The position numbers were made by a program, and so were the translations under genes. Below are positions 1-31,066 of a DNA stretch of 31,066 nucleotides, in pieces. Below the pieces are notes generated by a model. That model was not told the DNA's origin. It was given only the letters and a program-made list of their open reading frames with translations, and searched no databases. The number at the start of each line of letters is the position of its first letter. Position 1 is the first letter of the stretch. This DNA is from a virus. Its lineage: Duplodnaviria > Heunggongvirae > Uroviricota > Caudoviricetes. The stretch lies in IMG/VR virus record IMGVR_UViG_2690316153_000021; one strand, written 5' to 3'.

Positions 1-996
1 TTATGGACGCATTATGGACATTCCTGACACCGGGTTAAGAGTCACTGCATCTTGTAAGAAATCCGGTGCAAAGTGTGCGTAGGTCATAGTTTGCTGAATG
101 TTAGAATGACCCAGGATGCGCTGCAATGTGATTATGTTACCTCCATTCATTATAAAATGTGTGGCAAATGTATGCCTCAAAACATGCACTGCCTGTCCGT
201 CAGGTAAATCGGGTTTTACTTCCCTGAGAGCGTTGCGCACTTTGTAGTAACTGGCATTAAAAAGCCTGCCTGAATTTTTGGTCTTGATCCGTTTAATCAG
301 GTCCTGCGAAACGGGAATTGTCCTGCGCTTTCCGTTTTTAGTTTTCATAAACGTAACCATCTGGTTAATGATGTGTTCAGCTTTTAAATTAGACACTTCA
401 CTCCAACGTCCACCAGTAGAAAGGCAGACCAGCGTTGCATTTAATTCATCGCCATCAAGCATGGATAACAGCCGCGTAATCTCTTCACTGGACAAAAAAG
501 CCATTTCCGTAACAGCTTCACGTAACCGCTTAACCTCACGGAACGGGTTGTGAGAGTGGTATTCACCGGCGTCAATTAACTTGGTGAACATCCCGCTCAT
601 TATTGCCAGATGCCGATTTACGCTGGCTGGTTTTAGACCATCGTTCATCATTACAACGCGATAATCAGTTATCGTTTTCTTTGTTAGCTGGTCTGCTCTG
701 GACACTCCCATTTCTGCAAATTTGGCGATTATTGTCGTTAAACGCCCTCGTTCAATATCTCCACGCTCATGTGATTTTCCGTGATATATCCACCATCTGC
801 CTAACAACTCTGTAAGAGTTCGGCGGTCGGCTGGCTTCTCTAACCACTCTTTGTTGTGGTAATTAACCAGCACATGACGTTCGAATGCCTGAGCTTCACC
901 TTTAGTTTTAAATTTCCGCCTGATACGTTTTCCATCTGCACCCTGCGGTCTGACGTCCACTTCATAACGACCATCATCGAGCTTTTTAATAGACAT
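1..996 (-). CDS. int: Phage integrase, tyrosine recombinase (P2 Int-like)
   Basis: 331-aa ORF; C-terminal region carries the tyrosine recombinase catalytic signature (HVLRHTFATH ... LGHSNIQQTMTYAHF); sits next to the repressor gene at the prophage left end as in P2. Window begins exactly at its stop codon. Confidence 0.9.
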   Translation of the reverse strand: MSIKKLDDGRYEVDVRPQGADGKRIRRKFKTKGEAQAFERHVLVNYHNKEWLEKPADRRTLTELLGRWWIYHGKSHERGDIERGRLTTIIAKFAEMGVSRADQLTKKTITDYRVVMMNDGLKPASVNRHLAIMSGMFTKLIDAGEYHSHNPFREVKRLREAVTEMAFLSSEEITRLLSMLDGDELNATLVCLSTGGRWSEVSNLKAEHIINQMVTFMKTKNGKRRTIPVSQDLIKRIKTKNSGRLFNASYYKVRNALREVKPDLPDGQAVHVLRHTFATHFIMNGGNIITLQRILGHSNIQQTMTYAHFAPDFLQDAVTLNPVSGMSIMRP

Positions 997-1089
997 AAAG
1001 CCCTCCGATGACGCTGTTTACTTCTACTACTTGAAAATTAATGCAATTTTCTTTCGTACATTTACTGCACACATATGCTGAATAAATCG

Positions 1090-1389
1090 TCAGCCAGTCT
1101 TTTGGTCTGAGTGGTGCAAGATTGTTGAGTCTTGCCCAATGTGTGCGAGAGCCGGGGCTATTTGTCCAGCTGCTGGATCAGTTTCATCAAACATGAACCA
1201 GTCACGGTATTTTCTGAACCTTTCTACTTTAAAAAACTTCTTAGCATTTTCTAGGGACATCATAGCCTTACCTGATTCATAACCTGCATATGTGGTGTAG
1301 TTGATGCCAGCTAGTTCAGCTACCTCCTTCATTTTCAGACGTTCAGACTCACGGATAAGCTTCAAACGTTCGCTAGTGTCAGTTGACAT
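1090..1389 (-). CDS. C: Immunity repressor, Xre-type HTH (P2 C-like)
   Basis: ORF track gives 1090..1440; likely start is the ATG at 1387-1389 (MSTDTSERLK...), giving 99 aa as in P2 C. HTH segment (LKMKEVAELAGINYTTYAGYESG) and C-terminal QIAPALAH...GQKTG resemble P2 C as I recall it. Same strand as int, divergent from cox. Confidence 0.8.
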   Translation of the reverse strand: MSTDTSERLKLIRESERLKMKEVAELAGINYTTYAGYESGKAMMSLENAKKFFKVERFRKYRDWFMFDETDPAAGQIAPALAHIGQDSTILHHSDQKTG

Positions 1390-1451
1390 AAATTCTCTAA
1401 CCTCGTATTCTTTTGCATAGTTGATATGATTTATCAGCATCTAACGACTCT

Positions 1452-1469
1452 AAATCGCTCTAGATCGCT
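1452..1469. promoter_or_regulatory. Candidate immunity operator: two 8-bp direct repeats (aaATCGCT / agATCGCT) 10 bp apart in the C-cox divergent region
   Basis: Direct repeat read from sequence at 1452-1459 and 1462-1469 in the 103-bp gap between the divergent repressor and cox genes. P2 C repressor is known to bind direct (not inverted) repeats; assignment here is inferential. Confidence 0.4.
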
Positions 1470-1492
1470 GACATCAATGTGAGGATAGCAAA

Positions 1493-1849
1493 ATGAATGT
1501 CGGATCTGAAATTTGTGACGAGAAAAGACAAGAAGTTTCTGCTCTTAAAAAAAACAAGCGTGATTCCATTAAGTTGGCTGCGGATCCGTCAGATTTACTG
1601 TCGAAAGAGGGTTTTGCTCTTTACATCGGTAAGACTCCTCGTGCGGTGGCTGAAATGGCACGAGCTGGAAAGCTGCCAGCATTCTATATGACAGACCCGT
1701 TAAAGCCGGGCGGTCATGCTGAGTTATGGATTAATCGTCGTGAGTGGGACAAATATGCAGCTCAACTAGTCGATGAAGCTCCGACAGAATGGCATGACTG
1801 GAAGAATCGCATAAGTTACAGCAAATCCAGACATGGCCACGCGGCCTAA
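1493..1849 (+). CDS. cox: Cox-like excisionase / early transcription regulator
   Basis: First gene of rightward early operon, divergent from C; SD gagga upstream of ATG; internal segment (GKLPAFYMTDPLKPGGHAELW) resembles P2 Cox. 118 aa, longer than P2 Cox (91 aa). Confidence 0.65.
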   Translation: MNVGSEICDEKRQEVSALKKNKRDSIKLAADPSDLLSKEGFALYIGKTPRAVAEMARAGKLPAFYMTDPLKPGGHAELWINRREWDKYAAQLVDEAPTEWHDWKNRISYSKSRHGHAA

Positions 1850-1859
1850 GGAGGTAATT

Positions 1860-2048
1860 ATGGGAAAACAACAGAGTGTTATTGCAGCAGATAACGAGGC
1901 ATTAACGCCACAAGAAATGCTGGATTTGTCGGTGAGGGCTGGTGACTTTCTGAAACAAGAAGCCGGACGTTTAGGTAAGCAATTGTCCGGCAGAGAAATT
2001 AGCTGTATCGCGGGAATTTTAGATTTTCTTTACCAGCACGAGAAATAA
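1860..2048 (+). CDS. Small early-operon protein, unknown function
   Basis: ORF track 1833..2048; ATG at 1860 is preceded by a GGAGG Shine-Dalgarno; 62 aa. Confidence 0.5.
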   Translation: MGKQQSVIAADNEALTPQEMLDLSVRAGDFLKQEAGRLGKQLSGREISCIAGILDFLYQHEK

Positions 2049-2225
2049 TTATTTTTTCCCAAGTTTTTCTTCGAGCTTTCGTTCAAGAACTGGGTAAACA
2101 GCATCAAACAACCGCTCGATGCGTACCTCTACAGGGAGAGGCATTCTTGATTGTTCAGTAAGTGCTCCACCGATGACTGAACAGGTCTGCTCAAAAAGAA
2201 ACTTGGTTTTTTCTAAATCATTCAT
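2049..2225 (-). CDS. Small protein (58 aa) on the opposite strand inside the early operon, unknown function
   Basis: ORF track 2049..2291; internal ATG at 2223-2225 (minus strand) is preceded by an AAGGA Shine-Dalgarno (reverse complement reads acaaggaataacgacATG). Converges tail-to-tail with the 1860..2048 gene with no spacer. Confidence 0.4.
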   Translation of the reverse strand: MNDLEKTKFLFEQTCSVIGGALTEQSRMPLPVEVRIERLFDAVYPVLERKLEEKLGKK

Positions 2226-2342
2226 GTCGTTATTCCTTGTGTTACGAACTACTTGCTTACATTTGGAGTGAAAGCAATTGGATAGTACCACAAGACCATG
2301 CGCCGGACATGGCTAAAAACCGGCTCTGTTTCAGGAGGAGTT

Positions 2343-2513
2343 ATGCAGGAACCTCGTTGTATTGCTCAGTTATTGCGTAACGAAAGCCCCAGGGCGATTG
2401 ACTTCACCATCACCCACGGGAAGGGACGCAAGGGAATCATTATCCGCACCAAAAAACAGAGTCTGTTAAAAAAGGCTCTGACCTTTCTGAAAAGCCGGAG
2501 GGTCTGGAAATGA
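2343..2513 (+). CDS. Small early-operon protein, unknown function
   Basis: ORF track 2298..2513; ATG at 2343 preceded by AGGAGG; stop overlaps the start of B (translational coupling). Confidence 0.45.
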   Translation: MQEPRCIAQLLRNESPRAIDFTITHGKGRKGIIIRTKKQSLLKKALTFLKSRRVWK

Positions 2514-3010
2514 CAGTGATGACGCTCAATCTCGTTGAAAAACAGCCAGCAGCTATGCGCCGGATAATTGGCAAGCATCTTGCCGTCCCTCGCTGGCAGG
2601 ATACATGTGATTATTATAATCAGATGATGGAGCGCGAACGGCTAACGGTTTGCTTTCATGCGCAGTTAAAGCAGCGTCACGCAACGATGCGTTTTGAAGA
2701 AATGAACGACGTCGAACGTGAACGGCTGGTTTGTGCAATTGATGAATTGCGTGGGGCATTCTCAAAACGCCGTCAGGTTGGCGCAAGTGAGTATGCATAT
2801 ATTAGTTTTTTAACTGTCAGTCAGCGTCGCACTTTATTTATGCATGCCGGATTGACTGAAAAAGAATTCAACCAGCCATACTGGCGAATTAATGAAGAGT
2901 CATGTTACTGGCGTGATGCTTTATTCCGTGCATTACGTGAATTATTCAGTCTGTTTGAATATGCACCGACAATTCTGACGTCGGTAAAACCAGAGCAATA
3001 TCTGCATTAA
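2510..3010 (+). CDS. B: Replication protein B-like (helicase-loader role in P2)
   Basis: 166 aa, identical length to P2 gpB; position between cox and A; no recognisable catalytic motif, so assignment is by synteny and size. Confidence 0.7.
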   Translation: MTVMTLNLVEKQPAAMRRIIGKHLAVPRWQDTCDYYNQMMERERLTVCFHAQLKQRHATMRFEEMNDVERERLVCAIDELRGAFSKRRQVGASEYAYISFLTVSQRRTLFMHAGLTEKEFNQPYWRINEESCYWRDALFRALRELFSLFEYAPTILTSVKPEQYLH

Positions 3011-3141
3011 GTAATTAACCAAAGTTTTTAACGCACTTAATCGTGCGGGGCTTCTTTTTGCCTGGAGATAGTCGAGTTGCTCAGTCAGGAGTCTGCCAAA
3101 TTCCATAATCTAGGACTCAATAAATAACAGGGAAGTTGGAG

Positions 3142-3387
3142 ATGACAAATACAAAATGGTTCAGGAAACGCTTAACAGATTATCAACTTTCATTACTTAA
3201 AAAATTAGATGACAAGACTCCACTACATCCTTCAAGCGATGTCTTCCGCTCCTGTCCTAGTCGTGTGGAAAAAGCATTTATAGCAATGGGGAAATGGGGG
3301 CTTGTGACCAAATCAAGAGAAGGTTTCTGTATTACCGATAATGGCCGGGAAATGATTGATTCTGCGGAGAGGGCATATAGCGAATGA
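3142..3387 (+). CDS. Hypothetical early protein
   Basis: ORF track starts at a TTG (3136); ATG at 3142 with GGAG upstream is more likely. Stop overlaps the next start (ATGA). Confidence 0.5.
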   Translation: MTNTKWFRKRLTDYQLSLLKKLDDKTPLHPSSDVFRSCPSRVEKAFIAMGKWGLVTKSREGFCITDNGREMIDSAERAYSE

Positions 3388-3671
3388 AAAATATATTGCT
3401 TAATAACTGGCTGAAGATTTCAGTCATGAAAAATGGTGATTTGTCGCTAGCTGATATTAAACGCGATAAAAACACTGGGGATATGGTGGAATCAACTATA
3501 GCCATTTATGCGGATAAATTAAATCTCCTGTCTGATGTGGTCAATTTACTTGTTAAACGCGCTGTATTTCATAAGCAAATTTCATCCGTGGATGAACTGA
3601 CGAAATTAATGACAGAAATCGCCAGCTATTGCGCTGATGAATTTAAGAAACTGAACGATAAAAGGAGCTGA
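3384..3671 (+). CDS. Hypothetical early protein
   Basis: 95-aa ORF translationally coupled to its neighbours; no recognisable motifs. Confidence 0.5.
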   Translation: MKNILLNNWLKISVMKNGDLSLADIKRDKNTGDMVESTIAIYADKLNLLSDVVNLLVKRAVFHKQISSVDELTKLMTEIASYCADEFKKLNDKRS

Positions 3672-3673
3672 TA

Positions 3674-3898
3674 ATGCCGGACAACGTAGATTTTATTCAG
3701 GAACAACAGGCTGAATTACTGGAGCGCCAGATTAACGCGGCAAGGGTAAAACATTGCGGTGTTTCTGCGTTGGTTTGCGAAGAGTGTGATGCGCTAATAC
3801 CTGCTGCCCGTCGTGCGGCTTATCCGTCAGCCACGCGTTGTGTTTCCTGTCAGTCAGTCTTTGAAGCAAAAAACAAACATTACCGGAGAATGGCATGA
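3674..3898 (+). CDS. DksA/TraR-type C4 zinc-finger protein (P2 orf82-like)
   Basis: 74 aa with CxxC...CxxC arrangement (CEECDALIP...RCVSCQ) typical of the TraR/DksA zinc-finger family; AAGGAG SD upstream. Confidence 0.65.
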   Translation: MPDNVDFIQEQQAELLERQINAARVKHCGVSALVCEECDALIPAARRAAYPSATRCVSCQSVFEAKNKHYRRMA

Positions 3899-4170
3899 GC
3901 ATTCGTATTGAAATTGGCGAACGTTATGTGGTTACCAGTGACAGCTTCCAGTTTATTCTCCACGAGAAAAAGAGAGCGGAAAGCGGTAAAAACGCCGGTC
4001 AGGAGTGGCTGGCGGTGGTTGGTTATTACCCGAAATTAAGCCAGCTCGTTTCCGGCCTGATGCATCACGATATTCTGACCGGAAGCGCAAAGTCTTTTGC
4101 TGATTTAAACGCGCAGGTTGAGCAACTCAGCAAGCGTTGTTCTGAGGCTTTTGGCTCATATGGCCGTTAA
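3895..4170 (+). CDS. Hypothetical early protein (P2 orf83 position)
   Basis: 91-aa ORF, start overlaps previous stop (ATGA); immediately upstream of and overlapping A. Confidence 0.5.
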   Translation: MSIRIEIGERYVVTSDSFQFILHEKKRAESGKNAGQEWLAVVGYYPKLSQLVSGLMHHDILTGSAKSFADLNAQVEQLSKRCSEAFGSYGR

Positions 4171-6445
4171 AGCCTCCGGGCGTTTTGTCCCTCCGTCAGC
4201 ATTTGCCGCAGGCACCGGTAAGGCGTTTACTGGTGCTTATGCATGGAACGCGCCACGCGAGGCTGTCGGGCGCGAAAGACCCCTTACACGTGACGAGATG
4301 CGTCAGGTGCAAGGTGTTTTATCCACGATTAACCGCCTGCCTTACTTTTTGCGCTCGCTGTTTACTTCACGCTATGACTACATCCGGCGCAATAAAAGTC
4401 CGGTACACGGGTTTTATTTCCTCACATCCACTTTTCAGCGTCGTTTATGGCCGCGCATTGAGCGCGTGAATCAGCGCCATGAAATGAACACCGACGCGTC
4501 GTTGCTGTTTCTGGCAGAGCGTGACCACTATGCGCGCCTGCCTGGAATGAATGACAAGGAGCTGAAAAAGTTTGCCGCCCGTATCTCATCGCAGCTTTTC
4601 ATGATGTATGAGGAACTCTGCGATGCATGGGTTGATGCGCATGGTGAAAAAGAATCGCTGTTTACGGATGAGGCGCAGGCACATCTGTATGGTCATGTTG
4701 CTGGCGCTGCACGTGCTTTCAATATTTCCCCGCTCTACTGGAAAAAATACCGTAAAGGACAGATGACCACGAGGCAGGCATATTCTGCCATTGCCCGCCT
4801 GTTTAACGATGAGTGGTGGATTAGTCAGCTTAAAGGCCAGCGTATGCGCTGGCATGAAGCGTTACTGATAGCTGTCGGGGAGGTCAATAAAGACCGTTCT
4901 CCTTATGCCAGTAAACACGCCATTCGTGATGTGCGTGCGCGCCGCCAGGCAAATCTGGAATTTCTTAAATCGTGTGACCTTGAAAACAGGGAAACCGGCG
5001 AGCGCATCGACCTTATCAGTAAGGTGATGGGCAGTATTTCTAATCCTGAAATTCGCCGGATGGAGCTGATGAACACCATTGCCGGTATTGAGCGTTACGC
5101 CGCTGCAGAGGGTGATGTGGGGATGTTTATCACGCTGACCGCGCCGTCAAAGTATCACCCGACACGTCAGGTAGGAAAAGGCGAAAGTAAAACCGTGCAG
5201 CTTAATCACGGCTGGAACGATGAGGCATTTAATCCAAAGGATGCGCAGCGTTATCTCTGCCGTATCTGGAGCCTGATGCGCACGGCATTCAAGGATAATG
5301 ATTTACAGGTCTACGGTTTGCGTGTCGTCGAGCCACACCACGACGGAACGCCGCACTGGCATATGATGCTTTTTTGTAATTCACGCCAGCGTAACCAGAT
5401 TATCGAAATCATGCGTCGCTATGCGCTCAAAGAGGATGGCGACGAAAGAGGAGCCGCGCGAAACCGTTTTCAGGCAAAACACCTTAACCGGGGCGGTGCT
5501 GCGGGATATATCGCGAAATACATTTCAAAAAACATCGACGGCTATGCACTGGATGGTCAGCTCGATAACGACACCGGCAGGCCGCTGAAAGACACTGCAG
5601 CGGCTGTTACCGCATGGGCGTCAACGTGGCGCATCCCGCAATTTAAAACGGTTGGCCTGCCGACAATGGGGGCTTACCGTGAACTACGCAAATTGCCGCG
5701 CGGCGTCAGCATTGCTGATGAGTTTGACGAGCGCGTCGAGGCTGCACGCGCCGCCGCAGACAGTGGTGATTTTGCGTTGTATATCAGCGCGCAGGGTGGG
5801 GCAAATGTCCCGCGCGATTGTCAGACTGTCAGGGTCGCCCGTAGCCCGTCGGATGACGTTAACGAGTACGAGGAAGAAGTCGAGAGAGTGGTCGGCATTT
5901 ACGCGCCGCATCTCGGCGCGCGTCATATTCATATCACCAGAACGACGGACTGGCGCATTGTTCCGAAAGTTCCGGTCGTTGAGCCTTTGACTTTAAAAAG
6001 CGGCATCGCCGCGCCTCGGAGTCCTGTCAATAACTGTGGAAAGCTCACCGGTGGTGATGCTTCGTTACCGGCTCCCACACCTTCTGAGCACGCCGCAGCA
6101 GTGCTTAATCTGGTTGATGACGGTGTTATCGAATGGAATGACCCGGAGGTCGTGAGGGCGCTCAGAAGCGCATTAAAACACGGTCTGAGAAGACCAAACC
6201 GTCAGCAAAGAAACGGAAACCCGTTAAAACCGCATGAAATAGCGCCATCGGCCAGACTGACCCGGTCAGAACGATTGCAAATTACCCGTATCCGCGTTGA
6301 CCTCGCTCAGAACGGTATCAGGCCGCAACGATGGGAGCTTGAGGCGCTGGTGCGTGGCGCGACCGTAAATTATGACGGGAAAAAATTCACGTATCCGGTC
6401 GCTGATGAGTGGCCGGGATTCTCAACAGTAATGGAGTGGACATGA
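4160..6445 (+). CDS. A: Rolling-circle replication initiator endonuclease A
   Basis: ORF track 4118..6445; ATG at 4160 (MAVKASGRFV...) gives 761 aa, the P2 gpA length. Contains the HUH-type metal-binding motif (HWHMMLF) and catalytic tyrosine motif (YIAKYISK) of rolling-circle initiators. Confidence 0.9.
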   Translation: MAVKASGRFVPPSAFAAGTGKAFTGAYAWNAPREAVGRERPLTRDEMRQVQGVLSTINRLPYFLRSLFTSRYDYIRRNKSPVHGFYFLTSTFQRRLWPRIERVNQRHEMNTDASLLFLAERDHYARLPGMNDKELKKFAARISSQLFMMYEELCDAWVDAHGEKESLFTDEAQAHLYGHVAGAARAFNISPLYWKKYRKGQMTTRQAYSAIARLFNDEWWISQLKGQRMRWHEALLIAVGEVNKDRSPYASKHAIRDVRARRQANLEFLKSCDLENRETGERIDLISKVMGSISNPEIRRMELMNTIAGIERYAAAEGDVGMFITLTAPSKYHPTRQVGKGESKTVQLNHGWNDEAFNPKDAQRYLCRIWSLMRTAFKDNDLQVYGLRVVEPHHDGTPHWHMMLFCNSRQRNQIIEIMRRYALKEDGDERGAARNRFQAKHLNRGGAAGYIAKYISKNIDGYALDGQLDNDTGRPLKDTAAAVTAWASTWRIPQFKTVGLPTMGAYRELRKLPRGVSIADEFDERVEAARAAADSGDFALYISAQGGANVPRDCQTVRVARSPSDDVNEYEEEVERVVGIYAPHLGARHIHITRTTDWRIVPKVPVVEPLTLKSGIAAPRSPVNNCGKLTGGDASLPAPTPSEHAAAVLNLVDDGVIEWNDPEVVRALRSALKHGLRRPNRQQRNGNPLKPHEIAPSARLTRSERLQITRIRVDLAQNGIRPQRWELEALVRGATVNYDGKKFTYPVADEWPGFSTVMEWT

Positions 6446-6897
6446 TGGCAAAAATTCACGAGGTAAAGCTGCACGCAAAATATTTCGACCTTGTACTGGA
6501 AGGAAAAAAACGCGCAGAGTTTCGGAAAAATGACCGTAATTATGAGCGCGGGGACACGTTGATTTTGCATGAATGGGTGCAGGGTGTGTTTACGGGGCGA
6601 AAGGTTGAAGCCCGGATAACAGATGTTACTGACCTGTCAGACTGGCTGGAAGATTATGTCTTGCTAAGTATTGAGCTGCTTAATACGGGCGCATATAAGA
6701 TTGTGAACTGGAAAGAACTTAGTGAACGTGGTCTGGTATTCAGAATTAATCATGAAATTATGCATCAGCTCGGCCTTGCTGTTATGTATGAACCAGAGAC
6801 GGGGCTGTCTGGCGGGGCAGTGGTTGCTGCGGATGGGATATGGAACTATTCAGATGAACAGGTGGAGCGTGCAAAGCAAAACGGGTGGCTTGGATAA
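6445..6897 (+). CDS. ASCH/DUF3850-like domain protein with extra C-terminal region
   Basis: Start ATG overlaps the A stop (TGATG). N-terminus (HEVKLHAKYFDLVLEGKKRAEFRKNDRNYERGDTLILHEW) matches my recollection of the DUF3850 / ASCH (PUA-like) signature; C-terminal about 70 aa unassigned. Confidence 0.5.
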   Translation: MAKIHEVKLHAKYFDLVLEGKKRAEFRKNDRNYERGDTLILHEWVQGVFTGRKVEARITDVTDLSDWLEDYVLLSIELLNTGAYKIVNWKELSERGLVFRINHEIMHQLGLAVMYEPETGLSGGAVVAADGIWNYSDEQVERAKQNGWLG

Positions 6898-7103
6898 TGC
6901 ACAGAATACCAGGCGAGATACCGCACCATAAAACTAAAAATATCAAGCTGATGGCTATTGTTCAGCGTTTACAGCGGATTATGGTCAACGAAAATCTGAC
7001 GCCCGATGAGCTGGTCGGGTGTGCCGAAATAGTTCGGGATAATTACGGGCGGCTTAACTATATCGGTCAGTCCAGAGTTGCGCCACCACCACGAAGACGA
7101 TAG
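6897..7103 (+). CDS. Small hypothetical protein (68 aa)
   Basis: ATG overlaps the stop of the preceding gene (TAATG), suggesting translational coupling; otherwise no support. Confidence 0.3.
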   Translation: MHRIPGEIPHHKTKNIKLMAIVQRLQRIMVNENLTPDELVGCAEIVRDNYGRLNYIGQSRVAPPPRRR

Positions 7104-7284
7104 AGAACGCCGCCAGTCGTGAAACTTGTTTTCAGGGCTGGCGGGGTTGAACAACGAGCGTAGCGAGGCGTTAGTTGACAGACATATTTTTACTGCGTTG
7201 GTGCCGGTTTTTGACGGTTGAAAGGAGTTAGGTTGGAGAGCTAACAACTTACAAATATTCAAAAGTAAGCATCCTGTTGCTAAC

Positions 7285-8058
7285 ATGAGGTCGATTTTTT
7301 ATGTGGATGATGCAAAAAGGATAGCTATGGATACTATAATCGCTTTTCTATCACTCGCTTTTTTCGTTGCTTTCTTCATCGGGTTAATCAAGCCATCACT
7401 GGTGCGAATGCCAAACCGCAAACGTGCAAGTGCGGTTTATCTCGGAGGAGGTTTTGTATTGAGCATAATTGGTTCAATACTCTATCCAACAGAAAAAAGC
7501 CAGCCAGTTGATAAAACTGAAACATCAACCGTTGCAGAACATAAAGTCCAAAAAACATTCGAATATGGTGAAAAAACACTCAAGGAATATCGGAACGAGT
7601 CAAAGAAAACACGACACGATATTGTGAATAGTTACATTGATTTTAAGGAAGTTCCAGCCACCGCGTCAGATGCGTTTTATGCCTGCATGAGTGAATATAC
7701 ATTTACCAAAGATGATGAGTTGAAACTCGGTGATGTTCTTGGGTGGTGCTTTAATGATTATGAAAATGACCCGAATTCACTAAACAATAAAATCAATCTT
7801 GATACATTTCAGAGTAATTTTAGTGGTTGGGATGGTTCTTATCGTCCATTGGAAAAACTAATTAAAGATAATATGAACGATGATTCATCTTATAAACATG
7901 TATCAACGGTATATCATCTGGTTTTGAATAAAGACCCGCATGCCATTGTGAAAACCACGTTTCGCGGAACTAATGCTTATGGCGGAGTGGTGAAACAGAC
8001 GATTGCTGCGCGTGTTGATATAAAAACTGGTAAGGTGATATCAATCATAGATAATTGA
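7285..8058 (+). CDS. Accessory (moron) membrane protein: two N-terminal hydrophobic helices plus about 190-aa soluble domain, unknown family
   Basis: 257-aa ORF (an alternative start at ATG 7327 has an AAGGA SD). Hydrophobic segments TIIAFLSLAFFVAFFIGLI and VYLGGGFVLSIIGSILY. Visibly AT-rich relative to the flanking phage genes. Occupies the P2 tin/old slot between A and cos. Followed by a hairpin plus T-tract. Confidence 0.6.
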   Translation: MRSIFYVDDAKRIAMDTIIAFLSLAFFVAFFIGLIKPSLVRMPNRKRASAVYLGGGFVLSIIGSILYPTEKSQPVDKTETSTVAEHKVQKTFEYGEKTLKEYRNESKKTRHDIVNSYIDFKEVPATASDAFYACMSEYTFTKDDELKLGDVLGWCFNDYENDPNSLNNKINLDTFQSNFSGWDGSYRPLEKLIKDNMNDDSSYKHVSTVYHLVLNKDPHAIVKTTFRGTNAYGGVVKQTIAARVDIKTGKVISIIDN

Positions 8059-8067
8059 TATCTTACA

Positions 8068-8107
8068 ATGCCGACGCTGAATATTTAATTGGGTGTCGGC
8101 ATTTTTT
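8068..8107 (+). terminator. Rho-independent terminator-like hairpin after the first cargo gene
   Basis: atgccgac (8068-8075) pairs with gtcggcat (8095-8102), about 19-nt loop, followed by TTTTTT (8102-8107). Confidence 0.55.
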
Positions 8108-8167
8108 GACTATTAGAGCGGCAGAACCGAGATTTGTTGCGTATGAGATTAGCACTGCGAGAATGTT

Positions 8168-8950
8168 ATGAAAATTATAAACCAACTTAAGAAGTTTGAT
8201 AAGAAAAGAACGCCAGATGATGGCCGTATTAGTTTGTTATATGAAAACGCGATTAAGTATGATATGTACTCTGTATATATTAAAGATAAAAATGATACAG
8301 AATACCTCTTTGACTGTTTGGTTGATGGGAAGATAAAGGCTTTTAAATGGGATGATGAGGAGCGTAGATTTCATATAAGTTCATGCTTGGATATTTCTGA
8401 GGTTACGCCTGATTCTTTTTTTGGTGTTTACTACTACCGTGCGCATGAGTTGCGATTTAACTCTTTAAATGATTTAACATTTTTAAGGGAGTTGTTCTTT
8501 AGAGTAAAGTCTAATTATGAAAATATAAAGTTTAGTCGTGAAAAATATATTTATCGACAGCAAAAAAAAGAAATAACTGATGTGATGTTTGTTCTCTCAA
8601 CGATTATAAGAATGTATCGTGAATGGGATGCTCAAACTGTGTTTAGTGAGTTTTCAATAATGACCGAAGTCGCTGGTAGTTTATGGGTATACCATGACGA
8701 TAAAAACAGGATGCGTAAAGAGCTTCGTTTATGCCTGAATTCTCTTGTTCAGAATGGAGATCTTGTTGAAACAAGTAGTGGATTTAGGCCAACAGGAAAG
8801 GCACTGAACACAATATCTACATTCAATAAAGATGAGGTGCGGTACAGAGAGAATTTGAGTACTCAGAAGAAAATGTTTTGGGCTACTTTTTTCGCAGCAG
8901 TCGGCGGCGTAGGAAGTATGATTGCAGCTATAATAGGGCTTCTAAAATGA
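8168..8950 (+). CDS. Accessory (moron) protein with single C-terminal transmembrane anchor, unknown family
   Basis: 260-aa ORF, strongly AT-rich; C-terminal hydrophobic stretch (MFWATFFAAVGGVGSMIAAIIGLLK) at the extreme end, i.e. tail-anchored topology; preceded by a terminator, so probably its own transcription unit. In the P2 tin/old slot. Confidence 0.6.
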   Translation: MKIINQLKKFDKKRTPDDGRISLLYENAIKYDMYSVYIKDKNDTEYLFDCLVDGKIKAFKWDDEERRFHISSCLDISEVTPDSFFGVYYYRAHELRFNSLNDLTFLRELFFRVKSNYENIKFSREKYIYRQQKKEITDVMFVLSTIIRMYREWDAQTVFSEFSIMTEVAGSLWVYHDDKNRMRKELRLCLNSLVQNGDLVETSSGFRPTGKALNTISTFNKDEVRYRENLSTQKKMFWATFFAAVGGVGSMIAAIIGLLK

Positions 8951-9110
8951 GCCAACAAAATCGTATGATGAAGTATTGAGTGAAAAGCATTCTTTATATG
9001 CATTATTTTGCATGCAACATATGCTATACATTCTAGCTATGAATTGTCAGACGTGGCAGTACTTCTGTATGGTAATGCAACTGCATTAAAACCGCCCCAT
9101 GAAGCGGGCG

Positions 9111-9129
9111 GGCGAGGCGGGGAAAGCAC
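9111..9129. other. cos: cos site (19-nt cohesive end sequence GGCGAGGCGGGGAAAGCAC)
   Basis: Exact string ggcgaggcggggaaagcac at 9111-9129 matches the P2 cohesive-end sequence as I recall it, and lies in the GC-rich stretch just beyond the 3' end of portal gene Q, where cos sits in P2. Confidence 0.65.
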
Positions 9130-9269
9130 TGCGCGCTGGCGGTGGTGCTGATTTTATTTTTTCAGCGTCTGAGCGCGTCGTGATGGCGTTTAGATTGTTA
9201 GCCGGGGCGTTGGTGTGTCTGCGGGCTGTTTTGTGCGGTGGTGAGCGTGTGAGGGCGTGATGGCGGGTT

Positions 9270-9293
9270 GTAAAAAAGCCGCCCGCAGGCGGC
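9270..9293 (-). terminator. Rho-independent terminator downstream of Q (minus strand)
   Basis: GC hairpin gccgcc-cgca-ggcggc (9278-9293) immediately after the Q stop; on the minus strand it is followed by a U-tract (complement of AAAAAA 9272-9277). Confidence 0.6.
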
Positions 9294-9298
9294 GATGT

Positions 9299-10333
9299 TC
9301 AGCCGTTGTCAGTGTCCAGTGAGTAGTTTTTAAAGCGGATGACCTCCTGACCGAGCCAGCCGTTTATCTCGCGGATCCTGTCCTGTAACGGGATAAGCTC
9401 ATTGCGGACAAAGACCTTTGCCACTTTCTCAATATCACCCAGCGACCCGACGTTCTCCGGCTTGCCCCCCATCAACTGAAAGGGGATGCGGTGCGCGTCC
9501 AGCAGGTCAGCGGCGCTGGCTTTTTTGATATTAAAAAAATCGTCCTTCGTTGCCACTTCACTGAGCGGGATAATTTTAATGCCGTCGGCTTTCCCCTGTG
9601 GGGCATAGAGAAACAGATTTTTAAAGTTATTGCGGCCTTTCGACTTAACCATGTTTTCGCGAAGCATTTCGATATCGTTGCGATCCTGCACGGCATCAGT
9701 GACGTACATGATGTATCCGGCATGTGCGCCGTTTTCGTAATACTTGCGGCGGAACAGCGTGGCCGACTCATTCAGCCAGGCAGAGTTAAGGGCGCTGAGA
9801 TATTCCGGCAGGCCGTACAGCTCCTGATTAATATCCGGCTCCAGCAGGTGAAACACGGAGCCGGGCGTGAAAGGTGTCGGCTCGTTGAAGGACGGCACCC
9901 ACCAGTAAACATCCTCCTCCACCCCACGGCGGGTATATTTTGCCGGTGAGGTTTCCAGTCTGATGACCTTACCGGTAGTGCTGTAACGCTTTTCCAGAAA
10001 CGCATTACCGAACACCAGAAAATCCAGCACAAAGCGGCTGAAATCCTGCTGAGAAAGCCACGGATGCGGGATAAATGTCGAGGCCAGAATATTGCGTTTG
10101 ACGTAAATTGGTGAGCTGTGATGCACGGCAGCACGCAGGCTTTTTGCCAGACCGGTAAAGCTGACCGGTGGCTCATACCATCTGCCGTTACTGATGCACT
10201 CGACGTAATCCAGAATGTCACGGCGGTCGAGTACCGGCACCGGCTCACCAAAGGTGAATGCTTCCATTTTCGGGGCGCTGGCAGTCATTGTTTTCACCGC
10301 TGGCTGCGGTGTTTTCCCTTTTTTCTTACTCAT
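9299..10333 (-). CDS. Q: Portal protein
   Basis: 344 aa, exactly the P2 gpQ length; position and orientation (leftward, next to cos and P) as in P2. Confidence 0.9.
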   Translation of the reverse strand: MSKKKGKTPQPAVKTMTASAPKMEAFTFGEPVPVLDRRDILDYVECISNGRWYEPPVSFTGLAKSLRAAVHHSSPIYVKRNILASTFIPHPWLSQQDFSRFVLDFLVFGNAFLEKRYSTTGKVIRLETSPAKYTRRGVEEDVYWWVPSFNEPTPFTPGSVFHLLEPDINQELYGLPEYLSALNSAWLNESATLFRRKYYENGAHAGYIMYVTDAVQDRNDIEMLRENMVKSKGRNNFKNLFLYAPQGKADGIKIIPLSEVATKDDFFNIKKASAADLLDAHRIPFQLMGGKPENVGSLGDIEKVAKVFVRNELIPLQDRIREINGWLGQEVIRFKNYSLDTDNG

Positions 10334-12105
10334 CAGTAAAACTCCAGAATGGTGGATGTCAGCGGAGTGCTGATACCGGCGGTGAGTGGCTCATTTAACA
10401 GGGCGTGCATGGTCGCCCAGGCGAGGTCGGCGTGGCTGGCTTCCTCGCTGCGGCTGGCCTCATAGGTGGCGCTGCGTCCGCTGCTGGTCATGGTCTTGCG
10501 GATAGCCATGAACGAGCTGGTGATGTCGGTGGCGCTGACGTCATATTCCAGACAGCCACGGCGGATAACGTCTTTTGCCTTGAGCACCATTGCAGTTTTC
10601 ATTTCCGGCGTGTAGCGGATATCGCGCGCGGCGGGATAGAACGAGCGCACGAGCTGGAACACGCCGACACCGAGGCCGGTGGCATCAATACCGATGTATT
10701 CGACGTTATATTTTTCGGTGAGTTTGCGGATGGATTCAGCCTGGGTGGCAAAGTCCATGCCTTTCCACTGGTGACGCTCAAGTATTCTGAATTTGCCACC
10801 GGCCACCACCGGCGGTGCCAGCACCACGCATCCGGCGCTGTCGCCACGGTGTGACGGGTCGTAACCAATCCATACCGGACGTGAGCCGAACGGATTGGCG
10901 GCAAACGGAGCATAGTCTTCCCATTCTTCCAGCGTGTCGACCATGCAGCGTTGCAGCTCCTCGAACGGGAACACCGACGCCTTGTCGTCAACAAATTCAC
11001 ACATGAACAGGTTTTTAAAATCGTCGGCGCTGTTTTCACGTTTGAGCTGCTCAATGTCGAACAGCGTGCAGCCGCCTTTCAGGGCGTCCTCAATGGTGAC
11101 AATCTGCCGCCACTGGCCGTCCGCACAGAGAAGCCCACCGGCAAGGGCGTTATGACTGACGTCGATTTCCACGCGTTCGGCGGCGCTGGCGCGTCCCCGG
11201 TTAAACAGTTCACCCGACCAGAACGGGTAGGCGTCGTGCGCCAGTGTGGACGGGGTGGAGAAATAGGTCGAGCGCAGGTGACTCTGTGAGGCCATACCTG
11301 ATGCCACCTTACGCAGTACCTGAAAATTCGGGATCCAGAAAATCTCGTCGACGTACAGGTCGCCGTTATGGCTCTGCGCGGTGTTGGAGTTGGTGCCGAG
11401 AAAAATCAGTTTTGCGCCGTTATTGCCCAGGACAATCGGGTCACCGGTCAGGTCAACGTCAACCAGCCGGGCAAAGGCGATGATGTATTCGCGGAACACA
11501 TACGCCTGCGTTTTACTGGCCGACAGAAAAATCTGGTTATGACCGGTTTTCAGGGCGCGCAGCAGCGCCTCGCGGGAAAAATAAAACGTCGCGCCAATCT
11601 GGCGGGATTTCAGGATATCGCGGATGCGGTGCTCAAGCCCTGCGCGATACCAGTGCAACTGATATTCGAAAGACTGCTCAAAGAAAATCTGCTCCAGCTT
11701 TTCGATGGCCTCGTCACTGAAAAAATTCTTTTTCGGTTTGCGACGCCCGCCTTTGTTGCGGTTAGCGACGTTCGGATTAAGGTCTGCCTCGTTGCCGGTC
11801 TGACTGTAACGGTTGACCCGTGCCAGTCGTTCAATCTGGCGTCCGAGCAGGTCAATTTCCTTGAAGTCACCGCCGGTTTTCTGCGGTTTGATGATGAGCT
11901 GGGTCAGCCGCGCTTCCAGACTCATTTCGACACGGCTGATGGGGGCAACGCTGTCCCAGCCGTCGCGCTGTTTCCAGCTCTGCACCGTCGGGCGTTTCAT
12001 CTGCAACATGGCGGCAATCTGCGGCACGGAAAATCCCTGCCAGTACAGCAGCGCCGCCTGACGACGCGGGTCGTGTAAAAGAGTGGTGTCTGTGGTGATG
12101 GTCAT
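10333..12105 (-). CDS. P: Terminase large subunit (ATPase/nuclease)
   Basis: ORF track 10333..12135; ATG at 12103-12105 (MTITTDTTLLHDPRRQ...) gives 590 aa, the P2 gpP length; divergent from O as in P2. Confidence 0.9.
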   Translation of the reverse strand: MTITTDTTLLHDPRRQAALLYWQGFSVPQIAAMLQMKRPTVQSWKQRDGWDSVAPISRVEMSLEARLTQLIIKPQKTGGDFKEIDLLGRQIERLARVNRYSQTGNEADLNPNVANRNKGGRRKPKKNFFSDEAIEKLEQIFFEQSFEYQLHWYRAGLEHRIRDILKSRQIGATFYFSREALLRALKTGHNQIFLSASKTQAYVFREYIIAFARLVDVDLTGDPIVLGNNGAKLIFLGTNSNTAQSHNGDLYVDEIFWIPNFQVLRKVASGMASQSHLRSTYFSTPSTLAHDAYPFWSGELFNRGRASAAERVEIDVSHNALAGGLLCADGQWRQIVTIEDALKGGCTLFDIEQLKRENSADDFKNLFMCEFVDDKASVFPFEELQRCMVDTLEEWEDYAPFAANPFGSRPVWIGYDPSHRGDSAGCVVLAPPVVAGGKFRILERHQWKGMDFATQAESIRKLTEKYNVEYIGIDATGLGVGVFQLVRSFYPAARDIRYTPEMKTAMVLKAKDVIRRGCLEYDVSATDITSSFMAIRKTMTSSGRSATYEASRSEEASHADLAWATMHALLNEPLTAGISTPLTSTILEFY

Positions 12106-12278
12106 GAATACCTCGCCGTGATGAATACACGGCAAGGCTACTGAGTCGCGCCCCGCGATTCGCTAAGGTGCTGTTGTGTCAGTGATAAGCCATCCGGGAC
12201 TGATGGCGGAGGATGCGCATCGTCGGGAAACTGATGCCGACATGTGACTCCTCTAATCACTATTCAGGACTCCTGACA

Positions 12279-13133
12279 ATGGCAAAAAAAGTCTCAAAAT
12301 TCTTTCGTATCGGCGTTGAGGGTGACACCTGTGACGGGCGTGTCATCAGTGCGCAGGATATTCAGGAAATGGCCGAAACCTTTGACCCGCGAGTCTATGG
12401 TTGCCGCATTAACCTGGAACATCTGCGCGGCATCCTGCCTGACGGTATTTTTAAGCGTTATGGCGATGTGGCCGAACTGAAGGCCGAAAAGATTGACGAT
12501 GATTCGGCGCTGAAAGGCAAATGGGCGCTGTTTGCGAAAATCACCCCGACCGATGACCTTATCGCGATGAACAAGGCCGCGCAGAAGGTCTATACCTCAA
12601 TGGAAATTCAGCCGAACTTTGCCAATACCGGCAAATGTTATCTGGTGGGTCTGGCCGTCACCGATGACCCGGCAAGCCTCGGCACGGAATACCTGGAATT
12701 CTGCCGCACGGCAAAACACAACCCCCTGAACCGCTTCAAATTAAGCCCTGAAAACCTGATTTCAGTGGCAACGCCCGTTGAGCTGGAATTTGAAGACCTG
12801 CCTGAAACCGTGTTCACCGCCCTGACCGAAAAGGTGAAGTCCATTTTTGGCCGCAAACAGGCCAGCGATGACGCCCGTCTGAATGACGTGCATGAAGCGG
12901 TGACCGCTGTTGCTGAACATGTGCAGGAAAAACTGAGCGCCACTGAGCAGCGCCTCGCTGAGATGGAAACCGCTTTTTCCGCACTTAAGCAGGATGTGAC
13001 TGACAGGGCGGATGAAACCAGCCAGGCATTCACCCGCCTGAAAAACAGTCTCGACCACACCGAAAGTCTGACCCAGCAGCGCCGCAGCAAGGCCACCGGT
13101 GGTGGCGGTGACGCCCTGATGACGAACTGCTGA
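12279..13133 (+). CDS. O: Capsid scaffolding protein
   Basis: ORF track 12213..13133; ATG at 12279 (MAKKVSKFFRIG...) gives 284 aa, the P2 gpO length; first gene of the rightward capsid operon. Confidence 0.88.
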   Translation: MAKKVSKFFRIGVEGDTCDGRVISAQDIQEMAETFDPRVYGCRINLEHLRGILPDGIFKRYGDVAELKAEKIDDDSALKGKWALFAKITPTDDLIAMNKAAQKVYTSMEIQPNFANTGKCYLVGLAVTDDPASLGTEYLEFCRTAKHNPLNRFKLSPENLISVATPVELEFEDLPETVFTALTEKVKSIFGRKQASDDARLNDVHEAVTAVAEHVQEKLSATEQRLAEMETAFSALKQDVTDRADETSQAFTRLKNSLDHTESLTQQRRSKATGGGGDALMTNC

Positions 13134-13191
13134 CCGGCGTCAGTCAGTCCGGGAAAACCTTCACGATTAACCCTTAATTTCAGGAAAAACT

Positions 13192-14265
13192 ATGCGCCAG
13201 GAAACCCGCTTTAAATTTAATGCCTACCTGTCCCGTGTTGCCGAACTGAACGGCATCGACGCCGGTGATGTGTCGAAAAAATTCACCGTTGAACCGTCGG
13301 TCACCCAGACCCTGATGAACACCATGCAGGAGTCCTCTGACTTTCTGACCCGCATCAACATTGTGCCGGTCAGCGAAATGAAAGGGGAAAAAATTGGCAT
13401 CGGTGTCACCGGCTCCATCGCCAGCACCAGCGACACCGCCGGTGGCACCGAGCGTCAGCCGAAGGACTTCTCGAAGCTGGCGTCAAACAAGTACGAATGC
13501 GACCAGATTAACTTCGATTTTTATATCCGCTACAAAACGCTGGACCTGTGGGCGCGTTATCAGGATTTCCAGCTCCGTGTCCGTAACGCCATTATCAAAC
13601 GCCAGTCCCTTGATTTAATCATGGCCGGTTTTAACGGCGTGAGGCGTGCCGAAACCTCTGACCGCAGCAGCAATCCGATGCTGCAGGATGTGGCGGTCGG
13701 CTGGCTGCAGAAATACCGCAATGAAGCCCCGGCGCGCGTGATGAGCAAGGTCACTGACGAGGAAGGGCACACCACCTCTGAGGTTATCCGCGTGGGTAAG
13801 GGCGGTGATTATGCCAGCCTTGACGCACTGGTGATGGATGCGACCAACAACCTGATTGAGCCGTGGTATCAGGAAGACCCTGACCTTGTGGTGATTGTGG
13901 GACGTCAGCTACTGGCGGACAAGTATTTTCCCATCGTCAACAAGGAGCAGGACAACAGCGAAATGCTGGCCGCTGACGTCATCATCAGCCAGAAACGCAT
14001 CGGTAACCTGCCGGCGGTACGCGTCCCGTACTTCCCGGCGGATGCGATGCTCATCACAAAGCTGGAAAACCTGTCCATCTACTACATGGATGACAGCCAT
14101 CGCCGCGTGATTGAGGAAAACCCGAAACTCGACCGCGTGGAGAACTACGAGTCAATGAACATTGATTACGTGGTGGAAGACTACGCCGCCGGTTGTCTGG
14201 TGGAAAAAATTAAGGTCGGTGATTTCTCCACACTGGCTAAAGCGACCGCAGAGCCGGGAGCGTAA
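13192..14265 (+). CDS. N: Major capsid protein
   Basis: 357 aa, the P2 gpN length; follows O. Confidence 0.9.
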   Translation: MRQETRFKFNAYLSRVAELNGIDAGDVSKKFTVEPSVTQTLMNTMQESSDFLTRINIVPVSEMKGEKIGIGVTGSIASTSDTAGGTERQPKDFSKLASNKYECDQINFDFYIRYKTLDLWARYQDFQLRVRNAIIKRQSLDLIMAGFNGVRRAETSDRSSNPMLQDVAVGWLQKYRNEAPARVMSKVTDEEGHTTSEVIRVGKGGDYASLDALVMDATNNLIEPWYQEDPDLVVIVGRQLLADKYFPIVNKEQDNSEMLAADVIISQKRIGNLPAVRVPYFPADAMLITKLENLSIYYMDDSHRRVIEENPKLDRVENYESMNIDYVVEDYAAGCLVEKIKVGDFSTLAKATAEPGA

Positions 14266-14268
14266 CCG

Positions 14269-15012
14269 ATGACGAGTCCCGCACAGCGCCACATGATGCG
14301 GGTCTCGGCAGCGATGACCGCGCAGCGGGAAGCCGCCCCGCTGCGACATGCAACTGTCTATGAGCAGATGCTGGTTAAGCTCGCCGCAGACCAGCGCACA
14401 CTGAAAGCGATTTATTCAAAAGAGCTGAAGGCCGCGAAAAAACGCGAACTGCTGCCGTTCTGGTTGCCGTGGGTGAATGGCGTGCTGGAGCAGGGCAAAG
14501 GTGCACAGGATGACATTCTGATGACGGTCATGCTGTGGCGTCTGGATACCGGCGATATTGCCGGTGCGCTGGAGATTGCCCGTTATGCCCTGAAGTACGG
14601 TCTGACCATGCCGGGTAAACACCGCCGCACCCCGCCGTACATGTTCACCGAGGAGGTGGCGCTTGCGGCCATGCGCGCTCACGCTGCGGGTGAGTCTGTG
14701 GATACCCGCCTGCTGACGGACACCCTTGAACTGACCGCCACGGCTGACATGCCTGATGAAGTGCGCGCAAAGCTGCACAAAATCACCGGTCTGTTTCTGC
14801 GTGACGGTGGTGATGCCGCCGGTGCGCTGGCTCACCTGCAACGTGCGACACAGCTCGACTGTCAGGCAGGCGTCAAAAAAGAGATTGAACGACTGGAGCG
14901 GGAGCTGAAACCGAAGCCGGAGCCGCAGCCCAAAGCGGCCACCCGCGCCCCGCGTAAGATCCGGAGCGTGACACCGGCAAAACGTGGACGCCCGAAAAAG
15001 AAAGCCAGTTAA
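14269..15012 (+). CDS. M: Terminase small subunit / endonuclease subunit
   Basis: 247 aa, the P2 gpM length; basic C-terminal tail (KRGRPKKKAS); follows N. Confidence 0.88.
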   Translation: MTSPAQRHMMRVSAAMTAQREAAPLRHATVYEQMLVKLAADQRTLKAIYSKELKAAKKRELLPFWLPWVNGVLEQGKGAQDDILMTVMLWRLDTGDIAGALEIARYALKYGLTMPGKHRRTPPYMFTEEVALAAMRAHAAGESVDTRLLTDTLELTATADMPDEVRAKLHKITGLFLRDGGDAAGALAHLQRATQLDCQAGVKKEIERLERELKPKPEPQPKAATRAPRKIRSVTPAKRGRPKKKAS

Positions 15013-15111
15013 CAACCGAATGCGCCCCGCGCCAGGGCGGCACGCCGGTCAGTGAGGGTGAATCACCTGACACTGCACCGGCGTCCACCGCCCGACTTTT
15101 CAGAGGTAGTC

Positions 15112-15621
15112 ATGATGACGCTGATTATTCCGCGAAAGGAGGCTCCCGTGTCCGGTGAGGGTACGGTGGTCATCCCGCAACCGGCAGGCGACGAGCCGGT
15201 GATTAAAAACACGTTCTTTTTTCCCGATATCGACCCGAAGCGCGTCCGGGAACGTATGCGCCTTGAGCAGACCGTCGCCCCCGCCCGTCTGCGTGAGGCC
15301 ATCAAGTCAGGCATGGCGGAGACGAATGCGGAGCTGTACGAGTACCGCGAACAGAAAATTGCCGCCGGTTTTACGCGTCTGGCGGACGTCCCGGCGGACG
15401 ACATCGACGGTGAAAGCATCAAAGTTTTTTACTACGAGCGCGCCGTGTGTGCGATGGCGACCGCGTCGCTTTATGAACGTTATCGCGGTGTGGATGCCAG
15501 TGCGAAAGGCGACAAGAAGGCCGACAGCATTGACAGCACCATTGATGAGCTGTGGCGGGATATGCGCTGGGCAGTGGCGCGCATCCAGGGCAAGCCGCGC
15601 TGCATCGTGAGTCAAATCTGA
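15112..15621 (+). CDS. L: Head completion / stabilisation protein
   Basis: ORF track 15052..15621; ATG at 15112 (MMTLIIP...) gives 169 aa, the P2 gpL length. Confidence 0.82.
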   Translation: MMTLIIPRKEAPVSGEGTVVIPQPAGDEPVIKNTFFFPDIDPKRVRERMRLEQTVAPARLREAIKSGMAETNAELYEYREQKIAAGFTRLADVPADDIDGESIKVFYYERAVCAMATASLYERYRGVDASAKGDKKADSIDSTIDELWRDMRWAVARIQGKPRCIVSQI

Positions 15622-15824
15622 TGAAGACCTTTGCGCTACAGGGCGACACGCTCGACGCCATTTGTGTCCGGTATTACGGGCGCACTGAGGGCGTGGTTGA
15701 GACCGTGCTCGCCGCAAATCCGGGACTGGCTGAACTGGGTGCGGTGCTGCCACACGGCACCGCCGTCGAACTGCCCGACGTTCAGACCGCGCCCGTGGCT
15801 GAAACTGTCAATCTGTGGGAGTAA
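15621..15824 (+). CDS. X: Tail protein X (LysM-like)
   Basis: ORF track 15552..15824; ATG at 15621 overlapping the L stop (TGATG) gives 67 aa (MKTFALQGDTLDAICVRYYG...), the P2 gpX length. Confidence 0.8.
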   Translation: MKTFALQGDTLDAICVRYYGRTEGVVETVLAANPGLAELGAVLPHGTAVELPDVQTAPVAETVNLWE

Positions 15825-15827
15825 CGC

Positions 15828-16109
15828 ATGACAGCAGAAGAAAAAAGCGTCCTGTCGCTTTTCATGATTGGGGTGCTGATTGTTGTCGGCAAGGTGCTTG
15901 CCGGTGGTGAACCCATCACCCCGCGTCTGTTTATCGGGCGCATGTTGCTCGGTGGTTTTGTCTCGATGGTTGCCGGTGTTGTTCTGGTGCAGTTTCCTGA
16001 CCTGTCACTGCCTGCGGTGTGCGGTATCGGCTCCATGCTGGGTATCGCCGGTTATCAGGTGATTGAGATTGCCATTCAGCGCCGCTTTAAGGGCAGGGGG
16101 AAACCGTAA
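15828..16109 (+). CDS. Y: Holin
   Basis: 93 aa, the P2 gpY length; hydrophobic helices with a charged C-terminus (RRFKGRGKP); immediately upstream of the endolysin. Confidence 0.85.
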   Translation: MTAEEKSVLSLFMIGVLIVVGKVLAGGEPITPRLFIGRMLLGGFVSMVAGVVLVQFPDLSLPAVCGIGSMLGIAGYQVIEIAIQRRFKGRGKP

Positions 16110-16606
16110 TGCCGGTTATTAACACGCATCAGAATATCGCCGCCTTTCTCGACATGCTGGCCGTGTCCGAAGGGACGGCAAACCATCCGCTGACGAAAAA
16201 CCGGGGCTATGACGTGATAGTCACCGGACTGGACGGGAAGCCGGAAATTTTCACCGACTACAGTGACCACCCGTTCGCACATGGCCGACCGGCGAAGGTG
16301 TTTAACCGTCGCGGTGAAAAATCCACGGCCTCCGGTCGCTATCAGCAGCTTTACCTGTTCTGGCCGCATTACCGCAAACAGCTTGCCCTGCCGGATTTCA
16401 GTCCGTTGTCACAGGACAGACTTGCCATTCAGTTGATCCGCGAACGCGGTGCACTGGATGACATCCGGGCGGGACGCATTGAGCGCGCCATTTCACGCTG
16501 TCGCAATATCTGGGCGTCCCTGCCGGGTGCCGGTTACGGTCAGCGTGAGCATTCACTGGAAAAACTGGTCACCGTCTGGCGTACCGCCGGCGGCGTACCG
16601 GCTTAA
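16109..16606 (+). CDS. K: Endolysin (lysozyme-like)
   Basis: 165 aa, the P2 gpK length; N-terminal region (LDMLAVSEGT) resembles lysozyme-family catalytic region; between holin and lysA/B. Confidence 0.88.
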   Translation: MPVINTHQNIAAFLDMLAVSEGTANHPLTKNRGYDVIVTGLDGKPEIFTDYSDHPFAHGRPAKVFNRRGEKSTASGRYQQLYLFWPHYRKQLALPDFSPLSQDRLAIQLIRERGALDDIRAGRIERAISRCRNIWASLPGAGYGQREHSLEKLVTVWRTAGGVPA

Positions 16607-16620
16607 ACGGAGTAAACACC

Positions 16621-17046
16621 ATGAAGAAATTATCCCTTTCACTGATGCTGAACGTGTCGCTGGCGCTGATGCTGGCACTGTCCCTGATTTACCCGCAGAG
16701 CGTGGCCGTCAGTTTTGTCGCCGCCTGGGCGATTCTGGCGACGGTTATCTGTGTGGTTGCCGGTGGTGTCGGCGTGTATGCCACAGAGTATGTACTGGAA
16801 CGCTACGGGCGGGAGCTGCCGCCGGAATCGCTGGCCGTGCAGATTGTCACGTCGCTGTTTTTGCAGCCGGTGCCGTGGCGCAGACGGGCGGCGGCTCTGG
16901 TGGTGATGGTGGCGACGTTTGTCTCGCTGATTGCTGCCGGGTGGATTTTTACCGCGCTGATTTATCTCATGGCGTCGCTGTTCTTCCGGTTGGTACGTAC
17001 GGCCTGCCGTCAGCGCTTTGAGGGGCGGGAACCATGTCAAAGCTGA
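16621..17046 (+). CDS. lysA: Lysis timing regulator LysA (multi-pass membrane protein)
   Basis: 141 aa, the P2 LysA length; several hydrophobic helices; position after K. Confidence 0.75.
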   Translation: MKKLSLSLMLNVSLALMLALSLIYPQSVAVSFVAAWAILATVICVVAGGVGVYATEYVLERYGRELPPESLAVQIVTSLFLQPVPWRRRAAALVVMVATFVSLIAAGWIFTALIYLMASLFFRLVRTACRQRFEGREPCQS

Positions 17047-17459
17047 TGACTGTGCTGGTTGTGTTGTTATCGCTGGCGGTGGCCGGTCTGTTTCTGGTGA
17101 AACACAAAAATGCCAGCCTGCGCGCCTCGCTGGACAGGGCGAACAATGTCGCCAGCGGGCAGCAGGCGACCATCACCATGCTGAAAAATCAGCTTCATGT
17201 TGCGCTCACCAGGGCAGACAAAAACGAGCTGGCGCAGGTGGCACTGCGTCAGGAACTGGAGAACGCCGCGAAGCGTGAAGCACAGCGCGAGAAAACCATC
17301 ACGAGGTTACTTAATGAAAACGAAGATTTTCGCCGCTGGTACGGTGCTGAGCTGCCTGATGCTGTGCGCCGGTTGCACCAGCGCCCCGCCTGCACTGACG
17401 CCAGTGATTGTCCACAACGCCTGCCCGAAAGTGAGCCTTTGCCCGATGCCGGGCAGTGA
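17034..17459 (+). CDS. lysB: Spanin inner-membrane subunit (Rz-like) LysB
   Basis: 141 aa; N-terminal TM helix followed by predicted coiled-coil; contains the nested lysC frame. Confidence 0.8.
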   Translation: MSKLMTVLVVLLSLAVAGLFLVKHKNASLRASLDRANNVASGQQATITMLKNQLHVALTRADKNELAQVALRQELENAAKREAQREKTITRLLNENEDFRRWYGAELPDAVRRLHQRPACTDASDCPQRLPESEPLPDAGQ

Positions 17460-17604
17460 CCCGCAGACGAACGGCGATTTAAGTGCCGATATCCGGCAGC
17501 TTGAGAACGCGCTGGCACGCTGTGCCAGCCAGGTAAAAATGATTAAACACTGTCAGGACGAAAACGATGCTCAAACCCGACAGCCTGCGCAGGGCGCTGA
17601 CTGA
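17314..17604 (+). CDS. lysC: Spanin outer-membrane lipoprotein subunit (Rz1-like) LysC, nested out of frame in lysB
   Basis: ATG at 17314 in the +1 frame of lysB; product MKTKIFAAGTVLSCLMLCAGC... has a lipoprotein signal with lipobox LCAGC; 96 aa, the P2 LysC length. Confidence 0.72.
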   Translation: MKTKIFAAGTVLSCLMLCAGCTSAPPALTPVIVHNACPKVSLCPMPGSDPQTNGDLSADIRQLENALARCASQVKMIKHCQDENDAQTRQPAQGAD

Positions 17605-18034
17605 TGCCGTCACGGTGCTGAAAACTAACCCCGATATGCTGCGGATATTCGTGGATAACGGGAGTATTGCCTCCACGCTGGCGGCGTCGTTGTCATTCGA
17701 AAAGCGTTACACGCTCAATGTTATTGTGACCGACTTTACCGGTGATTTTGACCTGCTCATCGTGCCGGTACTGGCGTGGCTGCGGGAAAATCAGCCCGAC
17801 ATCATGACCACCGACGAAGGCCAGAAAAAGGGCTTCACGTTTTATGCGGACATCAACAATGACAGCAGCTTTGATATCAGCATCAGCCTGATGCTGACCG
17901 AGCGCACGCTGGTCAGTGAGGTGGACGGCGCGCTGCATGTGAAGAATATCCCGGAACCCCCGCCGCCGGAGCCGGTCACCCGCCCGGTGGAGCTTTATAT
18001 CAATGGCGAACTGGTGAGCAAGTGGGATGAATGA
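17567..18034 (+). CDS. R: Tail completion protein R
   Basis: 155 aa, the P2 gpR length and position. Confidence 0.85.
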   Translation: MLKPDSLRRALTDAVTVLKTNPDMLRIFVDNGSIASTLAASLSFEKRYTLNVIVTDFTGDFDLLIVPVLAWLRENQPDIMTTDEGQKKGFTFYADINNDSSFDISISLMLTERTLVSEVDGALHVKNIPEPPPPEPVTRPVELYINGELVSKWDE

Positions 18035-18479
18035 GTTTAAGCGTTTTGAAGACCGGCTGACCGGACTGATTGAATCGCTGTCACCGTCAGGGCGTCGGCG
18101 ACTGAGCGCCGAACTGGCGAAACGTCTGCGTCAGAGTCAGCAGCGTCGGGTGATGGCACAGAAAGCCCCGGACGGCACACCCTACGCGCCACGCCAGCAG
18201 CAGAGCGCCAGAAAAAAGACTGGTCGTGTTAAGCGAAAAATGTTTGCGAAACTTATCACCAGTCGTTTTTTGCATATCCGCGCCAGCCCGGAACAGGCAT
18301 CAATGGAATTTTACGGCGGGAAGTCGCCGAAAATCGCCAGTGTGCATCAGTTCGGTCTGTCGGAAGAAACCCGGAAAGACGGTAAGAAAATTGATTATCC
18401 GGCGCGTCCTCTGCTCGGCTTTACCGGTGAGGATGTGCAGATGATTGAAGAGATTATCCTGGCTCACCTCGACCGTTAG
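18027..18479 (+). CDS. S: Tail completion protein S
   Basis: 150 aa, the P2 gpS length and position; start overlaps R stop. Confidence 0.85.
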   Translation: MNEFKRFEDRLTGLIESLSPSGRRRLSAELAKRLRQSQQRRVMAQKAPDGTPYAPRQQQSARKKTGRVKRKMFAKLITSRFLHIRASPEQASMEFYGGKSPKIASVHQFGLSEETRKDGKKIDYPARPLLGFTGEDVQMIEEIILAHLDR

Positions 18480-18545
18480 TTGTGCCATCCCCGACACCTC
18501 ATCGTCACATTGCCGCCGGTATGACCCGGCGGCATCCTTCCCGTT

Positions 18546-19181
18546 ATGAACACTCTCGCAAATATTCAGGAACTCGCGCGCGCACTGCGCAACATGATCC
18601 GCACCGGCGTTATCGTCGAAACCGACCTTAACGCCGGTCGCTGCCGTGTGCAGACCGGCGGCATGTGCACTGACTGGCTTCAGTGGCTGACCCATCGCGC
18701 CGGACGTTCGCGCACATGGTGGGCACCTTCCGTGGGGGAACAGGTGCTGATTCTGGCCGTGGGCGGTGAACTCGACACGGCGTTCGTTCTGCCGGGGATT
18801 TATTCCGGCGATAACCCCGCGCCGTCTGCGTCGTCTGATGCCCTGCATATCCGTTTCCCTGACGGGGCGGTGATTGAATATGAACCCGAAACCAGTGCAC
18901 TTACGGTAAGCGGAATTAAAACGGCCAGCGTGACGGCTTCTGATTCTGTTACCGCCACGGTGCCGGTGGTCACGGTGAAAGCGTCAACCCGTGTCACCCT
19001 GGACACACCGGAAGTGGTCTGCACTAACAAACTGACTACCGGCACGCTGGAAGTGCAGAAGGGCGGGACGATGCGCGGCAACATTGAACACACCGGCGGT
19101 GAACTCTCATCAAACGGTAAGGTACTGCATACCCATAAACACCCCGGCGACAGTGGCGGCACAACAGGGGGACCTCTATGA
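18546..19181 (+). CDS. V: Baseplate central spike protein V
   Basis: 211 aa, the P2 gpV length; begins the baseplate operon V-W-J-I. Confidence 0.88.
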   Translation: MNTLANIQELARALRNMIRTGVIVETDLNAGRCRVQTGGMCTDWLQWLTHRAGRSRTWWAPSVGEQVLILAVGGELDTAFVLPGIYSGDNPAPSASSDALHIRFPDGAVIEYEPETSALTVSGIKTASVTASDSVTATVPVVTVKASTRVTLDTPEVVCTNKLTTGTLEVQKGGTMRGNIEHTGGELSSNGKVLHTHKHPGDSGGTTGGPL

Positions 19182-19525
19182 CTGCGCGTTATCTCGGAAT
19201 GAATCGCAGTGATGGCCTGACGGTCACTGACCTTGAGCATATCAGCCAGAGTATCGGCGATATCCTGCGCACACCGGTCGGCTCACGGGTGATGCGTCGT
19301 GATTACGGCTCGTTGCTGGCGTCAATGATTGACCAGCCGCAGACCCCGGCGCTTGAGTTGCAGATTAAGGTCGCCTGTTACATGGCGGTGCTGAAATGGG
19401 AACCCCGCGTCACCCTGTCATCCGTCACCACGGCGCGCAGTTTTGACGGGCGAATAACGGTCACGTTAACCGGTCAGCACAACGACACCGGCCAGCCACT
19501 TTCGTTAACCATCCCTGTGAGTTGA
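19178..19525 (+). CDS. W: Baseplate wedge protein W (gp25-like)
   Basis: 115 aa, the P2 gpW length; start overlaps V stop (ATGA). Confidence 0.88.
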   Translation: MTARYLGMNRSDGLTVTDLEHISQSIGDILRTPVGSRVMRRDYGSLLASMIDQPQTPALELQIKVACYMAVLKWEPRVTLSSVTTARSFDGRITVTLTGQHNDTGQPLSLTIPVS

Positions 19526-19529
19526 AACC

Positions 19530-20438
19530 ATGCCGATTATCGACCTGAACCAGCTACCCGCACCGGATGTGGTCGAGGAGCTGGACTTTGAAACCATTCT
19601 TGCCGAACGCAAGGCGACACTGATTTCCCTTTACCCGGAAGACCAGCAGGAGGCGGTCGCCCGTACCCTGATGCTGGAATCTGAGCCTCTCGTCAAACTG
19701 CTGGAGGAAAATGCTTATCGTGAGCTTATCTGGCGTCAGCGTGTGAATGAGGCCGCACGGGCGGTAATGCTGGCCTGTGCCGCCGGTAATGACCTTGATG
19801 TGATTGGTGCCAATTACAACACCACGCGCCTGATTATCACCCCGGCAGATGATTCGACTATCCCGCCGACACCGGCAGTGATGGAATCTGACACCGATTA
19901 TCGTCTGCGTATTCAGCAGGCGTTTGAAGGTTTAAGCGTCGCCGGGTCAGTGGGAGCCTATCAGTATCATGGTCGCAGTGCCGACGGGCGTGTCGCGGAT
20001 ATCTCTGTCACCAGTCCGTCTCCGGCCTGTGTCACTATCTCTGTGCTGTCTCGCGAAAATAACGGTATCGCATCCGAAGACCTGCTGGCGGTGGTGCGCA
20101 ACGCCCTTAATGGTGAGGACGTCAGGCCGGTGGCCGACCGCGTGACCGTGCAGTCTGCCGCCATCGTTGAATACCAGATAAACGCCACGCTTTACCTTTA
20201 CCCTGGTCCTGAAAGCGAACCCATCCGCGCTGCTGCCGTGAAAAAACTGGAAGCGTACATCACGGCACAGCACCGGCTGGGGCGCGACATCCGTCTGTCT
20301 GCCATTTATGCCGCTTTGCATGTGGAAGGCGTGCAGCGTGTCGAGCTGGCCGCACCACTGGCCGACATTGTGCTCAACAGTACGCAGGCGTCTTTCTGCA
20401 CCGAATACAGCGTCGTGACCGGAGGCTCGGATGAGTGA
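19530..20438 (+). CDS. J: Baseplate wedge protein J
   Basis: 302 aa, the P2 gpJ length. Confidence 0.88.
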   Translation: MPIIDLNQLPAPDVVEELDFETILAERKATLISLYPEDQQEAVARTLMLESEPLVKLLEENAYRELIWRQRVNEAARAVMLACAAGNDLDVIGANYNTTRLIITPADDSTIPPTPAVMESDTDYRLRIQQAFEGLSVAGSVGAYQYHGRSADGRVADISVTSPSPACVTISVLSRENNGIASEDLLAVVRNALNGEDVRPVADRVTVQSAAIVEYQINATLYLYPGPESEPIRAAAVKKLEAYITAQHRLGRDIRLSAIYAALHVEGVQRVELAAPLADIVLNSTQASFCTEYSVVTGGSDE

Positions 20439-21042
20439 TTCGCGCCTGCTGCCGACCGGCTCATCACCGCTTGAAGTCGCCGCCGCAAGAGCCTGTGCGG
20501 AAATTGAAAAAACGCCGGTCAGTATTCGTGAGCTGTGGAACCCGGATACCTGTCCGGCAAATCTGCTGCCGTGGCTGGCGTGGTCATTTTCGGTTGACCG
20601 CTGGGATGATAAGTGGCCGGAAGCGACAAAACGCGCTGTTATCCGCGATGCGTATTTCATTCACTGCCATAAGGGCACTATTGGTGCGATTCGCCGTGTG
20701 GTGGAGCCGCTCGGCTATCTGATTGAGGTGAGGGAGTGGTGGCAGCTCAACGAGGAGCCGGGGACGTTCCGCATCGTTGTTGGCGTGCTTGAGCAGGGTA
20801 TTACCGAGGAAATGTATCAGGAGCTGGAGCGTCTCGTTGCTGATGCAAAACCTGCAAGCCGCCATCTGACGGGACTGGCTATCAGTTTAAGTACAACCGG
20901 CAACATTTTTGTCGGTGCGGGATGCTATCACGGCGACGCCCTGACGGTTTATCCCTACACCCCGGAGGCCATTATTGTCGGAGGGGATTATTTCCCGGCC
21001 TCGGCCATTCATTTAATTGATAACCTGAGAGTAAACGCATGA
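20431..21042 (+). CDS. I: Baseplate wedge protein I
   Basis: 203 aa (P2 gpI is 176 aa); start overlaps J stop, stop overlaps H start. Confidence 0.82.
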   Translation: MSDSRLLPTGSSPLEVAAARACAEIEKTPVSIRELWNPDTCPANLLPWLAWSFSVDRWDDKWPEATKRAVIRDAYFIHCHKGTIGAIRRVVEPLGYLIEVREWWQLNEEPGTFRIVVGVLEQGITEEMYQELERLVADAKPASRHLTGLAISLSTTGNIFVGAGCYHGDALTVYPYTPEAIIVGGDYFPASAIHLIDNLRVNA

Positions 21043-22367
21043 CAGTGAAATACTACGCCATTCTGACTAATCAGGGCGCAGCACGGCTGGCTAACGCGAC
21101 GATGCTCGGCAGTAAGCTGAATCTGACGCAAATGGCCGTTGGTGATGCGAATGGTGTCTTGCCGACACCAGACCCGGCACAGATAAAACTGATTAACCAG
21201 AAACGCATCGCGCCGCTGAATCTTCTGAGTGTTGACCCGAACAACCAGAGTCAGATTATTGCGGAGCAAATCATCCCTGAGAACGAGGGCGGATTCTGGA
21301 TCCGTGAGATTGGGCTTTATGATGATGAAGGCGTACTCATTGCGGTGGCGAACTGCCCGGAAACGTACAAACCGCAGTTGCAGGAAGGCAGTGGTCGTAC
21401 CCAGACTATCCGCATGATTCTGGTTGTCACGAATACCGAAGCTATCACGCTGAAAATCGACCCGTCGGTGGTACTGGCGACCCGTAAATATGTGGATGAT
21501 GAAGTCCTGGAATTAAGGCTGTATGTGGATGACCAGATGAGCAAACACATTGCCGCACAGGACCCTCATACCCAGTATGCACAGAAACATAATCCGACAT
21601 TTACCGGAGAACCAAAAGCACCGACGCCTGCCGCAGGAAATAACACCACGCGGATTGCGACCACTGCGTTTGTACAGGCCGCTATTACCGCTCTGATTAA
21701 CGGTGCGCCTGACACGCTGGACACACTGAAAGAAATTGCCGCGGCCATTAACAATGACCCGAAATTCAGCACCACCATTAACAATGCGCTGGCAGGTAAA
21801 CAACCGCTGGACAATACGCTGACTCATTTGAGTGGAAAGGATGTTGCCGGTCTTCTCGCATACCTTGGTTTGGGAGAAGGCTCAGCATTACCTGTTGGGG
21901 TGCCTGTTCCATGGCCTTCAGCCACACCGCCAACAGGCTGGCTGAAATGCAACGGTGCGGCATTTTCTGCTGAAGAATACCCGGAACTGGCAAAGGCTTA
22001 TCCAACAAATAAATTACCTGATTTACGCGGTGAGTTTATTCGTGGATGGGATGATAGTCGTGGTATCGACAACGGGCGTGCGCTGCTTTCATCTCAAGGC
22101 CATTCACTCAGAGACCACTCACATAACCAGCAGATCTGGACAGGTTCAAATACAACATCGTCAACTATTGGTCAGGCCGGGAGTTATGCTCCGCTAGCAA
22201 CTGGAGGGGATGGGGGGATTGCCTATACTGACCGGGAGCCTCAAAGCCTACCTTCAGCAGTAAGAGCTGTCAGCACTCGTGGGGTTGCTTCTGACAATGC
22301 AGCGAATATTGGCACTGAAACCCGCCCGCGCAACATTGCATTTAACTACATCGTGAGGGCTGCATAA
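21039..22367 (+). CDS. H: Tail fibre protein H (constant N-terminal part fused to currently expressed variable C-terminus)
   Basis: 442 aa; N-terminus and the ...NALAGKQP... segment resemble P2 gpH; shorter than P2 H (669 aa). The crossover site lies in-frame at codons YLGLGE (21861-21878). Confidence 0.85.
   Translation: MTVKYYAILTNQGAARLANATMLGSKLNLTQMAVGDANGVLPTPDPAQIKLINQKRIAPLNLLSVDPNNQSQIIAEQIIPENEGGFWIREIGLYDDEGVLIAVANCPETYKPQLQEGSGRTQTIRMILVVTNTEAITLKIDPSVVLATRKYVDDEVLELRLYVDDQMSKHIAAQDPHTQYAQKHNPTFTGEPKAPTPAAGNNTTRIATTAFVQAAITALINGAPDTLDTLKEIAAAINNDPKFSTTINNALAGKQPLDNTLTHLSGKDVAGLLAYLGLGEGSALPVGVPVPWPSATPPTGWLKCNGAAFSAEEYPELAKAYPTNKLPDLRGEFIRGWDDSRGIDNGRALLSSQGHSLRDHSHNQQIWTGSNTTSSTIGQAGSYAPLATGGDGGIAYTDREPQSLPSAVRAVSTRGVASDNAANIGTETRPRNIAFNYIVRAA
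21853..21878. promoter_or_regulatory. gix/cix-like invertase crossover site (left), inside H
   Basis: ttctcgcatacc-TT-ggtttgggagaa: 26-bp imperfect palindrome with half-sites of the form TTnTCnnAAACC around a 2-bp core; its right 14 bp are the exact reverse complement of 23729-23742. Confidence 0.6.
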
Positions 22368-22969
22368 TGACACAGGCAAAATTAAACAGTGAATTTATTG
22401 CCACAGTAGCGGGTGATATTACCGTCTATAACTATGACAACACGACACGGGAATACATTTCATCATCAACAGAATATCTTGCCGTTGGCGTCGGTATCCC
22501 GGCATGTTCTTGTTTAGATGCACCAGTTACACATAAAGCTGGTTATGCAATCTGCCGTTCTGCAGATTTTAACTCATGGGAATATGTACCAGACCATCGC
22601 GGTGAAATCATCTATAGCACCGAAACAGGAGAATCGAAAGAAATCACAGCTCCGGGTGATTACCCTGAAAATACAACCACTATCGCCCCGTTAACGCCAT
22701 TCGATAAATGGGATGGTGAGAAATGGGTGACGGATACCGAGGCACAGCATAGCGCCGCACTAGACGCGGCAGAAGCAAAGCGCCAGTCGCTGATTGATGC
22801 TGCAATGGCTTCCATCAGTCTGATTCAGATGAAATTACGGGCCGGGCGGAAGCTGACGCAGGCAGAAACCACCCGACTTAACGCTGTGCTGGATTACATT
22901 GACGCGGTGGAGGCAACAGATACCAGCACCGCGCCTGATGTCATCTGGCCTGAACTGCCGGAGGCGTAG
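22367..22969 (+). CDS. G: Tail fibre assembly chaperone (Tfa) for the expressed fibre tip
   Basis: 200 aa; start overlaps H stop (TAATG); C-terminus (NAVLDYIDAVEATDTSTAPDVIWPELP) is the typical Tfa chaperone C-terminal motif. Confidence 0.8.
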   Translation: MTQAKLNSEFIATVAGDITVYNYDNTTREYISSSTEYLAVGVGIPACSCLDAPVTHKAGYAICRSADFNSWEYVPDHRGEIIYSTETGESKEITAPGDYPENTTTIAPLTPFDKWDGEKWVTDTEAQHSAALDAAEAKRQSLIDAAMASISLIQMKLRAGRKLTQAETTRLNAVLDYIDAVEATDTSTAPDVIWPELPEA

Positions 22970-23381
22970 GCCATTCAATATCTGGCGCACCGGAAGTATC
23001 GACCAGTTCCAGTGCGTCCAGATAATCCAGCCACAAATTATATTGCACCAGTTCCTCACCTTTCAGGCGACCAATCGCCGCTTTACCAGGCCATTGCTTA
23101 CTGTTTATGTATTCGTTGACCTGATTAATCAATTGCTGCTTTTTCAGTTCGGCTGCGGCAATTTGTTCCTCATGAGTTGGCGGTGGAATATCAATCCATG
23201 CAGGCATTCCGTCGATGACACCTCTGTATTTTCCTTCTGGTGCTTCCTTCATAAATTCGGCAGCAACAGTGTCGTCAATTTCGATTCCATCATCGGGCCA
23301 TTCGCCGGATTCCTGATAAGCGATTTTAAGCTCCACAGGGAAAAACGCATTTTTATCGGCACTGAAAATATATTTCTGCAT
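22941..23381 (-). CDS. Alternative tail fibre assembly chaperone (Tfa') inside the invertible segment
   Basis: 146 aa on the minus strand; C-terminus (NLWLDYLDALELVDTSGAPDIEWPTPP) is paralogous to the plus-strand Tfa motif; 3' ends of the two tfa genes converge and overlap by about 29 bp. Confidence 0.75.
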   Translation of the reverse strand: MQKYIFSADKNAFFPVELKIAYQESGEWPDDGIEIDDTVAAEFMKEAPEGKYRGVIDGMPAWIDIPPPTHEEQIAAAELKKQQLINQVNEYINSKQWPGKAAIGRLKGEELVQYNLWLDYLDALELVDTSGAPDIEWPTPPAVQAR

Positions 23382-23383
23382 TT

Positions 23384-23728
23384 CTACCGTCCTATCGAAA
23401 TATAACTGAATCTGTATTGCTGTGAGATATCACTGGTTGCCACACGCCACGCTGAATTACTGATATGTTCAAAATTTACAGACAAAACCTGCGGGGCAGG
23501 AATCGACGGGTCTGACTGAACGGCATCAGACATAACACTGACTGAAACCATCGGCTGATTAGGGAATGGTATAGGGAAGTGTCCACTGATAAAGCGGGTC
23601 GTGTTTCCTGCAAAAGTGCCAAACTGAACAATATATCCACCTGGTAGCCTGAACCATCCCGAACCAGAAGCGAATGCTCCCATATCCGGTATCTGATTAT
23701 CTCCTGTGCCCACATCCCTTTTCGCCGC
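23384..23728 (-). CDS. Silent alternative tail-fibre C-terminal cassette (Hv'), expressed only after inversion
   Basis: Minus-strand frame reads ...VGLGEAAKRDVGTGDNQ... through the right gix site, in the same codon phase as H reads YLGLGEGS through the left site, so inversion would create an in-frame H::Hv' fusion. ORF-track ORF 23384..23782 has its only ATG upstream of the site, so it has no plausible independent start. Confidence 0.6.
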   Translation of the reverse strand, partial: AAKRDVGTGDNQIPDMGAFASGSGWFRLPGGYIVQFGTFAGNTTRFISGHFPIPFPNQPMVSVSVMSDAVQSDPSIPAPQVLSVNFEHISNSAWRVATSDISQQYRFSYISIGR

Positions 23729-23754
23729 TTCTCCCAAACCAACGTTTATGAAAA
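23729..23754. promoter_or_regulatory. gix/cix-like invertase crossover site (right)
   Basis: ttctcccaaacc-AA-cgtttatgaaaa; left half-site identical to the reverse complement of the right half-site of the 21853-21878 site. Confidence 0.6.
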
Positions 23755-23809
23755 TGCAAAGATAACGGGCAAGTGGCATCATCTCCGGTTTTTATTCAGG
23801 GGGATGCTC

Positions 23810-24403
23810 ATGTTTATTGGCTATGTACGCGTATCAACAAATGACCAGAACACGGAATTGCAGCGTAACGCGCTGGAATGCGCGGGATGTGAGCGGATTT
23901 TTGAGGACAAAATCAGCGGCACGAAGTCCGACAGGCCGGGGCTGAAAAAACTGCTCAGGACATTATCGGAGGGGGATACACTGGTAGTCTGGAAGCTGGA
24001 CCGGCTGGGGCGTAGTATGCGGCATCTGGTCATTCTGGTTGAGGAACTGCGCGAACGTGGCATTAATTTTCGCAGCCTGACGGATGCTATTGATACCAGC
24101 ACGCCGATGGGGCGTTTTTTCTTTCATGTGATGGGTGCCCTGGCTGAAATGGAACGAGAACTCATTGTCGAGCGGACTCGGGCCGGGCTGGAAGCGGCCA
24201 GAGCCAAAGGTCGTATTGGTGGCAGACGTCCTAAACTCACCACGAGTGAGTGGGAGCAGGCCGGGCGTTTGCTGGCTGCAGGGGAGTCACGTCAACGCGT
24301 GGCACTGATTTTTGATATTGGTCTGTCCACGCTCTATAAAAAATTTCCCTCATCAGCGACAAAGAATAAATTGTGTCATCCCTTAGCCAACCGGGACAAA
24401 TAG
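23810..24403 (+). CDS. Serine DNA invertase, Gin/Pin/Cin/Hin family
   Basis: ORF track 23804..24403; N-terminus (M)FIGYVRVSTNDQNTELQRNAL... with catalytic-serine motif (VRVST), resolvase-type N-terminal domain and C-terminal HTH (GLSTLYKKF); immediately adjacent to the invertible segment. Start at 23804 or 23810. Confidence 0.9.
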   Translation: MFIGYVRVSTNDQNTELQRNALECAGCERIFEDKISGTKSDRPGLKKLLRTLSEGDTLVVWKLDRLGRSMRHLVILVEELRERGINFRSLTDAIDTSTPMGRFFFHVMGALAEMERELIVERTRAGLEAARAKGRIGGRRPKLTTSEWEQAGRLLAAGESRQRVALIFDIGLSTLYKKFPSSATKNKLCHPLANRDK

Positions 24404-24462
24404 CCTGACATCTCCGGCACAACTGAAAATATCACTCACCCATTAACCACGGAGTTAAACGG

Positions 24463-25653
24463 ATGAGTGACTATCATCACGGCGTGCAGGTGCTGGAGAT
24501 TAACGACGGCACCCGCGTCATTTCCACCGTATCCACTGCCATTGTCGGCATGGTCTGCACGGCCAGCGATGCGGATGCGGAAACCTTCCCCCTCAATAAA
24601 CCGGTGCTGATTACCAATGTGCAGAGTGCAATTGCAAAGGCTGGTAAAAAAGGCACGCTGGCGGCGTCGTTGCAGGCCATCGCTGACCAGTCAAAACCGG
24701 TCACCGTTGTCGTGCGTGTGGAAGACGGCACCGGCGAAGACGAGGAAACGAAACTTGCGCAGACCGTTTCCAATATCATCGGCACCACCGACGAAAACGG
24801 CCAGTACACCGGACTGAAAGCCCTGCTGGCGGCGGAGTCGGTAACCGGTGTTAAACCGCGTATTCTCGGCGTGCCGGGACTGGACACCAAAGAGGTGGCT
24901 GTTGCACTGGCATCAGTCTGTCAGAAGCTGCGCGCTTTCGGGTATATCAGCGCATGGGGCTGTAAAACCATTTCCGAGGTGAAAGCCTACCGTCAGAATT
25001 TCAGCCAGCGTGAGCTGATGGTCATCTGGCCGGATTTCCTCGCATGGGATACGGTCACCAGTACTACCGCCACCGCGTATGCCACCGCCCGTGCGCTGGG
25101 TCTGCGTGCCAGAATTGACCAGGAGCAGGGCTGGCATAAAACGCTGTCCAATGTCGGGGTGAACGGTGTTACCGGCATCAGCGCCTCTGTATTCTGGGAT
25201 TTGCAGGAGTCCGGCACCGATGCTGACTTGCTTAACGAGTCAGGCGTCACAACGCTGATTCGCCGCGACGGTTTCCGCTTCTGGGGTAACCGTACCTGCT
25301 CTGATGACCCGCTGTTCCTCTTTGAAAACTACACCCGCACCGCGCAGGTGCTGGCCGACACGATGGCTGAGGCGCACATGTGGGCGGTGGACAAGCCCAT
25401 CACCGCAACGCTGATTCGCGACATCGTTGACGGCATCAATGCCAAATTCCGTGAGCTGAAAACAAACGGCTATATCGTGGATGCGACCTGCTGGTTCAGC
25501 GAAGAATCCAACGATGCGGAAACCCTCAAGGCCGGAAAACTGTATATCGACTACGACTATACACCGGTGCCTCCTCTTGAAAACCTGACCCTGCGCCAGC
25601 GTATTACCGATAAATACCTGGCAAATCTGGTCACTTCGGTTAACAGCAATTAA
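24463..25653 (+). CDS. FI: Contractile tail sheath protein
   Basis: 396 aa, the P2 gpFI length; first gene of the FI-FII-E-T-U-D operon. Confidence 0.9.
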   Translation: MSDYHHGVQVLEINDGTRVISTVSTAIVGMVCTASDADAETFPLNKPVLITNVQSAIAKAGKKGTLAASLQAIADQSKPVTVVVRVEDGTGEDEETKLAQTVSNIIGTTDENGQYTGLKALLAAESVTGVKPRILGVPGLDTKEVAVALASVCQKLRAFGYISAWGCKTISEVKAYRQNFSQRELMVIWPDFLAWDTVTSTTATAYATARALGLRARIDQEQGWHKTLSNVGVNGVTGISASVFWDLQESGTDADLLNESGVTTLIRRDGFRFWGNRTCSDDPLFLFENYTRTAQVLADTMAEAHMWAVDKPITATLIRDIVDGINAKFRELKTNGYIVDATCWFSEESNDAETLKAGKLYIDYDYTPVPPLENLTLRQRITDKYLANLVTSVNSN

Positions 25654-25665
25654 GGAGCCTGACCG

Positions 25666-26184
25666 ATGGCAATGCCGCGCAAACTCAAGTTAATGAACGT
25701 CTTTCTGAACGGCTACAGCTATCAGGGCGTTGCAAAGTCCGTCACGCTGCCAAAACTGACCCGTAAGCTCGAAAACTATCGCGGTGCGGGGATGAACGGC
25801 AGCGCACCGGTAGACCTCGGCCTTGATGACGATGCGCTGTCAATGGAGTGGTCGCTCGGGGGCTTCCCGGATTCGGTTATCTGGGAGCTCTACGCCGCAA
25901 CCGGTGTGGATGCCGTACCGATTCGTTTTGCAGGCTCTTACCAGCGCGACGATACCGGCGAAACGGTGGCCGTCGAGGTGGTCATGCGTGGACGTCAGAA
26001 AGAAATCGACACCGGCGAGGGTAAACAGGGAGAAGACACCGAGTCGAAAATCTCCGTGGTCTGCACCTATTTCCGGTTGACGATGGACGGTAAGGAGCTG
26101 GTCGAAATCGACACCATCAACATGATTGAGAAGGTGAACGGCGTCGACCGGCTGGAGCAACACCGCCGCAATATCGGCCTGTGA
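25666..26184 (+). CDS. FII: Tail tube protein
   Basis: 172 aa, the P2 gpFII length; AAGGAG SD. Confidence 0.9.
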   Translation: MAMPRKLKLMNVFLNGYSYQGVAKSVTLPKLTRKLENYRGAGMNGSAPVDLGLDDDALSMEWSLGGFPDSVIWELYAATGVDAVPIRFAGSYQRDDTGETVAVEVVMRGRQKEIDTGEGKQGEDTESKISVVCTYFRLTMDGKELVEIDTINMIEKVNGVDRLEQHRRNIGL

Positions 26185-26240
26185 TTTTCATACGGTCAGC
26201 CAGGCTGACCGGTTAACCCTGATTCAGAAGTGAGAAAACC

Positions 26241-26516
26241 ATGAACAAAGAAAATGTCATTACCCTGGAAAATCCGGTCAAACGTGGTGAGCAGGTTATC
26301 GAACAGGTCACGCTGATGAAACCCAGTGCCGGGACGCTGCGCGGTGTCAGTCTGGCTGCGGTCGCAAACTCCGAAGTCGATGCACTGATTAAAGTGCTGC
26401 CGCGCATGACGGCACCGATGCTGACCGAGCAGGAAGTCGCCGCGCTGGAACTGCCTGACCTTGTGGCGCTGGCCGGTAAGGTGGTCGGTTTTTTGTCGCC
26501 GAACTCGGTGCAGTAA
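26241..26516 (+). CDS. E: Tail assembly chaperone E
   Basis: 91 aa, the P2 gpE length; sits immediately upstream of the tape measure gene; contains the slippery site for the E+E' frameshift. Confidence 0.85.
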   Translation: MNKENVITLENPVKRGEQVIEQVTLMKPSAGTLRGVSLAAVANSEVDALIKVLPRMTAPMLTEQEVAALELPDLVALAGKVVGFLSPNSVQ

Positions 26517-26668
26517 CGTTTCCGAAAAATCTCTCGGTCGATGACCTGATGGCGGATGTGGCAGTGATATTTCACTGGCCGCCATCAGAACTGTATCCCA
26601 TGAGCCTGACCGAACTCATCACATGGCGCGAAAGGGCGCTCCGGCGAAGCGGAAACACGAATGAGTAA
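26241..26668 (+). CDS. E': Tail assembly chaperone E+E' (-1 programmed frameshift product)
   Basis: Slippery heptamer T_TTT_TTG at 26489-26495 near the 3' end of E; the -1 frame is open from there to a TAA at 26666-26668 that overlaps the T start (ATGAGTAA). Predicted product about 142 aa, as for P2 E+E'. Confidence 0.65.
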
Positions 26669-29108
26669 CAATGTAAAATTACAGGTATTGCTCAGGGCTG
26701 TTGACCAGGCATCCCGCCCGTTTAAATCCATCCGCACAGCGAGCAAGTCGCTGTCGGGGGATATCCGGGAAACACAAAAATCACTGCGCGAGCTGAACGG
26801 TCAGGCATCCCGTATTGAGGGATTTCGCAAGACCAGTGCACAGCTCGCCGTGACTGGTCATGCACTTGAAAAGGCTCGACAGGAGGCCGAAGCCCTTGCC
26901 ACACAGTTTAAAAACACCGAACGTCCGACCCGTGCTCAGGCGAAAGTGCTGGAATCCGCAAAGCGTGCGGCGGAGGACTTACAGGCGAAATATAACCGCC
27001 TGACGGATTCCGTTAAACGCCAGCAGCGGGAACTGGCCGCTGTGGGAATTAATACCCGCAATCTTGCACATGATGAGCAGGGGCTGATAAACCGTATCAG
27101 TGAAACCACCGCACAACTTAACCGTCAGCGCGACGCACTGGCGCGTGTCAGTGCACAACAGGCAAAACTTAACGCAGTCAAACAGCGTTATCAGGCCGGA
27201 AAGGAACTGGCCGGAAATATGGCCTCAGTGGGCGCTGCCGGTGTGGGGATTGCTGCTGCGGGAACGATGGCCGGAGTTAAGTTGCTGATGCCCGGTTATG
27301 AGTTTGCGCAGAAAAACTCAGAATTGCAGGCCGTGCTAGGTGTGGCAAAAGACTCCGCCGAAATGACCGCACTACGCAAACAGGCGCGCCAGCTCGGCGA
27401 CAATACCGCCGCCTCGGCGGATGATGCGGCCGGTGCACAGATAATCATCGCGAAAGCGGGTGGGGATGTTGATGCCATTCAGGCGGCAACGCCGGTCACG
27501 CTGAATATGGCGCTGGCGAACCGCCGCACGATGGAAGAAAACGCCGCCCTGCTGATGGGGATGAAATCCGCCTTTCAGCTTTCAAACGATAAGGTCGCTC
27601 ATATCGGGGATGTTCTCTCCATGACGATGAACAAAACCGCCGCCGATTTTGACGGCATGAGCGATGCGCTGACCTATGCCGCACCTGTGGCAAAAAATGC
27701 CGGTGTCAGCATTGAAGAAACCGCCGCAATGGTCGGGGCGCTGCATGATGCAAAAATCACAGGCTCAATGGCGGGGACGGGAAGCCGTGCCGTGTTAAGC
27801 CGCCTGCAGGCACCGACGGGAAAAGCATGGGATGCACTCAAAGAGCTTGGAGTGAAAACCTCAGACAGCAAGGGAAACACCCGGCCAATATTTACCATTC
27901 TGAAAGAAATGCAGGCCAGTTTTGAGAAAAACCGGCTCGGTACTGCCCAGCAGGCTGAATACATGAAAACTATTTTCGGGGAGGAGGCCAGCTCAGCCGC
28001 CGCCGTGCTGATGACTGCCGCCTCAACCGGAAAGCTGGACAAACTGACCGCTGCGTTTAAAGCCTCAGACGGGAAGACTGCCGAGCTGGTAAATATCATG
28101 CAGGACAACCTCGGCGGTGACTTTAAGGAGTTTCAGTCCGCTTATGAGGCGGTGGGGACAGACCTGTTTGACCAGCAGGAAGGCGCACTGCGTAAGCTCA
28201 CGCAGACGGCCACAAAGTATGTGTTAAAACTCGACGGCTGGATCCAGAAAAACAAATCACTGGCGTCAACCATCGGCCTCATTGTCGGTGGCGCGCTGGC
28301 GCTTATTGGCATCATCGGTGCCATTGGTCTTGTAGCCTGGCCGGTTATCACTGGCATCAATGCCATCATCGCGGCAGCAGGCGCAATGGGGGCAGTCTTC
28401 ACGACGGTTGGCAGTGCTGTTATGACCGCCATCGGGGCGATTAGCTGGCCGGTTGTGGCCGTGGTGGCCGCCATTGTCGCCGGGGCGTTGCTTATCCGTA
28501 AATACTGGGAGCCTGTCAGCGCATTCTTTGGCGGTGTGGTGGAAGGGCTGAAAGCGGCATTTGCGCCGGTGGGGGAGCTGTTCTCGCCACTTAAGCCGGT
28601 GTTCGACTGGCTGGGCGAAAAGTTACAGGCCGCGTGGCAGTGGTTTAAAAACCTGATTGCCCCGGTCAAAGCCACTCAGGACACCCTGAACAGTTGCCGT
28701 GACACGGGGGTCATGTTCGGGCAGGCACTGGCTGACGCGCTGATGCTGCCGCTTAATGCGTTCAACAAACTGCGCAGCGGTATTGACTGGGTACTGGAAA
28801 AACTCGGTGTTATCAACAAAGAGTCAGACACACTTGACCAGACCGCCGCCAGAACTCAAGCCGCCACGTATGGCAGCGGTGGTTATATTCCGGCGACCAG
28901 CTCTTATGCAGGCTATCAGGCTTATCAGCCGGTCACGGCACCGGCTGGCCGCTCTTATGTGGACCAGAGTAAAAACGAATATCACATCAGCCTGACGGGG
29001 GGGACTGCGCCGGGGACACAGCTCGACCGCCAGTTACAGGATGCGCTCGAAAAATACGAGCGGGATAAACGTGCGCGCGCCCGTGCCAGCATGATGCATG
29101 ACGGTTAA
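26661..29108 (+). CDS. T: Tail tape measure protein
   Basis: 815 aa, the P2 gpT length; long alpha-helical N-terminal region, central hydrophobic/Gly-Ala-rich segment, typical of tape measure proteins. Confidence 0.9.
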   Translation: MSNNVKLQVLLRAVDQASRPFKSIRTASKSLSGDIRETQKSLRELNGQASRIEGFRKTSAQLAVTGHALEKARQEAEALATQFKNTERPTRAQAKVLESAKRAAEDLQAKYNRLTDSVKRQQRELAAVGINTRNLAHDEQGLINRISETTAQLNRQRDALARVSAQQAKLNAVKQRYQAGKELAGNMASVGAAGVGIAAAGTMAGVKLLMPGYEFAQKNSELQAVLGVAKDSAEMTALRKQARQLGDNTAASADDAAGAQIIIAKAGGDVDAIQAATPVTLNMALANRRTMEENAALLMGMKSAFQLSNDKVAHIGDVLSMTMNKTAADFDGMSDALTYAAPVAKNAGVSIEETAAMVGALHDAKITGSMAGTGSRAVLSRLQAPTGKAWDALKELGVKTSDSKGNTRPIFTILKEMQASFEKNRLGTAQQAEYMKTIFGEEASSAAAVLMTAASTGKLDKLTAAFKASDGKTAELVNIMQDNLGGDFKEFQSAYEAVGTDLFDQQEGALRKLTQTATKYVLKLDGWIQKNKSLASTIGLIVGGALALIGIIGAIGLVAWPVITGINAIIAAAGAMGAVFTTVGSAVMTAIGAISWPVVAVVAAIVAGALLIRKYWEPVSAFFGGVVEGLKAAFAPVGELFSPLKPVFDWLGEKLQAAWQWFKNLIAPVKATQDTLNSCRDTGVMFGQALADALMLPLNAFNKLRSGIDWVLEKLGVINKESDTLDQTAARTQAATYGSGGYIPATSSYAGYQAYQPVTAPAGRSYVDQSKNEYHISLTGGTAPGTQLDRQLQDALEKYERDKRARARASMMHDG

Positions 29109-29122
29109 GGAGGTGACGAAAA

Positions 29123-29602
29123 ATGATGCTCGCGTTAGGTATGTTTGTTTTTATGCGCCAGACGCTGCCACACCAGACCATGCAGCGTGAATCAGATTAT
29201 CGCTGGCCGTCAAATTCCCGTATCGGCAAACGGGATGCCTTTCAGTTTCTCGGTGTGGGTGAGGAAAACATCACGCTGGCCGGTGTGCTTTATCCCGAAC
29301 TGACCGGCGGCAAGCTGACGATGACCACGCTCAGGCTGATGGCAGAGGAAGGCCGGGCGTGGCCGTTGCTGGATGGCACCGGCATGATTTACGGCATGTA
29401 TGTCATCAGTAAGGTGAGTGAAACAGGGAGTATTTTCTTTGCAGACGGCACACCCCGAAAAATTGATTTTACGCTGTCGCTCACCCGCGTTGATGAATCA
29501 CTGGCCGCGCTTTATGGCGATATCGGTAAACAGGCGGAATCGCTCATCGGTAAGGCTGGCAATATGGCGACTAAATTCACGGGTATGACGGAGGCGGGAT
29601 AA
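29123..29602 (+). CDS. U: Tail protein U (tail tube terminator/initiator)
   Basis: 159 aa, the P2 gpU length; AAGGAGG SD. Confidence 0.88.
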   Translation: MMLALGMFVFMRQTLPHQTMQRESDYRWPSNSRIGKRDAFQFLGVGEENITLAGVLYPELTGGKLTMTTLRLMAEEGRAWPLLDGTGMIYGMYVISKVSETGSIFFADGTPRKIDFTLSLTRVDESLAALYGDIGKQAESLIGKAGNMATKFTGMTEAG

Positions 29603-30766
29603 TGCTGGATGCGCTGACATTTGATGCAGGCAGTACGCTGACGCCGGATTACATGCTGATGCTCGACAGCAAGGATATTACCGGCAATATCAGCGACCGT
29701 CTGATGAGCATGACCCTGACGGATAACCGGGGCTTTGAGGCTGACCAGCTTGATATTGAACTGAACGACGCCGACGGGCAGGTCGGGCTACCGATTCGTG
29801 GCGCTGTCCTGACGGTGTATATCGGCTGGAAAGGTTTTGCCCTGGTATGCAAAGGGAAATTTACCGTTGATGAGGTTGAACACCGGGGCGCGCCGGATGT
29901 GGTTACCATCCGCGCCCGGAGTGCAGATTTCCGCGGGACGCTCAATTCCCGCCGTGAAGGCTCCTGGCATGACACCACGCTCGGTGCGATTGTTGAGGCG
30001 ATAGCCTCCCGTAACAGGCTGGAAGCCAGTGTCGCTCCGTCACTGGCCGGAATTAAAATCCCGCACATCGACCAGTCGCAGGAGTCTGATGCGAAATTCC
30101 TGACCCGTCTTGCAGAACGCAACGGCGGTGAGGTGTCGGTAAAAATGGGAAAACTGTTGTTTCTCAAAGCGGGGGCAGGGGGTGACGGCCAGCGGTAAAA
30201 AAATCCCGCAGATTACCATCACCCGCAGCGACGGCGACCGTCATCATTTTGCGATTGCTGACCGTGGAGCCTATACCGGCGTAACGGCAAAGTGGCTTCA
30301 CACCAAAGACCCGAAGCCGCAAAAGCAGAAGGTAAAACTGAAACGCAAAAAGAAAGAAAAACACCTGCGCGCACTGGAGCACCCAAAAGCGAAACCGGTC
30401 AGGCAGAAGAAAGCGCCAAAAGTACCGGAAGCGCGCGAAGGTGAATATATGGCCGGTGAGGCTGACAATGTTTTTGCCCTGACCACGGTATATGCCACGA
30501 AAGCGCAGGCCATGCGCGCCGCTCAGGCGAAGTGGGATAAACTGCAACGGGGCGTTGCGGAGTTCTCCATCAGCCTGGCTACCGGTCGGGCAGATATTTA
30601 CACGGAAACACCGGTTAAAGTGTCAGGCTTTAAGCGCGTCATAGACGAGCAGGACTGGACAATCACTAAGGTGACACATTTTCTGAATAATAGCGGCTTC
30701 ACGACGTCCCTGGAGCTTGAGGTCAGGCTTTCTGATGTGGAGTACGAAACAGAAGATGATGAGTGA
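29602..30766 (+). pseudogene. D: Tail protein D (baseplate hub, late-control D protein) interrupted by a +1 frameshift
   Basis: Two adjacent ORFs (29602..30198, 198 aa; 30182..30766, 194 aa) together span 1165 nt, one more than the 1164 nt expected for P2 gpD (387 aa + stop). The frames switch within gcGGGGGcaGGGGGtg (30171-30182). Could be a genuine inactivating mutation or a homopolymer sequencing error. Confidence 0.75.
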
Positions 30767-30847
30767 TGTATTTATTTTATCTGTTTGTTTTATAAGGATA
30801 AATTAACTAAAATGGCACCATCAACAAAACCGGAAGAGGTGCTCGCG

Positions 30848-31066
30848 ATGTTTCATTGTCCTTTATGCCAGCATGCCGCACATGCGCGTACAAGTCGCTA
30901 TATCACTGACACGACAAAAGAGCGTTATCACCAGTGTCAGAACGTGAATTGCAGCGCCACGTTCATCACTTATGAGTCGGTACAGAGATACATCGTGAAG
31001 CCGGGAGAAGTCCACGCCGTGAGGCCGCACCCGTTGCCGTCAGGGCAGCAAATTATGTGGATGTAA
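30848..31066 (+). CDS. ogr: Ogr late-gene transcription activator (zinc finger)
   Basis: ORF track 30785..31066; ATG at 30848 gives 72 aa (MFHCPLCQHAAHARTSRYITDTTKERYHQCQNVNC...), the P2 Ogr length with its four-cysteine zinc-binding arrangement. Last gene before the prophage right end as in P2. Confidence 0.88.
   Translation: MFHCPLCQHAAHARTSRYITDTTKERYHQCQNVNCSATFITYESVQRYIVKPGEVHAVRPHPLPSGQQIMWM

What the first reader, a model, noticed from the sequence alone, without database searches (positions are those of the whole stretch)
7104..9110. Unassigned two-gene AT-rich cargo in the P2 tin/old accessory slot between A and cos
In P2 the interval between replication gene A and cos carries tin and old, and in P2-like prophages this slot is a recognised hotspot where different anti-phage systems are swapped in. 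Here it holds two genes (7285-8058 and 8168-8950) that are visibly more AT-rich than every flanking phage gene and that I cannot match to Old (an ATPase/Toprim nuclease of about 590 aa), to retron, Gabija or PARIS-type ATPases, or to any other family I recognise. Both products are membrane-anchored, which is the topology expected of an abortive-infection or exclusion effector. Compositional contrast plus hotspot position plus no family match makes this the best candidate for an undescribed defence or superinfection-exclusion system in the window.
Basis: partly seen in the sequence, partly recalled or inferred. Interest (0 to 1): 0.85.

Follow-up and report, generated by a model that had tools for sequence, protein, structure and literature searches.

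The report
Two separate membrane-protein cassettes, one known
The AT-rich stretch next to the packaging site of this P2-like E. coli prophage holds two separate single-gene cassettes, not a new two-gene system: a copy of phage 186 gene orf97, recorded as blocking 186 infection when expressed from a plasmid, and an already catalogued but untested membrane-tethered winged-helix protein.

Summary
Window 7177-9069 is the most AT-rich stretch of its size in the window (36.6% GC against a median of 55%). It lies between replication gene A and cos (9111-9129) and encodes two membrane-anchored proteins.

- **Gene 1 (7327-8058; the 7285 start is unlikely)** is the orthologue of coliphage 186 Orf97: 76% identity, gapless over all 243 aa. 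The 186 reference record says its 'expression from plasmid blocks 186 infection'. The model shows two N-terminal membrane helices and a domain that I infer faces the periplasm.
- **Gene 2 (8168-8950)** is tail-anchored and has a cytoplasmic winged-helix domain. Its family has at least 637 clusters, no Pfam or PADLOC model, and occurs as a solitary gene on prophages and plasmids.
- **The two genes are not an obligate pair.** Each occurs without the other. A strong terminator separates them here. In 186-type phages a conserved border hairpin lies between them. Only 6 of 86 E. coli genomes with full-length gene 1 also carry gene 2.
- **Prior cataloguing.** Rousset et al. 2022 list them as separate, untested single-gene entries.

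Best reading: an Orf97-type superinfection-exclusion gene plus an independent orphan cassette of unknown, possibly antiviral, function. Interest is modest, and rests mainly on the gene 2 family.

The parts
7104..7176 (+). Conserved hairpin-containing border element at the left edge of the hotspot
   Evidence: It matches P2-like and Wphi phages at 96-97% identity while the sequence to its right does not. The RNA fold is -28.8 kcal/mol, z = -4.1. The same element lies downstream of orf97 in phage 186 and in 186-type loci, and between gene 1 and gene 2 there.
7177..7326 (+). Gene 1 leader region
   Evidence: The last 70 nt or so are homologous to the 186 tum-orf97 intergenic region, including a degenerate copy of the t95a hairpin (alignment; 186 features). 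AGGA at 7318-7321 is the ribosome-binding site. There is no LexA box and no consensus promoter was found.
7327..8058 (+). Gene 1: Orf97-family protein, 243 aa, with two N-terminal membrane helices and a C-terminal domain inferred to be periplasmic
8067..8108 (+). Intrinsic terminator after gene 1
   Evidence: A 12-bp GC-rich stem followed by a U-run: -21.6 kcal/mol, z = -5.3, and 0 of 200 shuffles fold as well.
8168..8950 (+). Gene 2: tail-anchored 260-aa protein with a beta-rich N-domain, long helix, winged-helix domain, long helix and C-terminal membrane helix
9070..9129 (.). Conserved right flank and cos site (19-mer at 9111-9129)
   Evidence: The match to other P2-like phages resumes at query base 1967 or so, which is window 9070. 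The exact P2 cos 19-mer is present.

Best explanation
The block holds two independent accessory cassettes that sit next to each other in the cos-proximal hotspot of a P2-type prophage.

**Cassette 1: gene 1, an Orf97-family protein.**
- A hairpin of two helices (about residues 3-24 and 34-55) anchors it in the inner membrane. The basic loop between them (RMPNRKRAS) would face the cytoplasm.
- The folded C-terminal part (residues 78-243) would then face the periplasm. It has a small HdeA-like helical subdomain carrying an invariant cysteine pair, followed by a cystatin/NTF2-like sheet.
- By orthology with 186 Orf97, it most likely makes the cell refractory to infection by P2/186-family phages.
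- I infer that it acts at the envelope, after adsorption, by blocking genome delivery. This would resemble T4 Imm/Sp, HK97 gp15 or lactococcal Sie2009.
- In phage 186 the gene is co-transcribed with the antirepressor tum from a LexA-controlled promoter. Here it has been captured inside the hotspot without tum or a LexA box.

**Cassette 2: gene 2, a stand-alone tail-anchored protein.**
- Its cytoplasmic part carries a winged-helix domain. It belongs to a large unnamed family found singly on prophages and conjugative plasmids.
- Its role is unknown. My best guess is a single-gene exclusion or abortive-infection factor that binds DNA or a phage protein at the inner face of the membrane.

**What is shown and what is inferred.**
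- Shown: the orthology, the predicted folds, the hydrophobic membrane helices, the independent occurrence of the two genes, the terminator and the border element.
- Inferred: the topology, the exclusion mechanism, how either gene is expressed in this prophage, and any antiviral role for gene 2.
For: **Gene 1 identity**
- 76% identity to 186 Orf97, gapless over 243 aa. The P22H4 record also names its copy Orf97.
- The NC_001317 record notes 'expression from plasmid blocks 186 infection' and annotates the operon p95(LexA)-tum-t95a-orf97-t95b. The source paper, Brumby 1996, is cited in PMC5322425.

**Gene 1 topology and fold**
- Two invariant cysteines.

**Independence of the two genes**
- Census of 87 non-redundant A-to-Q intervals: gene 1 is the only cargo in 11, is followed by gene 2 in 18, by a 232-aa membrane protein in about 19, and by many other genes elsewhere. 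Gene 2 occurs without gene 1 in 12, five of them directly after A.
- Complete E. coli genomes: gene 1 in 93 (86 full length), the gene 2 family in 16, both together in 6.
- Terminator between the genes.
- The border element lies between the genes in 12 loci that are 186-type or lack the A-gene end, and upstream of gene 1 in 21 P2-type loci. Six of the 21 have a second copy after gene 1.
- Rousset 2022 lists them as separate single-gene entries with 210 and 62 occurrences, as I read Table S5B.

**Gene 2**
- Winged-helix fold. The C-terminal membrane helix is conserved across the 66 diverse family members examined, out of at least 637 clusters.
- Solitary copies on plasmids lie beside a restriction endonuclease, HEPN and DUF2971 proteins, and toxin-antitoxin genes.
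Against: - The exclusion phenotype is known only from a database note on the 186 orthologue. I could not read the primary paper. Plasmid over-expression of a membrane protein can block infection non-specifically.
- No promoter was found for either gene, so expression in the lysogen is unproven.
- The two genes are adjacent in two divergent lineages, at 100%/100% and about 78%/60% identity. 18 of 30 gene 2 loci have gene 1 upstream. Some functional interplay is therefore not excluded, although the loci were selected for carrying either gene and many share descent.
- Nothing ties gene 2 to defence beyond its neighbourhood.
Confidence: 0.6

Rival explanations
1. The two genes form one obligate two-component membrane system. 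One protein senses infection and the other executes abortive infection or exclusion, loosely like RexA/RexB.
For: The genes are adjacent, on the same strand and in the same order in two divergent phage lineages. Both are membrane-anchored, facing opposite sides of the inner membrane. 18 of 30 gene 2 loci have gene 1 upstream.
Against: Gene 1 occurs alone 11 times and with many other partners. Gene 2 occurs alone directly after A, or after a type VI retron. A strong terminator separates the genes here. A hotspot border element separates them in 186-type phages, where gene 1 is a backbone gene of the SOS operon. Phage 186 itself has orf97 but no gene 2, and there orf97 alone is annotated as blocking infection. 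Co-occurrence in complete E. coli genomes is 6, against roughly 2-3 expected by chance.
Confidence: 0.12
2. One or both genes are not antiviral. They would instead be lysogenic-conversion or phage-physiology genes. Gene 1 could be a membrane-anchored periplasmic chaperone or envelope-stress factor, given its HdeA-like domain, or could act during prophage induction. Gene 2 could be a membrane-tethered DNA-binding regulator or a tether for replicating or packaging DNA near cos.
For: The HdeA/HdeB-like fold. In phage 186 the gene is expressed with the induction machinery rather than in stable lysogeny. Gene 2 has a DNA-binding-type fold, is always the gene nearest cos, and some plasmid homologues sit beside partition or replication genes. 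Rousset 2022 found that this hotspot also carries non-defence cargo, and only 3 of 8 additional P2 systems they tested protected.
Against: The recorded phenotype of Orf97 is a block to infection. Both genes are dispensable and swapped in and out like other hotspot cargo. Their neighbours in the slot include a type VI retron and a PADLOC candidate, PDC-S64.
Confidence: 0.2
3. Gene 2 is a retron-type effector that has become separated from its reverse transcriptase. It would need a retron elsewhere in the genome to work.
Against: Type VI retrons are described as complete with a small protein toxin, an HTH antitoxin and the reverse transcriptase (abstracts). Gene 2 occurs far more often without any reverse transcriptase. 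No reverse transcriptase ORF and no Rfam RNA family were found in the block. Winged-helix matches are generic.
Confidence: 0.04

Closest known systems
Coliphage 186 Orf97 (NP_052294; phrog_3403), last gene of the LexA-controlled p95 tum-orf97 SOS operon
   Same: Gene 1 is 76% identical over the full 243 aa with no gaps and has the same start. It lies at the same genomic end, between A and cos. The last 70 nt or so of its leader are homologous to the 186 tum-orf97 spacer. The annotated phenotype of Orf97, a block to 186 infection when expressed from a plasmid, fits its membrane and periplasmic architecture.
   Different: This prophage has a P2-type backbone with no tum, no p95 promoter and no LexA box. 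The gene lies to the right of the hotspot border element rather than to its left. It is more AT-rich, 37.7% against 46.2% GC. It has its own, different terminator.
Envelope-level superinfection exclusion proteins (T4 Imm/Sp, HK97 gp15, lactococcal Sie2009)
   Same: As I recall them, these are small phage-encoded inner-membrane proteins with a domain outside the cytoplasm that block genome entry after adsorption. That is the same overall architecture and the same kind of phenotype.
   Different: I found no sequence or fold relationship to any of them, and did not compare their sequences directly. The step blocked by Orf97 is unknown. This is an analogy from general knowledge, not a tested membership.
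P2 tin/old cargo at the same hotspot
   Same: Same slot between A and cos. Both are AT-rich lysogenic-conversion-type cargo.
   Different: No sequence similarity to Tin. Pfam finds no ATPase or Toprim domains. The genes are on the opposite strand: tin and old are transcribed from the cos side towards A.
Entries 12 ('2 TM') and 68 ('1 TM') in Table S5B of Rousset et al. 2022 (PMC9122126)
   Same: These entries are near-identical to the two proteins here; both query motifs from each protein are found in them.
   Different: They are listed there as two separate single-gene entries with no annotation. Motifs from these two proteins are not found in the table of systems tested for defence.
Winged-helix DNA-binding domains (MarR family; kleisin C-terminal domains; retron Ec86 effector N-domain)
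   Different: The match is at fold level only, at 8-18% identity. None of these relatives is tail-anchored to the membrane. DNA binding is not shown.

Membership tests
Phage 186 Orf97 family (phrog_3403) | Full-length sequence homology to 186 Orf97 | tested here: met
   76% identity, 243/243 aa aligned without gaps, E 2e-148. PHROG hit at 3.5e-147.
Phage 186 Orf97 family (phrog_3403) | Location at the cos-proximal end of a P2/186-like genome, downstream of replication gene A | tested here: met
Phage 186 Orf97 family (phrog_3403) | Membership of a LexA-controlled operon with tum | tested here: not met
   There is no tum gene in the prophage. No CTGT-N8-ACAG site lies between 6862 and 10115. This is a feature of 186-type genomes, not of the protein family.
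Phage 186 Orf97 family (phrog_3403) | Blocks infection by 186-family phages when expressed | not testable with these tools
Needs plating assays.
P2 Tin / Old | Sequence similarity to Tin, or the ABC-ATPase plus Toprim domains of Old | tested here: not met
   BLASTP against P2 Tin gives E > 1 for both proteins. Pfam finds no ATPase or Toprim domain.
Known anti-phage systems in PADLOC-DB v2.0.0 | Match to any component model | tested here: not met
   No hit better than E 0.02 for either protein. No consistent hit across 66 gene 2 relatives.
Obligate two-gene system (operon) | The two genes co-occur consistently and are co-transcribed | tested here: not met
   Each gene occurs without the other. 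A terminator lies between them. The border element lies between them in 186-type loci. 6 of 86 E. coli genomes with full-length gene 1 carry gene 2.
Winged-helix fold (gene 2, residues about 139-208) | Three helices plus a beta-hairpin wing, superposable on known winged-helix domains | tested here: met
HdeA/HdeB-like periplasmic chaperone fold (gene 1, residues about 85-165) | Structural superposition plus chaperone function | tested here: inconclusive
Type VI retron | Reverse transcriptase, HTH protein, small protein and ncRNA | tested here: not met
   These components are present next to a gene 2 paralogue in L131. The block 7104-9110 here has no reverse transcriptase ORF and no Rfam RNA family.

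The most novel reading that the evidence does not exclude
Gene 2 would be the first member of a new, widespread family of single-gene antiviral proteins. The family has at least 637 clusters at 50% identity and extends from Enterobacterales to Firmicutes, on prophages and conjugative plasmids. Each member is a tail-anchored inner-membrane protein whose cytoplasmic beta-domain and winged helix would sense incoming phage DNA or a phage protein. It would then either block entry or permeabilise the membrane. In this prophage it would be paired with an Orf97 envelope block, giving two layers of exclusion on opposite faces of the inner membrane.
Probability: 0.3. Interest if true: 0.6.

Novelty: new member of a known kind. 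Interest (0 to 1): 0.3.

Why it matters
- **It clears a false lead.** The 'unassigned two-gene system' resolves into a gene described in 1996 plus a separate orphan cassette.
- **It leaves two modest but testable points.**
  1. Orf97, an old exclusion phenotype with no known mechanism, now has a structural model: a membrane hairpin plus a likely disulfide-bonded periplasmic domain. It has about 200 sequence clusters (at 90% identity), mostly from Enterobacterales, so its mode of action against P2/186-type phages could be studied directly.
  2. The gene 2 family is large, has no database model, and recurs in the variable regions of mobile elements next to known defence genes. That makes it a reasonable candidate for a new single-gene defence.
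- **The border hairpin adds context.** Its position relative to orf97 differs between P2-type and 186-type phages, and it sometimes flanks orf97 on both sides. This shows concretely how cassettes are moved in and out of this hotspot.

Tried and rejected
- **Family searches.** Pfam, NCBIfam and PADLOC found nothing for either protein. Neither did scans of 66 distant gene 2 relatives.
- **P2 Tin.** Explicit comparison gave no similarity.
- **Solved structures by sequence.** Profile searches against PDB sequences found nothing.
- **Gene 1 against gene 2.** Profile-profile comparison showed they are unrelated.
- **Viral structure library.** Foldseek of gene 2 against BFVD gave nothing significant. 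The afdb50 library was not available.
- **Profile search with the gene 1 alignment.** It returned only the same family, 202 clusters, and the distant tail was not listed.
- **Genome-collection scan for gene 2.** It returned one locus only.
- **LexA box upstream of gene 1.** None found.
- **Rfam.** No match over the block or over the whole window.
- **Promoter scan.** No convincing sigma-70 promoter for either gene; counts were no higher than in shuffled sequence.
- **Retron-effector idea for gene 2.** Rejected as the main reading: no reverse transcriptase here, and type VI retrons are complete without it.
- **Literature.** No paper mentions the RefSeq accessions. The 2026 NAR study of P2/P4 hotspots tested only P4 loci of unknown function. 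The primary Orf97 paper, Brumby 1996, is not held.

Full report
**What is there**

The window is a P2-like prophage of E. coli. It is 100% identical to strain E70 over the block and is integrated next to pflA. Downstream of replication gene A (4118-6445) come these features, in order:
- an ASCH/DUF3850 gene (6445-6897);
- a 72-aa ORF (6885-7103);
- a 73-bp conserved stretch (7104-7176);
- an AT-rich block holding two plus-strand genes;
- cos (9111-9129);
- the portal gene Q on the minus strand (9299-10333).

GC is 37.7% for gene 1 and 34.7% for gene 2, against 53-57% for A, Q and P. The block 7177-9069 has the lowest GC of 584 same-size windows. Conserved flanks around variable content are therefore confirmed.

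**Gene 1 is phage 186 orf97**

The likely start is ATG 7327. An AGGA lies 5 nt upstream, and RefSeq, PHROG and phage 186 all use this start. The 243-aa product is 76% identical to Orf97 of coliphage 186, without a gap. The P22H4 record also names its copy Orf97.

The 186 reference record annotates orf97 as 'expression from plasmid blocks 186 infection'. It places the gene in the LexA-controlled operon p95-tum-t95a-orf97-t95b. The source, Brumby et al. 1996, is cited in PMC5322425. I could not read it.

The family has about 200 clusters at 90% identity, mostly from Enterobacterales, plus a Vibrio phage VHML relative at 45% identity.

The AF2 model (pLDDT 82, and above 90 for residues 80-243) shows:
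- two N-terminal helices (residues 2-21 and 31-52) joined by the basic loop RMPNRKRAS;
- a disordered linker;
- a compact domain.

**Gene 2 is a tail-anchored winged-helix protein of a large unnamed family**

The AF2 model (pLDDT 85) shows:
- a beta-rich N-domain (residues 30-97);
- a long helix;
- a three-helix plus hairpin unit (139-208);
- a long helix ending in the only hydrophobic segment (236-259).

Close relatives number only 30 clusters. A profile search, however, finds 637 representatives at 50% identity with E of 1e-3 or better. Nearly all of the 150 best listed are 250-300 aa. The 66 relatives I examined keep a C-terminal hydrophobic helix. None matches a Pfam or PADLOC family. The family reaches Firmicutes.

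On plasmids the gene is solitary. It sits in variable regions beside a restriction endonuclease, HEPN and DUF2971 proteins, toxin-antitoxin genes, recombinases and transposases. The gene is absent from the isolated-phage collection.

**The two genes are separate cassettes**

I took a census of 87 non-redundant A-to-Q intervals from loci fetched with either gene.

| Arrangement | Loci |
|---|---|
| Gene 1 as the only cargo | 11 |
| Gene 1 followed by gene 2 | 18 |
| Gene 1 followed by an unrelated 232-aa membrane protein | about 19 |
| Gene 1 followed by one of a dozen other genes | the remaining gene 1 loci |
| Gene 2 without gene 1 | 12 |

Of the 12 loci with gene 2 but not gene 1, five have gene 2 directly after A and three have it after a type VI retron.

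Among 5,426 complete E. coli genomes:
- gene 1 is in 93, of which 86 are full length;
- the gene 2 family is in 16;
- both are together in 6.

About 556 genomes matched the block or its conserved flanks. Taking that as a rough count of P2-like loci, 2-3 co-occurrences are expected by chance.

In the window a strong intrinsic terminator follows gene 1 (8067-8108; -21.6 kcal/mol, z = -5.3).

The 73-bp conserved stretch at 7104-7176 is a hairpin element (z = -4.1).
- In phage 186 and 186-type loci it lies downstream of orf97. Where gene 2 is present, it lies between the two genes.
- In P2-type backbones it lies upstream of gene 1, and in 6 loci a second copy follows gene 1.

In 186-type phages the gene upstream of orf97 carries a DinI-like domain, like Tum in the 186 record. 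So orf97 is a backbone gene of the SOS operon in the 186 lineage. There gene 2 is simply cargo in the next slot. In the window lineage, orf97 has itself been captured inside the slot. It kept the last 70 nt or so of its 186-type leader but lost tum, p95 and the LexA box.

Rousset et al. 2022 list the two proteins as separate single-gene entries in Table S5B: entry 12, '2 TM', 210 occurrences, and entry 68, '1 TM', 62 occurrences, as I read the columns. Motifs from the two proteins are not found in the table of systems they tested.

**Known families considered**

Neither protein resembles P2 Tin, and Pfam finds no Old-type domains. No PADLOC, Pfam or NCBIfam model matches. The two proteins are unrelated to each other.

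A gene 2 paralogue sits after a type VI retron in 10 E. coli genomes. Those retrons are described as complete without it, and there is no reverse transcriptase here.

**Mechanism and confidence**

| Claim | My estimate |
|---|---|
| Gene 1 is an Orf97 orthologue | about 0.97 |
| The two genes are independent cassettes | about 0.8 |
| Gene 1 excludes P2/186-type phages at the envelope | about 0.6-0.7 |
| Gene 2 is antiviral | about 0.3-0.4 |

The exclusion estimate for gene 1 rests on a database note plus the architecture. The estimate for gene 2 rests on neighbourhood only. For context, 3 of 8 additional P2-hotspot systems tested by Rousset protected, and 6 of 8 unknown P4 loci protected in the 2026 NAR study.

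How either gene is expressed in this prophage is unresolved, because the scan found no convincing promoter.

**Verdict**

The block is ordinary hotspot cargo. One gene is already described, and the other is catalogued but uncharacterised. The residual interest lies in the gene 2 family and in working out how Orf97 blocks infection.

Noticed in passing
window 7104-7176; also L126 5845-5915, L029 6745-6815, L017 about 5775-5850: A conserved hairpin element of about 75 nt marks the left edge of the cos-proximal hotspot. It lies downstream of orf97 in 186-type phages and upstream of orf97 in P2-type phages. In 6 loci a copy sits on both sides of orf97, as if it served as the homology anchor for cassette exchange. 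It is absent from reference P2 and from the retron-carrying locus L131, and has no Rfam match.
   Followed up: partly
L131 2645-5039 (E. coli EH01-18-02) and 9 other complete E. coli genomes: A gene 2 paralogue (66% nucleotide identity) lies directly after a complete type VI retron in the same hotspot. The retron has a small protein, HTH_VI at 2e-31 and RT_VI at 9e-106.
   Followed up: partly
L017 6831-7529 and about 18 other loci: An unrelated 232-aa protein with an N-terminal hydrophobic segment follows orf97 about as often as gene 2 does. It has no Pfam or PADLOC match.
   Followed up: partly
L132 2206-3237 (Pseudomonas syringae plasmid pPMA4326A); also Aeromonas phage LPM4 and Vibrio plasmids: The last 70-80 residues of gene 1, the sheet subdomain, occur at about 50% identity at the C-terminus of a 343-aa plasmid protein. 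Partial matches covering only the C-terminal part of gene 1 also occur on other records. The subdomain therefore appears to be a mobile module.
   Followed up: partly
window 22941-24403: A Hin/Cin-type serine invertase gene (23804-24403) lies next to oppositely oriented ORFs (22941-23381 and 23384-23782, minus strand), downstream of the large 442-aa ORF (21039-22367). By position this looks like an invertible host-range segment; the ORFs were not scanned.
   Followed up: no
window 6445-7103: Between A and the hotspot lie an ASCH/DUF3850 plus DUF7415 protein and a 72-aa protein (phrog_11386). Both are of unknown function and are conserved in P2-type relatives.
   Followed up: no
window 7285-7326: The ORF finder's start at 7285 adds 14 residues that have no ribosome-binding site. 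RefSeq, PHROG and phage 186 do not use this start. The real start is most likely 7327.
   Followed up: yes
L047 / L119 (IMGVR_UViG_2740892277_000001): In one 186-type locus, gene 2 matches only from about residue 115 onward and is split into two ORFs. It is probably a disrupted copy.
   Followed up: no

Follow-up and report, generated by a model that had tools for sequence, protein, structure and literature searches.

An Orf97-like gene as a candidate exclusion factor in the cos-proximal cargo region of a P2-type prophage

Coliphage 186 Orf97 and other described exclusion proteins

The described gene that comes closest to the one considered here is orf97 of coliphage 186, whose database entry (NC_001317.1) carries the one-line note 'expression from plasmid blocks 186 infection'. 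According to the RefSeq record of 186, orf97 is the second gene of the LexA-repressed p95 operon (p95, tum, the partial terminator t95a, orf97, t95b). In our view, being transcribed together with the antirepressor gene tum would make exclusion available at the very moment at which repressor immunity is lost. To our knowledge, the exclusion phenotype of 186, noted decades ago, has never been explained mechanistically. The gene was reportedly described in 1996, and the source cited for it is Brumby et al. 1996 (Virology 219:105-114). That work is referenced in PMC5322425 and PMC8538670.

The gene analyzed here lies on the + strand of a 31,066-nucleotide stretch of viral DNA, referred to as the window, and its product aligns with 186 Orf97 (NP_052294.1) over 243/243 residues with 76% identity and no gaps. 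The 186 gene was recovered by tblastn of a phage collection with E = 8e-117, the protein matches phrog_3403 with E = 3.5e-147, and the 60 nt upstream of the gene, including the ribosome-binding site, are homologous to phage 186. Two further phage homologs, from Peduovirus P22H4 (97% identity) and Vibrio phage VHML (ORF47; 45%), are already labeled Orf97-like in their records. The likeness to 186 Orf97 extends to the length of 243 aa, the architecture of two transmembrane (TM) helices and a soluble domain, a Cys pair, and the slot between gene A and cos. Likewise, the protein has the architecture of the phrog_3403 family, namely a 2-TM hairpin, a linker, a domain of ~165 residues and the Cys pair, and shares with that family the trait of being accessory cargo in P2/186-type myoviruses, as found in E. 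coli, Serratia, Erwinia and Photorhabdus and in VHML. We regard it as virtually certain that the gene is an orf97 ortholog and autonomous. Its setting nevertheless differs from that in 186 in several respects: the window locus lacks tum, the p95 promoter and a LexA box; the host phage is P2-type, with Cox and a short C repressor; a further cargo gene follows the orf97-like gene; and a junction hairpin is located upstream of the gene in the window but downstream of orf97 in 186.

The same family is present in a published survey of phage cargo. Table S5B of Rousset et al. 2022 (PMC9122126) lists, as P2-hotspot system #12, a single gene labeled '2 TM' with 210 occurrences and no function given, and the protein encoded in the window is 95% identical (231/243) to this entry, from the same locus, with no difference of substance between the two. 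The accession pair of the window, WP_001476973 + WP_080069382, is present in Table S5A of that study, and the sequence is absent from its table of evaluated systems; apparently, system #12 was catalogued without being tested. Judging by these matches, the sequence-only reading, which had described the gene as cargo encoding a membrane protein and a candidate exclusion factor, overlooked that it was already known, both as 186 orf97 and as system #12. Looking up the literature by accession and PHROG id yielded no paper on the gene. Comparison of the protein with profile databases was similarly uninformative, with 0 families at E <= 1 among the PADLOC-DB v2 HMMs, no family and only two sub-threshold spurious matches in Pfam, no family in NCBIfam, only families of unknown function in PHROGs, and no match to superinfection-exclusion profiles (Imm, Sp, SieB and others, from Pfam and PHROG). 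The lack of matches in Pfam, NCBIfam and PADLOC agrees with the previous impression that no motif for nucleotide binding or nuclease activity can be recognized in the protein.

T4 Imm and Sp (Spackle), HK97 gp15 and P1 Sim are envelope-level exclusion proteins. They are small proteins of the membrane or periplasm that prevent the genome from entering once the phage has adsorbed, and the orf97-like product would resemble them in this. It also resembles SieA in being prophage-encoded by a single gene, in its inner-membrane location (predicted here) and, by analogy with 186 Orf97, in excluding its own phage type; however, the two have no Pfam or PHROG match in common, and the mechanism and the target of SieA, the ejection proteins gp16 and gp20, are established. 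The P2 proteins Old and Tin are cytoplasmic and act after DNA entry. Like the orf97-like gene, they are prophage-encoded anti-phage morons of the gpA-cos hotspot (PMC9122126), but there is no sequence relation to them. The exclusion proteins of T4 and HK97 are cited in a 2024 review of superinfection exclusion (PMC11436027) that makes no mention of phage 186 or phage P2.

The orf97-like gene and its place in the prophage

The window contains a P2-type prophage, as indicated by Pfam matches for integrase, a short HTH repressor, Cox, gpA, portal protein and terminase, and the same region is annotated alike by RefSeq in E. coli genomes with identical sequence. The gpA-cos-gpQ region of P2-like phages is a defense hotspot (Rousset et al. 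2022, PMC9122126), and in the window it comprises the following elements.

ends at 6445: gpA, the upstream edge of the cargo region
6409-6897, + strand: gene with DUF3850/ASCH and DUF7415, between gpA and the cargo
6885-7103, + strand: small ORF of 68-72 aa (68 aa in RefSeq), overlapping the DUF3850/ASCH gene
7106-7175, + strand: conserved structured junction element of ~70 nt, with a 17-bp hairpin and a short second stem, upstream of the orf97-like gene
7285-7326, + strand: in-frame upstream extension, probably an untranslated leader, beginning at the start codon chosen in the sequence-only reading
7317-7321, + strand: Shine-Dalgarno sequence AAGGA, read from the sequence, 5 nt ahead of ATG 7327
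7327-8058, + strand: orf97-like CDS with the corrected start, 243 aa plus stop
8067-8107, + strand: hairpin and U6 resembling an intrinsic terminator, separating the orf97-like gene from the next ORF
8168-8950, + strand: ORF of 260 aa, the second cargo gene, between the orf97-like gene and cos
9111-9129, + strand: P2/P4-type cos core GGCGAGGCGGGGAAAGCAC, an exact match, with none expected by chance
9299-10333, minus strand: portal gene, beyond cos

The cos core at 9111-9129 places the gene in the cos-proximal hotspot, and its position between gpA and cos/gpQ confirms the earlier assignment to cargo in a variable slot of the prophage. The GC content is 32-40% over 7250-9000, compared with 50-58% in the flanks. 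The orf97-like gene is present in 84 of the 5426 complete E. coli genomes (~1.5%). For a query consisting of the small ORF, the cargo and the cos/portal flank, some part matched ~2,160 E. coli genomes, as against the 84 with an orf97-like gene.

The ORF at 7285-8058 is real and amounts to 257 aa when counted from its first ATG, which had been taken as the start. This assignment did not hold, and a start at ATG 7285 was rejected: the true start is almost certainly ATG 7327, 42 nt downstream, because the RefSeq CDS for the gene has 732 nt, matching ATG 7327, the phrog_3403 alignment begins at residue 15 of the 257-aa form, the AAGGA motif lies 5 nt ahead of ATG 7327, and ATG 7285 is not conserved. 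Specifically, ATG 7285 is changed to ATA in 5 of 9 homologous loci, and in phage 186 the frame upstream of orf97 is broken by indels, so that the extension from 7285 is out of register. The AAGGA sequence is kept in all E. coli loci and in 186. The gene is real and evolves under purifying selection, with a dN/dS of 0.05 relative to 186 orf97 and of 0.10-0.18 relative to three other E. coli alleles and one Erwinia ortholog; for one near-identical allele, dN/dS is 0.45, a value based on very few substitutions (dS 0.05). Homologs of equal length number more than 160 across Enterobacterales.

The gene had been noted to have its own terminator-like hairpin at 8068-8107, and this observation was corroborated by RNA folding. 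The hairpin spans 8067-8103 and is followed by U6 up to 8107; the 65-nt stretch 8056-8120 folds with -23.8 kcal/mol (z = -6.3), and 0 of 200 shuffles were as good. A consensus terminator scan missed the hairpin only because its loop is longer than 8 nt. A hairpin likewise follows the stop codon at most orthologous loci; E. coli A37 and Photorhabdus are among those in which a T-run comes next, whereas other loci lack one. Upstream of the gene, no sigma-70-like promoter was found on the + strand within 7104-7326, and no LexA box (CTGT-N8-ACAG) was found in 6862-10115, even with 1 mismatch allowed; for these reasons, any expression in a lysogen may depend on read-through from the early operon or on an unrecognised promoter. 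The upstream regions of the loci are 95% identical, too similar for signals to stand out. Neither tum nor the p95 promoter is present at the window locus, where the upstream genes are the DUF3850/ASCH gene and the 68-72 aa ORF, and the only trace found ahead of the gene by inspection is a degenerate remnant of the t95b terminator of 186. Judged from the nucleotide sequence, the SOS-operon logic of 186 (p95-tum-orf97), with its LexA box, p95 and upstream DinI-like tum, is absent at this locus.

The junction element at 7106-7175 has an RNAalifold energy of -24.5 kcal/mol. Further copies were located at 6343-6410 in locus L015, at about 5745-5815 in L014, and at 2772-2840 and 3745-3815 in L005. 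The element is found upstream of the orf97-like gene in the E. coli P2-type loci and downstream of it in phage 186 and in an Erwinia prophage, and in E. coli 50579417, it flanks orf97 on both sides. An Rfam scan of 6400-9400 gave sub-threshold chance matches only, with no family for the junction element. To all appearances, this element of the gpA-cos hotspot marks a cassette junction, a site of recombination or the end of a transcript.

The proposal that the gene forms a single-gene unit independent of the gene downstream is borne out: 186 has no partner, the neighbors are varied, the gene occupies several slots, and it has its own terminator. In phage 186, no gene intervenes between orf97 and cos. 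The 260-aa neighbor is found in only 6 of the 5426 complete E. coli genomes, always downstream of an orf97-like gene, and is missing from 78 of the 84 genomes that carry the latter. Across the loci, at least 8 different downstream arrangements were observed, with proteins of 311, 232, 198 (accompanied by an FRG-domain gene), 218, 217 (after IS5) or 429 aa in E. coli, three genes in Serratia, a 310-aa gene in Erwinia and a short 89-aa ORF in Peduovirus P22H4, most of the downstream proteins being mutually unrelated. The orf97-like gene itself is found in other slots: in Serratia it immediately follows gpA, in Erwinia it comes behind a DinI/tum-like gene, and in Photorhabdus and VHML it neighbors gpD/ogr at the opposite end of the prophage. 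The genes swapped in the slot downstream of it are candidate defense genes.

Some of these downstream proteins have recognizable relatives. By inspection, those of 232, 218 and 217 aa (L003 3258-3956, L005 3816-4472 and L006 5039-5692) appear to represent one 2-TM family. The Cys-rich 311-aa protein (L002 3225-4160) matches the PADLOC single-gene candidate PDC-S64, and a 297-aa protein from Serratia (L012 5874-6767) matches the PADLOC single-gene candidate PDC-S42. The 260-aa protein of the window has a single C-terminal TM helix (residues 241-259) and matches phrog_7611, of unknown function; no Pfam, NCBIfam or significant PADLOC match was obtained for it, and it is absent from the phage collection. 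Megablast matches between alleles of the orf97-like gene often end at nt 689-705 of 732, and the alleles diverge sharply over roughly the final dozen codons (about 8015-8055), which suggests that the recombination breakpoints of cargo swapping may lie inside the 3' end of the gene.

Membrane topology and the soluble domain

The protein, numbered on its 243-aa form, is divided into the following parts, the hydropathy values being Kyte-Doolittle means over 19 residues.

7333-7389, + strand: TM helix 1, residues 3-21, with the N-terminus predicted to be periplasmic (hydropathy 2.69; AF2 helix 2-21)
7390-7425, + strand: conserved basic loop KPSLVRMPNRKR, predicted to be cytoplasmic, net charge +5 by charge count
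7426-7482, + strand: TM helix 2, residues 34-52 (hydropathy 1.81; AF2 helix 31-52)
7483-7557, + strand: hypervariable, disordered tether, predicted to be periplasmic, residues 53-77 (AF2 pLDDT <50 for 55-74)
7558-7821, + strand: helical subdomain, residues 78-165, with Cys120/Cys141 and a tentatively HdeA/HdeB-like fold
7822-8055, + strand: C-terminal alpha+beta module, residues 166-243, with FSxWDGS...FRGxNAFG, tentatively cystatin/NTF2-like

The two N-terminal hydrophobic helices recognized by eye are thus recovered by both hydropathy and the AF2 model. The remainder of the protein, described previously as a hydrophilic domain of roughly 190 residues, is hydrophilic indeed but is not a single domain, being composed of the disordered linker (~53-77) and a folded domain (78-243) that is modeled confidently, with block means of AF2 pLDDT of about 86-95. 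The tether 53-77 is the least conserved and indel-bearing stretch of the homolog alignment, and within the inter-helix loop, residues P23, V26, M28, P29 and R31 are invariant across 24 homologs. This loop, KPSLVRMPNRKRA, has a net charge of +5, and the N-terminus and the stretch following TM2 have -1 each; therefore, under the positive-inside rule, a hairpin with both the N-terminus and the C-terminus out is predicted.

The location of the soluble domain is further constrained by its cysteines and by the anchors found across the family. Both Cys120 and Cys141 are kept without exception among close family members, and among 216 relatives covering the helical subdomain, 191 have both, 23 have neither and only 2 have one, one of these 2 being a fragment. 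The pair is kept or lost together, which points to a disulfide and hence to an oxidizing compartment. What precedes the soluble module varies in the wider family, being a lipoprotein signal, one TM segment, or a cytoplasmic zinc ribbon plus TM; more than 90% of 268 family members have a TM, lipobox, or Zn-ribbon + TM anchor, the rest being mostly fragments. The protein displays the hallmarks of extracytoplasmic proteins, with an anchor or export signal ahead of the domain and a putative disulfide pair. The covarying Cys pair, the charge pattern, and the TM and lipoprotein anchors seen in the family make a periplasmic location of the soluble domain very likely.

The absence of a sequence-family match (Pfam, NCBIfam, PADLOC) is in line with the previous description of the soluble domain, but the fold is not without precedent: the model tentatively resembles an HdeA-like helical bundle followed by a cystatin/NTF2-like module. 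These are weak structural matches, with identity to HdeA of 6-15%, and any likeness to the four-helix HdeA fold is one of fold only. Membership in the HdeA family was rejected given this low identity and the lack of a match between Pfam HdeA and the protein at E <= 1. The periplasmic acid-stress chaperones HdeA/HdeB (PDB 1bg8, 4xvv) differ from Orf97, which is membrane-tethered and fused to a second domain. Foldseek comparison with the PDB, a type of check that had been proposed along with the original description, returned nothing below E = 0.06, and the search of viral models in BFVD returned only uncharacterised proteins or lipoproteins. Searching PDB sequences with a profile produced nothing beyond a chance match (E = 1.9), and no enzymatic fold or motif was found with Pfam, structure comparison or Foldseek against the PDB.

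Candidate functions and the wider family

We estimate at roughly 60% the probability that the gene product acts in the envelope as an exclusion protein and blocks the delivery of phage genomes. Under this reading, the P2-lineage ortholog of 186 orf97 would be a self-contained, single-gene superinfection-exclusion moron, the product of which would insert into the inner membrane as a helical hairpin whose two termini face outward and whose basic loop faces the cytoplasm. The flexible tether of ~25 residues would display the module of two subdomains, putatively stabilized by the disulfide, in the periplasm, where it may interfere with genome delivery of P2/186-type phages, and possibly of others, at the periplasm or inner-membrane stage. 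Candidate targets include the tail tip, the tape-measure or ejection proteins, or an inner-membrane component that these need. Infection would be blocked and the cell would not be killed. We infer the periplasmic topology, with strong support, and likewise the blocked step and the target. Of the roles originally suggested for the protein, that of an envelope exclusion factor fits the record for the 186 ortholog with respect to the block of infection, with the DNA-injection step going beyond that record, whereas no support was found for a role in sensing infection. An overexpressed membrane protein can perturb the envelope non-specifically, a consideration that bears on the one-line plasmid-expression note for 186.

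Several other explanations deserve consideration, none of which is favored by the data. P2/186-type phages use the LPS core as receptor, and exclusion might operate at adsorption, the periplasmic domain changing how the LPS core is assembled or exported on the outer side of the inner membrane, so that these phages would no longer adsorb productively. Such a role would be compatible with the predicted periplasmic face at the inner membrane and with the phenotype recorded for 186, a block of infection with no stage given, but we consider it unlikely, given that the searches revealed no fold or motif of a glycosyltransferase, an acyltransferase or another enzyme, that a small domain on a floppy linker is more typical of a binder, and that the module occurs in many phyla with different envelopes. 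It is also quite improbable that the protein is an abortive-infection or toxic membrane effector, in which the 2-TM hairpin would depolarise or permeabilise the membrane so that the apparent block is actually death or growth arrest. TM proteins of hotspot systems are often proposed to be abortive-infection effectors (Rousset 2022, PMC9122126), the region of TM1 and the loop is unusually conserved, and the 186 phenotype came from plasmid expression; yet, there is no sensor partner, the gene being alone in 186 and its neighbors varying without homology, it is the predicted periplasmic domain, not a pore-forming segment, that accounts for most of the conservation and mass, and the interchangeability of the hairpin with a lipoprotein or single-TM anchor in the family argues that this part is an anchor and not an effector.

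A function outside defense, either as a periplasmic stress or chaperone factor contributing to host fitness or as a phage induction or lysis factor, the latter suggested by the SOS co-transcription with the antirepressor in 186, seems no more credible than the toxic effector. The chaperone variant is at odds with the HdeA comparison (no Pfam HdeA match at E <= 1, 6-15% identity), the 186 record reports a block of infection, and the presence of the gene in a non-SOS P2-type phage without tum implies that an induction-specific role is not conserved. Least credible of all is a two-gene system together with the tail-anchored 260-aa protein encoded at 8168-8950. The two genes lie side by side on one strand, each encodes a membrane protein, and the 260-aa gene occurs only downstream of orf97-like genes (6/6 genomes), but it is missing in 78/84 E. 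coli genomes with an orf97-like gene, the downstream partners are non-homologous, a strong terminator lies between the genes, and 186 has no partner; a joint system was rejected on these grounds.

The observation and the interpretation in the sequence-only reading were essentially correct, and the gene family was already known: the first cargo gene of the window is a moron of the exclusion type, ordinary and previously catalogued, and does not represent a new kind of system. The additions made here are modest, namely the explicit link between the '2 TM' protein of the hotspot and 186 Orf97, the corrected start, the evidence for a periplasmic, disulfide-bonded module of two subdomains, and the size of the uncharacterised superfamily. 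The link to 186 Orf97 yields a directly testable single-gene exclusion candidate with a predicted periplasmic binding module. The family is common cargo of the P2 hotspot, being twelfth in abundance in the list of Rousset et al. (PMC9122126), and ranges over Enterobacterales, Vibrio and beyond, with no PADLOC model and no Pfam family.

Beyond the close relatives, a profile search retrieved 2802 family clusters at 50% identity, many of which share only the C-terminal module of 80 residues, and a profile of this module alone retrieved 1146 proteins from many phyla, all of them hypothetical. The module has no Pfam family, and Pfam scans of 10 distant relatives revealed nothing over the shared domain, only N-terminal parts with Zn-ribbon, bPH and DUF4124. 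The orf97-like gene provides a first functional lead for this very large family of uncharacterised extracytoplasmic domains. It is conceivable, albeit rather unlikely, that the Orf97 module is the first functionally anchored member of an extracytoplasmic superfamily that comprises at least 2,800 clusters from many bacterial phyla and from phages and intercepts phage genome delivery in the periplasm, and, as a matter of speculation, the HdeA-like subdomain might capture tape-measure or ejection proteins in extended form on their way out of the tail tube. If so, the superfamily would represent a widespread, overlooked class of single-protein envelope immunity.

Two small proteins that have only the module, encoded at 4001-4381 in locus L019 and at 4001-4378 in L021, are distant relatives located in chromosomal islands of small hypothetical genes. 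With no consistent partner between these two contexts, the islands adjoin TerD/HAD/PRTase_3 genes in one case and HSDR_N and PLDc_2 genes in the other, which hints at variable or defense-type neighborhoods.

Follow-up and report, generated by a model that had tools for sequence, protein, structure and literature searches.

A widespread predicted tail-anchored protein in the gpA-portal hotspot of a P2-like prophage is a candidate anti-phage factor

Introduction

Several abortive-infection (Abi) systems act through single-TM sensor-effectors, among them Cam1 and Csx23 of type III CRISPR, Cap15 of CBASS and PycTM of Pycsar. These proteins are small, join a cytoplasmic domain to one or a few transmembrane (TM) helices and are found in mobile defence loci. 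Their ligand is a nucleotide second messenger that a partner enzyme produces; their TM helices are N-terminal, and the assembly of these helices is the output. A second group of small inner-membrane proteins encoded by phages or prophages, represented by SieA of P22, Imm of T4 and gp15 of HK97, acts in superinfection exclusion and protects the lysogen from other phages.

In phage P2, the locus between replication gene A (gpA) and portal gene Q holds tin and old (NC_001895 record), AT-rich lysogenic-conversion genes situated between gpA/orf91 and cos. Tin is a soluble protein that, according to the record annotation, blocks T-even phages. In P2-like prophages the gpA-Q locus is a hotspot of anti-phage systems (Rousset et al., 2022; PMC9122126). 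Three of the eight P2-hotspot cargo systems newly tested in that study defended, and in a published test of P4 hotspots six of eight randomly chosen unknown loci did so. P2 hotspots also house partition systems and toxins (Rousset et al., 2022).

Here we describe gene 2, a cargo gene of this hotspot in a P2-like prophage of Escherichia coli. It occupies the same hotspot as tin and old and is likewise AT-rich; it differs from both in strand, as tin and old are read from the other strand, where they have a promoter of their own close to cos.

Results and Discussion

Gene 2 is the final cargo gene of the gpA-portal hotspot

The window, by which we mean the whole analysed stretch of 31,066 nucleotides (IMG/VR record IMGVR_UViG_2690316153_000021), is a P2-like E. 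coli prophage that is nearly complete. It begins with the integrase gene (1-996, minus strand), followed by repressor and cox-like genes, replication gene A (4118-6445), an orf91-type gene for a DUF3850/ASCH protein (6409-6897, plus strand), a small ORF and then gene 1 (7285/7327-8058, plus strand). Gene 2 (8168-8950, plus strand) is the final cargo gene of the gpA-portal (tin/old) hotspot and lies 160 bp from cos. The right edge of the hotspot is formed by positions 9111-9129 (plus strand), an exact match to the 19-nt sequence which we take to be the P2 cos core. Beyond this cohesive-end sequence are the portal gene Q (9299-10333, minus strand) and the terminase. The cargo region is 100% identical to that of strain E70 and 98.6-98.8% identical to those of IHE3034, APEC O78 and MS7163. 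The orf91-type gene and the end of gene A overlap by 37 nt. From its listed GTG start, the orf91-type gene encodes 162 amino acids with DUF3850/ASCH and DUF7415 domains; it is longer than P2 Orf91, of which the CDS measures 330 nt in NC_001895.

The left edge of the variable cargo is marked by a conserved hairpin followed by a GGTTGAACAACGAG-N3-GCGAGGCGTTAGTT box (7106-7176, plus strand). Over nine loci the hairpin has an invariant AAC...GTT closure and 17 pairs that are 93% paired, nine of them with compensatory changes, and none of 500 shuffles scored as well. The box after the hairpin is invariant and conservation ends right behind it. The same element is present in single copy in other P2/186-like gpA-Q hotspots (L010:3386-3516, L038:5847-5985, L046:5845-5980 and others). 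It is located upstream of gene 1 in E. coli-type phages, whereas 186-like phages have it between gene 1 and their gene 2 homologue. Rfam returned nothing in the window or the cargo region, including this hairpin, and two papers on the hotspots do not mention it. The element could be a terminator or processing site, a promoter or regulator of the cargo, or a recombination boundary. Its 3' box, GTTGAAC, agrees with the consensus of attC R', GTTRRRY, which is a resemblance only.

At the place where P2 has its second moron site, which may hold the fitness gene neaT, the window shows an invertible-segment arrangement (21039-24403). This tail-fibre region consists of fibre gene H (21039-22367, plus strand), a fibre assembly chaperone (22367-22969, plus strand), a second chaperone of the Caudo_TAP type (22941-23381, minus strand), an alternative fibre C-terminus with a Gp53-like_C domain (23384-23782, minus strand) and a serine invertase (23804-24403; Resolvase, 7.6e-53, and HTH_7). 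By analogy, the arrangement resembles a host-range switch of the Mu/P1 type.

The gene 2 product is a predicted tail-anchored membrane protein

Gene 2 starts with ATG and encodes a protein of 260 amino acids. At 0.347, its GC content is below that of gene 1 (0.376) and of the phage core (0.52-0.62), and the bin with the lowest GC content of the window is 8001-8500 (0.346), in agreement with a preliminary description of this DNA, which had named gene 2 as the most AT-rich gene of the window. That description had also called the soluble part rich in Lys, Asp, Tyr and Phe, which the composition of the protein confirms (K 8.8, D 7.3, F 7.3 and Y 5.4%), and had placed the only strongly hydrophobic stretch in the last 25 or so residues. 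In a Kyte-Doolittle analysis with 19-residue windows, residues 236-260 (MFWATFFAAVGGVGSMIAAIIGLLK) were indeed the only ones to exceed 1.4. The helix has a basic flank upstream (QKK) and a single residue, K260, after it, suggesting that it is a tail anchor and that the N-terminus is cytoplasmic. The predicted insertion is that of a tail-anchored membrane protein with a single C-terminal TM helix and a minimal extracytoplasmic tail. Gene 2 is a real gene, as 30 clusters at 45-99% identity retain both the full length and the C-terminal helix.

Gene 2 belongs to a large family of hypothetical proteins

The protein matched phrog_7611 (function unknown) over its full length, with residues 1-260 aligned to profile positions 1-260 (E 5.1e-164). 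A profile search with the gene 2 family (exhaustive HMMER) yielded, among representatives at 50% identity, at least 637 with E<=1e-3 and 233 with E<=1e-10. Nearly all of them are 250-300 amino acids long and match end to end. The gene 2 protein is annotated as 'hypothetical' in every source.

Searches of Pfam-A and NCBIfam assigned no family to the gene 2 protein above the curated thresholds. Over 99 family members, Pfam gave sub-threshold matches only, with HTH_45 in two of them. Among the 5027 models of PADLOC-DB v2.0.0, a release that covers systems described up to 2023, the best result for the gene 2 protein was DruD at E 0.021, which is no match, and the 99 family members gave four sporadic single matches, all with E>1e-3. 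Pfam, NCBIfam and PADLOC found nothing for ten distant family members either. A profile search of the PDB sequences returned only a designed TM peptide at E 2.6, and Foldseek with the whole gene 2 model gave no match at E<=1e-3 among the viral structures of BFVD. A tblastn search with gene 2 found nothing in 50,697 deposited phage genomes; partial DNA matches in phages 9W, P22H4 and S164 correspond to gene 1 and other cargo, not to gene 2. The literature searched, which covered the P2 hotspot, integron defence and tail-anchored, Abi or winged-helix proteins, contained no characterisation of the gene 2 protein. As judged by sequence comparison, gene 2 falls outside every described defence family covered by these searches, and its family is a large uncharacterised group of proteobacterial proteins that are predicted to be tail-anchored in the inner membrane.

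The sequence of gene 2 has been catalogued before. Table S5B of Rousset et al. (2022; PMC9122126) contains a P2-hotspot system #68, labelled '1 TM', with 62 occurrences, which is absent from the tables of tested systems in that paper and differs from the gene 2 protein by one residue (I3V). For system #68 the catalogue offers a sequence, a count and the label '1 TM'; fold, family, context beyond E. coli and any test are absent from it. The existence of gene 2 and its '1 TM' label had thus been published before. New, to judge by the searched literature, are its fold, how large and widespread the family is, the conserved face of the TM helix, the occurrence in cassettes and on plasmids, and the independence from gene 1.

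The TM helix carries a conserved small/polar face

An AlphaFold2 model of the gene 2 protein, built with the family alignment, had a mean pLDDT of 86. The preliminary description had found the soluble part unrecognisable. This still applies to matches in Pfam, NCBIfam and PADLOC, but not to the fold, as the model shows a beta-barrel, a basic helix and a winged helix. The predicted barrel (residues 30-100; 8255-8467, plus strand) is a small six-stranded barrel, possibly of the Sm/SH3-like type that takes in WYL, Hfq and KOW, with strands at approximately 30-97 and a conserved aromatic H/Y-Y-Y strand. It is followed by a long basic helix (residues 101-134; 8468-8569, plus strand), modelled as helical at 105-131, and by a domain with a winged helix(-turn-helix) fold and roughly neutral charge (residues 135-212; 8570-8803, plus strand), modelled at 139-208. 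A juxtamembrane helix (residues 213-235; 8804-8872, plus strand) contains the family motif E-E-R-R-H-x6-Q, of which gene 2 has the version D-E-V-R-Y...Q233, and leads to the C-terminal TM helix defined by hydropathy (residues 236-260; 8873-8947, plus strand). Residues 210-259 are modelled as one continuous helix with the membrane segment at its end. According to the model and the family alignment, the order of beta-barrel, basic helix, winged helix, juxtamembrane motif and TM helix is kept in the family. Over 99 family members the mean net charge is +3 for the N-terminus and +5 for helix 101-134.

The TM helix is present in 123 of the 132 full-length family representatives. Conservation reaches 1.94 bits per column in the juxtamembrane segment and 1.86 in the TM segment, which exceeds that of the soluble domains (1.3-1.76 bits per column). 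Within the helix, family positions 240 and 247 are always occupied by small residues (T in 83% at position 240), position 250 is polar in 95% of the members (Q 61%, S 23%), and positions 244 and 251 are mostly Ala. These five positions, T240, A244, G247, S250 and M251 in gene 2, share one helical face. Small-xxx-small and polar-residue interfaces typify the packing of TM helices. The conserved small/polar face therefore indicates, on the evidence of the alignment, that the helix does more than anchor the protein and makes a specific helix-helix contact. Either it could self-associate or it could bind another membrane protein.

Gene 2 homologues are found on several kinds of mobile elements

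All 37 close gene 2 loci from IMG/VR and GTDB are situated between gpA and the portal gene of P2/186-like elements, with the homologue as the last gene before cos. At 20-25% identity, distant homologues (20-30% for the distant family members overall) were found as single-ORF cassettes in Vibrio ordalii, Plesiomonas shigelloides and marine metagenomes. In loci L065, L018, L014 and L066, attC-like repeats (AACAAAC...GGCGTTAT) bracket the homologues amid small genes on the same strand; in L065, for instance, repeats at 5901-6027 and 6836-6960 flank the homologue ORF at 6040-6834. The attC-type repeat families have 7-12 copies in L065, L018 and L014 and four copies in L066. The arrays lie at L065:5901-6960, L018:1-12000, L014:1-11451 and L066:1-7373, and no integrase gene was seen in the stretches of these loci that were analysed. 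Judging from their repeats and gene arrangement, the arrays look like chromosomal integron cassette arrays. They also hold Abi_C, AbiTii, HNH and ParDE genes. Another homologue is a moron of a P22-like Vibrio prophage (L012), and further homologues sit in the accessory islands that IncF plasmids carry in Yersinia, Klebsiella and Salmonella.

In independent contexts, defence genes are repeatedly found next to gene 2 family members. Besides the type VI retron described below, these neighbours encode a HEC-04-like AAA_15/21 ATPase and ParE; a PD-T7-4-like DUF4145 protein; an OLD-TOPRIM ATPase together with a UvrD helicase, a Gabija-like combination; HNH, Abi_C and AbiTii proteins; a restriction endonuclease, Shedu and CcdAB; HEPN, a PDC-S31-like protein and HigBA; and ParDE with a MORC-type ATPase. 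As none of these neighbours recurs, gene 2 has no obligate partner. Judged by these contexts, family members travel alone, one gene at a time, among phage hotspots, integron cassettes and the defence islands of plasmids.

A proposed membrane-acting defence factor, or possibly a superinfection-exclusion protein

The reading we favour, with a probability of about 0.4, is that gene 2 encodes a stand-alone, membrane-acting single-protein factor against phages or other mobile genetic elements, which most likely is Abi-like in acting through assembly of its TM helices. We infer the defence function from context only: gene 2 lies between gpA/orf91 and cos/portal Q, the locus of tin and old and a hotspot in which three of eight newly tested systems defended, and its family moves as a single gene and is found time and again beside defence genes on different kinds of mobile elements. 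A functional TM helix is supported by the conserved small/polar face and by the finding that conservation in the family peaks in the TM and juxtamembrane segments. In the proposed mechanism, the bulk of the protein would face the cytoplasm and a rigid juxtamembrane helix would lead into the TM helix. The beta-barrel/winged-helix module would sense an infection cue, either phage nucleic acid or a phage protein, at the membrane. Recognition of the cue would drive the TM helices to assemble and thereby compromise the membrane, and this damage would stop the infection in an Abi-like manner. Both the sensing step and the permeabilisation of the membrane are speculative, and we regard gene 2 as a credible anti-phage candidate.

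When compared by description and by PADLOC, gene 2 resembles Cam1, Csx23, Cap15 and PycTM in design, not in sequence, as a small protein with a cytoplasmic domain and a TM helix that is found in mobile defence loci. Unlike them, it lacks a partner, its tail anchor is C-terminal and its putative sensor combines a beta-barrel with a winged helix; PADLOC gave no match for it. A more far-reaching proposal is that the family as a whole constitutes a self-contained single-protein immune module without homology to described systems, spread over Proteobacteria as cassettes, hotspot cargo and genes of plasmid islands, in which the beta-barrel and winged helix serve as sensor of a phage component and the polar face of the tail anchor forms a membrane lesion. 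We consider this proposal possible but doubtful.

The same data fit nearly as well with the main rival explanation, non-lethal superinfection exclusion at the inner membrane. Seated at the cytoplasmic face of the membrane, the gene 2 protein would then keep incoming phage or plasmid DNA from entering or from becoming established early on, and would leave the cell alive. To this end it might, for instance, use its basic helix and winged helix to bind ejected proteins or DNA, or it might interact with a host protein of the inner membrane which phages make use of. Like classical exclusion genes of lysogenic conversion, gene 2 is prophage-encoded, has a product located in the membrane and is situated beside cos; it shares with SieA, Imm and gp15 that these are small inner-membrane proteins of phages or prophages. 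The basic charge of helix 101-134 and of the N-terminus is in line with such a role, the conserved polar TM face could equally contact a host membrane protein, and the lack of an antitoxin-like partner fits a protein that is not toxic. However, the protein has virtually no periplasmic part and cannot act on adsorption or on outer steps of infection. In addition, the family occurs in integron cassettes and plasmid islands of Vibrio, Plesiomonas, Yersinia, Klebsiella and Burkholderia, and this broad spread argues against tuning to the entry machinery of one phage. Such a distribution also separates gene 2 from SieA, Imm and gp15, to which it shows no detectable similarity: known exclusion proteins were not found in the searches of PADLOC and BFVD. 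We regard exclusion as unlikely, though it is the strongest of the rivals.

A possible role of the winged helix in regulation

The winged helix of the gene 2 model superposes on solved winged-helix domains (WHDs), with a three-helix bundle and a beta-hairpin wing. Its structural matches comprise MarR, HrcA and PadR, and the top ones include the protein-binding WHDs of Scc1, MukF and JetA/B. Identity to members of the superfamily (MarR/PadR, the kleisin WHDs of Scc1, MukF and JetA/B, and the WHD of the retron Ec86 effector) is 8-16%, and no Pfam HTH model matched the domain above threshold. In contrast to these superfamily members, which have no tail anchor, the winged helix of gene 2 is fused to one.

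The winged helix is most often a DNA-binding module of transcription factors, as the MarR, HrcA and PadR matches illustrate. Gene 2 might accordingly have a function outside immunity, as a membrane-tethered winged-helix regulator or another lysogenic-conversion factor that alters the physiology of the host or the prophage, for example through gene regulation once proteolysis has released it, or through envelope stress, fitness or virulence. Genes unrelated to defence are likewise found in P2 hotspots and among morons, and the carriers of gene 2 include ExPEC/APEC strains (IHE3034, APEC O78). Over 99 family members, however, the recognition helix and the wing have a net charge of approximately 0, so that DNA binding is not implied, and the protein-binding domains among the top structural matches point the same way. 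Moreover, gene 2 has no conserved target locus or partner and moves alone between unrelated elements and hosts, and conservation is stronger in the TM helix than in the domain that would bind DNA. A regulatory or other non-immune role seems to us distinctly unlikely.

Gene 2 is independent of gene 1

Gene 1 is an orf97-type gene that encodes 243 amino acids from M15, with two N-terminal TM helices. It matches phrog_3403 and corresponds to system #12 in Table S5B of Rousset et al. (2022; PMC9122126), which is labelled '2 TM', has 210 occurrences and is absent from the tables of tested systems. The C-terminal domain of about 170 amino acids has no family match. Gene 1 is 75-96% conserved across P2/186-like prophages of E. 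coli, Enterobacter, Cronobacter and Klebsiella and behaves like a semi-core gene at the edge of the hotspot, not like swappable cargo.

Adjacency and co-orientation of gene 1 and gene 2, both in the window and in six E. coli genomes, might suggest a two-gene membrane system in which the 2-TM protein acts with the tail-anchored protein. Both products are membrane proteins by hydropathy, and the pair is also found in 186-like prophages of Enterobacter, Cronobacter and Klebsiella, despite 55-60% and 75% divergence. The two genes are, however, separated by a strong intrinsic terminator (8067-8107, plus strand) that was predicted with RNAfold and consists of a hairpin at 8067-8103 and a T-run at 8102-8107. 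Its stability is -21.4 kcal/mol (z -6.7), and none of 200 shuffles was equally stable. In 186-like phages the conserved boundary hairpin separates gene 1 from the gene 2 homologue. Gene 1 is present in 21 and missing in 16 of the 37 hotspots with a gene 2 homologue, it precedes unrelated cargo in 78 of the 84 E. coli carrier genomes (L010 and L011, for example), and no gene 1 homologue was found near the distant gene 2 homologues. Rousset et al. (2022) also list the two genes as separate systems, #12 and #68. These results show that gene 2 is a stand-alone module and gene 1 a separate neighbour instead of an obligate partner, making a two-gene system improbable.

A scan for sigma-70 promoters that requires 4 of 6 matches per hexamer gave no convincing promoter directly upstream of gene 2. 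A weak candidate that is not listed by the scan was read by eye at 8106-8134 on the plus strand (TTGACT, 17 nt, GAGATT).

The cargo that follows gene 1 in L010 (4458-5156) encodes a protein of 232 amino acids with N-terminal TM helices, which is also present in phages 9W and P22H4 and has no Pfam match. In L011 the corresponding cargo consists of a soluble protein of 198 amino acids without Pfam match (4443-5039) beside an FRG-domain protein (5455-6810). In L062 (6321-6758) a gene 2 homologue aligns over only 146 residues and may be a disrupted copy.

Gene 2 shows no similarity to P2 Tin and is unlikely to be a type VI retron effector

The preliminary description had left room for gene 2 being a divergent homologue of P2 Tin, which occupies the same locus and has a similar length (253 amino acids, compared to 260). 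Alignment and profile comparison with Tin (NP_046797) revealed no similarity at either level: the best BLASTP result had E 5.4 over 8 residues, and hhalign of the 99-sequence family profile against Tin gave a probability of 0.2%. Tin, moreover, has no hydrophobic stretch, whereas gene 2 has a C-terminal TM helix. At the level of sequence and profile, homology with Tin was therefore rejected.

In four of the 37 loci (L053:4245-5808, and also L046, L049 and L061) a gene 2 homologue of one E. coli P2 lineage, with 55% identity, directly follows a type VI retron that consists of a 97-aa ORF, HTH_VI (2.5e-31) and RT_VI (9e-106). The boundary hairpin lies between the retron, with its RT gene, and the homologue, suggesting that two independent modules are stacked in one hotspot. 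Two reports describe the type VI retron as consisting of a small-protein toxin, an HTH antitoxin and an RT (bioRxiv 10.64898/2026.04.27.721009, 10.1101/2025.10.22.683967), and thus as complete with these three components. With linkage in only 4 of 37 hotspots and no retron in the window, a role of gene 2 as retron effector was rejected as well. That gene 2 is a divergent Tin, or in some relatives an accessory effector of the adjacent type VI retron, is highly improbable.

Implications

To a specialist, one more unknown gene in a P2 hotspot will not come as a surprise. Gene 2 is nevertheless a well-defined, widespread and easily testable candidate, and its occurrence as cassette, moron and plasmid cargo makes it a convenient case for the shuttling of immune modules between mobile elements. 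If gene 2 does not defend, it would be a useful warning on guilt-by-association in hotspots. If it does, gene 2 would be a compact single-gene system of 260 amino acids that combines a beta-barrel, a winged helix and a tail anchor, a combination found in no described system, and a family of at least 637 sequence clusters without a Pfam entry would receive a name and a function.

Follow-up and report, generated by a model that had tools for sequence, protein, structure and literature searches.

The DNA between tail genes I and FI of this P2-like prophage raises the question of whether a single phage could carry two different tail fibers and exchange one for the other by inverting a segment of its own genome. 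Invertible fiber cassettes, by means of which a temperate phage hedges between hosts, are textbook knowledge in the case of Mu, P1 and e14. The stretch of DNA analyzed, IMG/VR record IMGVR_UViG_2690316153_000021 at its full length of 31,066 nucleotides, is referred to below as the window. A preliminary description had read the region as a P2-type tail module with a Gin/Pin-family invertase, and this was borne out by the Pfam assignments and by the identity of the invertase to PinE and Gin given below.

Judged by its sequence, the window belongs to the P2 family (Peduovirus) and is a prophage of the Escherichia coli type. From int to ogr, its open reading frames followed the order of the P2 genes, and those for replication, the head, lysis, and the contractile tail were of the P2 type. 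This order agreed with the Pfam matches in the window (integrase, Cox, GPA, Tail_P2_I, and sheath), as well as with the annotation by PGAP of the BUCT2930 prophage, which is 98% identical to the window. Peduovirus records aligned to the window at 96–97% nucleotide identity over 75–84% of the query. In comparison with canonical P2, the backbone outside the hotspots was 92–97% identical, the gene order was the same, and the P_F promoter was retained. The cargo of the other hotspot in the window had no match with Pfam or PADLOC.

Analyses by blastn indicated that nucleotide homology to P2 stopped at approximately position 20867, inside gene I (baseplate/tail protein I, 20431–21042, plus strand; Pfam Tail_P2_I, E 4e-56), and was found again at 24383, at the P_F activator site. 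Canonical P2 has, as had been described, a longer H gene that is fixed (669 residues), followed by G, a terminator, fun(Z), and FI; G is its single chaperone, and it has neither an invertase nor Din-type sites. The proposal that the invertase cassette sits in the Z/fun slot was confirmed, but the foreign block is larger than that slot. Since P2 homology is absent from about 20867 to 24383, the whole fiber module has been replaced, beyond Z/fun alone. The late promoter P_F region with its activator (Ogr) binding site (24371–24462, plus strand) was located by aligning the window with the activator site and the start of transcription that are annotated in P2. It overlaps the final codons of the invertase open reading frame, and invertase-free P2-like prophages align to the window from 24371 onward. 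The right edge of the hotspot is the FI tail sheath gene (24463–25653, plus strand), which has Pfam sheath domains and 96% nucleotide identity to P2 FI.

Two 26-bp recombination sites, each with 12-bp half-sites on either side of a 2-bp core, were identified in mutually inverted orientation at the coordinates previously given for a pair of gix-like sites. The left site (pixL/gixL-like, 21853–21878) has the sequence TTCTCGCATACC-TT-GGTTTGGGAGAA, with its TT core at 21865–21866, and lies inside H at the codons for YLGLGE (residues 275–280). The right site (pixR-like, 23729–23754) has the sequence TTCTCCCAAACC-AA-CGTTTATGAAAA, with its AA core, which is TT on the other strand, at 23741–23742; on the minus strand it is read as VGLGE in the same codon phase. 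The inverted repeat within the sites is perfect, as first reported, but it is 15 bp long (21865–21879 and 23728–23742), one base more than the 14 bp originally counted. The left site also holds the experimentally validated e14 crossover repeat, TTGGTTTGGGAGAAGG. When the 31 kb was searched with the Din-site consensus, allowing up to three mismatches, these two sites were the only matches, and the same search of 100 dinucleotide-preserving shuffles had none. A third recombination site and stray half-sites were also sought in the window, and none was found. The invertible segment so defined is 1878 bp from core to core (21865–23742), and its inversion in silico produced an uninterrupted H' frame of 394 residues, consistent with the shared codon phase noted at the outset.

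The part of H that is kept in both orientations comprises residues 1–275 (21039–21864, plus strand). It was assigned to the Pfam Phage_tail_fib N-terminal domain (E 1.6e-61) and has approximately 40% amino acid identity to the N-terminus of P2 H. Downstream of it in the present orientation is the expressed tip, which is StfE-like and has 162 residues after GLGE (21879–22367, plus strand; Pfam Collar, E 4.7e-15). The alternative tip, which is currently unfused, has 114 residues after GLGE (23384–23728, minus strand; Pfam Gp53-like_C, E 5e-9). The earlier lengths of 163 and 115 residues hold if the shared glutamate is counted, but are one residue too long for the tips proper. The free-standing open reading frame of the alternative tip (23384–23782, minus strand) extends to 23782 and begins with the leader MMPLARYLCIFINVGLGE. 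Both tips matched the C-termini of PHROG tail-fiber families, and tips 96–98% identical to the alternative one are found in several phage records. When compared with known fibers, the expressed tip had 56% identity to e14 StfE, with the first ~60 residues near-identical. The tips of Mu, which had also been suggested for comparison, were unrelated in sequence, and the second tip was unlike that of e14.

Each tip has a chaperone of its own, so that the two tip-plus-Tfa cassettes of the preliminary description were upheld. The TfaE-like chaperone of the expressed tip (200 residues; 22367–22969, plus strand; Pfam Caudo_TAP, E 2e-32) is 88.5% identical to e14 TfaE, and its orthologue is named tfaE by PGAP. 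The alternative, TfaP-like chaperone (146 residues; 22941–23381, minus strand; Pfam Caudo_TAP, E 9e-34) is 56% identical to e14 TfaP. The two Tfa genes are convergent and overlap by 29 bp. The tips differ in domain family (Collar versus gp53-like_C), and each has a separate chaperone, which fits their recognizing what would be different receptors.

The enzyme most likely to act on the two sites is encoded immediately to their right. The gene for a Din-family serine DNA invertase (23810–24403, plus strand) specifies 197 residues from the PGAP start, and its reading frame also opens at 23804. The protein has Pfam Resolvase (E 7.6e-53) and HTH_7 (E 8.7e-13) domains, 86% identity to e14 PinE and, over 181 residues, 80% to Mu Gin. 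Its best match among solved structures was Gin (3UJ3, E 1e-94), which aligned over the full length. The motifs GYVRVSTNDQ, which contains the catalytic Ser9, and VVWKLDRLGRS are identical to those in Gin and PinE, and the catalytic serine region is intact, as had been thought. Residues 106 and 114 are wild-type, whereas the crystallized Gin (3UJ3) has the activating substitution M114V.

The expectation of a Fis-binding enhancer in the 5' part of the invertase gene led, at the sequence level, to one candidate. The predicted recombinational enhancer (23832–23894) consists of two Fis-consensus 15-mers (23832–23846 and 23880–23894) that are 48 bp apart from center to center, and these form the sole consensus pair with that spacing in the gene. 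The consensus used is degenerate, being expected at 1 in 128 per position. In gin and pinE, as in the window, the two 15-mers start at positions 23 and 71 of the gene, and the crossover is 97.5 bp from the predicted enhancer in the window versus 96.5 bp in e14 and Mu. Over the first 10 codons of the gene, conservation at the third codon position is unusually high. Another Fis pair from an ad hoc scan (G...C 15-mers) was dropped as it was unconvincing and is missing in pinE. Scans of positions 20900–24600 for sigma-70 promoters and intrinsic terminators returned counts no better than those of shuffled sequences.

Comparison of public genomes showed that inversion at these sites has occurred in nature, in near-identical relatives of the window. 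Two unrelated E. coli genomes, from strains BS74R-D (Switzerland; L003) and E-93 (China; L004), have a 95%-identical prophage, and the two are identical to one another over 6510 bp except for the inverted segment. The 1857 bp between the repeats in L003 are the exact reverse complement of those in L004, with no mismatches. The breakpoints fall within the repeat of each site, and the constant part of H is the same in both. The inverted orientation foreseen in the preliminary description was thus present in sequenced genomes. Among close relatives, with at least 80% coverage of either the window orientation or the flipped construct as the threshold, 19 genomes had the orientation of the window and 16 had the flipped one. 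In addition, the H' obtained in silico was 97–98% identical to the annotated 394-residue H proteins of genomes in the flipped orientation.

Together, these data support the assignment of the tail-fiber module as a two-state, site-specific inversion switch of the Pin/Gin type that swaps fiber tips, to which we give a probability of roughly 0.88. In the mechanism that we propose, dimers of the invertase would bind both 26-bp sites and host Fis would bind the predicted enhancer near the start of the invertase gene, Fis dependence being presumed. The proteins and the supercoiled DNA would form an invertasome, in which cleavage of both sites at their 2-bp cores would lead to exchange of the 1878-bp segment. 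As the left site is inside H, the constant N-terminal 275–280 residues, which would attach the fiber to the baseplate, would be joined to either of two tips. In the present orientation H would have the 162-residue collar-domain StfE-like tip, co-transcribed with the TfaE-like chaperone. In the flipped orientation it would have the 114-residue gp53-like tip, co-transcribed with the TfaP-like chaperone. Because inversion provides alternative tips, a lysogenic population would release two virion types that differ in receptor specificity. We infer that this particular copy is able to switch and, by analogy with Mu and P1, that the switch would be one of host range.

The best-surviving alternative, though in our view an unlikely one, is that the module is a relic in a decaying prophage, in which inversion is still possible but has no effect on host range. 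This idea is based on tail gene D, which in the window has an extra G in a run of G residues near 30171–30175 (GGGGG, versus GGGG in P2 and BUCT2930). As a result of this frameshift, there are two open reading frames (29602–30198 and 30182–30766) in place of one 1164-bp gene. If the insertion were real, this copy could not build tails, and its switch would be without consequence for host range. The extra G is unique to the window, being found in none of the 1622 E. coli genomes that hold the region. However, it is the sole indel in 21.5 kb aligned to the closest relative and is in a homopolymer, and a sequencing or assembly error is therefore an equally likely origin. In addition, no other structural gene is disrupted, and the invertase and the two cassettes are intact.

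A considerably less probable alternative is that the switch serves the host rather than the phage. Inversion would then determine which tip is carried on the free-standing minus-strand open reading frame, and the product would block the adsorption of other phages. There is a reported precedent in e14, where inversion of the P segment by PinQ/PinE is said to produce a chimera, StfE2, that prevents T2 from adsorbing (Kirigo et al. 2025). The window resembles e14 in that the repeats are the same, the right sites are identical, and the leader frame on the minus strand is homologous. On these grounds it is conceivable, if rather improbable, that the "silent" cassette may be expressed in the lysogen as the frame at 23384–23782, with the leader fused to the resident tip, and may mask receptors. 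If this were true, the ~36% of P2-like prophages in E. coli that have this module would provide phase-variable superinfection defense in addition to a host-range switch. However, no promoter of the minus-strand frame was detected above chance, the tips are unlike those of e14 (one has 56% identity and the other is not detectably similar), and the presence of the module is already explained by its position in a late operon that is complete, within a phage that is otherwise intact.

Two further explanations have very little likelihood. A multi-site module of the shufflon type, such as Min of p15B, would specify more than two fiber variants, and a three-repeat module does exist in one EPEC P2-like prophage, but the window has two sites, no additional half-sites, and two tip-plus-Tfa cassettes. 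Finally, although recombination is possible in principle at any inverted repeat, a chance repeat, or one flipped by general homologous recombination, is effectively refuted by the empty shuffles, by a repeat of just 15 bp placed within full 26-bp sites whose cores match, by the adjoining dedicated invertase that is 86% identical to PinE, and by a natural flip that breaks exactly inside the repeat.

The assignment of the module as a two-state inversion switch has a small practical value, in that it is a clean case where public genomes alone prove inversion. It is also a reminder that two forms of the fiber gene are valid in such prophages. Because H is called at different lengths across assemblies, both the annotation of prophages and the prediction of host range are complicated.

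Of the known systems, Mu G/Gin and P1 C/Cin share the general plan of the window, the direct comparison having been made with Mu. The constant 5' part of the fiber gene is outside the invertible segment and two tip-plus-chaperone cassettes are inside it. In Mu the gene for the invertase, with the Fis enhancer inside it, directly follows the right site, and the arrangement in the window is the same, with the enhancer predicted. Gin is 80% identical to the invertase of the window, and the sites have the same architecture, but their sequences differ at several positions. The Mu segment is also longer (~3 kb), its tips are unrelated to those of the window, and the Tfa C-termini are weakly similar.

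As a switch, the module is most closely related to the P segment of the cryptic prophage e14 with PinE, in E. coli K-12. The right site of e14 is identical to that of the window at 26 of 26 bases, the left site differs at three bases, and the 15/16-bp crossover repeat is the same; the e14 repeats invert in experiments. The likenesses extend to the invertase (86%), TfaE (88.5%), the TfaP-like second chaperone (56%), the StfE-like tip, the 29-bp overlap of the convergent Tfa genes, and a nearly equal distance from the right site to the start of the invertase gene. The two differ in the central part of the StfE-like tip, in the entire second (gp53-like) tip, and in the constant part, which is a P2-family H in the window and StfP in e14. 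Furthermore, e14 is a defective lambdoid element whose fiber genes are remnants, whereas in the window the module is part of a contractile-tail operon of the P2 type that is complete.

The same thing as the window is found in those P2-like (Peduoviridae) prophages whose Z/fun hotspot holds an invertase, an arrangement described in 2024. They share the layout I-H-Tfa / Tfa'-tip' / invertase / FI, annotated as DNA invertase, and include pro483, "P2" of O157:H43 T22, 500465-2, S164, Salmonella phage MET_P1_103_31, Klebsiella Kp4845-2, and two EPEC E2348/69 P2-like prophages. Coexisting inversion variants of the EPEC P2-like prophages were identified by sequencing and confirmed by PCR (2014), and the link between the window and that experiment is one of element type rather than of sequence alignment. 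The arrangement is common and already described, and the window adds no new principle: a recombinase-FI junction is present in 581 (~36%) of the 1608 E. coli genomes that have this P2-type FI gene. These prophages differ from the window in tip pairing only, and the pairing of the window itself recurs in the 19 and 16 close matches.

Analysis of the fibre region indicated that its longest inverted repeat was formed by two 26-bp sites, at 21853-21878 (TTCTCGCATACC-TT-GGTTTGGGAGAA) and 23729-23754 (TTCTCCCAAACC-AA-CGTTTATGAAAA), where the preliminary description had placed two inverted gix-like sites. The perfect repeat claimed within them was also found, although its core measured 15 bp (21865-21879 and 23728-23742) and not 14 bp. 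A search with the consensus site of the Din (Gin/Hin/Cin/Pin) invertases, allowing up to three mismatches, returned only these two matches in the 31-kb window and none across 100 dinucleotide-preserving shuffles of it; no third Din site or stray half-site was found in the window. The right site was identical (26/26 bases) to that of e14, the cryptic prophage of E. coli K-12, whereas the left site differed from its e14 counterpart at three bases. The left site contained the 16-bp repeat TTGGTTTGGGAGAAGG, identified by Kirigo et al. as the e14 P-segment crossover repeat for PinE and PinQ.

The sites lie in a compact module. Gene I (20431-21042, + strand) is followed by the tail-fibre gene H (21039-22367, +), whose 442-aa product has a tail-fibre N-terminal domain and a Collar domain, and by a Caudo_TAP chaperone gene (22367-22969, +). 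Convergent with the latter, and overlapping it by 29 bp (22941-22969) in an arrangement like that of tfaP and tfaE in e14, is a second Caudo_TAP chaperone gene (22941-23381, −), next to which are a gp53-like C-terminal tip (23384-23782, −), a serine recombinase gene with Resolvase and HTH_7 domains (23810-24403, +) and the FI sheath gene (24463-25653, +). The left site falls within H at YLGLGE (aa 275-280), and reverse-complementing 21865-23742 in silico produced an uninterrupted 394-aa H product (H'), in agreement with the in-frame tip swap that had been proposed. Compared with e14, the expressed tip was StfE-like (56% overall, with a near-identical start) and its chaperone TfaE-like (88.5%), and the second chaperone was TfaP-like (56%). 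Both tips matched tail-fibre PHROG families at their C-termini and were seen again in unrelated phage types, a recurrence that is the usual mosaicism of fibres. A second inverted repeat of 24 nt (22888-22911 and 23008-23031; 79% complementary) is present because the convergent chaperone genes encode similar C-terminal motifs, LDYIDAVE and LDYLDALE.

The inverted orientation, on whose detection the preliminary description had made its claim depend, was found in public genomes. At a coverage of at least 80%, searches with the window orientation and with the in-silico flipped construct identified 19 and 16 E. coli genomes, respectively, and H', aligned along its whole length, shared 97-98% identity with the annotated 394-aa H proteins of flipped genomes. 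E. coli strains BS74R-D (human, Switzerland) and E-93 (China) carry prophages approximately 95% identical to the window, with the same 26-bp sites and with common protein accessions for J, I, both chaperones, the invertase and the sheath. These two prophages were identical over 6510 bp except for the 1857 bp between the repeats, which were an exact reverse complement with no mismatches. Breakpoints in the 15-bp repeat without any point change are the signature of recent site-specific recombination. In the E. coli genome NZ_OY754349.1, two related P2-like prophages had opposite orientations of the fibre segment (4637437-4640892 and 1771639-1775094). Where one cell has several Din invertases, cross-inversion in trans is likely.

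The recombinase is a member of the Din family, with 86% identity to e14 PinE and 80% to Mu Gin (181 residues), and its top match among solved structures was Gin (3UJ3; E 1e-94). Its catalytic Ser9 is retained, and wild-type residues are found at both positions that are altered in the crystallised Gin (S9A and the activating M114V). Known Din systems require an enhancer, bound by Fis, within the 5' part of the invertase gene. In the window gene, pinE and gin alike, a scan with the degenerate Fis consensus KNNYRNNWNNYRNNM gave a single pair of matches spaced by 48 bp, located in all three at gene positions 23 and 71; the window coordinates are 23832-23846 and 23880-23894. The first predicted Fis site is 97.5 bp from the crossover point, compared to 96.5 bp in Mu and e14. 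Third positions in the first ten codons of the three genes were conserved in 8/10 cases, against a typical 1-3/10, which is compatible with an additional constraint at the DNA level. These features suggest, but do not prove, the enhancer that the preliminary description had proposed looking for.

Together, these data confirmed the earlier observation and, with minor corrections, supported its interpretation. We propose that the invertase, acting at both sites with Fis at the putative enhancer, would invert the 1878-bp segment. In the orientation of the window, H ends in the collar-type tip and would be co-transcribed with the TfaE-like chaperone; after inversion it would end in the gp53-like tip, served by the TfaP-like chaperone. 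The Mu G and P1 C segments suggest by analogy that, if the window copy is active, two virion types recognizing different receptors would result.

A complete P2-type prophage makes up the remainder of the window, which spans exactly from the integrase stop codon to that of ogr and includes no attachment sites or flanks. It was 96-97% identical to Peduovirus records and 98% identical to a prophage of E. coli BUCT2930 (NZ_CP059723.1; examined locus, 1-35001), which sits between pflA and pflB. Nucleotide homology to canonical P2 was lost inside gene I, at approximately 20867, and returned at 24383, within the site annotated for activator binding at the late promoter P_F. P2 promoter sequence therefore supplies the final codons of the invertase. 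The ORF enters this region at 24371-24403, and the read-through makes its product longer at the C-terminus than PinE (184 aa) and Gin (193 aa). Because the stop codon falls within conserved P2 promoter DNA, the right junction of the module directly adjoins the late promoter. P2-like prophages without the invertase aligned to the window from 24371 onward. In canonical P2 the corresponding interval is occupied by genes for a 669-aa H and for G, by a terminator and by fun(Z), without any Din site. The contrast drawn earlier with P2 was therefore correct, but the replacement is not limited to the Z/fun slot, as the whole fibre module has been replaced. Divergence from P2 affects the end of gene I jointly with the constant N-terminal part of H (3' end of I to 21864, from 20868), the latter with only ~40% protein identity to P2 H, and the sequences suggest that the fibre and its baseplate socket are exchanged as a single unit.

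A single additional G in a G-run near 30171-30175 (GGGGG, compared to GGGG in P2 and the BUCT2930 prophage) divides gene D (29602-30766), an essential tail gene, into two ORFs. This sole indel in 21.5 kb relative to the nearest relative was present in 0/1622 E. coli genomes with the region. Either it is a private mutation that inactivates D, or it is a sequencing error in a homopolymer. The other classic cargo hotspot of P2, at the old/tin position between genes A (replication) and Q (portal), spans 6446-9298 and holds three ORFs (6969-7286, −; 7285-8058, +; 8168-8950, +) that had no Pfam or PADLOC match and fell only in PHROGs of unknown function (33524, 3403 and 7611). The closest relative has other cargo here, an AAA ATPase and a hypothetical protein, and the ORFs are a candidate uncharacterised accessory or defence module.

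According to Kirigo et al. (2025), inversion of the homologous e14 segment produces, from a free-standing ORF beside the right site, a chimeric protein that blocks T2 adsorption. Because a leader ORF homologous to this one is present in the window (23384-23782), a similar host-defence role is conceivable; no support for its expression was found in the window.

The module is a well-known and common type of element and nothing new. The FI gene of the window was present in 1608 of 5426 complete E. coli genomes, and a recombinase gene abuts it in 581 of these (~36%). In the Klebsiella pneumoniae Peduoviridae prophage Kp4845-2 (OK490395.1), positions 4001-6632 of the examined locus matched window 21717-24348 at 92.7% identity, with both cassettes, the invertase and both sites, the latter with 1-2 base changes; the rest of that backbone had no match to the window at megablast level. 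On this comparison, the invertible module appears to move between genera as a unit. The same layout, with an annotated "DNA invertase", is already present in the records of pro483, "P2" of O157:H43 T22, 500465-2 and S164, and in Salmonella MET_P1_103_31 and Kp4845-2. Another precedent is provided by Fin, the invertase of Fels-2. Coexisting inversion variants were reported by Goldberg et al. (2014), by deep sequencing and PCR, for two EPEC P2-like prophages, one two-state and one four-state.

Follow-up and report, generated by a model that had tools for sequence, protein, structure and literature searches.

Does gene D of this P2-like prophage, which reads as two open reading frames (ORFs), carry a real mutation, and what would remain of its function? 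The initial annotation had described D as two ORFs whose joint span exceeds that of an intact 387-aa gene by a single nucleotide. This is borne out in the window (the whole stretch of 31,066 nt analysed here), where D spans 1165 nt, one more than the 1164 nt of the intact gene of phage P2 (AF063097) and of all the close relatives listed, phages and complete E. coli genomes alike (Table 1). In the ORF calls, ORF1 and ORF2 overlap by 17 nt in different frames. The bases at 30169-30184 are gcGGGGGcaGGGGGtg, with a tract that is G4-CA-G5 in the wild type and G5-CA-G5 in the window.

The nearest intact D was found in E. coli CFSAN061770, in a prophage that is likewise followed by ogrK and then pflB. 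In a global alignment, the D of the window differs from it by two substitutions (29672 and 30017) and one extra G in 30171-30175, placing the frame switch at the first G-run, where the initial annotation had put it. As also anticipated there, removal of one G from this run restores a continuous frame, yielding a 387-aa gpD (...KAGQGVTASGKK...) with two amino acid differences from that of CFSAN061770; a frame of 387 aa is likewise recovered if a G is taken out of the second run, with a Q191A change. The ORF1 protein consists of the 190-191 N-terminal residues of gpD followed by the out-of-frame residues (A)GGDGQR, after which comes a TAA stop. The gene therefore has the make-up of a slippage pseudogene, with a one-base indel in a mononucleotide run, no other lesion, and 194 downstream codons that stay open. 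Fifteen nt 3' of the G tract, D has another slippage-prone stretch, an A7 run at 30197-30203, which includes the ORF1 stop.

Table 1. Coordinates of gene D, its G tract and other features of the prophage in the window.
Feature	Position	Strand	Remarks
Gene D (baseplate hub, gpD), putative frameshifted pseudogene	29602..30766	+	1165 nt vs 1164
ORF1	29602..30198	+	198 aa, 21.4 kDa; PF05954 profile 11-146, E=2.4e-12
ORF2	30182..30766	+	194 aa, GTG start; gpD residues 193-387, original D frame; PF05954 profile 168-304, E=5.8e-9
First G5 run, site of the +1 insertion	30171..30175	+	G4 in all intact relatives
Second G5 run	30178..30182	+	Wild-type length in the window; last G is base 1 of the ORF2 GTG
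Both D frames open	30143..30195	+	A +1 ribosomal slip anywhere inside would rejoin the halves, by sequence logic only
Gene U (tube initiator), intact	29123..29602	+	Directly upstream of D; tblastn
ogr (late-gene activator), intact	30848..31066	+	100% identical to P2 Ogr
Tail-fibre cassette: fibre gene	21039-22367
Tail-fibre cassette: fibre assembly gene	22367-22969
Tail-fibre cassette: second assembly gene, inverted	22941-23381	-
Tail-fibre cassette: alternative fibre C-terminus, inverted	23384-23782	-
Tail-fibre cassette: resolvase-type invertase	23804-24403
Tail-fibre cassette: 27-nt inverted repeats	21853-21879 and 23728-23754
Low-GC island: ORFs of 257 and 260 aa	7285-8058 and 8168-8950	+	Also 6885-7103 in the island

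Both halves match the Phage_GPD family (PF05954, cut-off 30.1 bits), with 47.1 bits for ORF1 and 36.0 bits for ORF2, against 93.5 bits for the repaired protein, which covers positions 11-304 of the 305 in the profile. Tblastn with P2 proteins places the gene in a tail operon with T at 26661-29105, U at 29123-29599, D at 29602-30763 and ogr at 30848-31063, the same operon place that gpD has in P2 (AAD03295.1; FI-FII-E/E'-T-U-D-ogr). P2 gpD shows 96-97% amino acid identity to both halves, and the repaired protein has a length of 387 aa; the P2 gene is not interrupted, whereas that of the window carries a +1 frameshift after codon 191. In canonical P2 (AF063097, about 23350-23366) the tract reads GCGGGGCAGGGAGTG, in which a synonymous A interrupts the second G-run (GGGAG in P2, GGGGG in the window), and P2 therefore lacks the G5 run that is recurrently lost in prophages (see below).

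A protein of solved structure, chain C of the R2 pyocin (PDB 6U5H), is homologous to gpD over residues 14-231 and 295-371 (E=7.8e-46). This chain, which we take to be the hub of the R2 pyocin, is intact, has 329 aa and leaves gpD residues 232-294, with the Lys-rich stretch inside them, unaligned; it was used as a structural reference only, for the location of the break. The alignment runs uninterrupted across the break point, which falls within a contiguous conserved block. According to these alignments, the break cuts the single Pfam hub domain mid-way, away from any domain boundary. Judging from its sequence, the D of the window is P2 gpD by descent, and we consider it a pseudogene as it stands because it is not a single uninterrupted ORF of ca. 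387 aa with the whole hub domain, being divided into ORFs of 198 and 194 aa.

With the integrase gene (1-996, minus strand) at one end and ogr (30848-31066) at the other, the window comprises a P2-like prophage. Over its final 11,465 bases, the stretch compared, it matches contig CYED01000008.1 of E. coli GCA_001284965.2 at 100% identity. In that contig pflB comes after ogr, and the same integrase adjoins pflA in all four places listed in other genomes; hence, the element sits in the pflA-pflB interval. We found no direct parent prophage with an intact D among complete genomes, the best matches being only 97-98% identical over 93-95% of the query. In tblastn searches with 42 P2 proteins, 36 aligned without gaps and only D was split into two segments; full-length, ungapped matches were obtained for Q, P, O, N, M, L, X, Y, K, lysA, lysB, lysC, R, S, V, W, J, I, FI, FII, E, T, U, ogr, B and A. 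H and G are absent in their P2 form, replaced by a different, open tail-fibre module with an invertase. Apart from D, the P2 essential genes present in the window are full-length and ungapped, in agreement with the earlier statement that the other structural genes look intact. The slippery site of E/E', TTTTTTG (GGTTTTTTG), is kept at 26489-26495, and because of this conservation the recoding signal of the tail chaperone (the -1 frameshift site of P2 E/E') is predicted to be intact.

The initial annotation had offered a choice between a sequencing or assembly error and a single recent mutation. This choice was well put, and the evidence weighs toward the mutation: we consider it likely that the extra G is a real, recent change. 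A Logan assembly made independently from read set ERR178186 has the G5-CA-G5 tract internal to a 7.8-kb contig, and the Logan and GenBank contigs are each reported in two samples. GenBank lists the exact 198-aa frameshifted product twice (CTV47005.1 and CTX26725.1), and two contigs are on record for it, the longest of 161,721 bp, as compared with 158,241 bp for the contig of the window. Furthermore, the 28 other comparable homopolymers listed in the window leave the aligned P2 genes and the other ORFs examined undisturbed, and these tracts include a G7 (28997), a G6 (22212), a C6, an A8 and the second G5 of D at wild-type length. The Logan assembly, the two accessions and the undisturbed homopolymers are the reasons why we favour a real mutation over an artefact. 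The chromosomal flank genes pflB, focA, ycaO and serC are full length as well. Generally poor assembly quality can be discarded, since there is no other indel in the homopolymers or the P2 genes of the window.

It is unlikely, with a small but appreciable probability, that the genome has G4 and that the additional G entered the consensus by mistake, the tract being rich in G. A single-base homopolymer indel is the classic type of error, and two metagenomic sequences are irregular at this very place: scaffold L009 (ERZ28649658) has a gap of 10 Ns exactly at the G tract, and L006 (ERZ504562 NODE_223, coverage 5.4) has GGGGAA for GGGGG, an odd G-to-AA change with a net gain of one base. The D tract may thus be awkward for assemblers, or else heterogeneous in these two samples. 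Nevertheless, a second assembler working on the raw reads gives an equal base count mid-contig, without break or bubble, and the recurrence of the 198-aa product under two accessions and the integrity of the other homopolymers, several of them longer, within the same 31 kb also count against an error. A 5-base run is, moreover, well within the accuracy of Illumina sequencing, the platform that we assume for this read set. The agreement between the Logan assembly and the two GenBank accessions on the indel is to be read with the proviso that the assemblies may derive from the same reads and that the second GenBank record of the 198-aa product may not be an independent isolate. On balance, we infer that the extra G is present in the DNA, beyond the reads alone.

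A 96-nt query with the G5-CA-G5 context matched 986 copies of D, none of them perfectly (100% identity), in 912 of 5,426 complete E. coli genomes; a query of wild-type length matched 1,712 complete-genome copies. Likewise, none of 44 phage records contained this context at 100% identity, and the exact G5-CA-G5 pattern did not appear in GTDB species representatives, in IMG/VR or in JGI metagenomes. With a length-tolerant pattern, at least 120 IMG/VR loci and three other Escherichia species were matched, all of them of wild-type length. Because it is absent from the 986 E. coli copies, the phage records, IMG/VR, JGI and GTDB, the G5-CA-G5 allele appears to be private and recent; just two substitutions separate the D of the window from an intact copy.

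Using the exact ORF2 protein as a look-up query for other split D genes, an approach that detects only frameshifts near the G tract, we retrieved alleles of the opposite sign. A G4-CA-G4 tract, with one G lost from the second run, occurs in four loci (L004, L007, L010 and L011) from GCA_050525625.1, ERR8574628, ERR5984654 and ERR10498524, and also in the complete genome of E. coli RM8082 (L136; NZ_CP043825.1, 4531170-4532332), whose D (F1745_RS22485) is labelled 'frameshifted' by PGAP. The RM8082-type D shares with that of the window the gene, the 11-nt tract, the two-ORF layout and an identical 194-aa ORF2; it differs in that it has lost a G from the second run, for a total of 1163 nt, where the window gained one in the first. 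Its ORF1 has 193 aa and ends at a TGA stop that overlaps the GTG of ORF2 (GTGA). The RM8082-type alleles reside in other prophages at other integration sites, namely fieF-pfkA and a peptidase U32 site, presumably yegQ, instead of pflA-pflB. We regard the lesion of the window as of the same kind as that flagged in RM8082.

The -1 alleles lie on D backgrounds that are 11-24 sites apart and at different chromosomal sites. Among complete genomes, the best match of both L004 and L010 is an unbroken 1164-nt D from which the allele departs in nothing but the indel (99.9%), and the D genes of the two loci differ from each other at 23 sites. Because each has an intact twin while 23 sites separate them, these two alleles appear to be independent and very recent events, and the remaining -1 alleles are plausibly independent too. 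For the same reason, we rejected the idea that the split gene is old and under selection. Only one or two records with a -1 allele and none with +1 occurred among the 986 copies that the query matched in complete genomes, and neither type was present in 120 sampled IMG/VR loci. This pattern suggests that the tract slips repeatedly and that the mutant alleles are then lost, which argues against a maintained, functional split gene. Since the look-up sees only near-tract frameshifts, this recurrence does not imply that the tract is struck more often than other parts of D. Overall, 106 of 109 complete D copies sampled were intact. Lesions away from the G tract were also seen in IMG/VR: locus L021 (5220-6378) has two 1-nt deletions near codons 313 and 317 of D, and in L077 (304-1164) the gene lacks its first 100 codons or so.

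We propose that replication slippage added one G to the G4 run of G4-CA-G5 in the D gene of an otherwise complete prophage, a +1 insertion in a G4 run being a textbook product of strand slippage. The frame would shift after codon 191 and translation would stop seven codons later, producing a 198-aa N-terminal fragment, with the C-terminal 194 codons remaining open in the original frame. The annotation of AF063097 describes gpD as an 'essential tail protein', and three copies per virion form the hub between gpU and gpV (preprint 10.64898/2026.09.14.750843). This trimeric baseplate hub joins the spike gpV to the tube initiator gpU, and without full-length gpD the assembly of baseplate and tail should fail; the 198-aa fragment, devoid of half the hub domain, should likewise fail to nucleate a baseplate. 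The prophage would retain immunity, cargo, replication, DNA-filled heads and lysis, and would release no infectious particles. We infer, therefore, a tail-less phenotype. P2-type prophages with a C/Cox switch are classically not inducible by the SOS response or mitomycin, so mitomycin induction may give nothing whatever the state of D.

Several ways out of this block can be envisaged. Reversion would be possible through the loss of one G from either G5 run, which would restore the 387-aa frame. Complementation could come from the gpD of another P2-like prophage or phage; a second P2-like prophage in the same genome could fulfil this role, and complete E. coli genomes hold up to four copies of D. 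Finally, leakiness could result from rare +1 ribosomal slippage, supplying the three gpD of a virion, or from a restart at the GTG of ORF2. Because ORF2 has a credible Shine-Dalgarno (SD) sequence and GTG, and the tract allows +1 slippage, the loss of D function may be incomplete.

A D gene that is truly mutated and yet functional, through low-level +1 slippage on GGG_G or through halves that arise by GTG restart and assemble into a hub, is nonetheless very unlikely. Slippage would be productive: with the D frame free of stops from 30143 on, a ribosome slipping by +1 at 30172-30175 would make the exact wild-type protein, and three copies of gpD suffice per virion. The SD-like GGGGG lies 2 nt upstream of the second GGG_G and 6 nt upstream of the GTG at 30182, and the predicted SD pairing of ORF2, -8.6 kcal/mol as compared with -9.5 for the start of D itself, is similar to that of genuine starts of this operon; the GTGA overlap of the ORF1 stop with the ORF2 start, seen in the -1 alleles, is a typical coupling arrangement. 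Against this, the +1 allele is private and shows no conservation, and the -1 alleles of L004 and L010 equal their intact twins bar the indel, so that split forms neither persist nor diversify. The A site has no slow or stop codon, no RNA structure is predicted at the tract beyond that of shuffled sequence (fold z = 0.15), there is no Rfam match at the tract, and the break falls inside the contiguous conserved block of the single hub domain. In a stronger version, G4-CA-G5 would be a built-in soft-failure site, where split gpD (halves of ~21 kDa) or slipped gpD still gives some functional tails. The recurrent frameshifts each leave an SD-like G-run before an in-frame GTG; even so, we find this version highly improbable. 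If it were true, the prophage would be attenuated, not dead.

Even less probable, and only barely conceivable, is that G4-CA-G5 serves as a phase-variable (contingency) switch for tail production. The +1 allele of the window and the five -1 alleles affect one and the same 11-nt tract, on -1 backgrounds that are well separated, and the two alleles tested are independent. A switch, though, should have ON and OFF lengths that are both common, and the wild-type length was found in 120 of 120 sampled IMG/VR loci, the off alleles being as rare among the E. coli copies as stated above. The GGGAG of P2 indicates that the tract is not conserved as a repeat, lesions in D are also found elsewhere in the gene, and the recurrent alleles come from a look-up that is blind to frameshifts away from the tract. 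Known homopolymer phase-variation loci usually have seven or more bases, and G runs of 4-5 are shorter. The suggestion of slipped-strand variation made in the initial annotation thus holds in part: the tract has indeed been hit repeatedly in other prophages, but the alleles are rare and young and do not amount to a switch. Because the tract is hit repeatedly and the mutants are rare and young, sporadic slippage appears to be the explanation, rather than phase variation or programmed recoding.

Programmed recoding was rejected because the split form is not conserved (none of the 986 E. coli copies or 44 phage records has it, and it did not turn up in IMG/VR, the JGI metagenomes or the GTDB representatives) and has neither RNA structure nor an Rfam family. 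We take the D tract to be superficially similar to E. coli prfB, where a +1 shift is stimulated by an SD: in D, too, a codon prone to shifting is closely preceded by an SD-like G-run. GGG_G and the upstream SD-like run are present in D, but GCA and GGU, which occupy the A site, are neither stop nor rare codons, as expected of a mutation and not of a recoding signal. The contrast with P2 E/E' is clear, since the programmed -1 site at TTTTTTG is kept in this same window, whereas the D frameshift is conserved in no relative.

A sporadic slippage mutation in D is an ordinary first step of prophage decay and involves no new principle. In practical terms, D of this prophage should be annotated as a frameshifted pseudogene, and neither the release of infectious particles nor helper activity towards P4-like satellites should be taken for granted in this prophage, whose immunity, cargo genes, tail-fibre invertase and lysis genes are still intact. 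It provides a clean example of early decay, with one lesion and nothing else, and adds to the evidence that the hub gene contains a short double G-run which is repeatedly struck across E. coli prophages.

Other regions of the prophage also depart from P2. An invertible tail-fibre cassette (21039-24403) stands in place of P2 H/G and Z/fun, with the layout given in Table 1. Between gene A/orf91 and Q, where P2 has tin and old, there is an island of low GC content (34-39%, as compared with about 52-58% around it). By eye, its 257-aa ORF has an N-terminal hydrophobic stretch and its 260-aa ORF a C-terminal one, which could be membrane segments. Neither ORF has a Pfam, NCBIfam or PADLOC match, and they match only PHROGs of unknown function (phrog_3403 and phrog_7611); the island is a candidate for uncharacterised cargo, possibly anti-phage. 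The integrase, a C-like repressor (1090-1440, HTH_3) and Cox (1493-1849) share only 35-53% identity with those of P2, pointing to a different type of immunity and integration. An identical integrase is very widespread, being indexed in 14,860 blocks of the collection.
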